64,000 nucleotides of DNA from Cyanobacteria bacterium auto_48_18 (lineage in GTDB: Bacteria > Cyanobacteriota > Vampirovibrionia > Obscuribacterales > Obscuribacteraceae), in contig JAVHQC010000020.1 in the NCBI GenBank assembly GCA_036170915.1, forward strand, positions 114,130-178,129, given 5' to 3'. Below the pieces are notes generated by a model. The model worked only from the letters and a program-made list of their open reading frames with translations, ran no database searches and had not been told where the DNA came from. A program made the translations under genes and the position numbers. Positions within the stretch are counted from its first letter, which is position 1. Each line of letters starts with the position of its first letter. Shown here piece after piece: positions 1 through 64,000 of this stretch.

Positions 1-622
1 TATGTCTTGGGTGGTCCAAATATTTTTCAACATAGACTTCATCACTACCGAAATAGCTTGCCCCTTCTCTCTGGGCTCCCGATAATGCTAGTTCTACATC
101 TTCTTCTTTGCGCACCACGCGCAAGCCTCTGCCACCACCACCGGCACTAGCCTTGATGGCAATCGGATAGCCATACTTTTTGCCCAGTGTGCGCACTTCT
201 TCAACGGTGGTTACAGGATCGGTTGTTCCCGGCACTACAGGAACGCCTGCCTTTTCCATTACTCGTCGTGATTCAATTTTCGAACCCATTTTGTGAATCA
301 CTTCAGGGCTCGGGCCTATGAATTTGACGCCAGCCTCACCGCACTGTCTAGCGAAGTCGGCATTTTCGGCAAGAAACCCATAACCGGGGTGAATTGCATC
401 AGCGCCGGCGCGCTTAGCAATATCAAGAATTTGCGTGCCATCCAAATAAACTTTGGCCGGTTGGCCTTCCAAACGCCACTGTTCTGTAGCCATCTTGACG
501 TGTTTACCATCTTTGTCGGGCTCAGAAAAAATTGCCACAGTTTCCAAACCTAATTCACGGCAGGCTTGAATCACCCTGACTGCAATTTCGCCACGGTTAG
601 CAATTAGAACCTTTTTGAACAT
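1..622 (-). CDS. accC: Biotin carboxylase subunit (acetyl-/acyl-CoA carboxylase), N-terminal part; runs off the window start
   Basis: Not in the ORF track. Manual minus-strand translation from ATG at 622 gives MFKKVLIANRGEIAVRVIQACRELG, followed by HPGYGFLAEN and IKASAGGGGRG motifs. It could belong to another biotin-dependent carboxylase. Confidence 0.9.
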   Translation of the reverse strand, partial: MFKKVLIANRGEIAVRVIQACRELGLETVAIFSEPDKDGKHVKMATEQWRLEGQPAKVYLDGTQILDIAKRAGADAIHPGYGFLAENADFARQCGEAGVKFIGPSPEVIHKMGSKIESRRVMEKAGVPVVPGTTDPVTTVEEVRTLGKKYGYPIAIKASAGGGGRGLRVVRKEEDVELALSGAQREGASYFGSDEVYVEKYLDHPRH

Positions 623-673
623 GGAAAAAAATCCTCGATGGTGTGTGGGTGAGGGTTCAGGCCTTCTCTTGAC

Positions 674-699
674 ACCTTGGATCGATATCGATCCAAGGT
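674..699. repeat. Palindromic repeat family, copy 1 (26 bp perfect)
   Basis: ACCTTGGATCGAT|ATCGATCCAAGGT, intergenic between divergent accC and hbd. Confidence 0.9.
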
Positions 700-988
700 T
701 GGCAGCTTTGATTGTGGTTCAGCCGCTTTGACTCCATTTAATCTTGAGCGGCAATTGATACTGCTACTGCATATTCTTCCATTGACTTTAACCTGGAGTT
801 AAACTCATTTATATAATTTGAGCAGATCTTATGATTTCCTCCTGATTACCTCGTTTGAAACCGTAATCGCGTTAACCTAGACAGTTGTCACAGTGTTGGG
901 TAAACCGGGTTGTGCACTATCTTGATGGTAGGATCTGAGAAGTTCGCCAGGATAACTGGTGAGATTGCGGGAAACTTCGAGGTTTGAG

Positions 989-1858
989 ATGGCAGGAGCC
1001 ACTACTTTTCCGACTGTCTTTGTAGCCGGCAGCGGATTCATGGGATCAGCTATCGCTTTTTTGGTTGCTTCAAAAACATCCGCTAGTGTGCAAATTTACG
1101 ACATTTCAGAGGCCCAGCTGGCTAAGGCTGAAGCTACTATTGATAAGTTCGGTAAATCATCCGTAGAGAAGGGTTTTCTTGATGCAGCTCAGTTCGCTGA
1201 TCTGAAGAAACGCATCCACACCACTCAGTCAGACAAACTTGCTGCTCATTGCGATATCGTCATAGAGGCTATTGCCGAGAATCTGGCAGTCAAAAAAGAT
1301 TTTTTCAAGCGCCTTGACAACATCTGCAAGAAAGAAACCATTTTTGCCTCAAATACATCTTCTTTGCCCATAACTACTCTGGCGGCTTCCACCAAACGCT
1401 CTAGGCAGTTTATCGGCATGCACTTCTTTTCGCCGGCGCACGTGATGAAGCTGGTGGAGTTGATTCCTGGTTATGACACCAGTGATGAAACTCTGGAAAA
1501 AGTGAAAAAATTTGGTGAAGAGTTGGGTAAGACGCTCATCTGTTCAAAAGACTTTCCTGGTTTTATTACTACCAGGCTTGGTTTGGTGCTTATTAACGAG
1601 GCAGCTTTTGCATTGATGGAAGGGCTTTCCACAGCCGAAGAAATCGATACGGGAATGAAGCTTGGTTACAATCACCCAATGGGTCCGTTGGCATTGGCTG
1701 ATTTCATTGGCCTTGATGTGTGTTTGCATATTCTGGAAACATTGCAGGAAGGTTTTGGGGATCCGAAATACAGACCCTGTCCTGTGATCAGGCAACTGGT
1801 GGCAGCCGGCCATTTGGGTAAAAAAAGTGGCAAGGGATTCTATGAGTACGGTGGTTAA
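989..1858 (+). CDS. hbd: 3-hydroxybutyryl-CoA / 3-hydroxyacyl-CoA dehydrogenase
   Basis: GSGFMG Rossmann motif, EAIAENL, ASNTSSL, GMHFFSP, HPMGPL, GKKSGKGFY. ATG 989 preferred over GTG 959 (GAGG upstream). Confidence 0.92.
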   Translation: MAGATTFPTVFVAGSGFMGSAIAFLVASKTSASVQIYDISEAQLAKAEATIDKFGKSSVEKGFLDAAQFADLKKRIHTTQSDKLAAHCDIVIEAIAENLAVKKDFFKRLDNICKKETIFASNTSSLPITTLAASTKRSRQFIGMHFFSPAHVMKLVELIPGYDTSDETLEKVKKFGEELGKTLICSKDFPGFITTRLGLVLINEAAFALMEGLSTAEEIDTGMKLGYNHPMGPLALADFIGLDVCLHILETLQEGFGDPKYRPCPVIRQLVAAGHLGKKSGKGFYEYGG

Positions 1859-1864
1859 CTAGAA

Positions 1865-3100
1865 ATGCTACTGAGTATTTTCCTGGTCACAACTTTGTCC
1901 ATTATGGTGCTCTATGGAGCCACCCTGATTTATTATGTGCTGCTCAAACCGATTGAAACGAGCAAGCGTAGCGATCGAGATTTGCCCTTTATTTCAGTGC
2001 TCGTGCCGGCTCGCAACGAAGAGGGAAAAATTCGGCGCTGTCTTGAATCTTTGCTCAAGCAGAATTATCCCAATTTTGAACTTATCGTCATTGATGATCG
2101 CTCGACTGATTCAACCGGCCAAATTATTCAGAGCATTGCCGAAAGTGATGACCGGGTCAAGTACGTTAAGGGCAAAGACGCCCCTTCCGGCTGGATCGGC
2201 AAATGCAATGCCCTGGCTCATGCCGTTGGTCATGCCTCTGGAGAGTTTTTCATCTTTACCGATGCTGATACTTATCACCACTCTAATTCTTTGAGAGATT
2301 CGGTCACTCACGCCATAGACAACAAAATTGATTTGATGTCCTTTGTACCGATGCAAGAATTAGGTAGCTTTTCTGAGCGGCTAATCATGCCGGTTTTACT
2401 CAGCTCGTTTTTAATTGGTGACCCTTTTCACGCCGTCAACAATCCAAAAAATACCCGCGCCTATGCTTATGGTCAATATATACTCTGTCGTCGCAGCAGC
2501 TATCTGGCAGCCGGTGGGCACCAGAGCGTGCGCGATGAAATTGTGGAAGACCACGCCATTGCCAGAGTGTTCAAAGAGAAAGGCTTTAAAATTGAGGTGG
2601 CCGACGGCAAGAGTCTTTACTCTGTGCGCATGTATACAGATCTTGAATCGTTGTGGATGGGCTGGACCAAAAATCTCTATTCATTTATAGAGAGCAAGTG
2701 GTTGAACCTAGTGATGATGATTATTTTGACGAACTGCATCGTCGTTTTGCCATGGATCTATCTTGGTTACGTCATTTCGCGCTATGTCTCGGGAGATATC
2801 GATCAAGTATTGTTCGGGCTTACAGCACTAGTCGCCGTTCAAATCGCTGTGTTGGCTCTGTGGCAGAAAAGAACGTCGTGCCACCATGCGGGACTGAAGT
2901 GGTATCACTTTTTCCTCACGCCATTTGGCTGCATGACTATGAGTGCCCTCTACCTGCATTCTGCATATCTAGTGCATACAGGCGGCCAGGTCAACTGGAA
3001 AGGTCGCCGTTACGTGGTCAACATGCACAAAACCATCGAGAATGAAGATGGTCAGGACAGTCGCTCCGCTCAATTGCTCAGTCGTGACCTGACAGAATAA
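1865..3100 (+). CDS. Membrane GT2 family glycosyltransferase (CrtQ/CruC/HpnB-like)
   Basis: SVLVPARNEE, DDRSTD, GWIGKCNAL, DAD and EDH motifs, N- and C-terminal TM helices, WKGR near the end. Confidence 0.85.
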   Translation: MLLSIFLVTTLSIMVLYGATLIYYVLLKPIETSKRSDRDLPFISVLVPARNEEGKIRRCLESLLKQNYPNFELIVIDDRSTDSTGQIIQSIAESDDRVKYVKGKDAPSGWIGKCNALAHAVGHASGEFFIFTDADTYHHSNSLRDSVTHAIDNKIDLMSFVPMQELGSFSERLIMPVLLSSFLIGDPFHAVNNPKNTRAYAYGQYILCRRSSYLAAGGHQSVRDEIVEDHAIARVFKEKGFKIEVADGKSLYSVRMYTDLESLWMGWTKNLYSFIESKWLNLVMMIILTNCIVVLPWIYLGYVISRYVSGDIDQVLFGLTALVAVQIAVLALWQKRTSCHHAGLKWYHFFLTPFGCMTMSALYLHSAYLVHTGGQVNWKGRRYVVNMHKTIENEDGQDSRSAQLLSRDLTE

Positions 3101-3105
3101 AGAAA

Positions 3106-3333
3106 ATGTCGATTACCCAGGACAATAAAACTCCCACCACCGCTGAGTTGCAGAAGTTTATTCGCGCCGAAACCGTGCTTGAGTTTCTTTCCCTTGACGG
3201 CAAGGGCAGCAAGTACACTGGCTCATTGCGCTGGTTTGATGAAGAGGCTTTTCACATCAAGCAAGAAGACGGATCTGAAATCACTCTTCTACGCTCGGCC
3301 ATTCTTGGATATCGCGCCAGAAAGACCAAATAG
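3106..3333 (+). CDS. hfq: Cyanobacterial-type Hfq-like Sm-fold protein
   Basis: 75 aa. Pattern P-x4-Q-x2-I...G-x-LRW-x-D...LLRSAI resembles cyanobacterial Hfq (recalled, not searched). Confidence 0.7.
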   Translation: MSITQDNKTPTTAELQKFIRAETVLEFLSLDGKGSKYTGSLRWFDEEAFHIKQEDGSEITLLRSAILGYRARKTK

Positions 3334-3435
3334 TGCTAAACTAGGGCCCTGTGCGATTATATCGGCGTTTATATTGGCAGTATTGTAAAACGATATCTAC
3401 TAAGTGATCTTTAGTAAGTAATATTTGGAGTAACA

Positions 3436-4467
3436 GTGGTCTGGTTCAAGAGTTTCTTCTGGCACGGCATAGGCATTGACCTGGGCACGGCAAACACACT
3501 CATTTATGTGCCCGATAAAGGTGTTGTTCTGCGCGAACCATCAGTTGTCGCCATTGACGAAAATACCAATATGGTGCGCTGGGTAGGCGAAGAAGCCCGA
3601 GCAATGATTGGTCGCACGCCGCAGGGTATTCGCGCTGTCAGACCCTTGCAGAACGGGGTGATTGCCGATCTCGAATTCGCCAAGATTATGCTCAAAAAAT
3701 TTGTGGAGCGTGTTGCTGGTGCTGGTGGTATTAAAAACCCTGATATGGCTATCGGTGTGCCATCTGGCGTGACGTCTGTAGAACGTATTGCCATCAAATC
3801 TGCCGCTGAAAATGCCAGGGCCAATCTTATTTACCTTCCAGAAGAACCAATGGCCGCTGCAATTGGTGCTTCACTGCCGGTGGTGGAACCGACAGGATCT
3901 ATGATCGTCGATATTGGTGGTGGCACAACTGAAGTGGCGGTCATAAGCCTTTCTGGAATTGTTGTCAATGAATCAATTCGCATCGCCGGTGATGAACTGA
4001 GCGAGTCAATTGTTTTTTATCTGAAGAAAGTGCATAGCCTGGCTATTGGCGAGCGCACCGCTGAAGAAATCAAATTCCGTGTCGGCTCTGCTTTTAAGAC
4101 AGCGGATAACGATAAAATTGACGTGCGTGGTCTCAGTCTTTTGAACGGTATGCCTCGTACTATCACTATTAGCCGCGGTGAAGTGCGTGAGGCCATGCGA
4201 GAGCCTCTCTGGGCCATAGTTGAGGCAGTTAAGCGCACTTTGGAGCGCACCCCTCCGGAGTTAGCGGCAGACATTTTCAATCGTGGCATTGTCCTCACCG
4301 GTGGTGGCGCACTTTTGCAAGGATTGGACGAATTAATTTCTAGCGAAACCGAAGTACCTGTTTTTGTTGCTGATGACCCGCTTTCATCGGTGGCCATAGG
4401 CACCGGCAAAATGCTTACAGATCCAAGTTATAGACGCGTTCTTGAACAGTGCATGTTTCATAAGTAG
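3436..4467 (+). CDS. mreB: Rod shape-determining protein MreB
   Basis: GIDLGTANT, EPSVVA, EEPMAAAIG, DIGGGTTEVA, LTGGGALL; GGAG RBS before GTG. Confidence 0.97.
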   Translation: MVWFKSFFWHGIGIDLGTANTLIYVPDKGVVLREPSVVAIDENTNMVRWVGEEARAMIGRTPQGIRAVRPLQNGVIADLEFAKIMLKKFVERVAGAGGIKNPDMAIGVPSGVTSVERIAIKSAAENARANLIYLPEEPMAAAIGASLPVVEPTGSMIVDIGGGTTEVAVISLSGIVVNESIRIAGDELSESIVFYLKKVHSLAIGERTAEEIKFRVGSAFKTADNDKIDVRGLSLLNGMPRTITISRGEVREAMREPLWAIVEAVKRTLERTPPELAADIFNRGIVLTGGGALLQGLDELISSETEVPVFVADDPLSSVAIGTGKMLTDPSYRRVLEQCMFHK

Positions 4468-4486
4468 ATTTCACAAATAAAAAGGT

Positions 4487-5311
4487 TTGAGGAGAGTAAA
4501 TTTGGCTGGTAGAAACGAGTCTGACCTCGAGGCTCAATCTCAGTCGATTGCTGAGTATCTCTTCTTGATCATGCTGATTTTAATGGTAGCGGTGCCGGTA
4601 AGCGGTATGGCACTTTCGTCTTCCAGTTGGTTTTCATCGATTTATGCCAAAGGCGAGTATTCTTTCGTTTCCACCCGAAATCTGGCGGAACAATTACTCA
4701 ATGCGTCGTCGCGCATTCGCACTTTAGAGAGCAAGCTGGCTAAGAACGAATTAGAGCTGGCTAGACTCAAGCAGCAATCGCGCGACACCGACAGACTGCG
4801 CACTTTGCTCGGCCTCAGAACCCGCTCTGGGCGCGTCACTGTGGCGGCAGAAGTAGATGGTCGCAACCCGGACAACTGGTTCCAGCAGATTGTCATAGAC
4901 AAAGGCAAGTCTGACAAAATTACAGTTGGCTCTGCCGTAATTTCTATTGCCGGAGTTGTGGGTCAAGTTGTTAAAGTCGATGATCATGCCAGCGTTGTGC
5001 GCCTGGTTACCGATCCGGAACAGAAACTTGGCGTGCTGGTGCCAAGACTGGGACTGACAGGCATTCTGGTTGGCAATTATCAAAATTTGGCACGCATCGA
5101 TTATGTACCCAGCGGCACCAATGTAGATGTGGGCGACAAAGTTGTGACCCTCGGTAAAGCTGGCACTTTCCCCGATAATCATCCTGTGGGCACTGTGGCT
5201 GCGGTGCGGCGTGATGCTAATAACAGCGGCTCGATGCAGATCGACGTTAAACTTTCTGAAAACTGCTATGACATCAGTCAGGTGCTGGTGTTGCCTCCCC
5301 TGGAGCATTGA
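4487..5311 (+). CDS. mreC: Rod shape-determining protein MreC
   Basis: N-terminal TM, coiled coil, IDKG..D, GVVGQV, FP...PVG.V; follows mreB. Confidence 0.92.
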   Translation: MRRVNLAGRNESDLEAQSQSIAEYLFLIMLILMVAVPVSGMALSSSSWFSSIYAKGEYSFVSTRNLAEQLLNASSRIRTLESKLAKNELELARLKQQSRDTDRLRTLLGLRTRSGRVTVAAEVDGRNPDNWFQQIVIDKGKSDKITVGSAVISIAGVVGQVVKVDDHASVVRLVTDPEQKLGVLVPRLGLTGILVGNYQNLARIDYVPSGTNVDVGDKVVTLGKAGTFPDNHPVGTVAAVRRDANNSGSMQIDVKLSENCYDISQVLVLPPLEH

Positions 5312-5313
5312 TC

Positions 5314-5955
5314 ATGATTCTTGGATCGATGCGCAGCCGCAAGCGCCTGAGCGAAATTGGTCTGGCGGCTTTTCTTGTCATATTGGTCTGGTTGATTCAG
5401 CTGGCACTTTTAAGTAAATTTCGATTTGGCGATGTGCTCTGCAATTTGCCCCTCACCATGACCATTATTTGGGGAGTGACCTTCGGCTCACCCATGCCGA
5501 AACCGACAAACGACGAATTGCGCATGTCAAATCTGAGTACAGTTCTGGTGCGCCAACTTTTATCTGGTTCACCATCAGGAGCATTAATCGGAGCCTTTTT
5601 CGCCGCACTAAGCGCTTCAGTTATTCCGGTTTATCCGATTGCCTATCCCGTCATTGGCTGGATTGCCGGTTACTTTTCATTGAAAAACTTCAATCAGGCT
5701 GCCTTTCTTTGCATTCCTCTAGTGTTGCTTTTAACCTTTTTAGGCGAAACAATCATGGCTGTGCAATTATGTTTGATGCACGGTCGCGAATTTGTCTCTG
5801 CAGCAGGACGCCTGGTGGTGCCTGAGGAATTCAGTCATCTAGCTATGTTTATTGTGCCGGAGGCCCTGCTTAACGCTTTGATCGCGCCAGTGCTTTTTAT
5901 TCCCATGAGAGGCTGGTACGAATTTTTTCGCTGGCGGCAAATGTCTTCCGACTAA
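5314..5955 (+). CDS. mreD: Rod shape-determining protein MreD
   Basis: Polytopic hydrophobic protein between mreC and PBP2; call rests largely on synteny. Confidence 0.75.
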   Translation: MILGSMRSRKRLSEIGLAAFLVILVWLIQLALLSKFRFGDVLCNLPLTMTIIWGVTFGSPMPKPTNDELRMSNLSTVLVRQLLSGSPSGALIGAFFAALSASVIPVYPIAYPVIGWIAGYFSLKNFNQAAFLCIPLVLLLTFLGETIMAVQLCLMHGREFVSAAGRLVVPEEFSHLAMFIVPEALLNALIAPVLFIPMRGWYEFFRWRQMSSD

Positions 5956-5999
5956 TATTTTTCCGATTCATATTTTTCGATTATTGAGGACAGATTTTA

Positions 6000-7874
6000 G
6001 TGGTAATGAGCGGCGACCGAACTACATTTAATACCACTTCAACGCCGCAACGCGACCTGCGGCCGAAAGTTGTGATTTTGGCATTGATAGTGGTGCTGGC
6101 TATGGGAGCTCTTGTAGCGAGGCTCGTCTGGCTGCAAATTTTGCAGAACAATTATTACAAGAATCAAGCAGTGGAAAATTCCACTCGCGTAACTTTTCTA
6201 CGTGCACCACGTGGCAATATTTATGACCGCCACGGTAGTTTGCTGGCCACCAATAAGCAGTCATTGTCAATGATAGCAATTCCGGCCCAGCTCGATAACG
6301 TTAAAGATCTGGCCACCAGACTGAGTCGCGTTCTCAATGAACCATATCCTAAAGTTTTGCAGGAATTGCTTAAGGCTAAAGCTTCAGGTTCGGTTTTGCC
6401 GGTGGTAATTGATCACGACGTTGATATGAATATTGTCTCGCGATTTTTTGAGAACAAGCTTTTTTTGCCGGGTATCGACATCATGCCCGACATCAGCCGA
6501 AGCTATCCTAATGCTGAAGTAACCGCTCACGTGCTGGGTTACTGCGGATCAATCTCGCAGGCACAACTTTTGCACAAACCATCAAGAAAGATGGGAGATG
6601 TGGTTGGCCAGGATGGAGTTGAGAGACTTTATGACGATCAGCTACGCGGTATTGATGGTGAGCAAAGAGTACGAGTGAACGCCATGGGCAATTCGCTTTC
6701 TGCCGCTACTTCTCATCCGCAAATTACTAAAGAGCCTGTGGCAGGAAAACCTTTGGTTCTCTCCATTGACCTTGATTTGCAGAAGGCTGCATACGAGGCT
6801 CTGGGGCCGCGTTCAGGAGCAATTGTAGCCATTGATCCACAGAATGGCGAAGTGCTCGCTATGGTTTCTCGGCCGAGTTATGACCCTAATGTCTTTACTA
6901 AAAGAATTACACCGGCCGTCTGGAAGCGCATTAATGCTCCGGACCATCCGCTTTTTAATCGCGCCCTTTCTGGCTATCCGCCAGGTTCAATCTGGAAAGC
7001 GATTACTTTATTAGCAGCGCTGCAATGTGGTGCTGTTAAACCTGATACCAAGCTTCATGTTTCTGGCGGCATTTCTCTAGGTGGTTTCTTCTTTGGCGAC
7101 TGGACCAGCACCACCGGTCTGTTTGACCTGGTCAAATGTCTGGCCTGGTCACGAGATTCGGCATTTTATCAAATGGCTCTCAAGATGAAGCCTGAGCAAA
7201 TTAAAGAGTGGGCAGTAAAATTCGGTGCCGGTCGTCCCACAGGTCTCGAGTTGCGTCATGAAGGGAAAGGTCTGGTACCGGACTCGGCCTGGAAAGAGCG
7301 TGTCTATCACGAAAAGTGGTATCCGGGAAATACTCTGCACATGTCGATTGGACAAACTTACGTGCAAGTTACTCCGGCTCAAGCTGCCAGAATTTTTGGC
7401 GGCCTTGGTATGAAAGGAAAAATACCAAACTTGCATTTAGTGATGAAAATTGCTGACAGGCAGATTCCTGCACCTAAATGCGAAATGGTTAAGACCAATC
7501 CAGTTTATTTGAAAGTGGTCCTCGATGGACTTAAAGCTGTGGTCGCCAGTGGCACCGGCGGCGCCACCAGGTTGGGTGACGTTGCTGTCGCTGGAAAGAC
7601 CGGATCTGCTGAGGCACCACCCGCCGGAAGTAAGACGCACGCATGGTTTGCTTGCTATGCGCCGGCGGATAAGCCGCGTATTGCTGTTGCCTGTTTTGTC
7701 GAGCATGGTGGCCACGGCGGGAGTACCTGTGCTCCGTTGGCTAAAGTTGTTCTCGAAAAGTTCTTTGCTGTATCTAAACCAGTAGCGGACGATAAAGAAA
7801 AACCGCCAGAGCCTCCTGCTAAGACCAAAACCACAAAAAATAAGAATGGCAAAAAGAGATCAGCTGTTCGCTAG
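6000..7874 (+). CDS. mrdA: Penicillin-binding protein 2 (class B)
   Basis: APRGNIYDR, PPGSIWK (SxxK), SRD (SxN variant), GKTGSAE; follows mreBCD. Confidence 0.95.
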   Translation: MVMSGDRTTFNTTSTPQRDLRPKVVILALIVVLAMGALVARLVWLQILQNNYYKNQAVENSTRVTFLRAPRGNIYDRHGSLLATNKQSLSMIAIPAQLDNVKDLATRLSRVLNEPYPKVLQELLKAKASGSVLPVVIDHDVDMNIVSRFFENKLFLPGIDIMPDISRSYPNAEVTAHVLGYCGSISQAQLLHKPSRKMGDVVGQDGVERLYDDQLRGIDGEQRVRVNAMGNSLSAATSHPQITKEPVAGKPLVLSIDLDLQKAAYEALGPRSGAIVAIDPQNGEVLAMVSRPSYDPNVFTKRITPAVWKRINAPDHPLFNRALSGYPPGSIWKAITLLAALQCGAVKPDTKLHVSGGISLGGFFFGDWTSTTGLFDLVKCLAWSRDSAFYQMALKMKPEQIKEWAVKFGAGRPTGLELRHEGKGLVPDSAWKERVYHEKWYPGNTLHMSIGQTYVQVTPAQAARIFGGLGMKGKIPNLHLVMKIADRQIPAPKCEMVKTNPVYLKVVLDGLKAVVASGTGGATRLGDVAVAGKTGSAEAPPAGSKTHAWFACYAPADKPRIAVACFVEHGGHGGSTCAPLAKVVLEKFFAVSKPVADDKEKPPEPPAKTKTTKNKNGKKRSAVR

Positions 7875-8016
7875 GTGTTTTTTTAGAGGCAGCTTCAATA
7901 TGCACCGTATATAGAGTCGTTCGTTGTCTAAAAAAAGTGGACAACGGCGCCAATTCTGGCCATAATAGGCCACGCACATAGCCATTTTATTTGTCCGCCA
8001 AGCGAGGGATTTCGAT

Positions 8017-8733
8017 ATGACCAGTCAACCACTGCTTTCAGAAACCATCGCCAATACTATCGATCCTTCGGTTGTCGAGTCACAAATTACTTCAAGCACT
8101 ACGCGTGAAACTGAGTCGCTTGAAACATCTACCGCTGAGCGGGTTTCCACTGAAGATGTTGATCTCGACTCCTTCAACGCCGAACCGGAAGACGAAAGTG
8201 TCAGCAAGAATGAGATAACCGCAGTAAAAAATCTTGTTACTGGAGATGATCGAGTCTCTAAAAAAGATCTGGTGCAGTTGCTAGAAGGCTTTGTCAGCAT
8301 TCTTAAAACTGACGCGCAAAGCGAACTGGTACCGTATTCGCAGAATCAGCAACGTACGGAAGTTCATGTCAACGACCGCACAGTCGAAGTCGATTCACTG
8401 CGTAATCTGGTCATTGAAGCCCAAGATACTATTATTAAGCTGTTGACTGACCGTGTCGAAGATCGCGCTCGCATAGCTGGTTTGGAGACACAGTTAAGCA
8501 TTCTCCCTGACCTGCAGGCGCAAGCTGATAGAGCGATGATGGTTGCTGTTAGAACCGAAGATTACCGCGCTGAGCTAACTAAAGTAAAGTTTGAATTAGA
8601 CCGTTTTCGCTTATTTAGAGTGCGCAGTGAAGTCGAGAAGAGAAAAGGCACTGTTTGGACGAAAATTCAGCGCTGGCTTTTACGTCGTCCGCATGTCACA
8701 GAAGACGATGCGGTAAAGCCGGTAAAGCCATAG
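8017..8733 (+). CDS. Hypothetical coiled-coil protein, acidic N-terminus, amphipathic basic C-terminal helix
   Basis: 238-aa ORF with GAGGG RBS; heptad-like central region. Confidence 0.75.
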   Translation: MTSQPLLSETIANTIDPSVVESQITSSTTRETESLETSTAERVSTEDVDLDSFNAEPEDESVSKNEITAVKNLVTGDDRVSKKDLVQLLEGFVSILKTDAQSELVPYSQNQQRTEVHVNDRTVEVDSLRNLVIEAQDTIIKLLTDRVEDRARIAGLETQLSILPDLQAQADRAMMVAVRTEDYRAELTKVKFELDRFRLFRVRSEVEKRKGTVWTKIQRWLLRRPHVTEDDAVKPVKP

Positions 8734-8790
8734 TTTAGGCCAGGGGTTGGTTCTTGCTTGGTGGCGCTTCGCGGGCATGTGTATAAATTG

Positions 8791-8818
8791 AAACTTGGAT
8801 CGATATCGATCCAAGTTT
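8791..8818. repeat. Palindromic repeat family, copy 2 (28 bp perfect)
   Basis: AAACTTGGATCGAT|ATCGATCCAAGTTT, between convergent genes. Confidence 0.9.
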
Positions 8819-8860
8819 TGCCTTTATACCCCAAAATCAAATCTGACAGCCTACCCCAAA

Positions 8861-9751
8861 TTAGGGGCCGAAAATCGCACAGTCTTTCATTTTGCCACGG
8901 AGTCGCGCAATGCCAATTTCCGTTACTTTCGTATCTCGTAGCTCGAGATGTTCCAGTTGTGTGGCTTCGGACAGTGAATCCAGGCATTTGTCGGTGATTT
9001 GAGTACCATTGAGGAACAGCACTTTCAGGGCTGGCATATCTTTGACCTGAACCACGCTATCGTCACCCAGCGTTGTGTCATTTACGTACAGTGTACTTAG
9101 AGTCTTTAGTCCAATCAGTGATTTCATGGCAGCGGCTGAAAGCGCTGTATAGGAGAGATCTAGATCTTCAATGCTGGCAGATTGGGAAAGGGCCTCGACT
9201 CCGGCATCGGTAATGGTTGCTGGCAGGTGCAAGTTCTTTAGCTTCGGCAAAGCGGCTAGTGCTTTCATGCTGCTGTTGGTGATTTTCGTGCTTTTTAGAA
9301 TCAGGCTAGTGAGCGAGGTCACTCCCTGCAAAACAGGAAGCATCTGGTCATCCACTGAGCTACCTGTTAGCCAAAGAGTCTCAAGGCATGAACTTTCGTT
9401 TAAGTTGATGAAATCTTGAGTGGTCAAGTTCAGAAAATCAAGGCGCAGCTCATTCAATGCTGACAGCTTCATTATTGCTGCCAAAAATGAAGCAGAATAT
9501 TTGGAAGTGGAAAGATCCATGGAATGAATTTGGCCCAGGGCCGACGAGCTGCCTTCTGCCATTTTTGCGTCGACATCGTGCGCCAGAGCCAGTCCGATCA
9601 TTGATTCGGGCGGCAGGTTTAGTTTGACTTCACCGGCCGCCTGGCCTACCCAGGTGCGGTTGTGAGGAAAAACTTGCTTTGATAAGTAAAGGTTGCCCAG
9701 GGTGTGTTGGGCCGGAAAAGTCAAAATCTGCTCTTTTGTCGTCGCTACCAA
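8861..9751 (-). CDS. Leucine-rich repeat protein
   Basis: Repeated LxxLxLxxTxITDxx units (e.g. LKVLFLNGTQITD, LEHLELRDTKVTE); GGAG RBS before TTG. Confidence 0.88.
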   Translation of the reverse strand: MVATTKEQILTFPAQHTLGNLYLSKQVFPHNRTWVGQAAGEVKLNLPPESMIGLALAHDVDAKMAEGSSSALGQIHSMDLSTSKYSASFLAAIMKLSALNELRLDFLNLTTQDFINLNESSCLETLWLTGSSVDDQMLPVLQGVTSLTSLILKSTKITNSSMKALAALPKLKNLHLPATITDAGVEALSQSASIEDLDLSYTALSAAAMKSLIGLKTLSTLYVNDTTLGDDSVVQVKDMPALKVLFLNGTQITDKCLDSLSEATQLEHLELRDTKVTEIGIARLRGKMKDCAIFGP

Positions 9752-9893
9752 GATAAATTCTCCAGTGGATTTATGGGAGAAACCGGGGGAGCCATATTGT
9801 AAGGCTTAACCGCTCTGACCTATAGTGGTTGTGTGGTCAAGTGTTACGGCTGCGCATAGAATCAGTCAAAGCAAAAAAGAGAAAGATACAAGA

Positions 9894-11201
9894 ATGTCGC
9901 AGTGGAATCGATATGAAGAAGACTACTCCAGCGGCGGCTATCGCCAGGATGTGGCCTATCAGAACGGCATATTTGACGATTATGCGATGCCTAATCGCCA
10001 GGTTAATCGAGATTATGATCGTGGCTATGACCGGTATGACCGTGGCTATGACCGTAATTATGATCGTGGCTATGACCGCGGCAATCTGGCAATGTCCGTC
10101 TCTTTGGGCCCAGTAGATTTTCTTCTCGGTAGTATTGCGAATGGCGGGAATGGCGCTTTTGGCATTCACAGCGGAAGATACGGACACCACCAGGGTCAAC
10201 AATGGGGACGCCAGACCTATTTGACTCCAGACTATAACTATCGGCGTGGCTATGAAGACTTTGGCGAATCATCTTATAACGTCGCTCAGGGATATCGTCC
10301 GCAAACCAGATTCGGCGATTCTTTCCGCCAGGATATTTACGATTCGCGCTTCCATAGGCACCATGACAGAAACCAGATGAACTTTGATCTGCGTTTCGAT
10401 GGAGGCCGCCAGTATCAGTCTGAGCGCTATTCGAGACCTTATATTCAAGAAGATTACAGAAGCTATGAACGTGAACGCTATGTGGAGCCTCGCCCGCGTA
10501 TGCCTGAGCGCGAGTATGTCCAGGAAAATTATGACAGTAACTATTTAGAAGAGACCGTCCAGACTGAGCGCACCCGTGAAGTGCAAACAGACGACCGTCC
10601 AACTCGTACATTGCCGACCAACGCAATGAGCGAGTACGACTGGGCTGTCTACACTAAACTTTGCAATACCGCCGAAGGGCTGATTGGCAAACGCACAACC
10701 GATTATGACAAGCGCGTGCCGACAGACAGGCTGGGTTGCGTCAAGGCCGTGAGCCTGCTCGTTGATCAAGCATTCGGCTATGATACCAATGACGTCAACA
10801 CTCGCACCTTTGAGAAAAATCTGCGCAACAAAGGCTTTGCCGAAGTGGCTGTAAGTGATATTAAGCCGGGCGATGTAATTCTTGGCTATCGCGCTGACGG
10901 TGACTATTCGCATGCCGCTTTGTATATGGGAAATGGCAAAATTTTCAATAACGATAGCGATGCCGGTACGATGCAAATTCAATCGATTGATAAATTCAAC
11001 TCGACTGAATACAAACGCTTTGTGATTTTGCGCCACCCGCCAAAAGTTCCTGGAGTAACAGGAGTAGCTGAAAAGAGCAACACAGCAACCGGTTCTTACG
11101 AAGCCGATGCTCAAATGCAACGCGGCGAGCAGCAGCAGCTGAACGTAGATCCGGAAGAAGATTTTCGGCCGGCTCCAACTCAGTCGCGCGCCAAGCGTTG
11201 A
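9894..11201 (+). CDS. Low-complexity Y/R/D/G/Q-rich N-terminus fused to an NlpC/P60-like (papain-fold) C-terminal domain
   Basis: GCVKAVS (Cys), IKPGDVIL, SHAALYMGNGK (His). ATG 9894 preferred over GTG 9825. Confidence 0.75.
   Translation: MSQWNRYEEDYSSGGYRQDVAYQNGIFDDYAMPNRQVNRDYDRGYDRYDRGYDRNYDRGYDRGNLAMSVSLGPVDFLLGSIANGGNGAFGIHSGRYGHHQGQQWGRQTYLTPDYNYRRGYEDFGESSYNVAQGYRPQTRFGDSFRQDIYDSRFHRHHDRNQMNFDLRFDGGRQYQSERYSRPYIQEDYRSYERERYVEPRPRMPEREYVQENYDSNYLEETVQTERTREVQTDDRPTRTLPTNAMSEYDWAVYTKLCNTAEGLIGKRTTDYDKRVPTDRLGCVKAVSLLVDQAFGYDTNDVNTRTFEKNLRNKGFAEVAVSDIKPGDVILGYRADGDYSHAALYMGNGKIFNNDSDAGTMQIQSIDKFNSTEYKRFVILRHPPKVPGVTGVAEKSNTATGSYEADAQMQRGEQQQLNVDPEEDFRPAPTQSRAKR
10014..10082 (+). repeat. 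Coding tandem repeat, six YDR(G/N) units
   Basis: TATGAYCGNGGC-type 12/9-nt units encoding YDRG YDR YDRG YDRN YDRG YDRG. Confidence 0.9.
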
Positions 11202-11277
11202 GACCGCCTGTAGTATCAAGTATTAGCTTGCGCCTGTAATGCTATTACGCTGGCTTCAGTAACATAGAGCGATGCGT

Positions 11278-12834
11278 TTACTTAGCACTCGTGGGCTTAA
11301 GGGTCTCTTCAATGCGCTTGAATATAGGCCCGGCATTGCGCACTTTTTGCCCTGCAGGAATCATGTCAAAAAATCCATCAGGCCGATCGCTGTCACCAAA
11401 GACTTCAAGGTCGTCGTCGTGGCCTAACTGCCACCATAAGTCTGATGCCAGTTTGGGCGCAAAAGGATATATTTGAAAAGCCATGCGCCTGAGCATTTCA
11501 ACTGAAGTATAAAGCACTTCTTGGCCTTCCTTGCTTTTGCCTTCTTTAAAGAGCGACCATGGTTTTTCATCGGCAAAATATTTGTTAGTCAAATCTACCA
11601 GTGCAAGAATAGAGTCAATCGCTTTGGCATACTCAAGTTTGACCATGTGGGCGTTGTAAACAACATGAAGTTCATTGGCATTTTCGCGAAGTAAATTTTC
11701 TGGTTTGGCGTCTGGAAGTTGGCTATCGCAATTGGTCTCTATCAGCTTCAGTGTGCGGCTGAGCAAATTACCCATGCCGTTAGCCAGTGCGGAGTTGCAG
11801 GTGCTAATAAACTCGGCCTTCGAGAAATCACCATCTTGATCCATTGGTGTGCGACTGAACAAATAAAAGCGCACCGCGTCGGCGCCGTACTCTTCCACCA
11901 GTTTGTTTGGATCAATCACATTGCCTAGCGACTTGCTTATTTTCTGCCCTTCTACGGTAATAAATCCATGAGCGAAGATCTGCTTGGGCAGCGGAATACC
12001 GGCAGCGAGTAGGAATGCCGTCCAATAGATGCTGTGAAACTTAGTGATGTCTTTGCCAATTAAATGCAAGTCGGCTGGCCAGTATTTTTGAAACTGCTCG
12101 TCGTCAGTAAGATATCCACAGCCCGTGATGTAATTACTCAGCGCGTCCATCCACACGTAAATGACCTGGTCATCATCGTCAGGCACAGGGATGCCCCAGG
12201 TCAGTGATTTTTTCGAACGGGAAACGCTGAAGTCACCGAGCTCAGGATCATTCAACTGATTGAGAACTTCTTTTCGTCGACCGTCCGGCTGCACAGCAGT
12301 CGGATTGGCTTCCAGCCAAGCTTGTATTTGTGGTTTGTATTTTGTCAGCTTGAAAAAATAATTTTCTTCTGCCACTTGCTTTGGTGGCTTAAGGTGATTG
12401 ACGCAATTGCCGTTAGCATCTAGATCTCGCTCTCTGACAAAGTCTTCACAACCTTCACAGTAGAGCGCTGAGTAAGTTGATTTGTAAATGTCTCCTTGAT
12501 CGCGCAATTTGCGAAACAAACTTTGCACCACTTTCTCATGATCGGCCTCAGTGGTGCGAATAAATCGATCGTAAGAGAGATTGAGATTGTTCCAACTCTC
12601 TTTGAACATCTCTGAAATTTCGTCGCAAAACGCTTGCGGTGTTTTGCCCGCTTGTTCTGCCGATCTTTGAATCTTGATGCCGTGTTCATCAACCCCAGTG
12701 AGGAAACGGACGTCATAAGCTCTCATGCGGTAATAGCGCGCAATAACGTCGGCTGCAATTTTCTCGTAGGCGTGGCCGATATGCGGAGCGGCATTAACGT
12801 AATCGATGGCTGTTGTGACGTAGAACTTATTCAT
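11278..12834 (-). CDS. metG: Methionyl-tRNA synthetase (short form)
   Basis: TTAIDYVNAAPHIGH, GVDEHG, GKDITKFH, KISKSLGN. Confidence 0.97.
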   Translation of the reverse strand: MNKFYVTTAIDYVNAAPHIGHAYEKIAADVIARYYRMRAYDVRFLTGVDEHGIKIQRSAEQAGKTPQAFCDEISEMFKESWNNLNLSYDRFIRTTEADHEKVVQSLFRKLRDQGDIYKSTYSALYCEGCEDFVRERDLDANGNCVNHLKPPKQVAEENYFFKLTKYKPQIQAWLEANPTAVQPDGRRKEVLNQLNDPELGDFSVSRSKKSLTWGIPVPDDDDQVIYVWMDALSNYITGCGYLTDDEQFQKYWPADLHLIGKDITKFHSIYWTAFLLAAGIPLPKQIFAHGFITVEGQKISKSLGNVIDPNKLVEEYGADAVRFYLFSRTPMDQDGDFSKAEFISTCNSALANGMGNLLSRTLKLIETNCDSQLPDAKPENLLRENANELHVVYNAHMVKLEYAKAIDSILALVDLTNKYFADEKPWSLFKEGKSKEGQEVLYTSVEMLRRMAFQIYPFAPKLASDLWWQLGHDDDLEVFGDSDRPDGFFDMIPAGQKVRNAGPIFKRIEETLKPTSAK

Positions 12835-13003
12835 CGAGTTGAACGTATCCTTATTTGGAATGATTTAGATGGTTATTTCATTTACAATATCAGTAGACCA
12901 TAATAGTACAGAGTGACAGAATGTTGATTCTTGAGCCAATTCGTTTTGAGCGTCAGCTCTTCAAAGAATTTGTTTGTGGCCGTCGTAACAGAGGTAAGGT
13001 GCA

Positions 13004-14281
13004 ATGACCATGAAGAAGTCTTCCAAGAAAAGAGATACCAAATTCGGCTTCGACTCCTTCAATCCACTTGAGAACAAGACGGTGTTGCTCGGCATTAGCG
13101 GTGGCATTGCTGCTTACAAAGCCTGTGATATCGCTTCCCAGTTGAGGCATGCTGGAGCTGATGTTCATGCTGTGCTCACTCCCAATGCAAAAGAGTTTAT
13201 TACTCCACTTTCGCTAACGACTATAACCCGCAACCAGGCTCATTGTGAGCAATATGGACCGGCCGCAGATTGGCGTCCAGAGCATATCGATTTGGCCAAG
13301 AAAGCAGATTTGATTTTAATCGCTCCTGCCACTGCCGACATAATCGCTAAGCTTGCCAACGGCATTTGCGATGACTTGCTAACTTCGATGGTGTTGGCAT
13401 CACCGGCCAAAGTAATGATCGCTCCAGCGATGAATCCTCTAATGCTGCAGCATCCAGCCACTCAACATAATCTGGCGATATTAGAGAATCGCTATCGCTA
13501 CGACGTTATTCCACCAGAGTACGGCGAAGTCGCTTGCGGTGACTGGGGCACCGGGAAGATGGCTGCTGTTGAGACCATCATTGCTGCTGTAGCGGCCAGA
13601 TTGCTAGCCCACTTGACCCTTTCAACCAAGCGATTATTGATCACCGCTGGTGGCACTCGAGAACCGATTGATCCAGTGCGCTTTATCGGCAACCGCTCTT
13701 CCGGCAAAATGGGCATAGCTATGGCCGACGCTGCTCACGGTCGTGGGGCCGATGTAACTCTGGTTTCGACTGTCGATGTAGAACGAGCCTATCCGGTGAT
13801 TGTGGTTGAGACTGCTCAAGAAATGCAAGATTCTGTAGAGTCAGAATTTGACGGCTGCGATGCACTGGTGATGACCGCTGCTGTGGCTGATTTCCGACCA
13901 CTGACTACCTCCACTCATAAAATTAAAAAGACTGATTCTGAGGACTTAGTTTTAGAGCTAACTAAAAATCCAGACATTATCGATTTGCTGGGACGTGTCA
14001 AACGCAAAGACCAGGTGATCATTGGCTTTGCTGCTGAGTCTGAGGCCTTGCTTTCGAACGCCACTCAAAAGCTCAAGCGTAAGAATCTCGATGTCATTGT
14101 CGGTAACGATATCTCGGTGCCTGATATCGGTTTTGGCTCAGACGATAATGCCGTTATTATTCTCAATTCTGATGGCACTAAAGAGAGTTTGCCGCGTATG
14201 CCAAAAAGGGCAATTGCAGAGCACCTCTGTGACCTGCTTGCTGAGCGTTTTCAAGTCATAGAAAAGACGCCTGTCCACTGA
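13004..14281 (+). CDS. coaBC: Phosphopantothenoylcysteine decarboxylase/synthetase
   Basis: [47 protein letters not shown]. Confidence 0.97.
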
Positions 14282-14297
14282 TTGCGGTCTCGTCTGA

Positions 14298-14326
14298 AAA
14301 CTTAGATCGATATCAATGCAGGGTTT
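14298..14326. repeat. Palindromic repeat family, copy 3 (degenerate)
   Basis: AAACTTAGATCGAT|ATCAATGCAGGGTTT just downstream of the coaBC stop; left arm 13/14 identical to copy 2. Confidence 0.7.
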
Positions 14327-14499
14327 AATTTGGGGTAGTTATCCAACTATCCCGCGACTATCTTTCAAGCAAAATTGGGCCGGCTTTAAAAGAATGGCGT
14401 TAAACAAGCATTCACACATAGATCATTCGAGGCTATATATAAGCACTGAGTGATATACTCCGTGTCTGAATATCGGGGTCGGAGGCCAGTAGAAACTTT

Positions 14500-14844
14500 A
14501 TGGGTAGAGCCAATCAATCGCAAGATCAATCCATGCAAAAAGCCGGTGGCGGCTTGGGATCCCTTCTCACAGGACTGGTTTTGGGCATGCTCGGCGGCGT
14601 TACTTTAGCTCTGCTGACAGCACCAAAATCTGGTAGTGAGACAATCAACGTCATTCAAAGAAGCGCTAAAGATGTGCCAGAGCGCCTTGGTGAAGTTGTA
14701 GACGACTCTCTTGACCTTTACGCTTCCCTTCTCAACTATTGCCAACTGAGCGTAGAAGAGCAAGGCTTGCGCTTTAAAAGAGCTCTGGCTGCGGGCAAAT
14801 TAGCCGCTGCTAAAAAGCGTGAAGAAATCGAAATCGGCGGTTAA
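14500..14844 (+). CDS. YtxH-domain protein
   Basis: Glycine-rich TM followed by LLTAPKSGSET. Confidence 0.8.
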   Translation: MGRANQSQDQSMQKAGGGLGSLLTGLVLGMLGGVTLALLTAPKSGSETINVIQRSAKDVPERLGEVVDDSLDLYASLLNYCQLSVEEQGLRFKRALAAGKLAAAKKREEIEIGG

Positions 14845-14854
14845 TGAGCTTTCG

Positions 14855-14929
14855 GTTCAATGTCCAAAGTTCAATCTCCAAAATTCAAAGTTCAGCGTTC
14901 AATGTTCGACGTCTTGTTCAATGATCAGC
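14855..14929. repeat. Intergenic heptamer tandem repeat, consensus GTTCAAW
   Basis: GTTCAAT GTCCAAA GTTCAAT CTCCAAA ATTCAAA GTTCAGC GTTCAAT GTTCGAC (gtctt) GTTCAAT GATCAGC. Confidence 0.85.
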
Positions 14930-14968
14930 ATTTCCAGCAGGTTTCAACCTAGATAAAAGGGGTTTTTT

Positions 14969-15403
14969 GTGGAGCACGTTACGTCTTGGATGGACATCTT
15001 AGTGGCCGTGGCCCTTATTTTCCTGGCCGTGTCACTAATGGCAGTCAGTCTGCCTTTGATGTCGATGGTGAAACAGTCTGAGCGCACTCTTTCCGCTTTA
15101 GAACGCCTTTTCGGCACCATCGATCGCGAATTGGGACCAACGCTGAAGCAGGTCGACACACTTCTCGGTACTGTGCTTGAGCTCAAGACTAGCGCTGAAA
15201 AACGTATTACTGAAGTGGGCTCTAAAGTTGGCGATGTCAAAGGTGGTCTGACTAAAATTACCGGTGAAGCCAAGAAGCAGTCTTCTGTCTTTGGCGCCGG
15301 GTTATTCGCGGGCATACGTTCTTATATCGAGCGACCCGATAAAGCCCGCCAGGAATCAGCAAAAGAAAATGAAGCAATGAGACTGTCCGAAGTGGGCAAA
15401 TAA
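14969..15403 (+). CDS. DUF948/YtxG-like membrane-anchored helical protein
   Basis: N-terminal TM then amphipathic helices (RELGPTL); lies between two YtxH genes. Confidence 0.7.
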   Translation: MEHVTSWMDILVAVALIFLAVSLMAVSLPLMSMVKQSERTLSALERLFGTIDRELGPTLKQVDTLLGTVLELKTSAEKRITEVGSKVGDVKGGLTKITGEAKKQSSVFGAGLFAGIRSYIERPDKARQESAKENEAMRLSEVGK

Positions 15404-15430
15404 AATTCAGTAAGGATTGAGGTGAAATAA

Positions 15431-15763
15431 ATGAGCAGATTTCTAGAAGGGTTGGTGGTTGGTGGAGTGTTGGGCTACATTGTTGGCATTCTATCTGCTC
15501 CTAAGTCTGGCGCAGAGTTGAGACAGCAAATCGCCGACAATTCGGAAGACTTATATAAGCAAGCATCTGACTCTCTCGTTGATATTCGCGAGAAAACTGG
15601 CACTGTGATCAATGAAGCTCAAACCAAAGGCACCGAAGTCTTCAAGAAAGCTTCAGACTCAGTGGTGGGCACTAAAGATCAAATTGCGCAGAAGCTCCAG
15701 GAGTTGGCTGGCCAAAGCACCAAAGTAATGGTTGACGATGTGGAAAGTGCCACCTCGGGCTAA
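15431..15763 (+). CDS. YtxH-domain protein
   Basis: FLEGLVVGGVLG...APKSGAELR; GAGGTG RBS. Confidence 0.85.
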   Translation: MSRFLEGLVVGGVLGYIVGILSAPKSGAELRQQIADNSEDLYKQASDSLVDIREKTGTVINEAQTKGTEVFKKASDSVVGTKDQIAQKLQELAGQSTKVMVDDVESATSG

Positions 15764-15781
15764 CAGTTAGAGATAGATTGA

Positions 15782-16540
15782 TTGAATAAGAAAAATTCCA
15801 GTCCCAAGCGGCTGCTGAGGCTTAATCGTGCTTTAGCGGCCACTGGCCTTTGTTCTCGTCGCAAGGCTGATGTGTTGATCGCCGAAGGTCAGGTTCGCCT
15901 TAACGGCGAAGTGGTGACCGATTTTAATCGGTTGGTAGACTTGGGCCGAGACAAACTGGCTGTGGACGGTGTTCCCCTTCATGGCAAGCGGCTCGAGTAT
16001 GTTGTCATGAATAAGCCCAAAGGTGTGGTGGTAACTTGCGACGATGATCGTGGCAGGCGCACTGTAATCGATCTGTTACCAGAAGAGTTGATGCATCTCA
16101 AGCCGGTGGGCCGGCTAGATTCAGATTCCGAGGGGCTCTTGCTGCTCACCAATGACGGAGACTTGGCCCGTTTCCTTACCCACCCCTCTCACGAAGTGCC
16201 CAAGCTTTATAGAGTCAACGTGGAAGGCGACATATCCAAGAATGCGATAACGGCACTGCGACAGGGAGTGCGGTTGTCAGAAGGAATGACTGAGCCTGCC
16301 TTCGTGCGTAAAATTTCTGCAAATACTCGTTATTCTCAAATCGAAATTGAGCTAACGGAAGGCAAGAATCGGCAGATCAGGCGGATGTTAGCTCAGGTTG
16401 GTTACAGAGTAACGCGTTTGGTCAGGGTTGCCATTGGTGGGTTACAATTAAGTCAACTGGAGTCTGGATCGTGGCGGCATCTGAACAATCAGGAATTGGC
16501 CTTCCTGCGAGCTGCTGAGGCGGAGCAAAACGTAGAATAG
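15782..16540 (+). CDS. rRNA pseudouridine synthase, RluB/RsuA family
   Basis: S4 domain (CSRRKAD), NKPKG, VGRLDSDSEGLLLLTNDG, EGKNRQIRRM. Confidence 0.93.
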   Translation: MNKKNSSPKRLLRLNRALAATGLCSRRKADVLIAEGQVRLNGEVVTDFNRLVDLGRDKLAVDGVPLHGKRLEYVVMNKPKGVVVTCDDDRGRRTVIDLLPEELMHLKPVGRLDSDSEGLLLLTNDGDLARFLTHPSHEVPKLYRVNVEGDISKNAITALRQGVRLSEGMTEPAFVRKISANTRYSQIEIELTEGKNRQIRRMLAQVGYRVTRLVRVAIGGLQLSQLESGSWRHLNNQELAFLRAAEAEQNVE

Positions 16541-16619
16541 CGATGGTGTTGCCGTAATTCAGTGGTAAGCAGTCGCCAGCAGCAAATGAATACACTTTGA
16601 AAATACCTGGATACGCGAA

Positions 16620-17681
16620 ATGTCTCTTGAGCAGATTGGGCAGAAACTAAAAAACACACGCGAGGCGCAAAACCTGACTCTTGGGCAGGTTTATGATCGC
16701 ACCAAAATTCCCACAAATCATATTGATGCTCTTGAGAGTGGAAGGTTTGATGACCTGCCAGAGCCGGTTTATGTAGCTGGTTTTATCAAACGCTACGGTG
16801 AGATGCTGGGTTTAAACGGACAGTCTCTGGCAGACGAATACAAACGCGCTGGTCAGCCGGCACCAGATACGGGGCGCGGACTGTTCAACCGCGGTGGTGG
16901 TGTGCAACAAGCAGTGGCACCCGTGGTCTATGTCTCTAAAGCACGCGTTGAAACTGAGGCGCCAAGCTTTACTAAAACATTTTTCTATCCAAGTTTGTTG
17001 CTGGTGGCCGTTCTTGGTGTTGTCTGCGGCCTGGGTGCGTGGTATCAAGCGCAAATGGCTAATCAGCAAGATCCTGGTGTACTCGCACTTGGACGCTCTG
17101 CCGACCGCTACAATGCCGCTCAAATTCCTGCCACTGTTAGTGGTACCGCTGTTAACGGTCAACCGGTTAATGGCACAACTGCTGCTCCTAACACAGATAA
17201 CAAAATCGCTTTGCTGGCCAGTCAGCACGTCTGGCTAGAAGTCAAATCGCTGGCTTCCGGACAATCCTTGTATACCGGTTATTTAGAGATGGGAGAGCGC
17301 CGCGACTTTCAAGATCCGCAAGGGCTGCGAGTGCGCGCTGGCAACGGCGGAAGTCTAACTGTTGATTATCAAGGCAAGTCGGAATCGTTCGGTCTGGCTG
17401 GCAAAACCACTGAACGTGTCTTTGCTCCAGTTGCTAGCGCCACAACAGGCGACGCTGCTACTGCTGCTGCCACAGCCGCCAGCATAGCCAAACCTGTAAC
17501 AACTGTAAAGTGGAAACCAGCCGTGAGAAAAGCCACAGTTGATGGCTCCGGCAGCCAGGGGCGCCGCTCTCGCCGTTCTGACGAGGGTACACGCGACATT
17601 CCAGGTGTCTCATCTGGAGGCGGTGCTAGATCCATAGATGTGCCATACCGCTACAATGAGGGTCGTCTTGATAACGATTAG
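16620..17681 (+). CDS. rodZ: Cytoskeleton protein RodZ (HTH, TM, DUF4115-like domain)
   Basis: IGQKLKNTRE, ALESGRFDDLPEPVYVAGFIKRY, single TM, RVRAGNGG. Confidence 0.88.
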   Translation: MSLEQIGQKLKNTREAQNLTLGQVYDRTKIPTNHIDALESGRFDDLPEPVYVAGFIKRYGEMLGLNGQSLADEYKRAGQPAPDTGRGLFNRGGGVQQAVAPVVYVSKARVETEAPSFTKTFFYPSLLLVAVLGVVCGLGAWYQAQMANQQDPGVLALGRSADRYNAAQIPATVSGTAVNGQPVNGTTAAPNTDNKIALLASQHVWLEVKSLASGQSLYTGYLEMGERRDFQDPQGLRVRAGNGGSLTVDYQGKSESFGLAGKTTERVFAPVASATTGDAATAAATAASIAKPVTTVKWKPAVRKATVDGSGSQGRRSRRSDEGTRDIPGVSSGGGARSIDVPYRYNEGRLDND

Positions 17682-17741
17682 AGCATTCAACGTATATTTC
17701 AGTTGAGAGCCAAGCGTTAGCGACTCTGGAGAAAGTGAGAA

Positions 17742-19151
17742 ATGCGTAACCCTAAAATAGGGGTGGTTTCTTTGGGTTGTCCCAAAAATGCCACTGACAC
17801 GGAAGTGATGCTCGGTCTTTTGAACGAGGCCGGATTCGAAGTCACTTTCGACAATGACGATGCCGACATGTGCCTGGTCAATACCTGCTCATTTATCGGA
17901 GACGCTCGCAAGGAGTCGGTGCGCACCCTTGTTGAATTAGCTGATCAGGGCAAAGAGCTTATTATTGCAGGCTGTCTGGCCCAGCATTTCAAAGAAGAAT
18001 TATTGACAGAAATACCAGAGGCGCGAGCAGTAGTAGGCACTGGTGATATCACTAAGATCGTCGATGTAATCAAAGCCGTGGCTCGCGACTCATCTTTAAG
18101 AGTGGTGGAAGTCAGCGATGTGCCGAACAATTATGATGACGAAGTATTGCCGCGGATGGCCATAGGCGTTGGCGCTTCTGCATATTTGAAAATCGCTGAA
18201 GGCTGCGATCATGCCTGCACTTTCTGTATCATTCCGATTCTGCGAGGCAAGTTCCGCTCGCGCACCATTGAGTCGCTTGTTAAAGAAGCACGTATTTTGG
18301 TGAAGGGCGGAGTCAAAGAAATCATTCTGGTATCACAAGATTCCAGCTATTACGGACTTGATATTTACAATAAAATGGCTCTGCCAGAGCTTCTTGAAGC
18401 ACTGCATGAGATTGAAGATCTGGACTGGATTCGCATTATGTATTGCTATCCAACCGAGACTAATCGCGCTTTACTTGAAACCATTGGCCGTTTGCCCAAA
18501 GTCGTAAAGTATGTAGACATTCCACTGCAACACTCACATCCTGCCGTTCTCTCAGCCATGGCAAGACCAAGAAATCCTGAAAAAGTTATGGACTTAATTC
18601 GCGAAGTCTTGCCGGAAGTAAAAATTCGTTCCACATTTATCGTCGGATTCCCTGGCGAAACAGACGAGCAGTTTGAGCATCTTGTGCAGTTTATCGAGAA
18701 ATATCGCTTCGACAGACTAGGCGTATTTACCTATTCCAAACAGACTGAAGTGCCTTCCGGTCACATGGACAATCAGATTACTGAAAAAGTGAAAAAGGCC
18801 AGACGCAACCGTATTATGCGTTTGCAGCACGATATTGCTTTTTCTTCCAACAAAGCCATGATCGGTCAAGTGATACCAGTGTTAATCGAAAGCTATGACG
18901 AGAGCAAAAATCTCTACATCGGCCGCAGCCCCTGGGATGCTCCAGGTATCGACAATCAAGTCTATGTGCGTTCCTCGGATGATGCGCCCGTCTACATGGC
19001 AGAGGTAAATATGGTACTTATCGAAGAAGCCAAACCCTACGATTTAATTGGTGTTGCTTGCAGTGGCACAGAAAACGGCCCGATTACTGAGGCATCAGGT
19101 GCCTCGGAATCGGACAAAGAATTGGTAACGGCAGTTTCCATTTCTAAATAG
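17742..19151 (+). CDS. rimO: Ribosomal protein S12 methylthiotransferase
   Basis: SLGCPKN, VNTCSFI, KIAEGCDHACTFCIIP radical-SAM motif, FIVGFPGET, DAPGID TRAM domain. Confidence 0.96.
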   Translation: MRNPKIGVVSLGCPKNATDTEVMLGLLNEAGFEVTFDNDDADMCLVNTCSFIGDARKESVRTLVELADQGKELIIAGCLAQHFKEELLTEIPEARAVVGTGDITKIVDVIKAVARDSSLRVVEVSDVPNNYDDEVLPRMAIGVGASAYLKIAEGCDHACTFCIIPILRGKFRSRTIESLVKEARILVKGGVKEIILVSQDSSYYGLDIYNKMALPELLEALHEIEDLDWIRIMYCYPTETNRALLETIGRLPKVVKYVDIPLQHSHPAVLSAMARPRNPEKVMDLIREVLPEVKIRSTFIVGFPGETDEQFEHLVQFIEKYRFDRLGVFTYSKQTEVPSGHMDNQITEKVKKARRNRIMRLQHDIAFSSNKAMIGQVIPVLIESYDESKNLYIGRSPWDAPGIDNQVYVRSSDDAPVYMAEVNMVLIEEAKPYDLIGVACSGTENGPITEASGASESDKELVTAVSISK

Positions 19152-19247
19152 AATTTGGTTGCGCTAAACATGCATTGATTAGGTCGTTTTTTGGATTGTT
19201 GGTTTTGTCCTGGGGCCGGCGGGCGTGCTGGTCTGAAACTCTATCCT

Positions 19248-19274
19248 AAACTTGGATCGATATCCATCCGGGTT
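19248..19274. repeat. Palindromic repeat family, copy 4 (hybrid arms)
   Basis: AAACTTGGATCGAT|ATCCATCCGGGTT; left arm equals copy 2, right arm resembles copy 5. Confidence 0.85.
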
Positions 19275-19451
19275 CACCGATTAAAGACTTCCACCTCTCA
19301 AATTTAGTCAAATTTAGTACTAAATATGGTGCTAGATTTGCTTTGCACTATTAATAGTCAAAAAACAGCCATTTCAAATAATAGTTTTCATTTTGTTTGA
19401 ACTTTCCCGTTCGATTTTACGTTGAACATAATAGGACCGGGAGGGAAAGTC

Positions 19452-20510
19452 ATGGCCAAGTCAGAAGCTGAAATCGCGCTGGGCATTGCGATTAAGAAGA
19501 CATACAGAGCGTTTAACCGCAAGATAAGAACTGATGGCGACGCTGCCGATCTTATTTTCAATAAACTAAAAAAACAAAAGCGGATTAGATGTCATTGCGG
19601 CTGCACTAAAGTGCATCGCAGCACAGGCAGTCGAATATTTGTATGTCAGGCGTGTAAAGCTAAAACACATTTTACGGCTGGTACTGCCTATGAAGGAGCA
19701 GGACGCTTGCGCGCTAGGCTCGGAGTAATTTATTTCGCGGAGCGTAATCTCATTTTGACGGCTTCGAAAGTAGCGCAACTATTTAAAATTGGTAGCGGCA
19801 CCGCACGCAACATAGTTTTAAATCAGGCGATAATCTTAAATGAAACTATGCCGGATTCTGCTCTCGAGTTAACGGGTCACGAAGTAGCATCTTTGATTTA
19901 TCGCAGAAGTTGTGAAACACCAGCACGGCGACCGCCGTTTGCAGAACAAGAAGAAATTGACAATGAAGTTTCGCAGTCAGATGGTAGCAATAATGCTGGA
20001 AATTGCGAAAGTGATATTACAGAAAACGTTGACGTCGATGGTTTCGCACCCGATCTTAGTGACGCTCAAAAACAAGTTTTCGCTGCACTATCGAACGTGC
20101 CCCGATCGGCAGATGATCTTTGTATTCTAACTGGCTTACCGGCCGGTATCGTAGGCAGTTCACTAGTGATTTTGCATCTCGACAATTTGATTGAAGAGTT
20201 GCCTGGTGCACGTTACACCCGCATCACCTTGCGCAAGAAATCAGGGCCGTTACCTTCATCGCCGAATGATTTTGCCATGCTCGAGATCTTGCTCAAGGCT
20301 TTTCATACTTTTATAAAATTGTCTTCGAAGGGTGTGTCAAGAAAGTCTATGCAGCTTTACTTGGCTCAGTTCTGGTATTACGTTGATAAAGGGCGCTGGC
20401 GTAAAAATGATCTCTTCAATTTATACCTTGATCACGCTCCGCTGGGCCCGCTAGACGTGCGGAACTTCGTTTCTTCAAATCGATTGAAACTGCCATTAGT
20501 TTCAATATAA
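19452..20510 (+). CDS. IS1595-transposase-derived protein (Zn ribbon + HTH, DprA-like winged helix, IS1595-like C-terminus, no recognisable DDE core)
   Basis: CHCG..CQAC..TAGT; LSDAQKQVFAALSNVPRSADDLCILTGL...LPGARY; GVSRKSMQLYLAQFW. ATG 19452 follows a GGAGGG RBS. Confidence 0.7.
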   Translation: MAKSEAEIALGIAIKKTYRAFNRKIRTDGDAADLIFNKLKKQKRIRCHCGCTKVHRSTGSRIFVCQACKAKTHFTAGTAYEGAGRLRARLGVIYFAERNLILTASKVAQLFKIGSGTARNIVLNQAIILNETMPDSALELTGHEVASLIYRRSCETPARRPPFAEQEEIDNEVSQSDGSNNAGNCESDITENVDVDGFAPDLSDAQKQVFAALSNVPRSADDLCILTGLPAGIVGSSLVILHLDNLIEELPGARYTRITLRKKSGPLPSSPNDFAMLEILLKAFHTFIKLSSKGVSRKSMQLYLAQFWYYVDKGRWRKNDLFNLYLDHAPLGPLDVRNFVSSNRLKLPLVSI

Positions 20511-20548
20511 AAGTAGCTTCGCATTAACTCGAGTGACCGCATTGGAAT

Positions 20549-21241
20549 TTAAACAACTGATTTGGATGATTCCAGAGCGCTGCGAAGGTGTTCCCGTGCG
20601 ATTTTAAACAGGTTGTCTGCCATGGCCAGATGGTCATAGTCGTAGTTTTGGCAAAAATATTGCAGCTCTTCCAAGCCATCAGCCGCCTGGGCAATTGAAT
20701 GACGCATCCATTGCAATGAAGGTTTCAAGGTAAGCGGTGGTGGATTAGCCGTGAACTCATCACTTGCTTTGCGCAGGGTTTGCTCAATTTCCTCTACATA
20801 TAGGGAAAATTCTTCTAATAGCTGGTCATCATAAATGTCTTGTGATAGTGCGCTAAGTCGTTGTTTGTACTTGGACAAAATAGATTCGATGGACCGGCGC
20901 AATGGCAGAAAAACCTGCTTCAAGTAGCGTTCCCTAGCCTTTTCTTCGTCAAGCGAATCTTGGAAGTGAGTGGGCATGCGCATTTGCGTACGCGGGCGGC
21001 TGCGAATTACAACTGAGTCGTAGTGGGCGCGTTTATCGGTATCCATTAAGGTCTCGTAGGCCTCATTAATGGACATCATGTGTTCCGTCTCAGTCACTAC
21101 CTGAGTGTCGGGCTTTTTGCTTAAGGAGAGGTCAGGGTGGACATTCTTAACCAGGTTGCGATAAGCGCGCTTGATTTCGGCCGCGCTCACATCGGGCGCT
21201 AGTCCAAGAATTTCGTAGTGGTTGATTTTCCTCAGGGCCAT
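20549..21241 (-). CDS. J-domain (DnaJ type III) protein
   Basis: NHYEILGL...IKRAYR...HPD...INEAYETL, helical C-terminal domain. Confidence 0.9.
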   Translation of the reverse strand: MALRKINHYEILGLAPDVSAAEIKRAYRNLVKNVHPDLSLSKKPDTQVVTETEHMMSINEAYETLMDTDKRAHYDSVVIRSRPRTQMRMPTHFQDSLDEEKARERYLKQVFLPLRRSIESILSKYKQRLSALSQDIYDDQLLEEFSLYVEEIEQTLRKASDEFTANPPPLTLKPSLQWMRHSIAQAADGLEELQYFCQNYDYDHLAMADNLFKIAREHLRSALESSKSVV

Positions 21242-21307
21242 AAAGTAATTATGCCCGAACTGCTTATATAAGCAAATTTACGGCAGATGCCCGTTTATAA
21301 TTGATAG

Positions 21308-21844
21308 ATGTTCTGTCCGTTTTGTAACCACCGCGAAAGCAGAGTGCTTGAATCCCGCTTAACCACGGAGAATTCGGTCAGACGTCGGCGCGAGTGTGAA
21401 GGTTGCGGCAAGCGCTTTACTACTTATGAAAAGCTTGAGACCGTGCAATTTCTGGTGATTAAGCGCTCCGGAATACGTGAGCCTTACACAAGAGATAAGC
21501 TCAGAGCGGGCATCAGCCGTGCTTGCTCTAAAACTACTGTGACTGCCGAACAAATTGATGATCTGGTCGACTCAGTTGAAAGCGAACTTCTGGCATCCGG
21601 CCGCAGAGAAGTGCCGGCATCGCTGCTGGGAGAGTTAGGATTGCGCTTGCTTAGCGGGCTTGACCAGGTGGCCTATGTCAGATTTGCCTCGGTCTATCGC
21701 CAGTTTCGTTCTATTGAAGATTTTATTGCTGAGCTTAATTTGCTTCGTAGTAGCCAGATTAAGGGCAATCAGTTACTTGAGTCTGAAGAATTACCGATCG
21801 CTGCTCCTGCCACCGCAGGTAGTGCGAAAAATCAGCAGGATTAG
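21308..21844 (+). CDS. nrdR: Transcriptional repressor NrdR
   Basis: CPFC...SRVLESR...RRRRECEGCGKRFTTYE, ATP cone, VAYVRFASVYR. Confidence 0.97.
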   Translation: MFCPFCNHRESRVLESRLTTENSVRRRRECEGCGKRFTTYEKLETVQFLVIKRSGIREPYTRDKLRAGISRACSKTTVTAEQIDDLVDSVESELLASGRREVPASLLGELGLRLLSGLDQVAYVRFASVYRQFRSIEDFIAELNLLRSSQIKGNQLLESEELPIAAPATAGSAKNQQD

Positions 21845-21995
21845 GCCTCGGCTTGGCAACTGGCCGTTTTATTTGAAGATGAAAGATCTCCAATCTCGCT
21901 TAACGCTTGTTAGCCGAAGCCCCACGGTTGCAGATGGTGGTGTTACAATCGCAGACCGCTTGTCTAGAATATCTTGAAGAACCAATTAGTGAGCC

Positions 21996-22478
21996 ATGAA
22001 TAGCATTATTAAAGAGATCGAAGCCCCTCTCCTCAAGTCCAACTTGCCAAAGTTTGATGTCGGGGACACTGTCAAAGTTTTCGTAAAAATCAAAGAGGGC
22101 GGCAAAGAGCGCACTCAAGGTTACGAAGGCGTTGTGATTAAACACACTGGCCACGGAGTCGGCGAAACCTTCACCGTCCGTCGTGTCTTCCAGGGTATTG
22201 GCATCGAGAGAGTATTCCTCGTTCACAGCCCTCGTGTAGAAAAAATCACGGTTCTGCGTCGAGGTGACGTTCGTCGCGCCAAGCTTTATTACTTGAGACA
22301 ACGTACTGGTAAGGCTACTCGTATTAAAGAGAAGCTTGGTGGTAAGAAAATTACGGCCAACATCAGTGCCAACGCTCCAGCTGTAGCTCCAGCTTCGGCA
22401 CCTGCTGAAAAATCTGCTGCCACTGCCAGTGCAACATCTGCTCCTTCTGCTGAAGCCGCTGCTCCAGCCGAAAGCTAA
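21996..22478 (+). CDS. rplS: 50S ribosomal protein L19 with Ala-rich C-terminal tail
   Basis: [34 protein letters not shown]. Confidence 0.97.
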
Positions 22479-22495
22479 TTGCTCTTAGAAGTTGC

Positions 22496-23548
22496 GTGAG
22501 CATTAAAAAGACCTCGTCCAAATTCAGCAAAGCGCCAACAGGCAAGTTTGCTGCCGGACAGTCTGCTGCGAAAAAAAACAGCAATAAAGGCTCTGATGCC
22601 ATTGCTAAAGCCGCTCAATCTGCCCGCACAGCGGGTGCTGGGCGGCTTCCGGCTAAGTATGCCAGCAGCGCAGGCAGTGCTCCAGGTGCTGCAAAAGCTG
22701 TACGCAACAAGCCGAAACCAGCTAACACTCCCTTTCAAAGGCTAACCGAGATCGTAAAGTGGGTGGATCTCGTCATTGAAGTGCTTGATGGCCGCTTGCC
22801 TGAAACCACCAGACATCCTGCATCGGAAGAAATTTTCGGTAATAAGCCCAGAGTACTGATTTTTTCTAAAGCCGATTTGGCCGACTCAACTAAGCTGCGA
22901 GTCTACGTTAAGGCTGCGGGCGAGAAGCCTCACAATGGTCCGCCGGAGAAGTTGTTGATCTTAGACTTAAAATCAATGGCCCACAAAAATACCTTTATCG
23001 AGGCCGCCCTGGCAGTCACCGCAGAAAAAAGAGCGGCACTTGCCAAGAAAGGATTGCTTGAGCGGCCTATGCGCGCTTGTGTGGTTGGCATTCCGAACGT
23101 GGGCAAATCATCTTTGATCAACTGGTTTGTCGGACGCAAGAAGGCTAAGACCGGTGATTCTCCTGGAGTCACAAGGGGCACACAGTGGATTCGTGTTCAT
23201 CCACAACTAGAATTGCTCGATACCCCGGGCATTTTGCCTGCCAATTTGTTTTCGACTGAAGAAAGACAAAGGCTGGCTCTCCTCAATTTGCTACCTGCCG
23301 ACGGATATGACAATGTCGAAATAGCTAAATTCGGTTTGATGTTAATGAAAAAGTACTACTCTGGTATGCTCGAAGCATATCTACCAGGCCTGTCAGGCAT
23401 TGAAGACGGGCTTGACTACATTGCTGAGAAGAAGCACTATTTAGGTAATGGTGGCAGGCTAGACCACTATCGAGCGGCAACTATCTTTCTGCGCGATTTA
23501 CGAGCAGGAAAATTAGGCGACGTTACTTTCGATAATCTCACTGTGTAG
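22496..23548 (+). CDS. rbgA: Ribosome biogenesis GTPase RbgA/YlqF
   Basis: Circularly permuted GTPase: KADLAD, GIPNVGKSSLIN, PGVTRG, LLDTPGIL. Confidence 0.93.
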   Translation: MSIKKTSSKFSKAPTGKFAAGQSAAKKNSNKGSDAIAKAAQSARTAGAGRLPAKYASSAGSAPGAAKAVRNKPKPANTPFQRLTEIVKWVDLVIEVLDGRLPETTRHPASEEIFGNKPRVLIFSKADLADSTKLRVYVKAAGEKPHNGPPEKLLILDLKSMAHKNTFIEAALAVTAEKRAALAKKGLLERPMRACVVGIPNVGKSSLINWFVGRKKAKTGDSPGVTRGTQWIRVHPQLELLDTPGILPANLFSTEERQRLALLNLLPADGYDNVEIAKFGLMLMKKYYSGMLEAYLPGLSGIEDGLDYIAEKKHYLGNGGRLDHYRAATIFLRDLRAGKLGDVTFDNLTV

Positions 23549-23565
23549 CAAAGTGCGGGGCAGGA

Positions 23566-24423
23566 ATGGCAAAAGTAGAAGCTCCAGCAAAGCCGCCCTT
23601 ACACAAACTTCTTGCCTTCGATACCAAACTTTTAAATAAAGCGCAAAAATCAAATCAGGCTCTTGTGGGAAAAACTGGTCAGCCTGTTAATAAAAACTTG
23701 AGCAGTCGTCTACTGGCCATGCAGGAACACCAGACTCAAATTTTTAAAGGGTCGTCGTCAGGTATCATCGGCGTAGACGAAGTTGGCCGCGGCTGTCTTT
23801 CTGGGCCGGTGGTAGCTGCAGCTGTAATGCTGCCGCAAATTGAGAAAAAATCTAAATTGGCTCAAGAACTGGCGAATCTGGACGACTCGAAAGCTCTAAA
23901 AGCTGAAGTCCGCGAAGAACTTGCAGCAGTGCTTCGCGCAACGTGCCATTACGCAGTTGGTGAAGCTTCGCCGGAAGAAATCGATCAGATCAATATCTTG
24001 CAAGCAAGCTTGCTGGCCATGCGGCGAGCTTTAGACAATCTCTTTCTTCAATTATCGTTTGGACGTGAGCAACTGCTTTTGTTAGTTGATGGCAATCAAC
24101 GTATCAAAGAAATAGAACTGGAGCAAATTACCGTAATCCAGGGTGACAGCCATTCAGCCTCCATTGCCGCAGCCTCAGTACTTGCGAAGGTCTATCGCGA
24201 TTCTTTCATGCGCGATTTGTCAGAAAGCTATCCGCACTACAACTGGCATAGCAATAAAGGCTATGGTTCAAAAGTCCATCGTCAAGCCATTGCGGAACAC
24301 GGACTAACTCAGTGGCATCGCCTGAGTTTCGGCCCCTGTAAAGACCCGCAGAGTGGCTTAAATGATGACCTTGAATTGGACGATGATAGTTCAGGAACCG
24401 AATTGGAATTAAGCGCGAGATAG
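23566..24423 (+). CDS. rnhB: Ribonuclease HII
   Basis: GVDEVGRG, DDSK, EIDQINILQAS, VDGN, SIAAASVLAKV, KGYG. Confidence 0.96.
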   Translation: MAKVEAPAKPPLHKLLAFDTKLLNKAQKSNQALVGKTGQPVNKNLSSRLLAMQEHQTQIFKGSSSGIIGVDEVGRGCLSGPVVAAAVMLPQIEKKSKLAQELANLDDSKALKAEVREELAAVLRATCHYAVGEASPEEIDQINILQASLLAMRRALDNLFLQLSFGREQLLLLVDGNQRIKEIELEQITVIQGDSHSASIAAASVLAKVYRDSFMRDLSESYPHYNWHSNKGYGSKVHRQAIAEHGLTQWHRLSFGPCKDPQSGLNDDLELDDDSSGTELELSAR

Positions 24424-24586
24424 CTTAGATTTTCGCCTGCTAAATTGAATGGATTTGTGAGCAAAAACTGTTCTAGATTTGCACGGTTTTTAGAGTGAGT
24501 TTTGCCACTTTACACTCAGTTCGGAAGATTAGAAGTGTAGCTCTGTCTTGATCTTAACGCGGCTAAGATTGTAGGTGTGCCGTTAA

Positions 24587-24622
24587 TTTAAAACCTGGAT
24601 GGATATCCATCCAGGTTTTAAA
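24587..24622. repeat. Palindromic repeat family, copy 5 (36 bp perfect)
   Basis: TTTAAAACCTGGATGGAT|ATCCATCCAGGTTTTAAA, between convergent genes. Confidence 0.9.
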
Positions 24623-24690
24623 AGTCACACAACAGACCCGCGTTTTTAAAGCCCGCTAAAGCTCAAAATTGAACTTTCTTACGGTCAAAT

Positions 24691-25509
24691 TTAACGAGTT
24701 ACAGCCGGCAAATTCGGAGTGCCACCACCCTGGCCGCCGTCGCCATCGTACTTTTTCATTTTTTGCTCAGTCTTGCCGCCGCCATCAAGAATCTGGGTCT
24801 TCGAAAGCTGATCGACAATGTAGTCTACGCCGCGCCATGAAATCATAAACATACGATCGCCCATCTCAATTAAATTGGTCTCGCGCAAATACCAGAGGGC
24901 AAATTCAATCTCTACAACGTTATCGATAGAAAGAATATCCATCATCATTTTGGCTGTAGCGCCGCCAGTTTGAGGTCGTTTTTTCTTGGCCACAAGCAGA
25001 ATTTGCAGGATAGCTAGACGCAGCTCAATCTCGTTCCACGAAATACCAGTCTTCGGTATTTTCGGCATGGAGTCTTTGCCGAACTGAGATGGCGCACCAC
25101 TAGGTCCACCTCCACCACCGGCGGCTCCGCCGCTGGGTTTCGACTCTTTAGCACCAAGTGACATGTCGTAAGCAGCGCGTTTACCTTCGTCTGAAAGTGT
25201 ACGCCAGGCTTCTGTAATGATGCGGAATTTCTCTGCGTCGCCTGATTCACCGTTGTCTGGGTGATACATGGCAGCTAGAAAGCGGTATGCGTAGCGGATG
25301 ATTGTGGGATGAGCGTCTCTATCGACTTGAAGCAGTTCGTAATAGCTGATTTCTTTGAAGTTTTTGCCGATTGGTCCGCCGGACCCAGCTCCAGGCTGAC
25401 CACCGCCGCCCTGTTGGCCGCCGCCTTGTTGACCCTGATTACCTTGATTATTCCCGCCGCCCTGTCCGGGAGCGCCTGGTCTGGGAGGAGGAGGTGGTTG
25501 CCACGACAT
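24691..25509 (-). CDS. J-domain protein with P/G/Q-rich N-terminus and probable C-terminal winged helix
   Basis: YYELLQV...YHPDN...FRIITEAWRTLSD..KRAAYD. Confidence 0.88.
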   Translation of the reverse strand: MSWQPPPPPRPGAPGQGGGNNQGNQGQQGGGQQGGGGQPGAGSGGPIGKNFKEISYYELLQVDRDAHPTIIRYAYRFLAAMYHPDNGESGDAEKFRIITEAWRTLSDEGKRAAYDMSLGAKESKPSGGAAGGGGGPSGAPSQFGKDSMPKIPKTGISWNEIELRLAILQILLVAKKKRPQTGGATAKMMMDILSIDNVVEIEFALWYLRETNLIEMGDRMFMISWRGVDYIVDQLSKTQILDGGGKTEQKMKKYDGDGGQGGGTPNLPAVTR

Positions 25510-25512
25510 TTT

Positions 25513-26691
25513 TTATAGTCCCTTCAATACGTTGCTTGCAATTACCAAACGCTGCACTTCGGAAGTGCCTTCATAGATTTCCGTGATTTTAGCGTCACGC
25601 ATATAACGTTCCACCGGATAGTCGGTGACGAAACCGTAACCGCCAAAAATTTGTACACATTTTACAGTATTGCGCATTGCCATTTCTGAAGCGTAGAGCT
25701 TGGCCTGCGCGGCTAGCTTAGTGAATTTTTCACCGCGATCTTGAGCGACGCACGCATTGTATGTCAGTAGTCTGGCAGCATCGATTTCAGTCTGCATTTC
25801 AGCGAACATAAATTGAATGGCTTGAAATTGATTGATGGTTTTGTTGAAAGCGACTCGCTCTTTGCTGTATTTAAAAGCGTGATCCCAGGCGCCTTGTGCA
25901 ATGCCCACAGCTTGAGATGCGATGCCGATTCTTCCCCCATCAAGTGTGACCATTGAGACTTTAAAGCCATCACCTACCTGACCGAGCATGTTCTCCACAG
26001 GTACTGGAGTATCTTCGAAGTTAATTTGGCAAGTTGATGAGCCTTTGATACCAAGCTTGTCTTCCAGTTTTCCGAAAGTGAAACCAGGAGCGCCTTTCTC
26101 TACAATTAATGCCACCAGGCCTTTGTGCTTTAAACTCTGGTCTGTTTGGGCAATGACCAGATAGTAGTCAGCTTCCACCCCGTTGGTGATCCAGTTTTTG
26201 GAACCATTCAAAATAAACTGATCGCCTTTGCGAATGGCCATGCATTTTGCCGCAGCCGAATCGGATCCGGAGTCTGGCTCAGAAAGAGCAAAAGCACCTA
26301 GTTTTTTGCCCTGACACATGGAAGGTAAAAGGCGTTTTTTCTGTTCTTCAGAGCCAAAAATATAAATTGGTGTGGCGCACAGAGAGACGTGGGCCGAATA
26401 CAAAACTGAAGTTGTAGCGCAAGCACTACCGAGCTCTTCCACTACAACGCTGTAAGAAACGTGGTCCATTCCGGCCCCACCGTACTCTTCCGGAAAAGGC
26501 AAGCCGCAAAGATCTGACTGCGCCAAAAGGTCCCAGTTTTCTCTCGGAAAACGATGATTCTTATCGACTTCAGCCGCTCTTGGTGCAAATTCCGCCTGGG
26601 CTAATTCTCTTACAGTTTCTTTGATCAGCAATTGATCTTCGGTCAGACGAAATCCAAGAGGCAAGTCCTTATGTGTTGTGGCTGTCAACAT
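25513..26691 (-). CDS. Acyl-CoA dehydrogenase (short-chain/butyryl-CoA type)
   Basis: FALSEPDSGSD, NGSKNWITN, LDGGRIGIA, QIFGGYG, IYEGTSEVQR. Confidence 0.95.
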   Translation of the reverse strand: MLTATTHKDLPLGFRLTEDQLLIKETVRELAQAEFAPRAAEVDKNHRFPRENWDLLAQSDLCGLPFPEEYGGAGMDHVSYSVVVEELGSACATTSVLYSAHVSLCATPIYIFGSEEQKKRLLPSMCQGKKLGAFALSEPDSGSDSAAAKCMAIRKGDQFILNGSKNWITNGVEADYYLVIAQTDQSLKHKGLVALIVEKGAPGFTFGKLEDKLGIKGSSTCQINFEDTPVPVENMLGQVGDGFKVSMVTLDGGRIGIASQAVGIAQGAWDHAFKYSKERVAFNKTINQFQAIQFMFAEMQTEIDAARLLTYNACVAQDRGEKFTKLAAQAKLYASEMAMRNTVKCVQIFGGYGFVTDYPVERYMRDAKITEIYEGTSEVQRLVIASNVLKGL

Positions 26692-26874
26692 TTTTCACCT
26701 GAGATATGGATACTTGAATTATCGGATCATTGCTCTAAGCTCAATGGGGCCCGCTTCGGTCAGCGCCTATCCTTTTTTCAGGCTCTGATCATAGCACCTG
26801 AAAGAGCCTCTTGACCGGCTTTAGCAGTTGATGATGTTGTACAGTATTGAGGAATAAACGGAAGGAAATAAATT

Positions 26875-28353
26875 GTGGCGGATATCAAGGTACTCTATGT
26901 CGAAGACTCCAAAAGCTCGAGCTCGAGCCTGCGGCAAGCCTTAAAAAACGAAGGTCTGACTGTTGTTTTTTGTGGCGGCGGCTTTGACGCCCTTGATGAG
27001 CTCGCCAGCGACGGCGCCGACATTGTCGTGGCCGCAACCAAGGTCAACGATTTAAGCGGTTATCAATTGGCCAGTTTAATTAAATCGAGTGAAGTGGTCA
27101 GTCAGCTGCCGGTTGTATTGTTCGTCTCCGACGACGCCGCCCCCGATGATTTCTGGATCAAAGCAGCGCGCCCTGATGTAATTGTCAGTGCCGAAGATCT
27201 CAAGGAGCCGGCCAAGGTCGCCACTATGATTCGCGATCTGGCTGAAAACGCCAGGCTGGCAGGCTGGGAAAAATCGATTGGAAAAGCAGTTCTGGTGCCA
27301 TCTCAAGGTTTCTCTTCGGCGAGTTTAATTGAAAGTTACTCCAGCTTATTGAACGATCTTTTGCTCGAGCGCGCCGTCAATCGCACTGCCCGCACACTTA
27401 CCGCTCTGGTTGAGCCACGCAGTCAATTTCTAGAAGCGTTCTTTACTTTCATCACTGAAATTTTTGAACCAGATATGTTAGGAATTGTCATTGCCGACGT
27501 CAATTCGCCCTGGGCCGCCATGCAGGTTAAAGACACGGTTTCGCAATACGCTTACGACTCAGTAATCAAACAAATTTCTAAGCAGCTTGATCTGGCCGAG
27601 AATATTAAGGTGGAATTGCGTGGCAGTTTGAGTGATCAAAACAGTGGCAGCACACTGGGATCAATTGAGATTCTCAACGTAGCGACGGAAAAACAAGGCA
27701 TGGGTGCACTTGTATTTGCCAGTAGCGGAAAAAATGCTTTCAGCCCCGCTGCTAAATCTTTTATGGCAGTGCTCAAACAGGAGCTAAAGCCTGTTGTTCA
27801 GCTGCTTCTGGCTAAGCAAGAAATCGAAGAGTTGCATTCGCGTGAAGCTTATCGCGCTGCCATCGATTCGCTCACTGGTCTATACAATTTAGAATTTCTT
27901 GTGGGCTTTTTACAACAACAATTGCTGTTCTCTTTCCGCCAGAGATTGCCTGTCGGTATGGCCATTATAGACGTTGATAATTTTGCCAAGATCAACGAAG
28001 AGCATGGTTATGAAATCGGCGACTCAGTGCTCAACACCATTGCCAACAGGCTATTACAAATCACCCGTTCAAGCGATCTTCTGGCTCGATATGGTGGTGA
28101 CCAATTTGCTGTGGTCTTGCCCAACACCGATCTGGCCGGCACCAAAATTCTTGGTGAAAAGGTGAGATCTGAAATGGAATTTGTCAGCTTCAGTCAAGAC
28201 AATGGGCGCAAGGGGCCAAGGGTGACGGTTTCGGTAGGCTGCGCAAACTTCAATATGGAAGATTTAAATCCGGAGACAATTTTGCGCGACGCTAAATTGG
28301 CTTTGAGACAAGCAAAAGATGCAGGACGCAATCAGGTTGCAGCTAGCAGCTAA
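26875..28353 (+). CDS. Pseudo-receiver + GGDEF-domain protein (GGDQF variant)
   Basis: DSLTGLYN, DVDNFAKINEEHG..IGD, RSSDLLARYGGDQF, AKDAGRN. Confidence 0.9.
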   Translation: MADIKVLYVEDSKSSSSSLRQALKNEGLTVVFCGGGFDALDELASDGADIVVAATKVNDLSGYQLASLIKSSEVVSQLPVVLFVSDDAAPDDFWIKAARPDVIVSAEDLKEPAKVATMIRDLAENARLAGWEKSIGKAVLVPSQGFSSASLIESYSSLLNDLLLERAVNRTARTLTALVEPRSQFLEAFFTFITEIFEPDMLGIVIADVNSPWAAMQVKDTVSQYAYDSVIKQISKQLDLAENIKVELRGSLSDQNSGSTLGSIEILNVATEKQGMGALVFASSGKNAFSPAAKSFMAVLKQELKPVVQLLLAKQEIEELHSREAYRAAIDSLTGLYNLEFLVGFLQQQLLFSFRQRLPVGMAIIDVDNFAKINEEHGYEIGDSVLNTIANRLLQITRSSDLLARYGGDQFAVVLPNTDLAGTKILGEKVRSEMEFVSFSQDNGRKGPRVTVSVGCANFNMEDLNPETILRDAKLALRQAKDAGRNQVAASS

Positions 28354-28362
28354 AAAGTACAT

Positions 28363-29535
28363 TTACACTTCGGCCGTCAGTACGCTGTAAAAACTGTCTA
28401 TTGTTGTAAGCAATGTTTTTTCGTCAATCAGAGCCATGACACTTGCTAAAAGTATGGCTGCGCCCGCTCCCACTCCTTCTTTGACGTGACCTAATTCGTA
28501 GGCTCGCAGTCCGGGGTGGCCCGATTCTGCCAGGCTTAAGTTTGATGCAACAAATGGAGCACCTACTAGTGCAGCCAGAGTAGCGGTATCAGCAGTAGTG
28601 TCACAGGCAACCCATTTTGTGGTGGCAACCAAAGTGTTAGCCAAGACGCGATTTTGTTTGGCGGCCATTTGCGAAGCCAGGGCATAAACCGCTAGCATTT
28701 GTGATCCACCGGCCAACACGGTGATCAATCCTTGTGATGACCGGGCAGTGACTAAGGCTACGGCAAATGCTTGCATAGGGTCGCCCACTGCGGCAATGGC
28801 GTCCAGCGGATCAGCCTTAAAATATTCACTGCTGTTGCCATTTAAATGTCTCCGGTTAGAAGCATTAGCAACTGCTCTTTTGGCCAGGGCGACTTTTTGC
28901 CCGTGATTACTTTTCACCAGGCTGCTGGAGAGCAAATTCTCGGCTTCAAAGCCAAGGGCGTGAAAAACGGCTTGAGCTGTGGTGGTGCCTCCAGGAACAC
29001 ACTCAGCTAAGACTACGATTTCTTCACTTGAGAGTTTTTCAGCCAAACTCAGACCAGAGTGAAAAAGCAATTTGATTTCGTCGTTAGTGAGGGCGTCGAC
29101 ATTGGCCTCAGCGTCTAGAGTGCGCCCGGGCTGTGCACCGGCTTTAATATGACTGACTGTGGGGCTGACAAAAGCACCACAATCGACAATGGTTGTTTTG
29201 TGCGGAATTAAACTCAGTGCCGCCCGCGCTAGCACCACTGGTGATGCTATTCCGCCAGGTGATTTGGGGATTTCTCCATTGTCCGAAGCCGATACAAGAG
29301 CGTCCGCGTCCAGAGCCGGAGTAAACCTGCGGGCTTGGGCCGTGACACCAGCGGCTGAAATGTTTTCAATATCGCTGACTGCTGTTCCTGCAAGCGCCAG
29401 CACAAAATGCATATGGCGGCACCGGCTAATGCGCTCGAGAAGCTTAGTTGCCGCGCCTCCTGCATCGAAGACTATGTTTGCACCATTTCTATAATGCGGA
29501 TGGCCGTTATGATTCAAGCGGCACCACACTGTCAC
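28363..29535 (-). CDS. cobT: Nicotinate-nucleotide:dimethylbenzimidazole phosphoribosyltransferase, cyanobacterial/archaeal type (start uncertain)
   Basis: ISAAG, ECVPGGTTTA, VGDPMQ, LAGGSQMLAV, TTKWV, YELGHVKEGVGAG. Confidence 0.9.
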   Translation of the reverse strand: MTVWCRLNHNGHPHYRNGANIVFDAGGAATKLLERISRCRHMHFVLALAGTAVSDIENISAAGVTAQARRFTPALDADALVSASDNGEIPKSPGGIASPVVLARAALSLIPHKTTIVDCGAFVSPTVSHIKAGAQPGRTLDAEANVDALTNDEIKLLFHSGLSLAEKLSSEEIVVLAECVPGGTTTAQAVFHALGFEAENLLSSSLVKSNHGQKVALAKRAVANASNRRHLNGNSSEYFKADPLDAIAAVGDPMQAFAVALVTARSSQGLITVLAGGSQMLAVYALASQMAAKQNRVLANTLVATTKWVACDTTADTATLAALVGAPFVASNLSLAESGHPGLRAYELGHVKEGVGAGAAILLASVMALIDEKTLLTTIDSFYSVLTAEV

Positions 29536-30460
29536 GCAGCACCTCGCAGAGCATGGCTACGCTCATCGGTATAACGATTAAACTAGACAGTCCCTGCCAG
29601 ATTTGCCAGGCATAACTCGTAAAATCGATTGTCAGAGTCGTTGGCGCTGGCTGAAATAGCAGAGGCACCGCATATGGTGTGGTAATGACGTAAACTGCTA
29701 TCGACACCAAAAGCGATACTATAGTTAATGCTGGTGAGGCAACGATGGAAAGCCATAGGCTCTCGATAGTTACCTCTTTCACGCTCTTGCTCAGCATAGT
29801 CGACATGGCCAAAACAGCCATTGAGTAATTGGACAATATCAATCCTACAATCAGCAGAGCTACTCCAGCACCAGTTTTTAAATTGTTTACCGGCTCAGGT
29901 GGTATCTGCAGTTGAGCGATCACTTCCGGTGTTAGACCTGTAACTACAGCAGAACAAGCACACCAGACGAACAGCAAGGGAATCATGATTACAGTGCTGG
30001 TAAGCCAGGCCTTTACTAAAGTGCCTTTATGAGCTCGTACCATTTCCAGCGCCTGAGAAAGATCTTGTTCAATTTTCGTCTGATAACCTGGTGCGCCAAT
30101 TTGACTGAGAGGAAATCTCAGGTAGGCTCTGGTGAAACCGGCCAGGCGCATGACCAGAATAAAGAGGGCGATGAGCATTAAGATGCCGGCAATCATTGAG
30201 GTAGCGCTAAAACCAATCAAAGCTGGAAAAAGCTTATTGGCGTCCATGACGTTGTCCGCTCCCGGCTTAACACCGCTAAGTACCTGTAAGCCAGCGGTCA
30301 ACAGTAATGAGCCGAGGGTGCTCAAAATCACTGGTGCTTTGAAGTAGCGCACAAAGGCCAGGGCAAAAGCGAAAGTGTGACGCCACCATGAGGCTCGAAA
30401 GAAGCGTTTCATCGCTGCAAAACTTTGCCATTTAGATGGTTTTTCGTTGCTATCCGTCAT
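29507..30460 (-). CDS. Hypothetical polytopic membrane protein
   Basis: 317-aa ORF with about 6 hydrophobic segments. Confidence 0.75.
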   Translation of the reverse strand: MTDSNEKPSKWQSFAAMKRFFRASWWRHTFAFALAFVRYFKAPVILSTLGSLLLTAGLQVLSGVKPGADNVMDANKLFPALIGFSATSMIAGILMLIALFILVMRLAGFTRAYLRFPLSQIGAPGYQTKIEQDLSQALEMVRAHKGTLVKAWLTSTVIMIPLLFVWCACSAVVTGLTPEVIAQLQIPPEPVNNLKTGAGVALLIVGLILSNYSMAVLAMSTMLSKSVKEVTIESLWLSIVASPALTIVSLLVSIAVYVITTPYAVPLLFQPAPTTLTIDFTSYAWQIWQGLSSLIVIPMSVAMLCEVLRDSVVPLES

Positions 30461-30706
30461 GTTGCTTCAAAAATGGAAATCATTAAATGCTATTTACCGC
30501 TGTCGTGTTTATGCCGAAAAAAACGGAAACTATGCCAGGGTGCTGCATCTCAGCTTGCTTGAGTTTTCAGTGCGGCAACCGGGCGCAATAATAGGAGCTT
30601 ACAGTAAGGGAGTCTAAGATGAATTCTTGACAAATTGTGCCATGATTCCAACAGGAAGTCGAAGCAAGCGCCGAACGTACAAGGCCATACAGGGAAACAG
30701 ACAAAA

Positions 30707-31786
30707 ATGATTTTGTCGCTGGGAAATGCCAACCAAGAGATTGTAGACAGGGTTTGTCAGAACCTGACTGATCGCGGCCTGGAAAACAAAGTGGTGCGCT
30801 GCGCTAAGACAACGCTGGTGGTTGTGCTTTCTGACGCTGACACACTGCCTGGTCACATTTTTAGTCAAATGGAAGGCGTACAGAAAGTTGTGCGCATGAG
30901 CAACAGCCCCCTAGTTAAAGATGTAACTCCAGGGTCGATAAGTATTTCCGCAGGAGAGCAGCTCGTCGAACTGGGTGGCGGATTGCCACCGGTGATGATC
31001 GCCGGGCCTTGCGCCATTGAAAGTCGCGAACAGATTCTTGAACTGGCTAAGGCGGTTAAGAGCGCAGGTGCTGTGGCCCTTCGCGGTGGTGCTTACAAGC
31101 CACGCACTTCACCTTACGATTTTCAGGGCCTGGGTCTTGATGGCCTCAAGTATATGAAAGAAGCCGGTTTGCAAAACGGGCTGCCTGTTATTAGCGAAGT
31201 GGTCTCTATCGAACAAATTGAACCGTCGGCGCCCTATATCGATGTTTTTCAGGTCGGCGCTCGCAATATGTTCAACTATGAGCTTTTAAAAGAGCTTGGC
31301 CGCCAGCGCAAACCAGTTCTGCTTAAGCGCGGCATGTCGGCCACTATCGACGAACTTTTGCAAGCAGCCGAATATATTTTACTGCAAGGCAATTTGCAGG
31401 TGATTTTATGCGAACGTGGCATTCGCACTTTTGAAAATCGCACTCGCAATACGCTCGATCTTTCTGCTGTGCCTGTTCTTAAGTCTTTGACTAGCCTGCC
31501 GGTGGTGGTAGATCCCTCTCACGCTGTAGGCAAACGCGACTTCATTGCACCACTTTCTCGAGCCGCCATCGCCTGTGGTGCTGATGGTTTAATCGTAGAG
31601 AGCCATTGCACCCCTGATCAGTCAATCTCTGATGCTGCTCAGGCTATTACTCCTGAAGTGCTCGCAGGCATAGTTAATGACGCCGCCACTATTTTCCATG
31701 CTCTTAATCCAGGCTACGTAGCCAGTGCTTCCGGCTTGAATGCGAACTCCGGTCTTGGTGCTTCGCGCTTTGCCGTAGCGAAATAA
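30707..31786 (+). CDS. aroF: DAHP synthase type I-beta with N-terminal regulatory domain
   Basis: [49 protein letters not shown] 30707 preferred. Confidence 0.95.
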
Positions 31787-31812
31787 GTTTCAGCCGAATC
31801 AGTGTCAGACTT

Positions 31813-31856
31813 GAACTTAGAATTTAAACTCAGAACCTAAACTCAGAACTTAAACT
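31813..31856. repeat. Intergenic 13-bp tandem repeat (about 3.4 units)
   Basis: GAACTTAGAATTT AAACTCAGAACCT AAACTCAGAACTT AAACT between convergent genes. Confidence 0.7.
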
Positions 31857-31859
31857 GTC

Positions 31860-34541
31860 TTAGCGCTGAGTATTTCTTTCTGGCCCAAATTTATCGAGAA
31901 TCTTGACGAAATTATCGTTAACGGCGATTTCGTCAGGCACTGCGCCATAGGTGTCTGCCACCATCTTTTTGTAGACCGGTCTGCCGCCTGCATTATTGCC
32001 TTTATTGAGCTGCACTTTAACGCCGTTTTCATAAATCGGTTTGAGCACCACCATTCCGGCAATGTCGTCCACATTGTTGGTGAAGCGGTTGAAACCGGCT
32101 CCATCAGCGCCAACACCATGTTCGGCCAGGCGAGAGACCTCAATGAAATGCGGTGAGCGTGTGCCAGGTTGATTAATGAAGCGGCCGTTTTTGCCGAAGA
32201 GCACAATTGTGCCGTCTTCCGGCAAGGTGCCATTGTTCTGGCGGTTGAGAATTTCTTTGAGCACTGGTTGGTTCTCGGCAAAATCATGCAACTGGCGATT
32301 TCTGGTTTCGTCCAGCAATCTGGTTTTTGATTCGAGGTGTTGTTGAATTTCGGCCAGGCGTTTTTCAGGAGAGCCATTACTTACGCCGCGGCCTGGTTCG
32401 CGCAAATCGGCGAGTTTTTCGCGGAAGCCTTTGTATGAGTTTGGCAGGCCGTTCATCATGCCTTCCAGTTCAGCCACAGATTGAGTGGCTATCTGTCCGC
32501 GTTTGCCAGAATCGGCTGTCTGAGCCAATTCTTTTGAAACAGCTTTAGCGTACTGTGAAACTACTTTTAGAGCACGGGTGTAGGATGGTCCACGATCGCC
32601 GCCCAGTTCTGTTTGTGCATTTTGAATATTCTTTTCGGCTTTCAATCTGGTCTCAGCCAGTGATTCGCCGGGTCTGGCTTTGTATACATTGCTGTCAATT
32701 TCGAGAATGGTTTTTCTGTTGACTTCAATTTCACGCACCAGTTTATTTGCTTCCACAATGGCGTGAGCGTTACTTCTGGCTGTTTCTAAAGCTGGGCTGA
32801 CCTTCACGGTCTCTACGGGTTTAATAGCATCTGGAGCTTTTTCGCTCACCACTTCTGCGGGCTTGGAGGTGGTTTCGCGAGCTACAGGCTCCTTAACAAC
32901 AACAGGCTGTTCTTTAGCAACAACAGGCTGCTCTTTAGCAACTACAGGCTGCTCTTTAACGACTACAGGCTCAGTTTTGGCTTTTACTTCGGCCAGGGCC
33001 TCGGCGATGGCCGTGCGACCGCTATCTTTTACAACTACTTCAGGGGCTACTTCAGCAGCTGGTTTAGTCGCAACAACTTTTTCTACTGGCTGTACTTGTT
33101 CTGCTTGCTTTGCTGGCTGTGCTTTCTCGACTTTGACTAATTTAGTGGGGTCGGCTTCCAGCTCAGACATGCGCTTCTGGTGGCTGGTGACAAGCTCTTG
33201 AGCGCTGGCATTCAAGGTCTCGCGCTGAGTGCGTACAGTGCCCAGTTCAGCTTCGGTGGCTTTGATTTGCTCGTCGAGCAAAGCAATTTTGCCTGGCTTC
33301 GCTTGTTCGGCGGCAGTGAGAGCTAACTCGGCTTCACTGACTCGCTGTTTGGCGCGAGTCATGGCTTCCGGTCCGCCCATGGCTTTAGCTTCTTCAAAAG
33401 CGGTTTTTGCGTTGCGGAAATCTTGATTCTTGCTGTCGAATGCTTGTTTTTCGGCAGTTGGTTTGCCATCAGGGGTGGTGGCTTCAGTAATTTTGCCGCG
33501 CAGTTCTTCTCTTTCGCGGAACAATCTGTCGTGCTCACGGCGTTTGGGCTCAATGGTGCGAGCGACTTCTTCCGTTGCCCTAAGATTTTCTTGAGCGCGG
33601 CTCAGTTGACCTTTTTCGGCAGGCGCACCGGTCAGTGCGTCTTTCTCTTGCAACTGTTTGGCTATTTTGCTGGTGAGCTGAGTCTCTCTGGTGGCCAGAG
33701 TGAGGTTTTGATGATGGGCATCGGTGAGCTTGCCTTTGAGATCGACAATGACACCATCTTCGCTCAGCGCTGCTTTTTTCAGCTGCACTTGCAAATCTGT
33801 AAATGAGGCGGCCGCTTTGGGTTTGGTATTTACCAGTTCTTTGACTTGCTCAAAGACACCAGTGGCGCCACCTTTTTCTTTGCCGGCAAAGCTGCGCGAT
33901 GATAGGCCGCTGACATTCTCAGTGCCCAAGAATTCTGTCACTTTGCCGATGTGAGTCTTACCGGCAGAAATTGCGTCTACATGCCAGTTGCTTTTAATTG
34001 TGGACATTCCGGCTTTCATACCGAGACCACCAGCAGTGCCAGCCAGAGCTACGTCAAATAAAATCGCTCCGCCGCTATTGGCCACCGCTTTGCGATTGGC
34101 TTCCAGGTTGGATCCCGAGTGATATGCGTCGCTGACAGCATTGAAAGTTGCTTGCGGTCTGCCGGCATTGAATTCGCTATATACCCAGGCAGCGCCCATG
34201 CCGAGCCCTGCTGTTATTGCTCCAGCCTTACCGTATTTGCCCATTTTTGACACGGCCGACAGGCCGTAACCGACTGCAAAACTCTCAGCCACAGTAGTGG
34301 CAGTCTGCAATTTATTTTCTGCTGAGTGTGTAATACCATTGCTCATTCCGTCCAATAGGCCGCCAGCCAGGACCGATGTTGCTCTGACGGTGCCCGACAG
34401 GCCTCCGTCAGTTTTTGTACTTGGATTTAGCATTTCCAGAGACAGACGCGAACGCGATTCGTTGTTGACTAAATCACCATCACTTTTGATTTTATCGGGG
34501 TCAACCGTAATTTCTTTGGCGTGATTCGCGGTTTGTGGCAT
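31860..34541 (-). CDS. Large hypothetical protein: Gly/Ala-rich hydrophobic N-terminus, long coiled coil, repeat linker, globular C-terminus
   Basis: 893-aa ORF, GGAG RBS, EQPVV(A/V)K repeats. Confidence 0.85.
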   Translation of the reverse strand: MPQTANHAKEITVDPDKIKSDGDLVNNESRSRLSLEMLNPSTKTDGGLSGTVRATSVLAGGLLDGMSNGITHSAENKLQTATTVAESFAVGYGLSAVSKMGKYGKAGAITAGLGMGAAWVYSEFNAGRPQATFNAVSDAYHSGSNLEANRKAVANSGGAILFDVALAGTAGGLGMKAGMSTIKSNWHVDAISAGKTHIGKVTEFLGTENVSGLSSRSFAGKEKGGATGVFEQVKELVNTKPKAAASFTDLQVQLKKAALSEDGVIVDLKGKLTDAHHQNLTLATRETQLTSKIAKQLQEKDALTGAPAEKGQLSRAQENLRATEEVARTIEPKRREHDRLFREREELRGKITEATTPDGKPTAEKQAFDSKNQDFRNAKTAFEEAKAMGGPEAMTRAKQRVSEAELALTAAEQAKPGKIALLDEQIKATEAELGTVRTQRETLNASAQELVTSHQKRMSELEADPTKLVKVEKAQPAKQAEQVQPVEKVVATKPAAEVAPEVVVKDSGRTAIAEALAEVKAKTEPVVVKEQPVVAKEQPVVAKEQPVVVKEPVARETTSKPAEVVSEKAPDAIKPVETVKVSPALETARSNAHAIVEANKLVREIEVNRKTILEIDSNVYKARPGESLAETRLKAEKNIQNAQTELGGDRGPSYTRALKVVSQYAKAVSKELAQTADSGKRGQIATQSVAELEGMMNGLPNSYKGFREKLADLREPGRGVSNGSPEKRLAEIQQHLESKTRLLDETRNRQLHDFAENQPVLKEILNRQNNGTLPEDGTIVLFGKNGRFINQPGTRSPHFIEVSRLAEHGVGADGAGFNRFTNNVDDIAGMVVLKPIYENGVKVQLNKGNNAGGRPVYKKMVADTYGAVPDEIAVNDNFVKILDKFGPERNTQR
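32880..32972 (-). repeat. Coding 21-nt repeat, EPVVVK-EQPVVAK-EQPVVAK-EQPVVVK-EPVA
   Basis: Recurring acaggctgytcttta units on the + strand. Confidence 0.85.
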
Positions 34542-34824
34542 GGGCTAGGTTCTCCAAGAAAATTGTGGCTTGTCAGCTAGTGACTTTGCCTTCCACTGGT
34601 TTCGGGGTTTGTGATAGGCATCTTAAGTGCCTGCCAAGAGCAAGTCGATTGGGGAAAATCCCCATCACTCCGTAGTCCTCCCATGCCTGAAGATGAAATT
34701 GGCACCTGTGCCTGTCCCCTCAGAACTGCAGGCCAAATTCATTTTTTCTACCGACCTATATATAGAAGTGGCAGCATTGCTAAACAGCGCCATAAATTGC
34801 TAGATTGACTCCCTGAAACAATTT

Positions 34825-36249
34825 TTGTCTTATATAGAGGGAATTAGCCGCTTGCTCACTGGAATACTATGCCTGGCAGTTTTTCTGGTCATGGCTATGT
34901 TCATGTATGCCAGGCGAATTTCAGCACTGCTGGCCTTGCCCATTATGGCTTTTGCCATAGCTTTGATTGGCGGCGTCGAGCCCAAAAATATTGTCAAAGA
35001 TGTGCTCAGTGCAGGCTCACTTAAATTGCATGCCGCCTATACCACAACTATGTTCGGAGCAATGCTGGCCGAGCTCATGAATAAACACGGCATGGCCCGC
35101 GCCCTGGTGCGCTGGGTGGCAGAGTTTGCCGGTGATAATCCGTATTTACTGGGCATTTTGCTCACTGCTGTGACCGCCCTTCTGTTCTCCACCCTGGGGG
35201 GCTTAGGGGCTGTAATCATGGTAGGCACCATCATTTTGCCGGTGATGCTTTCTTTAGGCATTCCCGCTCTAGGAGCTGCCGGACTTTTTCTTTTTGGCAT
35301 ATCGCTGGGGGGAATGTTCAATCTGACTAACTGGCAGCTCTATACCGATGTTTTGAAAGTAGAGCAAGCAGCCATCGTCTCATTTGTCGCCCCTTTTGCT
35401 TTGATAATTTGTTTTGTGGTGTTGCTCTTTCTGGCTGTGGAATTAAAAGATCGGCGCAATTTGAAATTCCTCGGTATAGGGGCGCTTCTCTTAGCCGGGC
35501 TTTATCCACTATTGGCTCAATTTACTCCAGCAGGCCCGGCAGCAAAAGAGCCGCCCCCGGTGTCGTATGTGGTGGCGGGCGTAAGTCTTCTTGCTCTCAG
35601 TCTATTTGCGCTCTTGCGTCATCTACGCAGAAGCACCAATCTGCCTGGTATCGCCTTGCTCACTCCTGTTATTCCGCTCTTTTTTGTACTGGTTTTTCGC
35701 TGGGAAATCATTCCTGCCTTTATCATTGGTCTGGTTTTTGGTGTGCTCACCACCTGGTGTAATCAGTCAATTAATTTGCTCACGCGATCAATTATCGACG
35801 GCGTCAGCAATGTTATTCCAGCTGTGCTTTTGATGATGGGCATTGGCATGCTGATTACGGCGGTGATGGATCCCAAAGTTTCCGACGCCATTGCACCGAT
35901 TATCAAAGCTGTAGTGCCGGTGACACCTCTGGCATACATACTGGTATTTGCTCTGGCTTCACCACTGGCTCTCTATCGCGGTCCACTAAGCTTGTGGGGC
36001 ATGGGCAGCGGCCTTGTGGCGCTGACTGTAAAAGTAACCACGCTCACTCCGCAGGCGATTATGGGAATGCTCATGTCTGTTGGTCAGGTGCAGGGTGTGT
36101 GTGACCCGACCAATACTCAAAATATCTGGATTGCAACTTATCTTGGTGTGGACACTCAAGCGATTTTGCGCAAGACCATGCCTTACGCCCTGATCGCCGT
36201 GGTACTGGGCCTCACTCTTTCAGTGGTGAAAGGTTTTGTGCCATGGTAA
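34825..36249 (+). CDS. Secondary transporter, probably ion-transporter superfamily (GntP/CitMHS-like)
   Basis: More than 10 TM segments, FGAMLAELM..HGMARALV, CDPTNTQN; stop overlaps the next gene. Confidence 0.75.
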   Translation: MSYIEGISRLLTGILCLAVFLVMAMFMYARRISALLALPIMAFAIALIGGVEPKNIVKDVLSAGSLKLHAAYTTTMFGAMLAELMNKHGMARALVRWVAEFAGDNPYLLGILLTAVTALLFSTLGGLGAVIMVGTIILPVMLSLGIPALGAAGLFLFGISLGGMFNLTNWQLYTDVLKVEQAAIVSFVAPFALIICFVVLLFLAVELKDRRNLKFLGIGALLLAGLYPLLAQFTPAGPAAKEPPPVSYVVAGVSLLALSLFALLRHLRRSTNLPGIALLTPVIPLFFVLVFRWEIIPAFIIGLVFGVLTTWCNQSINLLTRSIIDGVSNVIPAVLLMMGIGMLITAVMDPKVSDAIAPIIKAVVPVTPLAYILVFALASPLALYRGPLSLWGMGSGLVALTVKVTTLTPQAIMGMLMSVGQVQGVCDPTNTQNIWIATYLGVDTQAILRKTMPYALIAVVLGLTLSVVKGFVPW

Positions 36250-38477
36250 TTAACTCACAAGAGCATAATCAACATACTCGTGTTCACGTCGAGCGTGAAA
36301 ATCTTAGCGCTGATACTCTCTATCGCATTGGTATCGACGTTGGTGGCACATTCACCCATGCTGTGGCCATCGACTCATCTTCGGCCAGTCTGGTGGCGAA
36401 GGCCATGGTGCCCACCAGTCACCGCGCCGCTGCTGGTGTGGCCGCCGGCATTGTCGAAGCTTTGCATCTGCTTTTGCAGTCTGCCAAAATTGCCCCGGCT
36501 TCTGTCAGCTTTATTGCTCATAGTACTACTCAGGCCACCAATGCATTGCTCGAGGGTGATCTTGCTCATGTGGGCATTATTGGTATGGGTACCGGTGCTA
36601 ATGCCATTTTAGCCAGAGCCTCAACCAAGTTAGGGCGAGTGCCGGTAGCGGCTGGGTGCTATCTGGAGACAAGCCATAGATTTATCGACACAGCGGTGAT
36701 AACACCAGATCTGGTGCGCAAGACAATTCTGGAATTAAAATCATTCGGCTGCACCGCCATTGCTGCCAGCGAGGCATTCGCACCAGATCAACCGCAAAGC
36801 GAGCAAATGGTTTTGTCCATCGCCGCAGAACTGGGCATGCTGGCCACAGCCGGAGCTGAGGTGAGTCAGCTTTATGGTTTGAAAGTGCGCACGCGCACTG
36901 CCGCCATAAACGCCGGAATTTTACCCAAGATGATCGAGAGCGCCGACCTGACCGAAAAAAGTGTGCGTGAGGCCGGCATTAGTGCTCCGATTATGATCAT
37001 GCGCTCTGATGGTGGTGTGATGGACATCGCCGCCATGCGCAAACGTCCCATTCTTTCAATTTTGTCAGGACCAGCTGCTGGTGTGGCTGCAGCCATGATG
37101 TTTTTGCGTATCTCTGATGGAGTGTTTTTAGAAGTTGGAGGCACCAGCACAGATATTTCAGCAATTGCCAACGGCCGCGCCTTAATCAGATCTGCTGAAA
37201 TAGGTGGCCATCGCATCTATATGCGCACCCTTGATGTGCGCACCGTGGGAGTGGCTGGTGGATCACTCAGTCGTATCGATAAAGAAATAACTCATGTGGG
37301 CCCTCGCAGTGCTCACATAGCCAATCTCGCTTACGCTTCTTTTAGCCCTCCGGCAGCTGAAGGCGAAAACTTTAAAGTTGAAACTTTAAGTCCCCTGGCA
37401 AAAGATCCCGCCGATTATCTGGCCCTGAGCCGCTCCGGCGCCGGCAATACTGATAGCAAGTTCAGCCTCACCCCCACTTGCGCAGCCAATTTGCTTGGCC
37501 TGGTGCCCGAAGGCGACTGCGCTCGCGGCAATATTGAGACCATTAAGCAGAGCTTTAGCGCTCTGGGCAAACATCTCAAAAGCGGGTCAGAAGAGCAATT
37601 GGCCGAACGTATACAAAAATTGGCAGCGGCTCAGTGTATTCCTGTTGTGAAAAAATTGATTGCCGAACACAAGCTTGATGCTGAACTGGTTACTTTAGTT
37701 GGTGGCGGCGGCGGTGCCGCGGCAATTGTTCCTTATGTTGCGAAAGAAATGGGTTTGCGTTTTCAGCTGGCTCAACACGCCGATGTCATTTCGGCTATCG
37801 GTGTGGCTATGGCCCTGATTCGCGAGACTGTTGAGCGCCAGGTGGCCAATGTTGCTTCTGCCAATGAAACCATTTTAGCTATGCGACAAGAAGTATTTGA
37901 CGCCGTGCAAAAAATGGGAGCTGACCCTGCCACCATTGAAGTGCATGTGGAAATCGACAGCAAGACCTCAATTGTTAGGGCCACCGCCAGCGGTGCGACA
38001 AAATTAGCGGTGGGTGAGGCGCGTGTCACCCTCAACGCAGAAGAACGCACCGCTCTGGTGGCTGATTCAATGCGAGTTGAGCGTAGCGAAGTGGAAAACC
38101 TTTGCAGCAACGAATATTTTACGGTCTACGCTGCCAGACGCAAAGTGCATTCAGGTTTACTCAGTCTTTTTTCCGCCACCAGGCAAGCTTTGCGTGTGCT
38201 AGACAAAGAAGGCAGCATTCGCTTGCAAGCTGCCAGCGGCGACGCCCGGGCTGCAACTCGCGAAGAAGCGGAAGCGGCAGTGCTCAGTTTAATTGAGGCC
38301 CATGCCACCTGGGGTGATGCCGGCAAAACTATTCCCACAATGATTTTATTTGTCGGTGCCAAAATTATCGATTTGTCGGGTCTGCTTGATCAAGAGCAAG
38401 TAATCGCTCTGGCCCGCGCTGAATTAGCCAATGTGCCAGTGGGCTCGACTGTCGTAATCGTTGCCAAGCTTACTTGA
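36243..38477 (+). CDS. Hydantoinase/oxoprolinase A-subunit family protein
   Basis: IGIDVGGTFTH, HSTTQATNALLEG, LSGPAAG, EVGGTSTDI, VGVAGGS. Confidence 0.88.
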   Translation: MVINSQEHNQHTRVHVERENLSADTLYRIGIDVGGTFTHAVAIDSSSASLVAKAMVPTSHRAAAGVAAGIVEALHLLLQSAKIAPASVSFIAHSTTQATNALLEGDLAHVGIIGMGTGANAILARASTKLGRVPVAAGCYLETSHRFIDTAVITPDLVRKTILELKSFGCTAIAASEAFAPDQPQSEQMVLSIAAELGMLATAGAEVSQLYGLKVRTRTAAINAGILPKMIESADLTEKSVREAGISAPIMIMRSDGGVMDIAAMRKRPILSILSGPAAGVAAAMMFLRISDGVFLEVGGTSTDISAIANGRALIRSAEIGGHRIYMRTLDVRTVGVAGGSLSRIDKEITHVGPRSAHIANLAYASFSPPAAEGENFKVETLSPLAKDPADYLALSRSGAGNTDSKFSLTPTCAANLLGLVPEGDCARGNIETIKQSFSALGKHLKSGSEEQLAERIQKLAAAQCIPVVKKLIAEHKLDAELVTLVGGGGGAAAIVPYVAKEMGLRFQLAQHADVISAIGVAMALIRETVERQVANVASANETILAMRQEVFDAVQKMGADPATIEVHVEIDSKTSIVRATASGATKLAVGEARVTLNAEERTALVADSMRVERSEVENLCSNEYFTVYAARRKVHSGLLSLFSATRQALRVLDKEGSIRLQAASGDARAATREEAEAAVLSLIEAHATWGDAGKTIPTMILFVGAKIIDLSGLLDQEQVIALARAELANVPVGSTVVIVAKLT

Positions 38478-38863
38478 TGGACAATTCTTTCGACTGTAAA
38501 GCGCCGCTATTTGTCCGCGGTATTGAAGAGTTTAATCGCCAGGATTTCTATGAATGTCATGAGACTTTAGAAGAATACTGGAATACTTTGCCGGCAAGTT
38601 TACCTGAGCGGCAATTGGTGCAGGGCATCATTCAGATTGCGGTGGGTTTTTATCATCTCAAGCGCGACAATGTCAAGGGAACGCTCAAGCTTTTTACTCG
38701 CGGTAACGACCGGCTGATTAGTTCTAGCAATTTTGTTGCTGGTCTCGATGTGGGGCCGTGCTCAGCCGCTGTGGCCGCCAATATTGCCTTGCTCGAAGGG
38801 GGCTGCGCCTTTGACGACGCCCGTTTGACGGTGCCCGTGATTGGCCAAAATTCACTTCTGTAA
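38477..38863 (+). CDS. DUF309 domain protein
   Basis: GIEEFN..DFYECHETLEEYW, QGIIQIAVGFYH. Confidence 0.88.
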   Translation: MDNSFDCKAPLFVRGIEEFNRQDFYECHETLEEYWNTLPASLPERQLVQGIIQIAVGFYHLKRDNVKGTLKLFTRGNDRLISSSNFVAGLDVGPCSAAVAANIALLEGGCAFDDARLTVPVIGQNSLL

Positions 38864-38984
38864 TGGCAAATTCAAATCTTCCTCTCTATACGTTGTTGAA
38901 TTGAAGTCAACCAGCTATTATCAGAGTTTGGGCGCGATATAAATCAGGCGCTCGGTAACTAGGCTCGAATTACTAAAACTGAAC

Positions 38985-39893
38985 GTGAAAAGCAACACTA
39001 TCCTCGTAGTCGATGACGAACAAGCGGTCACCACTTTATTGAGTGAGGTGCTGAAGAAAGCCGGCTATGCAGCCAGTGTCGCCAACGACGGCTTCAAAGC
39101 CATTGCCGCCTGTAAAGTGCGCACCCCAGATGCCATCATTCTTGATTTGCATATGCCTCTTATGGGCGGAATGGAAGTCTATAACCGCCTCAAGGCCGAC
39201 GAAAAAACGGCAGTGATACCCATAATTTTCCTGGCAGCCCGAGACAAACCACTGCCAACATTTACCGGCGACGCCAGTAATGAAGATATTATTTTCAAAC
39301 CCGCCGAAGGCAATGAACTGCTTTCGCGAGTCAAAGCGGTCTTAAAAGAAAAAGCCTTGCGCGATGAATTGCGCCGCAAGGAAAGTCAGTTGAAAGAATT
39401 ATCGCTCACTGATAGTTTGACCGAGCTCAAAAGCAGTCGCTATCTCGATGAGTTTATGCAAATAGGCATTCGTCAGGCCAAGCGTTACAGCGTGCCATTT
39501 TCGCTGGTAATCATGGAAATCGATCATCATCAGCAGTTGCTCAAAAGCGGCCAGGCCAATTTTGATGCTGTAGTCAGTCAGGTCGCTCAGCTTGTTGCCA
39601 AGCAGATGCGCGAATCAGATATTGTGGTGCGCACCAATACGGCAGAATTTACTGTGGTGCTCACTTGCACAACTAAAGAAGGTGCCATCGAAGTGGCTGA
39701 ACGTCTGCGCACTTCTGTGGCAGCCTCAGTTTTTGCAGTTGGAGCTCAATCACAAGCGGTAACAGTTTCAGTGGGAATTTGCCAGTTCGCCAAACATATG
39801 GATGACGAAGGCAAGCTGCTCATGAGCCATGGTAGAGCGGCAGTGGATCATGCCCACAGCAGTGGTGGCAACATGACTCTAATGGCTGAGTAA
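38985..39893 (+). CDS. Response regulator with degenerate GGDEF domain
   Basis: ILVVDDE, DAIILDLHMP, KP; DSLT; RESDIVVRT-NTAEF in place of GGDEF. Confidence 0.88.
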   Translation: MKSNTILVVDDEQAVTTLLSEVLKKAGYAASVANDGFKAIAACKVRTPDAIILDLHMPLMGGMEVYNRLKADEKTAVIPIIFLAARDKPLPTFTGDASNEDIIFKPAEGNELLSRVKAVLKEKALRDELRRKESQLKELSLTDSLTELKSSRYLDEFMQIGIRQAKRYSVPFSLVIMEIDHHQQLLKSGQANFDAVVSQVAQLVAKQMRESDIVVRTNTAEFTVVLTCTTKEGAIEVAERLRTSVAASVFAVGAQSQAVTVSVGICQFAKHMDDEGKLLMSHGRAAVDHAHSSGGNMTLMAE

Positions 39894-39902
39894 AATACGC
39901 TG

Positions 39903-40544
39903 ATGCTGGCATATTTAAAAGGCCAAATAGTCGTCAAAGAAATGTCCGGCGGTCCAGTGGACAGGCTGGTGCTTGATGTAAACGGTGTGGGCTACGAGCT
40001 CGCTGTGGCGCATTCAACTTTATTGTTGCTCGGTCAGCCGGGAGATACCATTATGGTTCACACCTCCGTAGCAATTCGTGAGAACGAGTGGACAATATTC
40101 GGCTTTCGCGACAATAGTGAGCGTCAGCTTTTCAATTTATTGCAATCAGTCACCGGCATTGGGCCAAAGCTGGCTCTGGGTCTGGTTGGTACCCTGGGCA
40201 TCGAAACTCTGGTGGAAGCGGTGCTCACTGAGAATCAGAAAATGATCTCGCAGGCGCCTGGGGTCGGCACCAAAGTTGCTCAGCGAATTATTCTAGAGTT
40301 GAAAACTAAAATTGAAGATTTCTCGCATACCCTTGCCACTAAGACCTTTGAGCCAAGCACGTTGTCTGCTGGAAAATCAGCGGTATTTGAAGAAGTGACC
40401 GAAATTCTTGGTAATCTCGGCTATACCCCCACTGAAATTCACAGCGCCTTGAAAAAAGCCAAAGAGACCACGCTGGCTATAGATAGTGCTGAAGAATTGG
40501 TGCGTTTCGCCCTCAAACATTTGAGTGCTCCTCAGGTTGTCTGA
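39903..40544 (+). CDS. ruvA: Holliday junction branch migration protein RuvA
   Basis: LDVNGVGYE, SVTGIGPKLA, PGVGTKVAQRIILELK, LGY. Confidence 0.96.
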   Translation: MLAYLKGQIVVKEMSGGPVDRLVLDVNGVGYELAVAHSTLLLLGQPGDTIMVHTSVAIRENEWTIFGFRDNSERQLFNLLQSVTGIGPKLALGLVGTLGIETLVEAVLTENQKMISQAPGVGTKVAQRIILELKTKIEDFSHTLATKTFEPSTLSAGKSAVFEEVTEILGNLGYTPTEIHSALKKAKETTLAIDSAEELVRFALKHLSAPQVV

Positions 40545-41205
40545 AGAAGTCGAGCTTGAAGCCGGCACCACCGGTAGTGTTAGCAAGAATAATGTGGCCG
40601 TGCGTCTTCAGGCGGCTTTAATTTGCACTCTTGTGGCCGCGGTTTTTGTTTTGACCCCTCCACTGGGAGTGGCTAAACCGCTGCCCCGCGAATTTTTGCA
40701 TCAGGCGCAGTATATCTTTTATGCTATCTGTCTGATTGCCGCTTTCCTTACCGGTTTTGCCGTAGAGCCAGCGAAAATGTCAGCCTGGCTCAGACCGCGC
40801 ACCCTCAGCGCCTGGAACGAGCGTCTTGGTTACCTCACATATTTTAGCCTCTACCTCACCAGCGCCCTTCTATGTATGCGTATGAAGTTGGCTCTTTTTG
40901 GTCCTTATGAGTTGTTCTATCCCTTAGCTTATTTTGGACTGGTACTTACGGTACTCGGCTCCTGGCTCTTCATCAAAGGTCTAAACGGTCTTAAATTGGC
41001 CAAAGTAGCCTATCCACATTACCTCGGTGTCATAATTGGGGCGATTGGATTGGCACTTTCTCACCTTACATACTTTCCACTGGCCGCAATTCCAGGAATT
41101 TTGGTTTTCATGAAGTGGCGTATAGAAAAGTTGGAGGCACTCCGAGACCCCCTACCTGAGGGCGTTACCGAGCCTCGCTACAAAGTTATTCCTCTGGTTT
41201 TTTGA
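40525..41205 (+). CDS. Hypothetical membrane protein, weak resemblance to the ICMT/PEMT methyltransferase C-terminus (start uncertain)
   Basis: About 6 TM segments; YPHYLG and terminal RYKVIPLVF. Confidence 0.6.
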   Translation: MLLRLSEEVELEAGTTGSVSKNNVAVRLQAALICTLVAAVFVLTPPLGVAKPLPREFLHQAQYIFYAICLIAAFLTGFAVEPAKMSAWLRPRTLSAWNERLGYLTYFSLYLTSALLCMRMKLALFGPYELFYPLAYFGLVLTVLGSWLFIKGLNGLKLAKVAYPHYLGVIIGAIGLALSHLTYFPLAAIPGILVFMKWRIEKLEALRDPLPEGVTEPRYKVIPLVF

Positions 41206-41431
41206 TTCAAAATGCTGATGGTTAGCGTTTCTTTATCTCTACATTAAATGTCAAGCATTGCTTCCTCTTGATATGGCCTTACAATCGAACTAAGGACAAG
41301 CGGATTCAACTCCTGATGCATGGCTCAAAAGGACGCTGGATAACTGTTTAGACGCTTGAAAGAAATGATGCGTTATGTATTGCGCAATTCATTCATTTCC
41401 CCTGGTTGGCCTGTAAATGGAGAGCATATAA

Positions 41432-41647
41432 ATGAACGAGACTACCCTCTCAAATGATGAAAGACGATGCCTGCAAATGTGGTTCAGGCAGGCAATTGCC
41501 AAACTTGAACTAGAAGAAGTGACTGATGTGATGCTAAAAGAATATCCAGTGGAAGCTGATTCACAAGGCGCCCACCGCACAACAACCTCGCGCAGACGAG
41601 TGTCCCGCTCCAGACTTACTTCTCATTTGAAGGAGTTGATAGTCTAG
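41432..41647 (+). CDS. Small hypothetical protein (71 aa)
   Basis: GGAG RBS, ATG start, followed by a strong hairpin. Confidence 0.6.
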   Translation: MNETTLSNDERRCLQMWFRQAIAKLELEEVTDVMLKEYPVEADSQGAHRTTTSRRRVSRSRLTSHLKELIV

Positions 41648-41674
41648 AAGCTTTTTTCAGGCCAATAAGCTATT

Positions 41675-41702
41675 AAACAGGAAGGCGTAAGCCTTCCTGT
41701 TT
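41675..41702 (+). terminator. Probable intrinsic terminator
   Basis: AAACAGGAAGGC-GTAA-GCCTTCCTGTTT, 12-bp stem with GNRA loop. Confidence 0.75.
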
Positions 41703-41869
41703 CGCTATGTGCCTATCTGGCTAAAATATTTGCCCAATTTTGAAAAAATTGGCAAATATATTGAACTTTTGGGGCTGGTTGGACGTAGTAATAAGAGGGA
41801 ATTACTTAGAATTAGAGTGGCTGAGGTGCAATTCTCAGTTAAGCGCTAATTGGCATTGCCAGGAGAGTC

Positions 41870-44800
41870 ATGAGTCCTCGTCCATACGTACCACTGCATT
41901 TGCACACCGAATATAGTCTGCTCGATGGCGCCACCATGATAAAAGATCTGGTGAAGAAAGCCAAAGCAGAGAATATGCCGGCGGTTGCCATTACCGATCA
42001 TGGTGTCATGTACGGTGCCGTTGAGCTGACAAAAAAATGTCAGGAAGTAGGTGGTCTCAAGCCTATCATCGGCTGCGAGGCTTATATCATCGATGGTGAT
42101 ATTAAAGACAAATCGGCCAAGCAACCGCTCTATCACCTGACTATGCTCTCGCGCAATAAAGAAGGCTATCGCAATCTGGTGCGCTTAAATTCCCGCGCTC
42201 ATTTGCAAGGCTTTTATTACAAGCCGCGCATCAATAAAGAAATGCTCGAGGCGCAAAAAGAGGGCCTGATCATTCTTTCGGGTTGTCTTGGTGCAGAGCT
42301 TTGTCAGCATTTGCTCAAAGACGATTATAAAAAAGCTCTAGAAGTGGCCGACTGGTATAAACAAACTTTCGGCGAAAATTACTACATTGAAATTCAAGAT
42401 CACGGCATGCCCGAAGATCGCAAAGTCAACCGCTCGCTTGTGCAAATCGCTCGCGAGCTAAAAATCAAGTTGACTTGCACAAATGACAGTCACTTCACTA
42501 ACAAACAAGATGCAAAGGCGCATGACTGCTTGCTTTGCATTCAGATGGGCAAGAACGTTACCGACTCCAATCGCATGAAATTTACCGGTTGGGAATACAT
42601 CAAAAATGGCGATGAGATGGCTTATCTTTTTCGCGATCACCTTGATACTGAAATCATTGAAGAGTCGATTTTAAGCACTTTAGAAATTGCCGACAAAGTT
42701 GAAATGGTCAAATTGGCCAGCGAACCACGCTTGCCTAATTTTGAAGTACCGCAAGGGCACACAGCCGAAAGTTATCTCAATCGACTGGTCTTTGATGGGC
42801 TGAGAGAGCGCTTTCCTGAGTGGAATCAAGAAATAGAAGATCGCGCTTTTCGCGAACTAAAAGTAATCGAAGATATGAATTTTGCTTCTTACTTTTTAAT
42901 TGTGGCCGACTTCATCGATTACGCTCGCAAAAAAGATATTCCGGTAGGGCCTGGTCGAGGGTCAGCCGCCGGATCAATTGTGGCTTATGCTCTTGGTATT
43001 ACCAATATTGATCCTTTGCGCTACAACCTGCTCTTTGAGCGGTTTTTGAACCCTGAGCGTAAGAGCATGCCTGATATTGATACTGACTTTTGTATCGAAC
43101 GGCGTGGTGAGGTAATTAAGTATTGCGCTGAAAAATACGGCGAAGACAGAGTTGCTCAAATCATTACCTTCAACCGCATGACCTCCAAAGCCGTCATTAA
43201 AGACGTGGCAAGAGTGCTCGAATTTCCTTTCGGTGAATCAAACAAGCTCGCCAAAATGGTACCGGTTGTGCGCGGTAAGCCAACACCTCTAGATGAAATG
43301 GTGGAGGAGCATCCTGAATTCAAAAAGGTCTACCAGACTGATGATTACGCCAAACAAGTAATTGACCTGGCGCGCAAACTCGAAGGCTGCAACAAAACCT
43401 TTGGTATGCATGCTGCTGGTGTAGTGATCTCTGACGTGCCTATGGAAGAAATGATTCCGCTGCAGAGGAACAACGACGGCACCATCATTGCGCAATACTA
43501 CATGGAAGACGCAGCCTATGTGGGCCTCGTTAAAATGGACTTCCTTGGCCTGCGCAACTTGACCATGATCGACAAAGCTTGCAAGCGCATTAAAGAAGTG
43601 CGCGGCATTGAAATCATTCCTGACAAAATTCCACTTGATGATGAGAAGACTTTCCAGACAATTTCAAATGGTGATCTGGCCGGAGTATTTCAGTTAGAAA
43701 CATCCGCTGGTATGAAACAGGTAGCTCGAGACATGCGCCCTTCCAACATGGAAGACATCTCAGCGCTGATTGCACTCTATCGCCCAGGCCCACTCGATTC
43801 TGGAATGATCGATAAATTTATTGATTGCAAACACGGCAAAACCAAAATTACTTATCAAACGCCTTTGCTTGAGACTATTCTCAAGCCTACTTATGGTCAG
43901 ATTGTTTATCAAGAACAGATCATGCAAATTGCTCAGGTGCTTGGTGGTTACAGTCTCGGCCAAGCAGACCTGTTGCGCCGGGCCATGGGTAAAAAGCTGC
44001 CCGCTGAAATGGAAAAGCAGCGCGCTTTGTTTGTGGAAGGCTGTGCGAAAAATTCGGTCAGTCCTGAAATCGCCAACAATCTCTTCGATATTATGGTGCA
44101 GTTTGCCGAGTATTGCTTCAACAAGTCACACAGTGCGGCCTACGGAGTAGTCACTTATCAAACTGCTTATCTAAAGACACACTATCCTGTGGAATATATG
44201 GCTGCTGTACTTTCTTCGGTTTCGTCAGATACCGACAAAGTGCAGGGTTACATCGCTGAATGTCAGGCTATGAATATTGATATTTTGCCGCCTGATATGA
44301 ATGTATCAGGATCTGACTTTACCTCAGATGGTGGTGCCATTCGTTTTGGACTGTCAGCCACCAAGGGTCTGGGTGACGCCGCTGTGCAAGCCATTGTTGC
44401 CGAGCGCGAGCGCGGTGGTACTTTTGCCACCATGCAAGATTTTCTCGACCGCATCGACTTGCGTCTGGTGAACAAAAAATCGCTAGAATCGCTTATTAAG
44501 TCTGGTGCTTGCGTGGGTCTCGGCATGAGCCGCAAGCAAGCCTTGACCAATCTTGATTCGCTGGTTGATGCTGCCAACCGCCGGCAAACTTCGAAAAATA
44601 CTGGACAGATCAGTTTGTTCAGCTTAGGCGAATCGCAAGGCATCAATTTAGAGACGCCGCTGATTGGCGATCCTTCTGAATTTGGCGAAGGCGAGCTGCA
44701 AACCATGGAGCACGAGCTGCTTGGCTTTTACGTCACCAGCCATCCTCTTAAGCGCATTGCTAATCGATTGCGATATTTGACCACGCACTCGGTCAAAGAA

Positions 44801-45316
44801 ATGAAAGAGTCGCCTGACGGCACCACTGTCATTCTTGGTGGCCTGGCTAATTCTATTGAGAAGAAACTGACCAAACAAAATAAGCTGCTTTGCATAATCC
44901 ACCTTGAAGACCTAACCGGCAAAGCCGAGATAGTCCTTTATAGCGAGGCTCTGGAGAAAGTTTCTTCTGATGTGCTCTTGCCCCAATCACTTCTACTTGT
45001 TAAGGGAAAAGTTAAGAAGAACGAAGAGAGCACTTCTGTGATGGGCTCAAGCATTCGTCGCATCGGCGACGCTTCCATGGTCGACGTGATCTTCAGCACT
45101 AATCAGTCTTTCTCTGACCTGCACAGACTGAAAGACTTGCTCATTTTGCACAAAGGCGAAGATCCGGTTTTGTTGCACTTCCCTCAGGGCAAGCGCTCTT
45201 CAGCCATTCTCGTCGGTGCTCAGTTCTGGGTTGATGCCGCTTCCAGTCTGCCGGCTGCCATCGAAACCAATTTCGCCGAGACCGTCAAGGTCAGAGTGAA
45301 TAAGATTCATATTTAG
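41870..45316 (+). CDS. dnaE: DNA polymerase III alpha subunit, contiguous, no intein
   Basis: HLHTEYSLLDG, AITDHG, GPGRGSAAGS, PDIDTDF, KMDFLGL, AEYCFNKSH. Confidence 0.98.
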   Translation: MSPRPYVPLHLHTEYSLLDGATMIKDLVKKAKAENMPAVAITDHGVMYGAVELTKKCQEVGGLKPIIGCEAYIIDGDIKDKSAKQPLYHLTMLSRNKEGYRNLVRLNSRAHLQGFYYKPRINKEMLEAQKEGLIILSGCLGAELCQHLLKDDYKKALEVADWYKQTFGENYYIEIQDHGMPEDRKVNRSLVQIARELKIKLTCTNDSHFTNKQDAKAHDCLLCIQMGKNVTDSNRMKFTGWEYIKNGDEMAYLFRDHLDTEIIEESILSTLEIADKVEMVKLASEPRLPNFEVPQGHTAESYLNRLVFDGLRERFPEWNQEIEDRAFRELKVIEDMNFASYFLIVADFIDYARKKDIPVGPGRGSAAGSIVAYALGITNIDPLRYNLLFERFLNPERKSMPDIDTDFCIERRGEVIKYCAEKYGEDRVAQIITFNRMTSKAVIKDVARVLEFPFGESNKLAKMVPVVRGKPTPLDEMVEEHPEFKKVYQTDDYAKQVIDLARKLEGCNKTFGMHAAGVVISDVPMEEMIPLQRNNDGTIIAQYYMEDAAYVGLVKMDFLGLRNLTMIDKACKRIKEVRGIEIIPDKIPLDDEKTFQTISNGDLAGVFQLETSAGMKQVARDMRPSNMEDISALIALYRPGPLDSGMIDKFIDCKHGKTKITYQTPLLETILKPTYGQIVYQEQIMQIAQVLGGYSLGQADLLRRAMGKKLPAEMEKQRALFVEGCAKNSVSPEIANNLFDIMVQFAEYCFNKSHSAAYGVVTYQTAYLKTHYPVEYMAAVLSSVSSDTDKVQGYIAECQAMNIDILPPDMNVSGSDFTSDGGAIRFGLSATKGLGDAAVQAIVAERERGGTFATMQDFLDRIDLRLVNKKSLESLIKSGACVGLGMSRKQALTNLDSLVDAANRRQTSKNTGQISLFSLGESQGINLETPLIGDPSEFGEGELQTMEHELLGFYVTSHPLKRIANRLRYLTTHSVKEMKESPDGTTVILGGLANSIEKKLTKQNKLLCIIHLEDLTGKAEIVLYSEALEKVSSDVLLPQSLLLVKGKVKKNEESTSVMGSSIRRIGDASMVDVIFSTNQSFSDLHRLKDLLILHKGEDPVLLHFPQGKRSSAILVGAQFWVDAASSLPAAIETNFAETVKVRVNKIHI

Positions 45317-45379
45317 AATGGGTTAGTGCCAAAGTCTAAAGCTAGGTAAAGGGCAAATTCGCCCCTTAGAGCAATTTTG

Positions 45380-45407
45380 TTTACACGCGGAACATTTCCT
45401 GTAGAAT
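45380..45407 (+). promoter_or_regulatory. Candidate sigma70 promoter for speD
   Basis: TTTACA-16 nt-TAGAAT, about 220 bp upstream of the speD ATG. Confidence 0.4.
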
Positions 45408-45627
45408 ACGTCTTTCGATCTATCTTCATTATGGAGGTTGATGCACCACACAACGCCCAACTCCCAGGCCCTGTCTAATCTTAATCTGGTGTAGATAAGC
45501 GTTTCGTGTACCCCGCAGGAAAGCGAATATAAAGCAAAAGCCAAGGCTCGCGCTTTTTACAAATTCCTGAACTCTCGGATACCAATTTCATTGCTGCTCA
45601 CTTGGAGCAGCCCAAGGGGGAAGAAAC

Positions 45628-46050
45628 ATGTTTGGACCACATTTGATCCTTGAAGCTTATGGTTGCCCAAAAGAACTTTTGGCAGACATGACACTAATGA
45701 GTCAAGCGCTTGATGCTTATCCTGCAAAGCTTGATATGACTAAGATTATGCCGCCTTACGTCTTTACCTATCATGGTGCCGTTGAAGACGATTGGGGAGT
45801 AAGCGGAGTAGTGTTGATCGCCGAATCGCACATCTCCATTCACTCTTTTCCAGAAAAAGGCTTCGCTACTCTCGACATTTTCTCCTGTCGTGATTTCAAT
45901 GTAGACGATGCCATTGAATACTTCTCTCAGATTTTCAAGCCCGAAAGTTATGAAAAGCAAGTATTGATGAGAGGCCGTGAATTCCCACGCAGCATGCCTA
46001 AAGCCGCAACTATTGTGCAGGCTGAAAGAGAAAGACTGACCGCAGTCTAA
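45628..46050 (+). CDS. speD: S-adenosylmethionine decarboxylase proenzyme
   Basis: GPHLILE, GVSGVVLIAE|SHISIHSFPE self-cleavage site, LDIFSC. Confidence 0.93.
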   Translation: MFGPHLILEAYGCPKELLADMTLMSQALDAYPAKLDMTKIMPPYVFTYHGAVEDDWGVSGVVLIAESHISIHSFPEKGFATLDIFSCRDFNVDDAIEYFSQIFKPESYEKQVLMRGREFPRSMPKAATIVQAERERLTAV

Positions 46051-46076
46051 GATCTGCAAGAATAGCTAGTGGTTAG

Positions 46077-46112
46077 AAAGCCGGTTGATCATATGATCCA
46101 CCGGCTTTTTTT
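46077..46112 (+). terminator. Intrinsic terminator after speD
   Basis: AAAGCCGG...CCGGCTTTTTTT. Confidence 0.85.
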
Positions 46113-46165
46113 GCTCCTGCTCATCCGGCATGTCTGAAGCTGCTTGCTAAATCGCAGAGAAATTT

Positions 46166-47146
46166 TCAAATTTTTCTCTGCGATTTGGAAGTGATGATTC
46201 GACCATAGAGGGAAGGGTCGACGTTACCGCCGCTAACCACCAGAAGTGGCCGCCGCTTTCTCAGCGCCGTGCCATTGGTGCCAATCAAGGCCGCCAGAGC
46301 TAGAGCTCCGGTAGGCTCGGCTTTCAACTGGCTGTAAAACAAGAGTCGCACGGCTTCTTCAATTTCGCTTTCAGTGGCTACGATTACGCCAGATAGTCCG
46401 CTTTGCAAAATTTTCCAGTTGTGTTGGCCCAGGCTGAGTGTGCGAGCGCCATCAGCGATGGTGGCAGGCTCCGATTGGTTGGCAATGATTTTTCCAGCTA
46501 ACAAAGAGCGGTAGGCGTCATCGCCCAGCGCAGGCTCTGCGGCAAAAACTTCTAAGCTTGAGCCTTTTGCCCTCAGACCTTGAATGATTCCTGCAGTTAG
46601 ACCGCCACCGCCGATAGGGGCAACAACGCAGTCAAAATCATATCTACCGCTTTGCTCTAACTCTGCGATTTCTTCACCAAGAGTGGCATTGCCGGCAATC
46701 ACACGCAAGTCGTCGTAAGCGCTCAGTACATCCACCTGTTGATTGAACTGAGCTGCTAGCTGACTGACTCTTTGCGCGCGACTTACTTGATTGACGTCTA
46801 CGATCTCGACTGTGGCACCCCAACTTTTTACCGCCGCAATTTTCACAGCTGATGACTGATGTGGCATCACTACAGTGCATTTTTTCTTGAGCAGGCTGGC
46901 TGCGTAAGCGAGAGCTGCACCAAAATTTCCAGAAGAGGCGGTGAGCAAATGATCGCTTGTGCTCGAAAGCGCAGCGCTAAAAGCGGCGCGAAATTTAAAA
47001 GAGCCTGTGTGTTGAAATGTTTCGCTGGCAATGAGAATCGGCTGCTTGAGCTGCTGTGCTAGCGCCAGCGGGGCAATAAGCGTAGTGGCGCGCACGGTTT
47101 GCCGTACACGCCACATATTGCTTTCAATTTCTGTGCTTTGAGCCAA
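46166..47146 (-). CDS. PLP-dependent threonine/serine dehydratase (serine racemase-like) family
   Basis: TGSFKFR (PLP lysine), SSGNFG, PIGGGGL, TIADG, EPTGA, SGGN. Confidence 0.9.
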   Translation of the reverse strand: MAQSTEIESNMWRVRQTVRATTLIAPLALAQQLKQPILIASETFQHTGSFKFRAAFSAALSSTSDHLLTASSGNFGAALAYAASLLKKKCTVVMPHQSSAVKIAAVKSWGATVEIVDVNQVSRAQRVSQLAAQFNQQVDVLSAYDDLRVIAGNATLGEEIAELEQSGRYDFDCVVAPIGGGGLTAGIIQGLRAKGSSLEVFAAEPALGDDAYRSLLAGKIIANQSEPATIADGARTLSLGQHNWKILQSGLSGVIVATESEIEEAVRLLFYSQLKAEPTGALALAALIGTNGTALRKRRPLLVVSGGNVDPSLYGRIITSKSQRKI

Positions 47147-47148
47147 GT

Positions 47149-48336
47149 CTAAATTGTGGGCTTGTCTTTGCCGGCTACTTTCTTAGCGAAAGGGTTGAGA
47201 TTGAACTTCGGTAAAGCCAATCCACCTTTTTTGCCTCTTTTAGAATCAGGCACCAGCTCGTCGTTCACACCCAACGGTGCATTAGCGGCGGCAGTTTTAG
47301 GCAACGGATTTGTTTCTTGAATCAGGTCGTCTGGTTGAGCAATGGCTGCTTTGTTTTCAGTGGCCAGGGCATCAGGTTGCTTAGCTGCAGAAGGAGCTGG
47401 AGCCTTAGCGGCTAACTTAGCTTTAGCGGCGTTCTCCTGGTTTTGCTTAGAGAATGCGTGAGGCAGACCGTTATTGTTAGCGACTTTGCTGTCACCTTTT
47501 TTGAACAAGTTTGGCATGCGAGCCATTTTGCCCATGCTGCCACTGCCGTCTTTGATTTTTTCGCCCGTGGCTTTGAAACCATTACCAACCATCGATGCAC
47601 CTTTGGCAAAGAAGTTGCCGGAAGCTTTAGCACCGCTGGCGATGCCGCTGCCTACTTTCTTACTGCCATTGACCATGCCGCTGGTTGCGCCTTTGATGGT
47701 TTTGGTTGTTTTGGTGTAGATGCCGTCGTCGCTCGATGCAGTTGCTGTCTTGACAGTTTCTACTGCAGGGGCTGCTTTTGCCACTGGAGTTTCAGAAGCA
47801 AGGTCAGCTTCTGGAGCTTCTTTTTGGGCAATTTCTTGCGGTGCGATTTCTTTCGCTGCTGGTTTTACGCTTTTAACTTTTGGAGCTTTCGGTGCTTTAG
47901 GAGCTTTAGCAACTTTTACTTCAGGCTCACTTTTTTCAGACTTTTTGCCGAATCCAGGAATTGGAATACTTGGTATACCTAGGCCGAACAACTTGCCGCT
48001 TTTTGGAGCTGTTTCGCCTTTAGACTCGGCAATACTTGTGCCTTTGACCACTTTACCGTTGCCGCCGCCAGGAGCGGTGACATAAGTAGTTGGGCTTAAA
48101 GTTGCGTCTTCCACCACTGTGGAGCTGCTTGACTGTTTTGCATGAATCGGTGGCAGACCTTTTTTAGCTCTGGCCTTATTGGTTTTTTCTTCGATTTCCT
48201 TAGCGGTGGGTGCTTGAATCTGGGCATAAGGATCCAGCATTGAAGAGGGGCCGGCCATGGCTGCACTCGTGCTCGCTATCAATAGACAGACCAGGCTTAC
48301 GGGTACGTACCGTTTTGAAGCTGTCATCAGTGCCAT
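47149..48336 (-). CDS. Secreted Lys/Ala/Pro-rich low-complexity hypothetical protein
   Basis: Signal-peptide-like N-terminus (..SAAMA), KAPKAPKAPK tract, GGAG RBS. Confidence 0.8.
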   Translation of the reverse strand: MALMTASKRYVPVSLVCLLIASTSAAMAGPSSMLDPYAQIQAPTAKEIEEKTNKARAKKGLPPIHAKQSSSSTVVEDATLSPTTYVTAPGGGNGKVVKGTSIAESKGETAPKSGKLFGLGIPSIPIPGFGKKSEKSEPEVKVAKAPKAPKAPKVKSVKPAAKEIAPQEIAQKEAPEADLASETPVAKAAPAVETVKTATASSDDGIYTKTTKTIKGATSGMVNGSKKVGSGIASGAKASGNFFAKGASMVGNGFKATGEKIKDGSGSMGKMARMPNLFKKGDSKVANNNGLPHAFSKQNQENAAKAKLAAKAPAPSAAKQPDALATENKAAIAQPDDLIQETNPLPKTAAANAPLGVNDELVPDSKRGKKGGLALPKFNLNPFAKKVAGKDKPTI

Positions 48337-48560
48337 TCTCCCTATTTGCAGAATTCCAATCTAATCGATGGTAACTGAGAAGTTATAGCACATAAGTCTC
48401 GGTAGTAAGGAGCTCCTTAAGGGCCGCTAATTGGCCCCCTTGGGTAAATTACAAGGGGATCGGCTTAAATTAAAATACCTACGGTTTGAAGTTCAAATGT
48501 TTATAATTTCAGTTCAAAGGTATTATTGGATATAGGGTGACGAGCTTTTTTAGGATTGAG

Positions 48561-48689
48561 ATGCAAACTTTTGAGACACAGCCGGTAATTTTCATATTTA
48601 TAGTACTGGGCTTCAGCACTTTTACTTTTCTTGCCCTGGGCGCTCGCAAGGCCTTTTTTGAGCCTTATACCGGCCCTGACGAGACATAA
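48561..48689 (+). CDS. Small single-pass membrane protein (42 aa), below the ORF-track cutoff
   Basis: MQTFETQPVIFIFIVLGFSTFTFLALGARKAFFEPYTGPDET*; AGGA RBS; TATAAT at 48502-48507. Confidence 0.6.
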   Translation: MQTFETQPVIFIFIVLGFSTFTFLALGARKAFFEPYTGPDET

Positions 48690-48736
48690 AGTCCGCAAGG
48701 CCATACTAGGGTTGTAGGCACTAGAGTTTTCAGTGC

Positions 48737-49198
48737 TTAGTTTGACTTGGCGTTTGCTTTGACGATTTCCACAGAACAGGGTGCTTCAGTCAGTACAGCC
48801 TGCGAAACGCTGCCCAGCAAGAGCTTTTCGATGCCTTGCCTGCCGTGGGAGCCCATCACTATCATATCTGCGTGCCACTCCCGGGCGCATTCGACGATTC
48901 TTTCTTTGACGTTTCCTTCTAAAACCTCGCTGGTGACAGCGTCTGGTGCAGAGTCGCCAATTTTGCCAAGCAAACCCGCAGTCTCTTCCACCAGTGCCCT
49001 GGCTTCATTCATACGCTCTTGCTGGGCTTCCAGCGCCAGTGGAACATAACCTGAGTGCCAGCCAGCTAGCTCAGGGTGAAATGGTTCTAATACGGTTAAC
49101 ACTTTGAAAAATGTGTCGGCGGGCCAGACGCGATTGGCAATCGAATCGATTGCTAATTTGGAGCAAGGAGAGCCGTCCACCGCCAGCAATACTTTCAT
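48737..49198 (-). CDS. Universal stress protein (Usp)
   Basis: MKVLLAVDGS, ADMIVMGSHGR, LLGSVS, APCSV; ATGA overlap with the upstream stop. Confidence 0.93.
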   Translation of the reverse strand: MKVLLAVDGSPCSKLAIDSIANRVWPADTFFKVLTVLEPFHPELAGWHSGYVPLALEAQQERMNEARALVEETAGLLGKIGDSAPDAVTSEVLEGNVKERIVECAREWHADMIVMGSHGRQGIEKLLLGSVSQAVLTEAPCSVEIVKANAKSN

Positions 49199-49932
49199 CG
49201 TTCGCCCCTGAGCCTCAAGCGGAGATCGCAAATAAGTCCACCTAAACCAATCATAGCAACCAAAATGATTACGCGATTACCTATTCGTGGAAAGCGCCAG
49301 AACTCAGGTACGGTGGAAATAAGAGTCAGCAGTGCGACGATTAAAAGCAGGCAGAAAGCGTAGGCCAAACTATAGCGTATACGTTTTAGTTTTGGCACCG
49401 ACGCAGCCACGTCTGGCCAGTCAGCGCCAACACCGAAATTGAAACGCTGATGCAAGATGGAAGCAAAGAGATTCGCGCCCAGGGCTAGACCAACGACAAA
49501 GCCACCCTGCACTAGCCCAATGCAGAGAAGGGCAAAAGGCTCAAAACCATCTGTGCGAAAGCCTACACGAGCAGCGCCAAGCAATACAGTCGAATATAGA
49601 AGGGCGAAAGCAACACTGACAAAAAACTTTTGGCGCATACGCAACAGGCAACTTGCCACCACTTCTGGAGTCATTAATTTGGCCAGTGAGGCAGTGAGCA
49701 AAAGCAATACAAAAAACTTGCCTGCAGGCCATTTGCGATTAGTGATTTCGCGCACAAAAAGAAATGGTCGCCGCAAAGCAGGATCAAGCACCACCGGGCC
49801 TAAATTAGGCTCGGGCTGTGTCCAGCGCATCTGAGGCTGACTCGTATCAAAGGGCAGCTGCGCCACCACTGGAAGCGTTGAAAAGATACTCAATATTATC
49901 AGTGCGGCTAGCGAACTGAATAGATGCCTCAT
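49195..49932 (-). CDS. Hypothetical membrane protein with signal peptide
   Basis: Hydrophobic 245-aa ORF translationally coupled to both neighbours. Confidence 0.75.
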   Translation of the reverse strand: MRHLFSSLAALIILSIFSTLPVVAQLPFDTSQPQMRWTQPEPNLGPVVLDPALRRPFLFVREITNRKWPAGKFFVLLLLTASLAKLMTPEVVASCLLRMRQKFFVSVAFALLYSTVLLGAARVGFRTDGFEPFALLCIGLVQGGFVVGLALGANLFASILHQRFNFGVGADWPDVAASVPKLKRIRYSLAYAFCLLLIVALLTLISTVPEFWRFPRIGNRVIILVAMIGLGGLICDLRLRLRGER

Positions 49933-50423
49933 GCTGATACCACTTCTTCTTTGTCGGCGTTCTCAATAATTGGTTTCAGGGCTAACAAAAGTAAAAGCGA
50001 AATCAGCCACGAGGTAATGTTGCAAAAAGAGTCGTCTAGACTGCTGCCATAGGCAGACATGGCACCAAAGGCAATGAAAGAGCCTACTAAAAGCCAGATG
50101 TCATATTTAGCCTCTGAGCCATAAGTTTTTGCAGACGCGGCCACTGCCTGTGGTGCGCTTTCACCGGCGATAATAGATTGCATAATGCTATTCGTCAGAG
50201 CGTCAGACCGCGGCACTTCCAGCACTGGCAGTGTAGATGCCGCTTCAAAGAACATCAAATTTGTCGAGTGATAATCGCGGCAATTTTGACAGTGGGAAAG
50301 GTGAGCCTGGCAGTCGGCAGGCAATGAGAGGTTAGCTGCATCCTGACCAGAGAGTGAAGTGTCCACAATTTGATCAAAAAGCGCGTCGAGATCTTCTTTG
50401 ATTTTATTACAGACCATTGACAT
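49929..50423 (-). CDS. Probable zinc-binding anti-sigma factor (ZAS/zf-HC2)
   Basis: HLSHCQNC (HxxxCxxC), two C-terminal TM segments, directly after an ECF sigma. Confidence 0.82.
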   Translation of the reverse strand: MSMVCNKIKEDLDALFDQIVDTSLSGQDAANLSLPADCQAHLSHCQNCRDYHSTNLMFFEAASTLPVLEVPRSDALTNSIMQSIIAGESAPQAVAASAKTYGSEAKYDIWLLVGSFIAFGAMSAYGSSLDDSFCNITSWLISLLLLLALKPIIENADKEEVVSA

Positions 50424-51015
50424 TGTCGGCTTTCCCCGTATTTAGAATTAGTTTGCGCAGGCGTTCTTTGGCTCTGAATAATAAGGTGCGCACAGTGTTC
50501 TCGTTTTCTTGCATAGCTTTGCTGATTTCATCGTAACTAAATTCATATTGATAGCGCAATATAAATGCTTGCCTGTATCTCAAGGGCAAAAGTGCAAGGG
50601 CCTGGCTCAGTTTTTCTACGAACAAAATTCTCTCGACATCGCTAGTGGTATCATTGGGTGAAAGTGGTTCCAGATGCGGTTCTTCACTCATGATTTGCTC
50701 GAAAGAAACTGTGCTTTTCGCGCGGCGTAAATGATCGAGAGCGCTGTTGGTGGCAATTTTTACCAGCCAGGGCCGCACCGTTTTATATTGCTTTTGATCA
50801 AATTGCTTCAGGCCGCGAAATGCTTTGAGAAAAGCATCTTGTGTGAGATCCCGGGCCACTTCCGGCTCCGCCACCATGCGCACCAAAATATTGTAAATCA
50901 GACTTTGGTGGCGCACCACCAGTCGTTCAAATGCATGACGATTTCCTGCCAGTGTTTCTTTCACTGCCGCGAAATCGTCAATGTCATCGGCGCCGGTGCG
51001 GCCCTGCCAGTGCAT
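50407..51015 (-). CDS. ECF RNA polymerase sigma factor
   Basis: AFERLV..HQ, ARDLTQDAFLKAF, WLVKIATN...D, SYDEIS..M...ENTVRTLLFRAK. Confidence 0.93.
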   Translation of the reverse strand: MHWQGRTGADDIDDFAAVKETLAGNRHAFERLVVRHQSLIYNILVRMVAEPEVARDLTQDAFLKAFRGLKQFDQKQYKTVRPWLVKIATNSALDHLRRAKSTVSFEQIMSEEPHLEPLSPNDTTSDVERILFVEKLSQALALLPLRYRQAFILRYQYEFSYDEISKAMQENENTVRTLLFRAKERLRKLILNTGKADNVNGL

Positions 51016-51017
51016 GA

Positions 51018-51569
51018 TTAGCTAGCTATTCCTGATTTGATTAGCTTTGTCAGTCTTGGGCGATGCTGAGCCAGTTTTTTCATTTTTTCCTTTTGTTCCG
51101 CTGTGAGCATCGAGCGAATTTTCAAGAAAGTTTCCAACCGATCGTCCATTAACGCTTCGTGTGCGACCCTGAGGCTCTGCGCTTTTTCACGCAAAGTTTT
51201 GTCAGACTCGGGCGAGTTGCTGAGGCTGGCGGCCGATTGCATGAAATCTTTGAGACTGGCTTTCAGTGCAGCTCTCTTGTCGCTGTTGGCTGCTCGTTTT
51301 TTTGTTATTAGCTCTGTGATTTCTTTTTTCTGCTCAGACGTGGCATCAATGCGCGCACAAAAACGTTTGATTATATGTTTGACAATTGCTTCTTGAAATT
51401 CCGGATCCGCTTGTTCCAGTGCCTCGGTAGCATCGGCGCCGTCTTCGGCTAAGGCACCAAGTGACGCACAGGCAGTCACCGACAATGCCGCCGCTAAAGC
51501 AATTTTGTGCCACAGTGTAATTTTCATTTTCACTTCCATCTCCCTCAATAGTGTTACGTTGGTCTCCAC
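51018..51569 (-). CDS. Spy/CpxP-like periplasmic helical protein (true start may be 51527)
   Basis: Signal peptide; ATSEQK and LTAEQK (LTxxQ) motifs. Confidence 0.75.
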   Translation of the reverse strand: METNVTLLREMEVKMKITLWHKIALAAALSVTACASLGALAEDGADATEALEQADPEFQEAIVKHIIKRFCARIDATSEQKKEITELITKKRAANSDKRAALKASLKDFMQSAASLSNSPESDKTLREKAQSLRVAHEALMDDRLETFLKIRSMLTAEQKEKMKKLAQHRPRLTKLIKSGIAS

Positions 51570-51609
51570 TATTCATTACGGAAGCGGCGTGAAAAAGTTT
51601 CAGCGGGGC

Positions 51610-52761
51610 TCAAACAAGTTTTGCCAGCTCCGAAATAGGTACGGCTGCCTCATATTCCACCTGCCCCAGCTTGGTGGTGGGCAGAACTAGCTTAATGTTA
51701 TCGCCATAGCGTTTCTTGTCGGTGGTCATTAGTTGAACCAATTTGTCTTTGGTCAGACCCTTGGGAATTTCGTGAGGCAGCTCAGCTCTAATCAAAATTT
51801 CTTTAACGCGCTCTAGAGAATCTTTGCCGATCTTCTTCTGTGCCACGGCATATTTAGTAGTCTGCGCCATGCCGATTGCTATTGCTTCACCATGATTGAG
51901 AGCTTGAATGGTGTCACTTGTGGCGGTCTCGAGTGCATGGCCTAATGTATGGCCCAAATTAAGAATACGCCTGATGGCATTTTCTTGCGGGTCGCGAGCG
52001 ACAATGAAAAGCTTCATTTTGATGCAGCTCGTAATCAGCCCTGACAGCACCGGATCGTCATACTCCACCACATTGCGCAGCATGTCTTCCACAATATCTA
52101 TTAAAGCCCGTGGACCTTTTTCATAGTCAGAAGCTTTAGCAGCAGTGTCTTCGATTAAAGCGTATTTTAAAATCTCAGCCAGGCCGGCGGTGAGCTGACG
52201 GCGCGGCAAACTTTCAAGCACTTCTTGATCGGCCAGCACTGCTTTGGGAAAGAAGAAAGTACCAGCTAGATTTTTGCCAGAAGGCAAATTGATGGCGTTT
52301 TTACCACCAATGGCAGCGTCAACTTGTGCCAGCAGTGAAGTCGGAACCAGCACCAGATTCAAACCGCGCATATATGTAGAACAAGCAAAGCCTGCCAGAT
52401 CTGAAAGTGCACCACCACCCAAAGCGACGATGGTGTCTTGACGGTCGAAACCGCGTGCTTCTAAGTGCTCCCAGATGCGCAAAAGCCATTCGCTGGTTTT
52501 GCAATTTTCTCCATCAGGTACTTCTAAAGTTGTAACTTGAAAATCTTCTGACGGCAACGTGTCGAGCACGTCTCTCAGCCAGTGCACTGCGGTGGACGGC
52601 TGACAGAGCAAAAGCACTCGGCGACCAGCACCAATTTGAGCCAGTATGGCCGACAACTTGTGCCTTGCACCTGCACCGACCGCCACTCTCGTCTTGACCT
52701 CGAGAGTAGTGTTCCAGTTCATTGTGATTACTGGTCCACGATGCTTAGACTTATGGCGCAT
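51610..52761 (-). CDS. aroB: 3-dehydroquinate synthase
   Basis: PDGE, ALGGGALSDLAGF, PTSLLAQVDAAIGGK, LNLGHTLGHALE, HGEAIAIG. ATG 52761 overlaps the aroC end. Confidence 0.96.
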   Translation of the reverse strand: MRHKSKHRGPVITMNWNTTLEVKTRVAVGAGARHKLSAILAQIGAGRRVLLLCQPSTAVHWLRDVLDTLPSEDFQVTTLEVPDGENCKTSEWLLRIWEHLEARGFDRQDTIVALGGGALSDLAGFACSTYMRGLNLVLVPTSLLAQVDAAIGGKNAINLPSGKNLAGTFFFPKAVLADQEVLESLPRRQLTAGLAEILKYALIEDTAAKASDYEKGPRALIDIVEDMLRNVVEYDDPVLSGLITSCIKMKLFIVARDPQENAIRRILNLGHTLGHALETATSDTIQALNHGEAIAIGMAQTTKYAVAQKKIGKDSLERVKEILIRAELPHEIPKGLTKDKLVQLMTTDKKRYGDNIKLVLPTTKLGQVEYEAAVPISELAKLV

Positions 52762-53986
52762 CTGCTCTTTCCTTATGATTGAGATTTTGACAATAGGATC
52801 GGTAGTCTTTAATTGAGGCTGAAAGCTCGCGCATGCTGTCGGAGGCAAACTTGTCAACAATAGAATTAGCCAGGGTCAAGCATACCATTGCCTTAGCCAC
52901 AACTGAAGCGGCAGGCACAGCGCAGACATCAGAGCGTTCGTAGTGTGCCTGACAGGCCGCGAATTCTGGGAAGGTGACCGAGGGCAAACCGGCTTTTAGG
53001 GTGGGAATAGGTTTCATATATGCTCTGACTATCAGACGCTCACCGTTGGTCATGCCCCCTTCCACTCCGCCGGCATGATTGGTTCGCCTTGATACCGGTA
53101 GCAAAGAATCTGTGGAATTTTCCATGGCAAACATGGCGTCGTGCACCTGACTGCCAGGCCTTTGAGAGCCGGCAAAACCATCACCAATTTCCATGGCTTT
53201 CATGGCCTGAATGCTCATCAGAGCTTGGGCCAGCTGGCCGTCCAGGCGGCGGTCCCACTGGCTGTAACTGCCTAAACCCACGGGCAGATTGTCCGCCAGA
53301 ACCTCAACGCTTCCGCCCAGGCTGTCACCTGCGGTGAGCGCTTGTTTAATGGCCGCTTTCATGCGGTCAGAGCTCTCTGCGTCGATGCAGAATACTTCGG
53401 AACTTCTAGACCGCTCGGTAACTTGCTCAATGCTCAGGCCGTCGGCTGCGGCCGGTGAGACCACGTCGGCAATAGCAATAACATGACTGGCCACTTCAAT
53501 GCCAAGTGCCCGCAAAAGCAGCATGGCAAAACCGCCTGCAGCCACCCTGGCAGCCGTTTCTCTGGCGCTTGAACGCTCTAGTACGTCGCGCACATCACTC
53601 TGGGCATACTTTAATGTGCCGGCATAATCGGCATGGCCAGGGCGAAATCGCTCGATTTTTTTAGCCGCCATTTGTGCCAGCGCTTCGTCGCTTAATTCGG
53701 GTTCTACCGTAGACATAACGTGTGTCCAGTTTGCCGCATCTTTATTATGAATAAGCAAACTGATAGGCGCACCGGTAGTGATACCATGGCGCACGCCGCC
53801 TACAATTTCAATCTGATCTGATTCAATTCTTTGCCTGCCGCTTCTGCCATAGCCACTCTGCCTGGCAGCAAGCTCAGAGTTTATGGCTGCCTGATCAATG
53901 TTTAAACCCGCCGGAAAACCCTCAAGAATCGACATTATTGCTTTGCCGTGGGATTCGCCGCCGGTTATTAAGCGCAGAGCTGGCAT
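52751..53986 (-). CDS. aroC: Chorismate synthase
   Basis: TGGESHG, RPGHAD, ERSSARETAARVAAG, GGVEGGMTNG, KPIPT, ERSD. ATG 53986 preferred. Confidence 0.97.
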   Translation of the reverse strand: MPALRLITGGESHGKAIMSILEGFPAGLNIDQAAINSELAARQSGYGRSGRQRIESDQIEIVGGVRHGITTGAPISLLIHNKDAANWTHVMSTVEPELSDEALAQMAAKKIERFRPGHADYAGTLKYAQSDVRDVLERSSARETAARVAAGGFAMLLLRALGIEVASHVIAIADVVSPAAADGLSIEQVTERSRSSEVFCIDAESSDRMKAAIKQALTAGDSLGGSVEVLADNLPVGLGSYSQWDRRLDGQLAQALMSIQAMKAMEIGDGFAGSQRPGSQVHDAMFAMENSTDSLLPVSRRTNHAGGVEGGMTNGERLIVRAYMKPIPTLKAGLPSVTFPEFAACQAHYERSDVCAVPAASVVAKAMVCLTLANSIVDKFASDSMRELSASIKDYRSYCQNLNHKERADAP

Positions 53987-54058
53987 GAAAGTAACACCTG
54001 TTATTGCAATTGGTGCGATACTAACATTTTGACAGACCACTTTTAATAGGCTTCCCAC

Positions 54059-55390
54059 GTGTCGGCAAAACTGTATTTAAGCGGTAACTTAGAGCTTCCG
54101 GGCGACAAATCAATAACCCATCGGGCTCTGATACTCTCGTGCTTTATCAAGGGCGAAATGCTCGTCGAGGGCGCTTTGCTCTCGCAAGATATTCTTTCAA
54201 CCATCAGGGCAGTGCGTGCTCTGGGCCTGAAGATTAAGATATCAGGAGCTGGCCCCTCCAAGCATACAAATCTTTTGATACGCGGCGGCGGCATCGAAAC
54301 CATAGCTCTTGGCAAAAAGCCTTTTGCCATTGACGCCGGCAATTCGGGCACGACCATGCGAATCTTGTCAGGCATGCTTGCTGGAAGGCCAGGAGTATTT
54401 AGTTTTGACGGCGATGCATCTTTGAGACAGCGCGACATGGCACGCGTGCTTGAACCAGTCGTTTCTATGGGGGCACAGGTCAGCTATCAAGGAACAGCCG
54501 GGAAGGCACCTTTTACGGTCACCGGTGGCCCTTTGACCGGCGGGGAATTTGACCTTGATGTCAATTCGGCTCAGGTCTCGACCGCTTTGATTCTGGCTGG
54601 GCTCTCTGCCCAGGGCAAAACCTCGGTGAGCACTAAAGCTAAAATTCGCGACCATACAACGCGCATGATGTCGCATTTGCGCTTGCCCTTTGAAAGTGAA
54701 AATGATGGCCTCAAAATCACTGTGGAGCCTCTGCAAGGAGACTTGCGCGCACGCGATTTGCAGGTACCTGCTGATCTTTCCGCTGCTGCATTCTTTATGG
54801 TCGCCACCCTTCTTATGGAAGGTTCAGAAATTGAACTGAGCGATGTTGGTGTCAATCCTGGACGCAACCTAATTATTGAAGTGCTCAAGGCAATGGGCGC
54901 GAATATAGAAATTACCAAAGAACGCAACTATGGTTTAGAGCCGGTTGTGGATATGAAAGTTACGTATTCGCCATCACTTGTTGCCACCACAATTGAAGCT
55001 GATCAAATTCCGCGCGGAATCGATGAGCTGCCCATATTGGCTCTGGCAATGGCTTTTGCTAAGGGCGACTCTACCGTTCATGGTGCTTCTGAGTTGGCTG
55101 AGAAAGAATCAGACCGTTTGAGTTTGATCATTCAGAATTTAAAATTGCTTGGTGTGGAAGTCACAAGAAACGGCAGCTCATATACAGTGCACGGAATTGG
55201 TGGTATCAAATCTGGTACCGCACCGAAGACTGGTGTCTGGGCAACTGACGGAGATCATCGTCTAGCGATGATGGGTCAGGTGGCTAAACTGGTTACCCAA
55301 AGCGAGTTTGAAGTTGAGAATCCGGACTGCGTGGATGCTTCTTATCCTGGTTTTATGATCGATCTGCGTGAGTTGACCTGCGAAGATTAG
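54059..55390 (+). CDS. aroA: EPSP synthase
   Basis: PGDKSITHRA, GNSGTTMR, SAQV, RDHT, IDELP, KESDR, DHRLAM. Confidence 0.96.
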   Translation: MSAKLYLSGNLELPGDKSITHRALILSCFIKGEMLVEGALLSQDILSTIRAVRALGLKIKISGAGPSKHTNLLIRGGGIETIALGKKPFAIDAGNSGTTMRILSGMLAGRPGVFSFDGDASLRQRDMARVLEPVVSMGAQVSYQGTAGKAPFTVTGGPLTGGEFDLDVNSAQVSTALILAGLSAQGKTSVSTKAKIRDHTTRMMSHLRLPFESENDGLKITVEPLQGDLRARDLQVPADLSAAAFFMVATLLMEGSEIELSDVGVNPGRNLIIEVLKAMGANIEITKERNYGLEPVVDMKVTYSPSLVATTIEADQIPRGIDELPILALAMAFAKGDSTVHGASELAEKESDRLSLIIQNLKLLGVEVTRNGSSYTVHGIGGIKSGTAPKTGVWATDGDHRLAMMGQVAKLVTQSEFEVENPDCVDASYPGFMIDLRELTCED

Positions 55391-55420
55391 TTGCAGAGCC
55401 TTAAAGGGTACGCCACGTAT

Positions 55421-55684
55421 TTAAAACATGCCGTAAACGATTACCAACAAAAAGATATCGATATTCAAAAAAAGCAGAGCCCATATGAATGTCGGCCGCG
55501 TAAAAATGGACCATTTGAGCCCCAAGTTCTTGGCCATAATTAGAAAACAGTTGATTGATAAAAGCAGTATGTTAATCGTCGGTACTTCCCAGAGTGCTAT
55601 GTCGTAGGTGCTGCACTGCCAGGTACAAACGGCGAAGGCAAGGGTCAAAAGGAAATACATGCTCGCATTGAAATCATTGCGCAT
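55421..55684 (-). CDS. Small hypothetical membrane protein (about 3 TM)
   Basis: 87-aa hydrophobic ORF, co-oriented with the upstream 146-aa ORF. Confidence 0.5.
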   Translation of the reverse strand: MRNDFNASMYFLLTLAFAVCTWQCSTYDIALWEVPTINILLLSINCFLIMAKNLGLKWSIFTRPTFIWALLFLNIDIFLLVIVYGMF

Positions 55685-55707
55685 TAGAGACGCTCAAACT
55701 TGGCAAG

Positions 55708-56148
55708 TTATTTTTGCTCACTGGATTTCTCTGCGGTGCCTTCATTTGCCAGCTTAAGTAGTTCGTTTAATTTCTCTTGGTAGTTTGGACCGAGGGTTTC
55801 CTTTGATACCTTTATAACTGCCAAAATATCGCGTAACGAGCCTATTTCTCTCACAGCAAGACGAATGCAATAGTCTGCCGGGTGCTTCATTTTTAAGCGA
55901 GGCTCGCGAAGACGCTTGAGAAAATTGCTTCCTATCCACTCCCTTAATCGTGAAAATTGTGGTTGAGATTTTTGAATTGTTATTGTGTCCTGATGATTAC
56001 GTCCATCACAAGGGTAGATCTCTATATAATTTGCCCTGTAAATTATGCCTGGTTCAAAACAAATGTCGTCGTACTCATCGGCATAAGCGCGAGGTACAGA
56101 CATCATTACGGCAATTAGTATAGGCAAATATTTAACCGATTTATTCAC
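55708..56148 (-). CDS. Hypothetical secreted protein
   Basis: Signal-peptide-like MNKSVKYLPILIAVMMSVPRAYA; GGAG/AAGAAG purine tract upstream. Confidence 0.65.
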   Translation of the reverse strand: MNKSVKYLPILIAVMMSVPRAYADEYDDICFEPGIIYRANYIEIYPCDGRNHQDTITIQKSQPQFSRLREWIGSNFLKRLREPRLKMKHPADYCIRLAVREIGSLRDILAVIKVSKETLGPNYQEKLNELLKLANEGTAEKSSEQK

Positions 56149-56375
56149 TTACTTCTTTCTCCAATTTCCTGAGACAAACCGCTCTGCTAAAACGCAAAAT
56201 CAAGATTCTCTGGCATATGTAATCCATCAGTAGTTGGTGTCTTTGTAGTAACTATACTTACCTATTGCCCAGAAAGAACGCACAGGAAACCGACTGGGCA
56301 TCCGTTAGCAAGTATCCGTCTCTTGCAGTAATCAATGTACTGAAGAGATAAAATGTCTTTAGGCAAATTCCGCCC

Positions 56376-57077
56376 TTGAGGATTTTTGTGCAGAACGACG
56401 AGCTGATATTGCTATTGAGCACCGATTGTTTTTTTCGGTACTGGTCCACACTTGGTTTCAATCTCGCAGAAGCGTCCAAAAGGAAGTTGCAGAAGAAATG
56501 CAGAACAATAGTGAAGCAAATTATGTCAGGGGTATGCGAGCCGAATTATTATCTCACTGCATTTTCGAAAGAACGACTGGAGGAAACGGATCGTTTGTTT
56601 GAGAAGGCTGTATCAGAATGTTCAGCGAGCGAGTCAAGCCTTATATTTGCTCGAATGGCCAAAAGACGAGGCCGTAAAAATGAGGATTTCGCTTTTTTAT
56701 GGACCTTAACAGTGGGAACAGCTTTAGGGCAGTTTGAAGAGGGCGGACTCCTTTTGTCCGAACAAATAAATTCTGTATTGATTCGCAGTTACGAAGACTT
56801 TGGTGATTTTGAAAATAACTTTGCAAGCGAGCTTTCAAATTCGACTACAGACTGGGATCTCTATATTAAAGCTCTGACTCCTAATTCGCCATTAAACTTG
56901 GCAGCATATGTTGCCCAAGCGTGGCAACCGCAGACGCAATTTGATCAATTTTGGTTGCGCGTGTGCTCGGAATTAACAGCAGATCAAGTTTTGGAACTTG
57001 AAATTTACTTTACCGACCTAGCATTTAGTCTGACGGGTCAACGCCTCGATCTATCTTCTTTAGGCCAATCTTCCTAG
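56376..57077 (+). CDS. Hypothetical protein
   Basis: 233-aa ORF; 3' end overlaps the convergent HTTM gene by 53 bp; start uncertain. Confidence 0.6.
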   Translation: MRIFVQNDELILLLSTDCFFRYWSTLGFNLAEASKRKLQKKCRTIVKQIMSGVCEPNYYLTAFSKERLEETDRLFEKAVSECSASESSLIFARMAKRRGRKNEDFAFLWTLTVGTALGQFEEGGLLLSEQINSVLIRSYEDFGDFENNFASELSNSTTDWDLYIKALTPNSPLNLAAYVAQAWQPQTQFDQFWLRVCSELTADQVLELEIYFTDLAFSLTGQRLDLSSLGQSS

Positions 57078-57972
57078 CGACTTGATTTACAACCCAATTC
57101 AAATCTTCCGGCCTGACAAACGTAACCAGCGTAAAAATAAAAGCCCATTCAAAAACCGGCAAATTGATCATATAGTCAATGCCTAGATGCAGGCAGAGCA
57201 AGCCAATCAGCACGAAATAGCAGCTTTCCTTGAACCAGATTGCAGTCCAGCCGGCAAACTCAATTATTAGAGTAAACCAGTTCAATGCTTTTAACAGGTA
57301 GATGTTATTGGTAATCAGTGGTGCTGGAAATCTGAACATATCATCCAGTCTGGTGGCATAGTAAATGGCCGAGCCATCAAGCCATTGGGTGCCGACAATT
57401 TTGCAGCAAAAAGTTTGCCAGTAGACAATGGCCAGCTGTACTTGAATCATTCTCTGTGCCCATGGCGCACTGGGTCCTGGCTCTGGCTGCCCTCTTTTTC
57501 GTCTAATTACAGCGTCCAGCGAAAATTTATCGCCGCAGTGAGAAAGTGCGAGCCATGGTCCTACGGCGCGTAAAAAAGCGTCACCTCCATTTATATTGAA
57601 CGGGTCATGATGATGCATTGAGAGCAGAGCTAGCCAGACAAAGAGTGCGCTGAAGCGCGAGCAGAAGCCCACAGTGAGTGCCACACTAGCCACAATGAAA
57701 AGTATGTGGAATATGGCAAAAGCGTTTTCAGTCTGGGGCAGCAAAAGCAACATATCAAATCTGGGTTCATTTAACCAGAAATGTTTAATCACCGTTGGTA
57801 GTGTCACTACACTATTTGGTCCGTACCACTGACCGAAATTTTCGCCTAGATGCACTAAGCCAATTTGCAGAATGAGTATGCCATATAGAATGCGGTAGAT
57901 GGCAACAGGCGACGGGTCTTGCGGGTCAAACCAGAATCTTCGCCAGACCTGAATTAGTGCGGCAAAAGTCAT
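57025..57972 (-). CDS. HTTM-domain membrane protein (SdpB / vitamin K-dependent carboxylase-like)
   Basis: AIYRILYG, NGGDAFLR, FSLDA, QVQLAIVY....CK..G..WLDGSA, IEF, HLGI. Confidence 0.85.
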   Translation of the reverse strand: MTFAALIQVWRRFWFDPQDPSPVAIYRILYGILILQIGLVHLGENFGQWYGPNSVVTLPTVIKHFWLNEPRFDMLLLLPQTENAFAIFHILFIVASVALTVGFCSRFSALFVWLALLSMHHHDPFNINGGDAFLRAVGPWLALSHCGDKFSLDAVIRRKRGQPEPGPSAPWAQRMIQVQLAIVYWQTFCCKIVGTQWLDGSAIYYATRLDDMFRFPAPLITNNIYLLKALNWFTLIIEFAGWTAIWFKESCYFVLIGLLCLHLGIDYMINLPVFEWAFIFTLVTFVRPEDLNWVVNQVARKIGLKKIDRGVDPSD

Positions 57973-58556
57973 GGTGCACCACTTTTAAAATCTTCAGGTT
58001 TATAACGATAGAAAAACACTGTATTCATTTTTGTATGCGCAGGCATTTCAGTCAGAGGTACCAGCGGTTGAGATTTGTTCAGATCTAAAACCGGAATTTC
58101 TATGTAGTAAAGATTGAGCGAGAGCGACCGGGGTTTATTGTCGCTACAGTTATATTTGCGACCCAAGTAGCGAGCAAAATCAGGCCAGAACTCTTTGTAG
58201 TCTGGCCAGGGTAGCGAGTCGACAGACCATTTGCGAAATTTTTCCAGCCTGAAGCGATCAGCGTGGTTCATTCTATTCATGCGCGGCAACTCTACGATCA
58301 ACCGGTTGCCGTCATCAAAGGTCAAAATTGCTTCAGTATGAAAATTGATCTTTCTTATTTCAGGCGAAAATAATTTCCAATTTTGATCAAGCCCCCAAAA
58401 AAGATAGAATTGCTTGACTGGCTCGATTGTGGCGCTTCGCAAGGGAGATTCGGGAGCAAGCCAACTGATTGTATAGAATAAGAAGACAACGAAAATAAGC
58501 GAAAGGCCGCTCTCTTTAGCTTCCGGCTTTTTGAAAAATTCAAGCAGTGAGGCCAT
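57969..58556 (-). CDS. SdpA/DUF5819-like partner of the HTTM protein
   Basis: N-terminal TM, GLDQNWKLFSPE motif, ATGA-coupled to the HTTM gene. Confidence 0.65.
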   Translation of the reverse strand: MASLLEFFKKPEAKESGLSLIFVVFLFYTISWLAPESPLRSATIEPVKQFYLFWGLDQNWKLFSPEIRKINFHTEAILTFDDGNRLIVELPRMNRMNHADRFRLEKFRKWSVDSLPWPDYKEFWPDFARYLGRKYNCSDNKPRSLSLNLYYIEIPVLDLNKSQPLVPLTEMPAHTKMNTVFFYRYKPEDFKSGAP

Positions 58557-58558
58557 TC

Positions 58559-60739
58559 TTACCCTTCGGTTTCAGGCTTGGGCTGAGCCTTTGGCGCATG
58601 AGCCGCTTTGGTTTTTTCACTACTTAGAGATTGATAGAGACTTTCTAGTTGCTGGCGTTCGGTTTGAGATGCTTGCTGCATTGCGCTGGCACAAACAGTC
58701 ATAGCTTTTTCGTCTTGACCAGAGGCCGAGAGCAATTTGGCCAGCTCATACGAATATTGTTTAGGATTGGCGGCATTGAGCTCTTCGACAACCTTAATGG
58801 CTGTTTCATATTGGCCAACCGCGCCCATTTCTCTAGCATAGGTTATTTTATCGTTGGCCTTGAGAGCGTTAGCTTGAGCCAGTAAGGCGAAAGTGGCGAT
58901 GGCATCACTGTGGCTGCCGCTGGCCGCCAGGCTATGAGCCAGCAATCGCCGCAGTTCTAAATCGTTTGGTTTGCGTTGCACTGCTTCAGTGAAATAGTAG
59001 GCAGCTTTAATCATTTCGCCATCGCTAAAGTATTTATATCCGTCTTTTGCAATTTGTTCATCAGACAACTTTTTCAAGTCTACTGCAAAAATTTTGGGCA
59101 GGTCGAGCGACATTTTTGCCCGTTTGCCTAACATCGAAGTTGCCTGGGCAAGGCCTTTAGTCACATCACCGTTGCTGCTGCTGATGGCCAACACTCTTTT
59201 AAAGTCGGCTTCTGCGCTACCCCATTGCTGTTGAGCAAGATAAAATTTTCCGCGAGCAGTCAAGGCTTTGACATTGCGAGGTTCTAGTCGCAATACCTGC
59301 GAATAGTTGTGGACAGCAGAAATATTTTGCCCCAGGCTAGCTGCTATCTGTGCCTGATATAGGTATGCTTTGCTGGTGGGAGCGCTCAGTTTGGTGGCCG
59401 CTTCCATGGCAGTTAGGGCTGCTTTTCGCTGGCCCAGGTGACCAAAGCAAAGCGCCTGCAGATACAAAGTTTCGGGATCTTTTTTTACTTTCAGCGCGTT
59501 AGTAAAATCGACCAGAGCGCTTTGATAGTTGCCGTTGGCAAGATTGAGATTTGCCCGCTCAAACTGTTTATTAAAGGCATGACGAAAATTAGGAAATTGT
59601 GCGATGCGGTCGTAGTATTTTAATGCTAGTTTTGGTTGATGTAAGGTGCCACAGAGCTTGGCTACAGTGTATTGAGCGCTTTCATTATCAACTTCCAAAT
59701 CGGCAGCTTTAATGTAATCAGGCAGCGCGTTCTCAGGCTGCTGCATTTCCATGAACAAGCCGGCTCTGTAGGCAAACCAGCGAGCGGTGGTATTGTCTCT
59801 CTTAATGGCTAAGTTATAGTCGGCCAGGGCGCCTTTTTTGTCATTCAATCTTTGTTTGCAATAACCGCGTTGGGTCAACACTTCATTATTGTCAGGATCC
59901 ATTTTTGCCAGCGCATCGAGAGCGCTTAATGCTTGCGCATATTTTTGATCTTGCGCCAGGCAGAATGCTCTGCTTAATTGCAAACTGTAGCTCGTCGGAT
60001 CCATAGCAAGTGCGCGGTCATAATCTGCTTGTGCTTTGCGATATTCACCAACGCTAAAGTATGCGATGGCTCTGTTGCCAACTTGATAGGCCTTTAGCTC
60101 AGGAGGGGCCATGCTTTCGAGTTGATCAATGTCGCTAATCGTTACCTTGGGTAACTTCAATTTTAGTGCTACGCTGGCGCGCTCATCTAGAGCTACTTCA
60201 TCGTTCTTATTTAGTGCGAGAGAACTGTTGAAACATTCAAGTGCCTCTTTCAATCGCAGTTGCTTCGCTAAAGCGCGACCACGCTCGAGGTATGCTTTGG
60301 CAGAAAACGGATTGCTACGTACAGCGAGAGTGGCGCTGGCAAGTGCTTCTTGATATTTTTCTTGCGTGATTAGGTTAGCTGCTTCTTCTGTTTTTTGTAT
60401 AGAAAAAGCACGCACGAGATCAAAAGTGGAAGCGATAGTAATAATACAAACGCCCATCCAGACAAAAGGAACTGCGTTTTTTGCGATGAAGGCGGAGACA
60501 ATTTCGTACTTAGTAAAATGATGGGGAATTGCTTCGAGGTTTTTTTGTTCAATTGGTAGGCCTGCGATCTCAGTGTTTGCAGACCTATTTGATATAGATG
60601 AATGGGCTGTGGTGAAGGCCGTTTCATTACGTTCACGTTCACGTTCAATCAGTGGGCTGGCCGACGCCAGCGGACTGAAAAAGTCACAGGCTTCTTGATC
60701 TACTTTGTCGGCGACGATGATTGGGCGGTGTTCAGTCAT
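58559..60739 (-). CDS. Membrane-anchored tetratricopeptide repeat protein
   Basis: One TM followed by many TPR units (AYLERG..., ALADYNLAI..., AEADFKRVL). Confidence 0.9.
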   Translation of the reverse strand: MTEHRPIIVADKVDQEACDFFSPLASASPLIERERERNETAFTTAHSSISNRSANTEIAGLPIEQKNLEAIPHHFTKYEIVSAFIAKNAVPFVWMGVCIITIASTFDLVRAFSIQKTEEAANLITQEKYQEALASATLAVRSNPFSAKAYLERGRALAKQLRLKEALECFNSSLALNKNDEVALDERASVALKLKLPKVTISDIDQLESMAPPELKAYQVGNRAIAYFSVGEYRKAQADYDRALAMDPTSYSLQLSRAFCLAQDQKYAQALSALDALAKMDPDNNEVLTQRGYCKQRLNDKKGALADYNLAIKRDNTTARWFAYRAGLFMEMQQPENALPDYIKAADLEVDNESAQYTVAKLCGTLHQPKLALKYYDRIAQFPNFRHAFNKQFERANLNLANGNYQSALVDFTNALKVKKDPETLYLQALCFGHLGQRKAALTAMEAATKLSAPTSKAYLYQAQIAASLGQNISAVHNYSQVLRLEPRNVKALTARGKFYLAQQQWGSAEADFKRVLAISSSNGDVTKGLAQATSMLGKRAKMSLDLPKIFAVDLKKLSDEQIAKDGYKYFSDGEMIKAAYYFTEAVQRKPNDLELRRLLAHSLAASGSHSDAIATFALLAQANALKANDKITYAREMGAVGQYETAIKVVEELNAANPKQYSYELAKLLSASGQDEKAMTVCASAMQQASQTERQQLESLYQSLSSEKTKAAHAPKAQPKPETEG

Positions 60740-60912
60740 AGCTTGCTACTCGCGCAGTACCCCCTTATAGTCGCTGAAATGCGTGAACTGTAGGTGAAGT
60801 ACAGTCAACTAGCTTTACGCCGGGCAAGATTCTGCTGTGTGCGTGAAGTGGCCGTGAAATGGAGATTGACTTTTAATCAGCGCTTGGCTAAGTTGATGAG
60901 GAGGCAAACTAT

Positions 60913-61449
60913 ATGATTACCTGTTTACCAGCACAGCAAAAGAAATTTTTCCGACGTCAGCGCGGCTACTCAGTAGCGGAACTACCGGCGGTGCTATGGA
61001 TAATTTTAGTTGGTTTACTTTTTCCGCTGATAATCATGACCAGTATGGGCTACCGCGCTACTATTTTGTATTTTGGCAGCGACTCAGCTGTGCGTAAGGC
61101 ATCTAAAGCTCCTACATTTACCGATGCTCAATCACGCGCTAATGCTACTTTGACAGCCAATCTTGCTTCTTTTTCTGGAATATCTTCTATAACTCCCACG
61201 CTATTTGTGCTGGTGAAACCGTTGAGCGGTGGTAGCCCTGTTACTTTTCCCGGCAAACTAGCTGCCGGTTCTGTAGATACTTCCAAAAATATCTACTTCC
61301 TTCTTATGCGAGTTGATGCCGATATTGATCCACTGGTTCGTTTTGATACTAAGTGGATGGGTATGGTTATTCCTGGTCTTACAGGCCCTTACAGCTTGCG
61401 TTTGAAAGTCGAGTCTTATGTTGAAAATCCTAATGGTCTGACAGAATAA
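60913..61449 (+). CDS. TadE-like pseudopilin
   Basis: RRQRG|YSVAE prepilin motif followed by a hydrophobic helix; GAGGAGG RBS. Confidence 0.75.
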   Translation: MITCLPAQQKKFFRRQRGYSVAELPAVLWIILVGLLFPLIIMTSMGYRATILYFGSDSAVRKASKAPTFTDAQSRANATLTANLASFSGISSITPTLFVLVKPLSGGSPVTFPGKLAAGSVDTSKNIYFLLMRVDADIDPLVRFDTKWMGMVIPGLTGPYSLRLKVESYVENPNGLTE

Positions 61450-61463
61450 GGAAAGAGAAACCT

Positions 61464-63344
61464 ATGCCTGGCAAGTTAAAAAGAAAGCGCCGCTCAGTGG
61501 CAGGCATGACTACAGTGGCACTGGTGATGGTGCTTGCTTTCTTTGTCATTTTGCCACTGGCTTTAGTTGGGTTTGAAATCGCCCGTTATACACTAATGAG
61601 CTCGCAGCTTCAATCAGTCACTGATGCTTCTACACTTGCCGGCACTGCCGCACTTGCCAGCTCTCCGCCAGGCTACACTTACGCGCAGTTGCACGACCTG
61701 GCTATGGACGTAGCGGTACAGACTTTCCAGCAAAATAGTGTATTGTCCAACCCTTTCAATGCATCAAATGTGGTGGCAAACAAAAACACCGCCGCTAATT
61801 TAGGAACTCCTCCACTAAACGTTGCTCACTTGAATATCAAACTAGTAGATCAAAACGGTGTGCAAGTGGCTACCGGCAGTAAGAATGCCGTCACTATGCG
61901 AGTGCAATCAATTTACACGGATAAACCAGTTTTTTCTTCGCGGTTTTTAGATATCGGTACCCTGATAACGGCTTCAGCGGTTTCTGATGGTGGCTTGCCT
62001 CAGCTTGACCTATTCTTGTGTTTTGATGTTTCCGGTTCAATGGACGATCAAACTCCCATTGTGCTCGTAAATCGTTTTTGGAATCCTGCCATTAACACCG
62101 TTGACTACAAAATTGTAAGCTCCGGCAAAACAATCTATGACACTTTTGGTGCCCCCATGACAGGCACTGGCCTTAATGCTATTCCACCTCAAAATCTGTC
62201 TTACGGCTCTTATCCTGCGCCATCAAACACTAGTCCATTTACTTTTTCAGAAGGCCCTTACCCTGTAGTCAATGCTGCACGGGGGCTGCGTGGCAATCAA
62301 AGCACTTACGCTGCTGGTAGTATTCCAACATTGCCTGCTGCAACAAAATATCCACCTGGTGCTATCGTCGCAGAACAGGGATGGCCACCGGGCAATTTCG
62401 ATCCCAATAATCCACTCAATCTGAGCGGCAATGGAGTTAACCCTAATGCCAATGCTACCGGCTTTACTGATCTTGTAGTCTTGGTGCCCAGCGTAGGAGC
62501 TTATGATTTTAGCCTGCCCGAGACATGTGTTGAAGCTTCGCGCGGCAACATGGAAAACAATGCCATTTGCCTGCAAAGTCAGGGAGGCACCAAGATTAAT
62601 CCTAAGTTGCCGCCGCGCCTTGCTGGTTATTACAAGGCTTACTGGAGCCAGGTGGAAAAGACAGTCGACCCCATTGCCGCAGCCAGGCTGGCGGCAGACA
62701 ATTTCTATTACACCATGAACATTGTCAGCAATGCCCATTTTGGCCTCAGTGGTTTTTCAGATGTGGCTGGTACCAGCCCATCATCGTCATGGAGTGTCAC
62801 CAGCAATAACTGTGACTCGGCCTGGCCTCATGCCGGCACTGCTAATTTTCCAGTGCCGCTGATTGCGCTTGATAAAACCGTTTCGAACTATACTGCTGTA
62901 ACTGAAGGCATTGATGGCACACCCACAAGACTTCCGCTGAGGCCCACTGGTAAAACATCAATTGCCACCTCTCTTGATTCGGCTATTAAAGAATTGACTG
63001 ACCCTGCCAAGCACAGACCTGCGGCCAAGCGAGCCATTATTTTGTTTACAGATGGTGTGCCAAATGAGCCCGGTGGCAGCCCTTCTGCTGCAGAAACGGC
63101 TGCATACGCTCAGGCGGACATCGCCAAAAGTAAGAGCATTCCTATCTATACAATCGGACTTTCGCAAAATGCCGCCATTAAAGCGCAGGAAGATTTGGTT
63201 TTAGGTGACAACAAAAACGGCTCAGGGCCTGGCATTGCTTATAAGTCAGGCAATAACGCCATCTATGTTTCGGTGACAAAAACTGCCGATTTGAATAGTG
63301 CTTTTCAAACAATCGCTCGCAGTCTCGTTGTGCTGCAACAGTAG
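61464..63344 (+). CDS. TadG-like pilin-anchored vWA-domain protein
   Basis: Basic leader + TM, QLQSVTDASTLAG, MIDAS DVSGSM, T and LFTDG, IYTIG. Confidence 0.85.
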   Translation: MPGKLKRKRRSVAGMTTVALVMVLAFFVILPLALVGFEIARYTLMSSQLQSVTDASTLAGTAALASSPPGYTYAQLHDLAMDVAVQTFQQNSVLSNPFNASNVVANKNTAANLGTPPLNVAHLNIKLVDQNGVQVATGSKNAVTMRVQSIYTDKPVFSSRFLDIGTLITASAVSDGGLPQLDLFLCFDVSGSMDDQTPIVLVNRFWNPAINTVDYKIVSSGKTIYDTFGAPMTGTGLNAIPPQNLSYGSYPAPSNTSPFTFSEGPYPVVNAARGLRGNQSTYAAGSIPTLPAATKYPPGAIVAEQGWPPGNFDPNNPLNLSGNGVNPNANATGFTDLVVLVPSVGAYDFSLPETCVEASRGNMENNAICLQSQGGTKINPKLPPRLAGYYKAYWSQVEKTVDPIAAARLAADNFYYTMNIVSNAHFGLSGFSDVAGTSPSSSWSVTSNNCDSAWPHAGTANFPVPLIALDKTVSNYTAVTEGIDGTPTRLPLRPTGKTSIATSLDSAIKELTDPAKHRPAAKRAIILFTDGVPNEPGGSPSAAETAAYAQADIAKSKSIPIYTIGLSQNAAIKAQEDLVLGDNKNGSGPGIAYKSGNNAIYVSVTKTADLNSAFQTIARSLVVLQQ

Positions 63345-63353
63345 GATAATAAA

Positions 63354-64000
63354 ATGCAATTTCGCAAGCGCCGGTCTGCCGGCAGCACCACAATTGAGCT
63401 GGCCATAACCAGTTTGCTTTTTGTAATTTTTGCCGTGCTTGGTTTTGACCTTCTAATTGTGACCTGGGGTTATACGGTGCTTGATTCGGCAGCGCGTGAT
63501 GCTGCGCGGGCCGCAGCTTCAACCGGCACCAAGGCCGCTGGTCTGGCTGCTGCACAGCAATCGGCGTTGTCTCACCGCACTGATGGATTTTTTGTCAGTC
63601 AACCAACTGTTTCCTCCACTACTCCTAGCGATTTTATTTATGTCACGCCCGCGATTGGCTCGCCTTATGTAGCGGTAACAACACGTTGCAATGTGCGGTT
63701 GCCCGTGCCGATAAACTTTTTTGGCGCGCAATTGAGCAATGGATTGTTTCCCTTTGCTCGCACTTATACCTATCCTATTTTAGGTGTGCCCTTTGTGCCA
63801 GATCCAGGCACGGGAGCCGCTCCTCCTCCGGTAGTAGCACCGCCGCCCCCGCCTCCGCCTCCTGTAGTGGCACCACCCGTAGTAGCTCCACCAGTTGTAG
63901 CTCCGCCTGTGGTTGCTCCGCCTGTGGTTGCTCCACCAGTAGTTGCGCCGCCTGTGGCTCCACCAGTAGTTGCTCCACCTGTTGTCGCGCCGCCTGTTGT
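63354..64000 (+). CDS. TadE-like pseudopilin with Pro/Val repeat tail; runs off the window end
   Basis: Not in the ORF track. Manual translation MQFRKRRSAG|STTIELAITSLLFVIFAVLGFD...DSAARDAARAAA, open to 64000. Confidence 0.85.
   Translation, partial: MQFRKRRSAGSTTIELAITSLLFVIFAVLGFDLLIVTWGYTVLDSAARDAARAAASTGTKAAGLAAAQQSALSHRTDGFFVSQPTVSSTTPSDFIYVTPAIGSPYVAVTTRCNVRLPVPINFFGAQLSNGLFPFARTYTYPILGVPFVPDPGTGAAPPPVVAPPPPPPPPVVAPPVVAPPVVAPPVVAPPVVAPPVVAPPVAPPVVAPPVVAPPV
63864..64000 (+). repeat. Coding 15-nt repeat encoding (VVAPP)n, at least 9 units
   Basis: GTN GTN GCN CCN CCN units with synonymous third-position variation; one VAPP unit. Confidence 0.92.

Follow-up and report, generated by a model that had tools for sequence, protein, structure and literature searches.

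A domesticated IS1595 transposase derivative with a DprA winged helix and private palindromes, a possible local brake on transformation

In the window (the whole 64,000-nucleotide stretch that was analysed), one gene of the uncultured cyanobacterium auto_48_18 encodes P0001, a 352-residue protein that sequence comparison identifies as an IS1595 transposase shell without DDE core or terminal repeats. It carries a winged helix (WH) of DprA type and belongs to a family whose members are associated with palindromic DNA sites of their own; this anatomy and this protein-site association are well supported by the comparisons below. As to function, we favour, at a probability of about 0.5, the reading that a domesticated, non-cutting transposase acts as a brake on transformation, exerted at specific sites in the neighbourhood of its gene. 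With a little less assurance, we suggest that the family may form a new class, selfish or domesticated, of competence-induced, site-specific ComM traps, in which a private palindrome cloud for each paralog shields a local zone from deletion and leaves the rest of the genome transformable. Features are collected in Table 1; G000 denotes the genome carrying the window and C20 its contig with the window.

Table 1. Features of the P0001 locus, numbered from the first letter of the window unless a contig is named; a dot marks features without strand
Feature	Position	Strand	Basis or remark
Presumed ECF-sigma-type promoter TTGAAC-N17-CGTT, common to comEC, comM, comF, radC	19397..19423	+	motif comparison
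Shine-Dalgarno GGAGG	19440..19444	+	sequence
P0001 gene, DDE-less IS1595/DprA-WH chimera, 352 aa	19452..20510	+	ORF, Pfam, HHalign, AF2
Zn ribbon C47-C49...C65-C68, IS1595-derived	19590..19655	+	alignment of 144 rows, HHalign
Helix-turn-helix (HTH), aa 104-131, IS1595-derived, presumed site reader	19761..19844	+	AF2, HHalign
Conserved motif [KR]RSxxTPAxxHPxxE	19902..19949	+	144-row alignment
Acidic low-confidence linker, aa 167-198	19950..20045	+	pLDDT dip, dN/dS 0.38-0.74
WH captured from DprA, predicted ComM-docking domain	20046..20225	+	Pfam, WH profile, complex prediction, dN/dS 0.06-0.13
C-terminal IS1595-derived helices, GVSRKxxQxYL motif	20262..20492	+	144-row alignment, HHalign
F1 palindrome, gene-proximal cognate copy, ends 178 bp before ATG	19249..19274	.	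kept in G006, G009
F1 palindrome, intergenic, 18.8 kb upstream	674..699	.	same offset in G006
F1 palindrome, between convergent genes, 10.7 kb upstream	8792..8817	.	
F1 palindrome, just after coaBC, 5.1 kb upstream	14299..14324	.	
F1 palindrome, between convergent genes, 5.1 kb downstream of gene start	24592..24617	.	
Sixth F1 copy	C20:105838		8.3 kb before window start

The open reading frame is uninterrupted and has a strong ribosome-binding site, as the preliminary description had it, and the four protein segments quoted there were all found in the same order. Pfam placed DprA_WH (PF17782) at residues 199-252 (E 2.4e-11, above the cut-off) and Zn_ribbon_IS1595 at residues 41-70 (E 0.039, below it), and gave no match of P0001 to DDE_Tnp_IS1595 (PF12762). 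HHalign comparison of a 144-row family profile, made of 140 sequences from HMMER and four others, with 101 IS1595 transposases afforded a probability of 99.9 and an E-value of 3.4e-31, with confident stretches at residues 15-133 and 278-337. The Zn ribbon, TAGT, HTH and C-terminal helices of P0001 are thus homologous to those of IS1595 (ISXO2-like, PF12760 + PF12762), and C49, C65 and C68 of the ribbon have no exception in the 144 rows. The first catalytic motif of IS1595, VEIDD, aligns to ALELTGH, the second D lands in the WH region, and none of the positions aligned to the DDE triad holds a conserved acid in the 144 rows. Just past the first catalytic D, the basic GGxSKGKxGR of IS1595 pairs with the [KR]RSxxTPAxxHPxxE motif of the family, in which R152 (143/144), S153 (139/144), T156 (136/144), P162 (142/144) and E165 (137/144) are conserved. 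AF2 models of P0001 (pLDDT 92, pTM 0.80) and of a WH-less relative (compact and confident, pTM 0.87) both have only short strands, the RNase H sheet being absent from either, for P0001 as judged from the DSSP string. Foldseek searches of the PDB with these models found nothing at E<=0.001, and VIA fold comparison matched P0001 to generic winged helices only (Z 8.6-10) and the WH-less core at a best Z of 3.8; these outcomes are no proof of a new fold. Between the upstream gap and the gene end, no inverted repeat of at least 11/14 was found. The earlier proposal of a non-catalytic IS1595/DprA chimera without terminal inverted repeats is therefore borne out, and of the profiles it named for a check (Zn_Tnp_IS1595, DDE_Tnp_IS1595 and DprA_WH), shell and WH are supported and DDE is absent.

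P0001 is one of ten paralogs in G000 with mutual identities of 22-42%; a weak further match to the family profile at C35:246666 was dropped as NusB-like by eye. HMMER against 1.84 billion representatives returned 672 clusters at E<=0.001, and lengths among the best 150 of them ran from 206 to 423 residues, mostly 330-420. Searches in the bacterial family to which G000 belongs found members in 48 of 60 genomes, and a second comparison in 40 of 47 such genomes versus 0 of 153 that represent ten other families of the class. Because the genomes are related, none of the counts across genomes consists of independent samples. Six family members were covered by the Pfam scan of relatives, and the family tree is a quick version that does not resolve its deepest nodes or in what order the WH was gained and lost. 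One member in the closed genome G160 (G160:C1:3965214-3966192) is split over two frames. Among the loci fetched, nine paralog slots are held in common with G006 and eight with G009. The slot between rimO and a dnaJ-like gene holds the P0001 gene in G000, G006 and G009, and in ten other same-genus loci fetched it holds an unrelated ORF of ~1.25 kb, TPR-like by eye, that has only distant paralogs in G000, so gene-less donors exist at the genus level. On contigs of two other runs, relatives carry the gene in the same slot, with no joint that skips it. Values of dN/dS were 0.08-0.19 in the 11 of 13 family pairs that had escaped saturation, versus 0.01-0.08 in six neighbour genes, and 0.03 for the HTH region (residues 81-133) between P0001 and its G006 ortholog. 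Selection of this kind, with fixed slots common to G006 and G009, indicates a domesticated family under purifying selection rather than neutral decay, in agreement with the earlier suggestion of a domesticated family.

An ordinary or decaying IS1595 element with which the palindromes have nothing to do is accordingly given next to no weight. It would account for the clear IS1595 ancestry and the occasional split copies, whereas the lack of DDE residues and terminal repeats, the divergence and dN/dS of the paralogs, their fixed positions in G006 and G009 and the co-occurrence of sites with the family described below all speak against it. IS1595 elements have a DDE core, terminal inverted repeats and near-identical copies; the P0001 family, in contrast, consists of coreless, repeat-less, divergent and fixed paralogs behind a competence-type promoter. 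A true IS1595 element is present in G003 (L071-L073) as three near-identical 1.0-kb copies with terminal inverted repeats and AT-rich 8-bp flanking duplications; its ends, compared by eye, are unlike the palindromes of the P0001 family.

The promoter TTGAAC-N17-CGTT we take to be of ECF-sigma type, from the ECF consensus and from the same motif before an ECF sigma gene. TTGAAC-N17-CGT stands upstream of 66 of 72 distinct family members, a count that leaves out IS1595 rows and three rows with short upstream sequence, versus 14 of 1593 G000 genes, and the motif recurs in 54 of 60 members from other genera. A matrix built from the family promoters of 67 relatives found 49 sites in G000, which include nine of the ten family members, comEC, radC, comM, comF, yraN, radA, recJ, priA, dnaE, the ECF sigma gene, five DUF6088 genes and several envelope genes; no strict match was found before dprA or the paralog on C4. 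comM itself has the motif before it in 23 of the 29 genomes compared from this bacterial family, and at 0 of 24 comM loci of other families. By motif, then, the P0001 family shares its promoter with competence genes and is a candidate for a competence regulon. The copy at dnaE in the window (~41760-41870, +) is weaker, with a score of 15.3. At C23:45720-47176 of G000, the ECF sigma gene, a candidate competence or envelope-stress sigma, is followed by a likely anti-sigma gene behind the shared promoter. The five DUF6088 genes (C15:59451, C22:31146, C22:109896, C35:228908 and C25:106082) are AbiEi-antitoxin-like paralogs, two of them with a palindrome of F6 type (CAGAGAAA...TTTCTCTG, ~48 sites genome-wide) just upstream, and with F6 they possibly form a second, parallel family of binder plus sites.

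Five copies of the F1 palindrome lie in the window, and the one placed by the preliminary description about 180 bp upstream of the gene is indeed there; it is retained in G009 although the G009 flanks no longer align. An F1 weight matrix gave 18 sites in G000 at a score of at least 14, versus 0-1 in five permuted controls, and a de novo scan of the genome yielded about ten multi-copy palindrome families of 11-63 sites each, versus 0-3 in permuted controls (1-6 for F7). Six G000 members have a palindrome upstream, and F7-like copies lie downstream of three or four; in one clade the sites lie 160-230 bp downstream of the stop codon. The common core is AACCGATATCGGTT, and clades carry their own ~26-bp version beside the gene, with palindrome type following protein clade on the quick tree. 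Mutual information across 44 representatives, with the window gene labelled by a perfect sister copy instead of its own 10/12 upstream copy, revealed no convincing specificity residue. No partner gene was found in G000 for F10, for F8, whose 63 sites mostly form doublets spaced by 24 bp, or for F9, a ~49-bp hairpin in which the outer arms covary. The window also holds a single F6 site (~46155) and a single F4 site (~49367), at or inside called genes, and two low-complexity coding repeats, one DRGYDR-like (10005-10255) and one a Pro/Val-rich 15-bp repeat (63819-64000).

The preliminary description had linked protein and palindromes into one system on proximity only; that link now also has co-occurrence, promoter-side enrichment and clustering at own loci in other genomes behind it. 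An upstream palindrome of at least 11/12 pairs precedes 34 of 72 members versus 31 of 1593 G000 genes, and out of sample 33 of 60 members of other genera versus 27 of 2768 windows. Across 61 genomes, at least five exact core sites occur in 38 of the 49 with a family match versus 0 of the 12 without one; the other 11 with a match have fewer than five. Similarly, sites of the F1 variant number 7, 9 and 12 in the three genomes with a P0001 ortholog and 0-2 in the other 12.

The sites also crowd around their genes. All six F1 copies on C20 lie between -28 and +5 kb of the gene, at the same offsets in G006, and for 20 members the own palindrome numbers 21 sites in 334 kb of own loci versus 6 in 2477 kb of paralog loci. 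In other genera this enrichment of own over other loci falls to 4.6-fold, as each of the 60 loci contains a family gene and they all have one core in common. Among the first 50 of 101 sites listed for G160, which belongs to another genus, 14 are found no more than 40 kb from one gene and 11 no more than 40 kb from a second, the two genes having different arm variants, versus 25 in the other ~3.4 Mb listed, a ~21-fold enrichment. Clouds were also seen in G003, G070 and G096. Within 10 kb of the members in G067 and G077 no extra sites were found, and F4 is dispersed, with no local enrichment. Roles of parS or matS type are not favoured, given several separate clouds per genome and no GC-skew switch on C20.

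How the sites came about can be read from those inside codons, which match mainly in a 14-bp core. Ser/Thr kinase-domain paralogs number at least 67 in G000, with many of them arranged in tandem (for example on C34), and at one aligned codon position only two of the 67 have the F3 core, 3 and 5 kb from the family gene on C8; the other 65 differ at five or more of the 14 core bases. Against orthologs these kinase sites show no indel, the palindromes show no 8-bp target duplications, and the arms of F1-F3 show no covariation beyond consensus, so the sites most likely arose by substitution and were then kept by selection as duplex, putative binding, sites. Two features stay outside that account: the symmetry of gene-proximal sites extends as far as 20 bp (positions 8-13, 0.86 versus 0.44 after shuffling; positions 14-20, 0.62 versus 0.32), and the centres of F5 covary.

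An improbable alternative is a copier with an unrecognised active site that pastes palindromes near its own gene. The models for it are the RAYT/REP(IN) systems, in which the gene of a domesticated transposase is flanked by a palindromic repeat particular to it that also occurs dispersed in the genome, with several systems per genome; a cognate palindrome beside the gene and dispersed copies are likewise found in the P0001 family. Such copying would suit those site families that consist of many identical copies with covarying centres (F5) or doublets (F2, F8), would give a role to the RSxxTPxxHPxxE motif, which otherwise lacks an explanation, and fits the compact, confident model of the WH-less core. 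It is opposed by the missing target duplications, the indel-free in-codon sites, the absent DDE residues and the searches of G000 (86% complete), in which neither an IS1595 transposase nor a Y1 protein (PF01797) was found. P0001 itself has no PF01797 (HUH-Y1) match, and its family differs from RAYT/REP in its IS1595 rather than HUH ancestry, its lack of a catalytic motif, its indel-free in-codon sites, a site density that peaks on the gene and its tie to competence.

A role as competence-phase transcription factors or nucleoid organisers is somewhat more plausible, yet still unlikely. Here the proximal palindrome would serve autoregulation, the dispersed copies would be operators or mark a chromosome domain, and docking to ComM would be vestigial. 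The strong purifying selection on the HTH suits this, a palindrome before the own gene is the classic layout of autoregulation, and in G067 ten of the 20 core sites stand singly upstream of its ten genes. Set against it, sites are enriched in convergent gaps (35 of 84 site-bearing gaps versus 245 of 2426, p 5e-14, by our own simple gene caller), a poor fit to operators, and also occur in kinase catalytic domains; those of one clade lie past the stop codon, and the sites keep clear of the promoter. Moreover, a trans-acting factor gains nothing from a peak on its own gene, and the WH is conserved.

The WH came from the lineage's own dprA, since the family WH profile ranks host DprA (E 1.4e-27) above all ten G000 members. 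The true dprA of G000 lies on C26; in P0001 the DNA-processing core of DprA is absent, with only PF17782 matching. According to one study, the DprA WH binds and recruits ComM in Vibrio and Helicobacter, and the Helicobacter domain shows no DNA binding (10.1101/2024.10.21.619469); ComM is described as required for comigration and heterologous integration in another (10.1101/147660). Complex prediction for the P0001 WH with host ComM scored 0.75 versus 0.00 for the best of three controls, with at least 84% of contacts shared between runs and a partner pLDDT of at least 81, on a scale whose mark is reached by 116 of 157 solved pairs and 2 of 215 mismatched pairs. This pass may reflect the likeness to DprA-ComM, as close cousins of true partners also pass. 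The predicted interface joins WH residues 230-243 to ComM 464-471 and 501-516, and by our residue mapping would fall in the region of the V. cholerae one, described at DprA L350/E353/L354 and ComM L455/R497 (10.1101/2024.10.21.619469). In DprA a helix of LxxEL pattern binds ComM; at the position of its interface Glu, present in 121 of 144 relatives, P0001 has His242. The chimera of the preliminary description stands, with one change to its several DNA-binding modules: the WH more probably serves to dock ComM than to bind DNA, as the complex prediction and the Helicobacter results suggest. P0001 shares with DprA this WH, predicted to dock on ComM, and differs from it in lacking the DprA core, in tethering the WH to a presumed reader of duplex sites and in its His for the interface Glu. 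Judged by the defining features of each, P0001 is a member of none of IS1595, DprA and RAYT.

Some members lack the WH and persist as intact ORFs: 11 of 14 have at least five palindrome cores upstream and a twelfth has a variant array, versus 0-3 cores in 55 WH members. Two WH-less members have no array, and the WH-less rows come from few clades. The arrays (L035-L039, L069, L070, L074-L076, L082, L083 and L088) are tandem repeats of 35-37 bp, up to ~17 units, directly before the promoter, and could pass for CRISPR or iteron arrays.

On the brake reading, induction of competence would lead the protein, most likely in dimeric form, to bind its palindromes as duplex DNA by means of the Zn ribbon/HTH scaffold that once bound transposon ends. 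Branch migration by ComM would then meet a site-bound protein and be held or displaced via the decoy DprA domain, in a trap of Tus/RTP type. Incoming DNA from gene-less relatives would rarely extend across the gene and delete it, transformation elsewhere staying intact, and WH-less members with long tandem site arrays would be plain roadblocks. Sites inside one transformation tract of the gene would hitch-hike with it, which would produce the peak of sites on the gene. A protein made with competence genes only, with sites within a tract and a contact to ComM, would have to act on recombination near its own gene. It is the hotspot paradox that sites promoting replacement of the recipient allele should erode; since sites and gene accumulate here, either the recipient would be protected or the donor favoured. 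Whether the protein blocks or loads is argued from logic only: protection is favoured by how short the cores inside codons are and by the arrays that accompany WH-less members, and the long proximal palindromes and the native role of DprA favour loading. Loss or disruption of ComM slows the deletion of islands, according to PMC11441513.

Loading is the strongest competitor, although we consider it a good deal less probable than the brake. Here the protein would recognise its site in DNA that is being taken up, either folded into a hairpin or once a strand has invaded, and recruit ComM as DprA does, so that site-flanked cassettes integrate better and paralogs assist each other in reaching new slots. 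ComM recruitment is the native task of the DprA WH (10.1101/2024.10.21.619469), the proximal sites are long perfect palindromes, different symmetric outer arms go with near-identical HTHs, and about ten slots per genome have been reached without a catalytic core. Less easily accommodated are the F1-F3 arms, the 14-bp in-codon core, which would be too short for a stable stem, and the WH-less members, which persist as intact ORFs with arrays; in a naive recipient, furthermore, the protein would be missing, and only a paralog able to read the same site could stand in for it. The brake reading has difficulties of its own: DprA's own WH recruits rather than blocks ComM (10.1101/2024.10.21.619469), the complex prediction may reflect likeness to DprA-ComM, P0001 has His242, clouds are not universal, 11 of 49 genomes with a family match fall short of five core sites, the specificity analysis singled out no residue, symmetry over 20 bp exceeds what a fixed operator needs, and the promoter is also found at envelope genes and lacks a strict copy before dprA and the C4 paralog.

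Several known systems resemble parts of the proposed mechanism. In the contra-helicases Tus/Ter and RTP/Ter, a protein bound to a DNA site stops a hexameric helicase; they are a model only for how P0001 might work, as its target would be ComM, its many paralogs have private sites and C20 has no GC-skew switch. The fold comparison, with its generic WH matches, brought up no clear homology of P0001 to Tus or RTP. DUS/USS, Chi and PRDM9 hotspots are short motifs selected for a role in recombination or uptake, also inside codons. In contrast, P0001 sites number tens rather than thousands, are paralog-specific and centre on the gene of their presumed reader, a cytoplasmic transposase derivative. 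Mobile elements that disable transformation are described in PMC11441513 and PMC12378983, namely the AbaR insertion in comM and RocRp; they share with the brake its target, ComM, and its proposed pay-off, escape from deletion by transformation. Unlike these, which as described there act genome-wide by breaking or silencing genes, P0001 would act locally and at sites, and most genomes of the family give a full-length match to ComM. The available part of a review of conflict between elements and competence shows no site-directed local mechanism (PMC12378983). Our search of the literature on domesticated IS1595, DprA chimeras, competence, palindromes and RAYT, with subscription journals mostly outside it, found no description of the family.

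The system implies regulated natural competence in this uncultured lineage. Where transformation purges selfish DNA, elements should fight back, and if the brake reading is true, the P0001 family would have combined the scaffold with which a transposase binds its ends and a ComM-docking domain stolen from DprA into a defence that is local and programmable. Irrespective of the direction in which it acts, it is unusual for the private sites of a putative DNA-binding family to be densest at the family's own genes and to reshape neighbouring codons, and its dozens of natural protein-site pairs would offer a direct handle on the loading or stopping of ComM.
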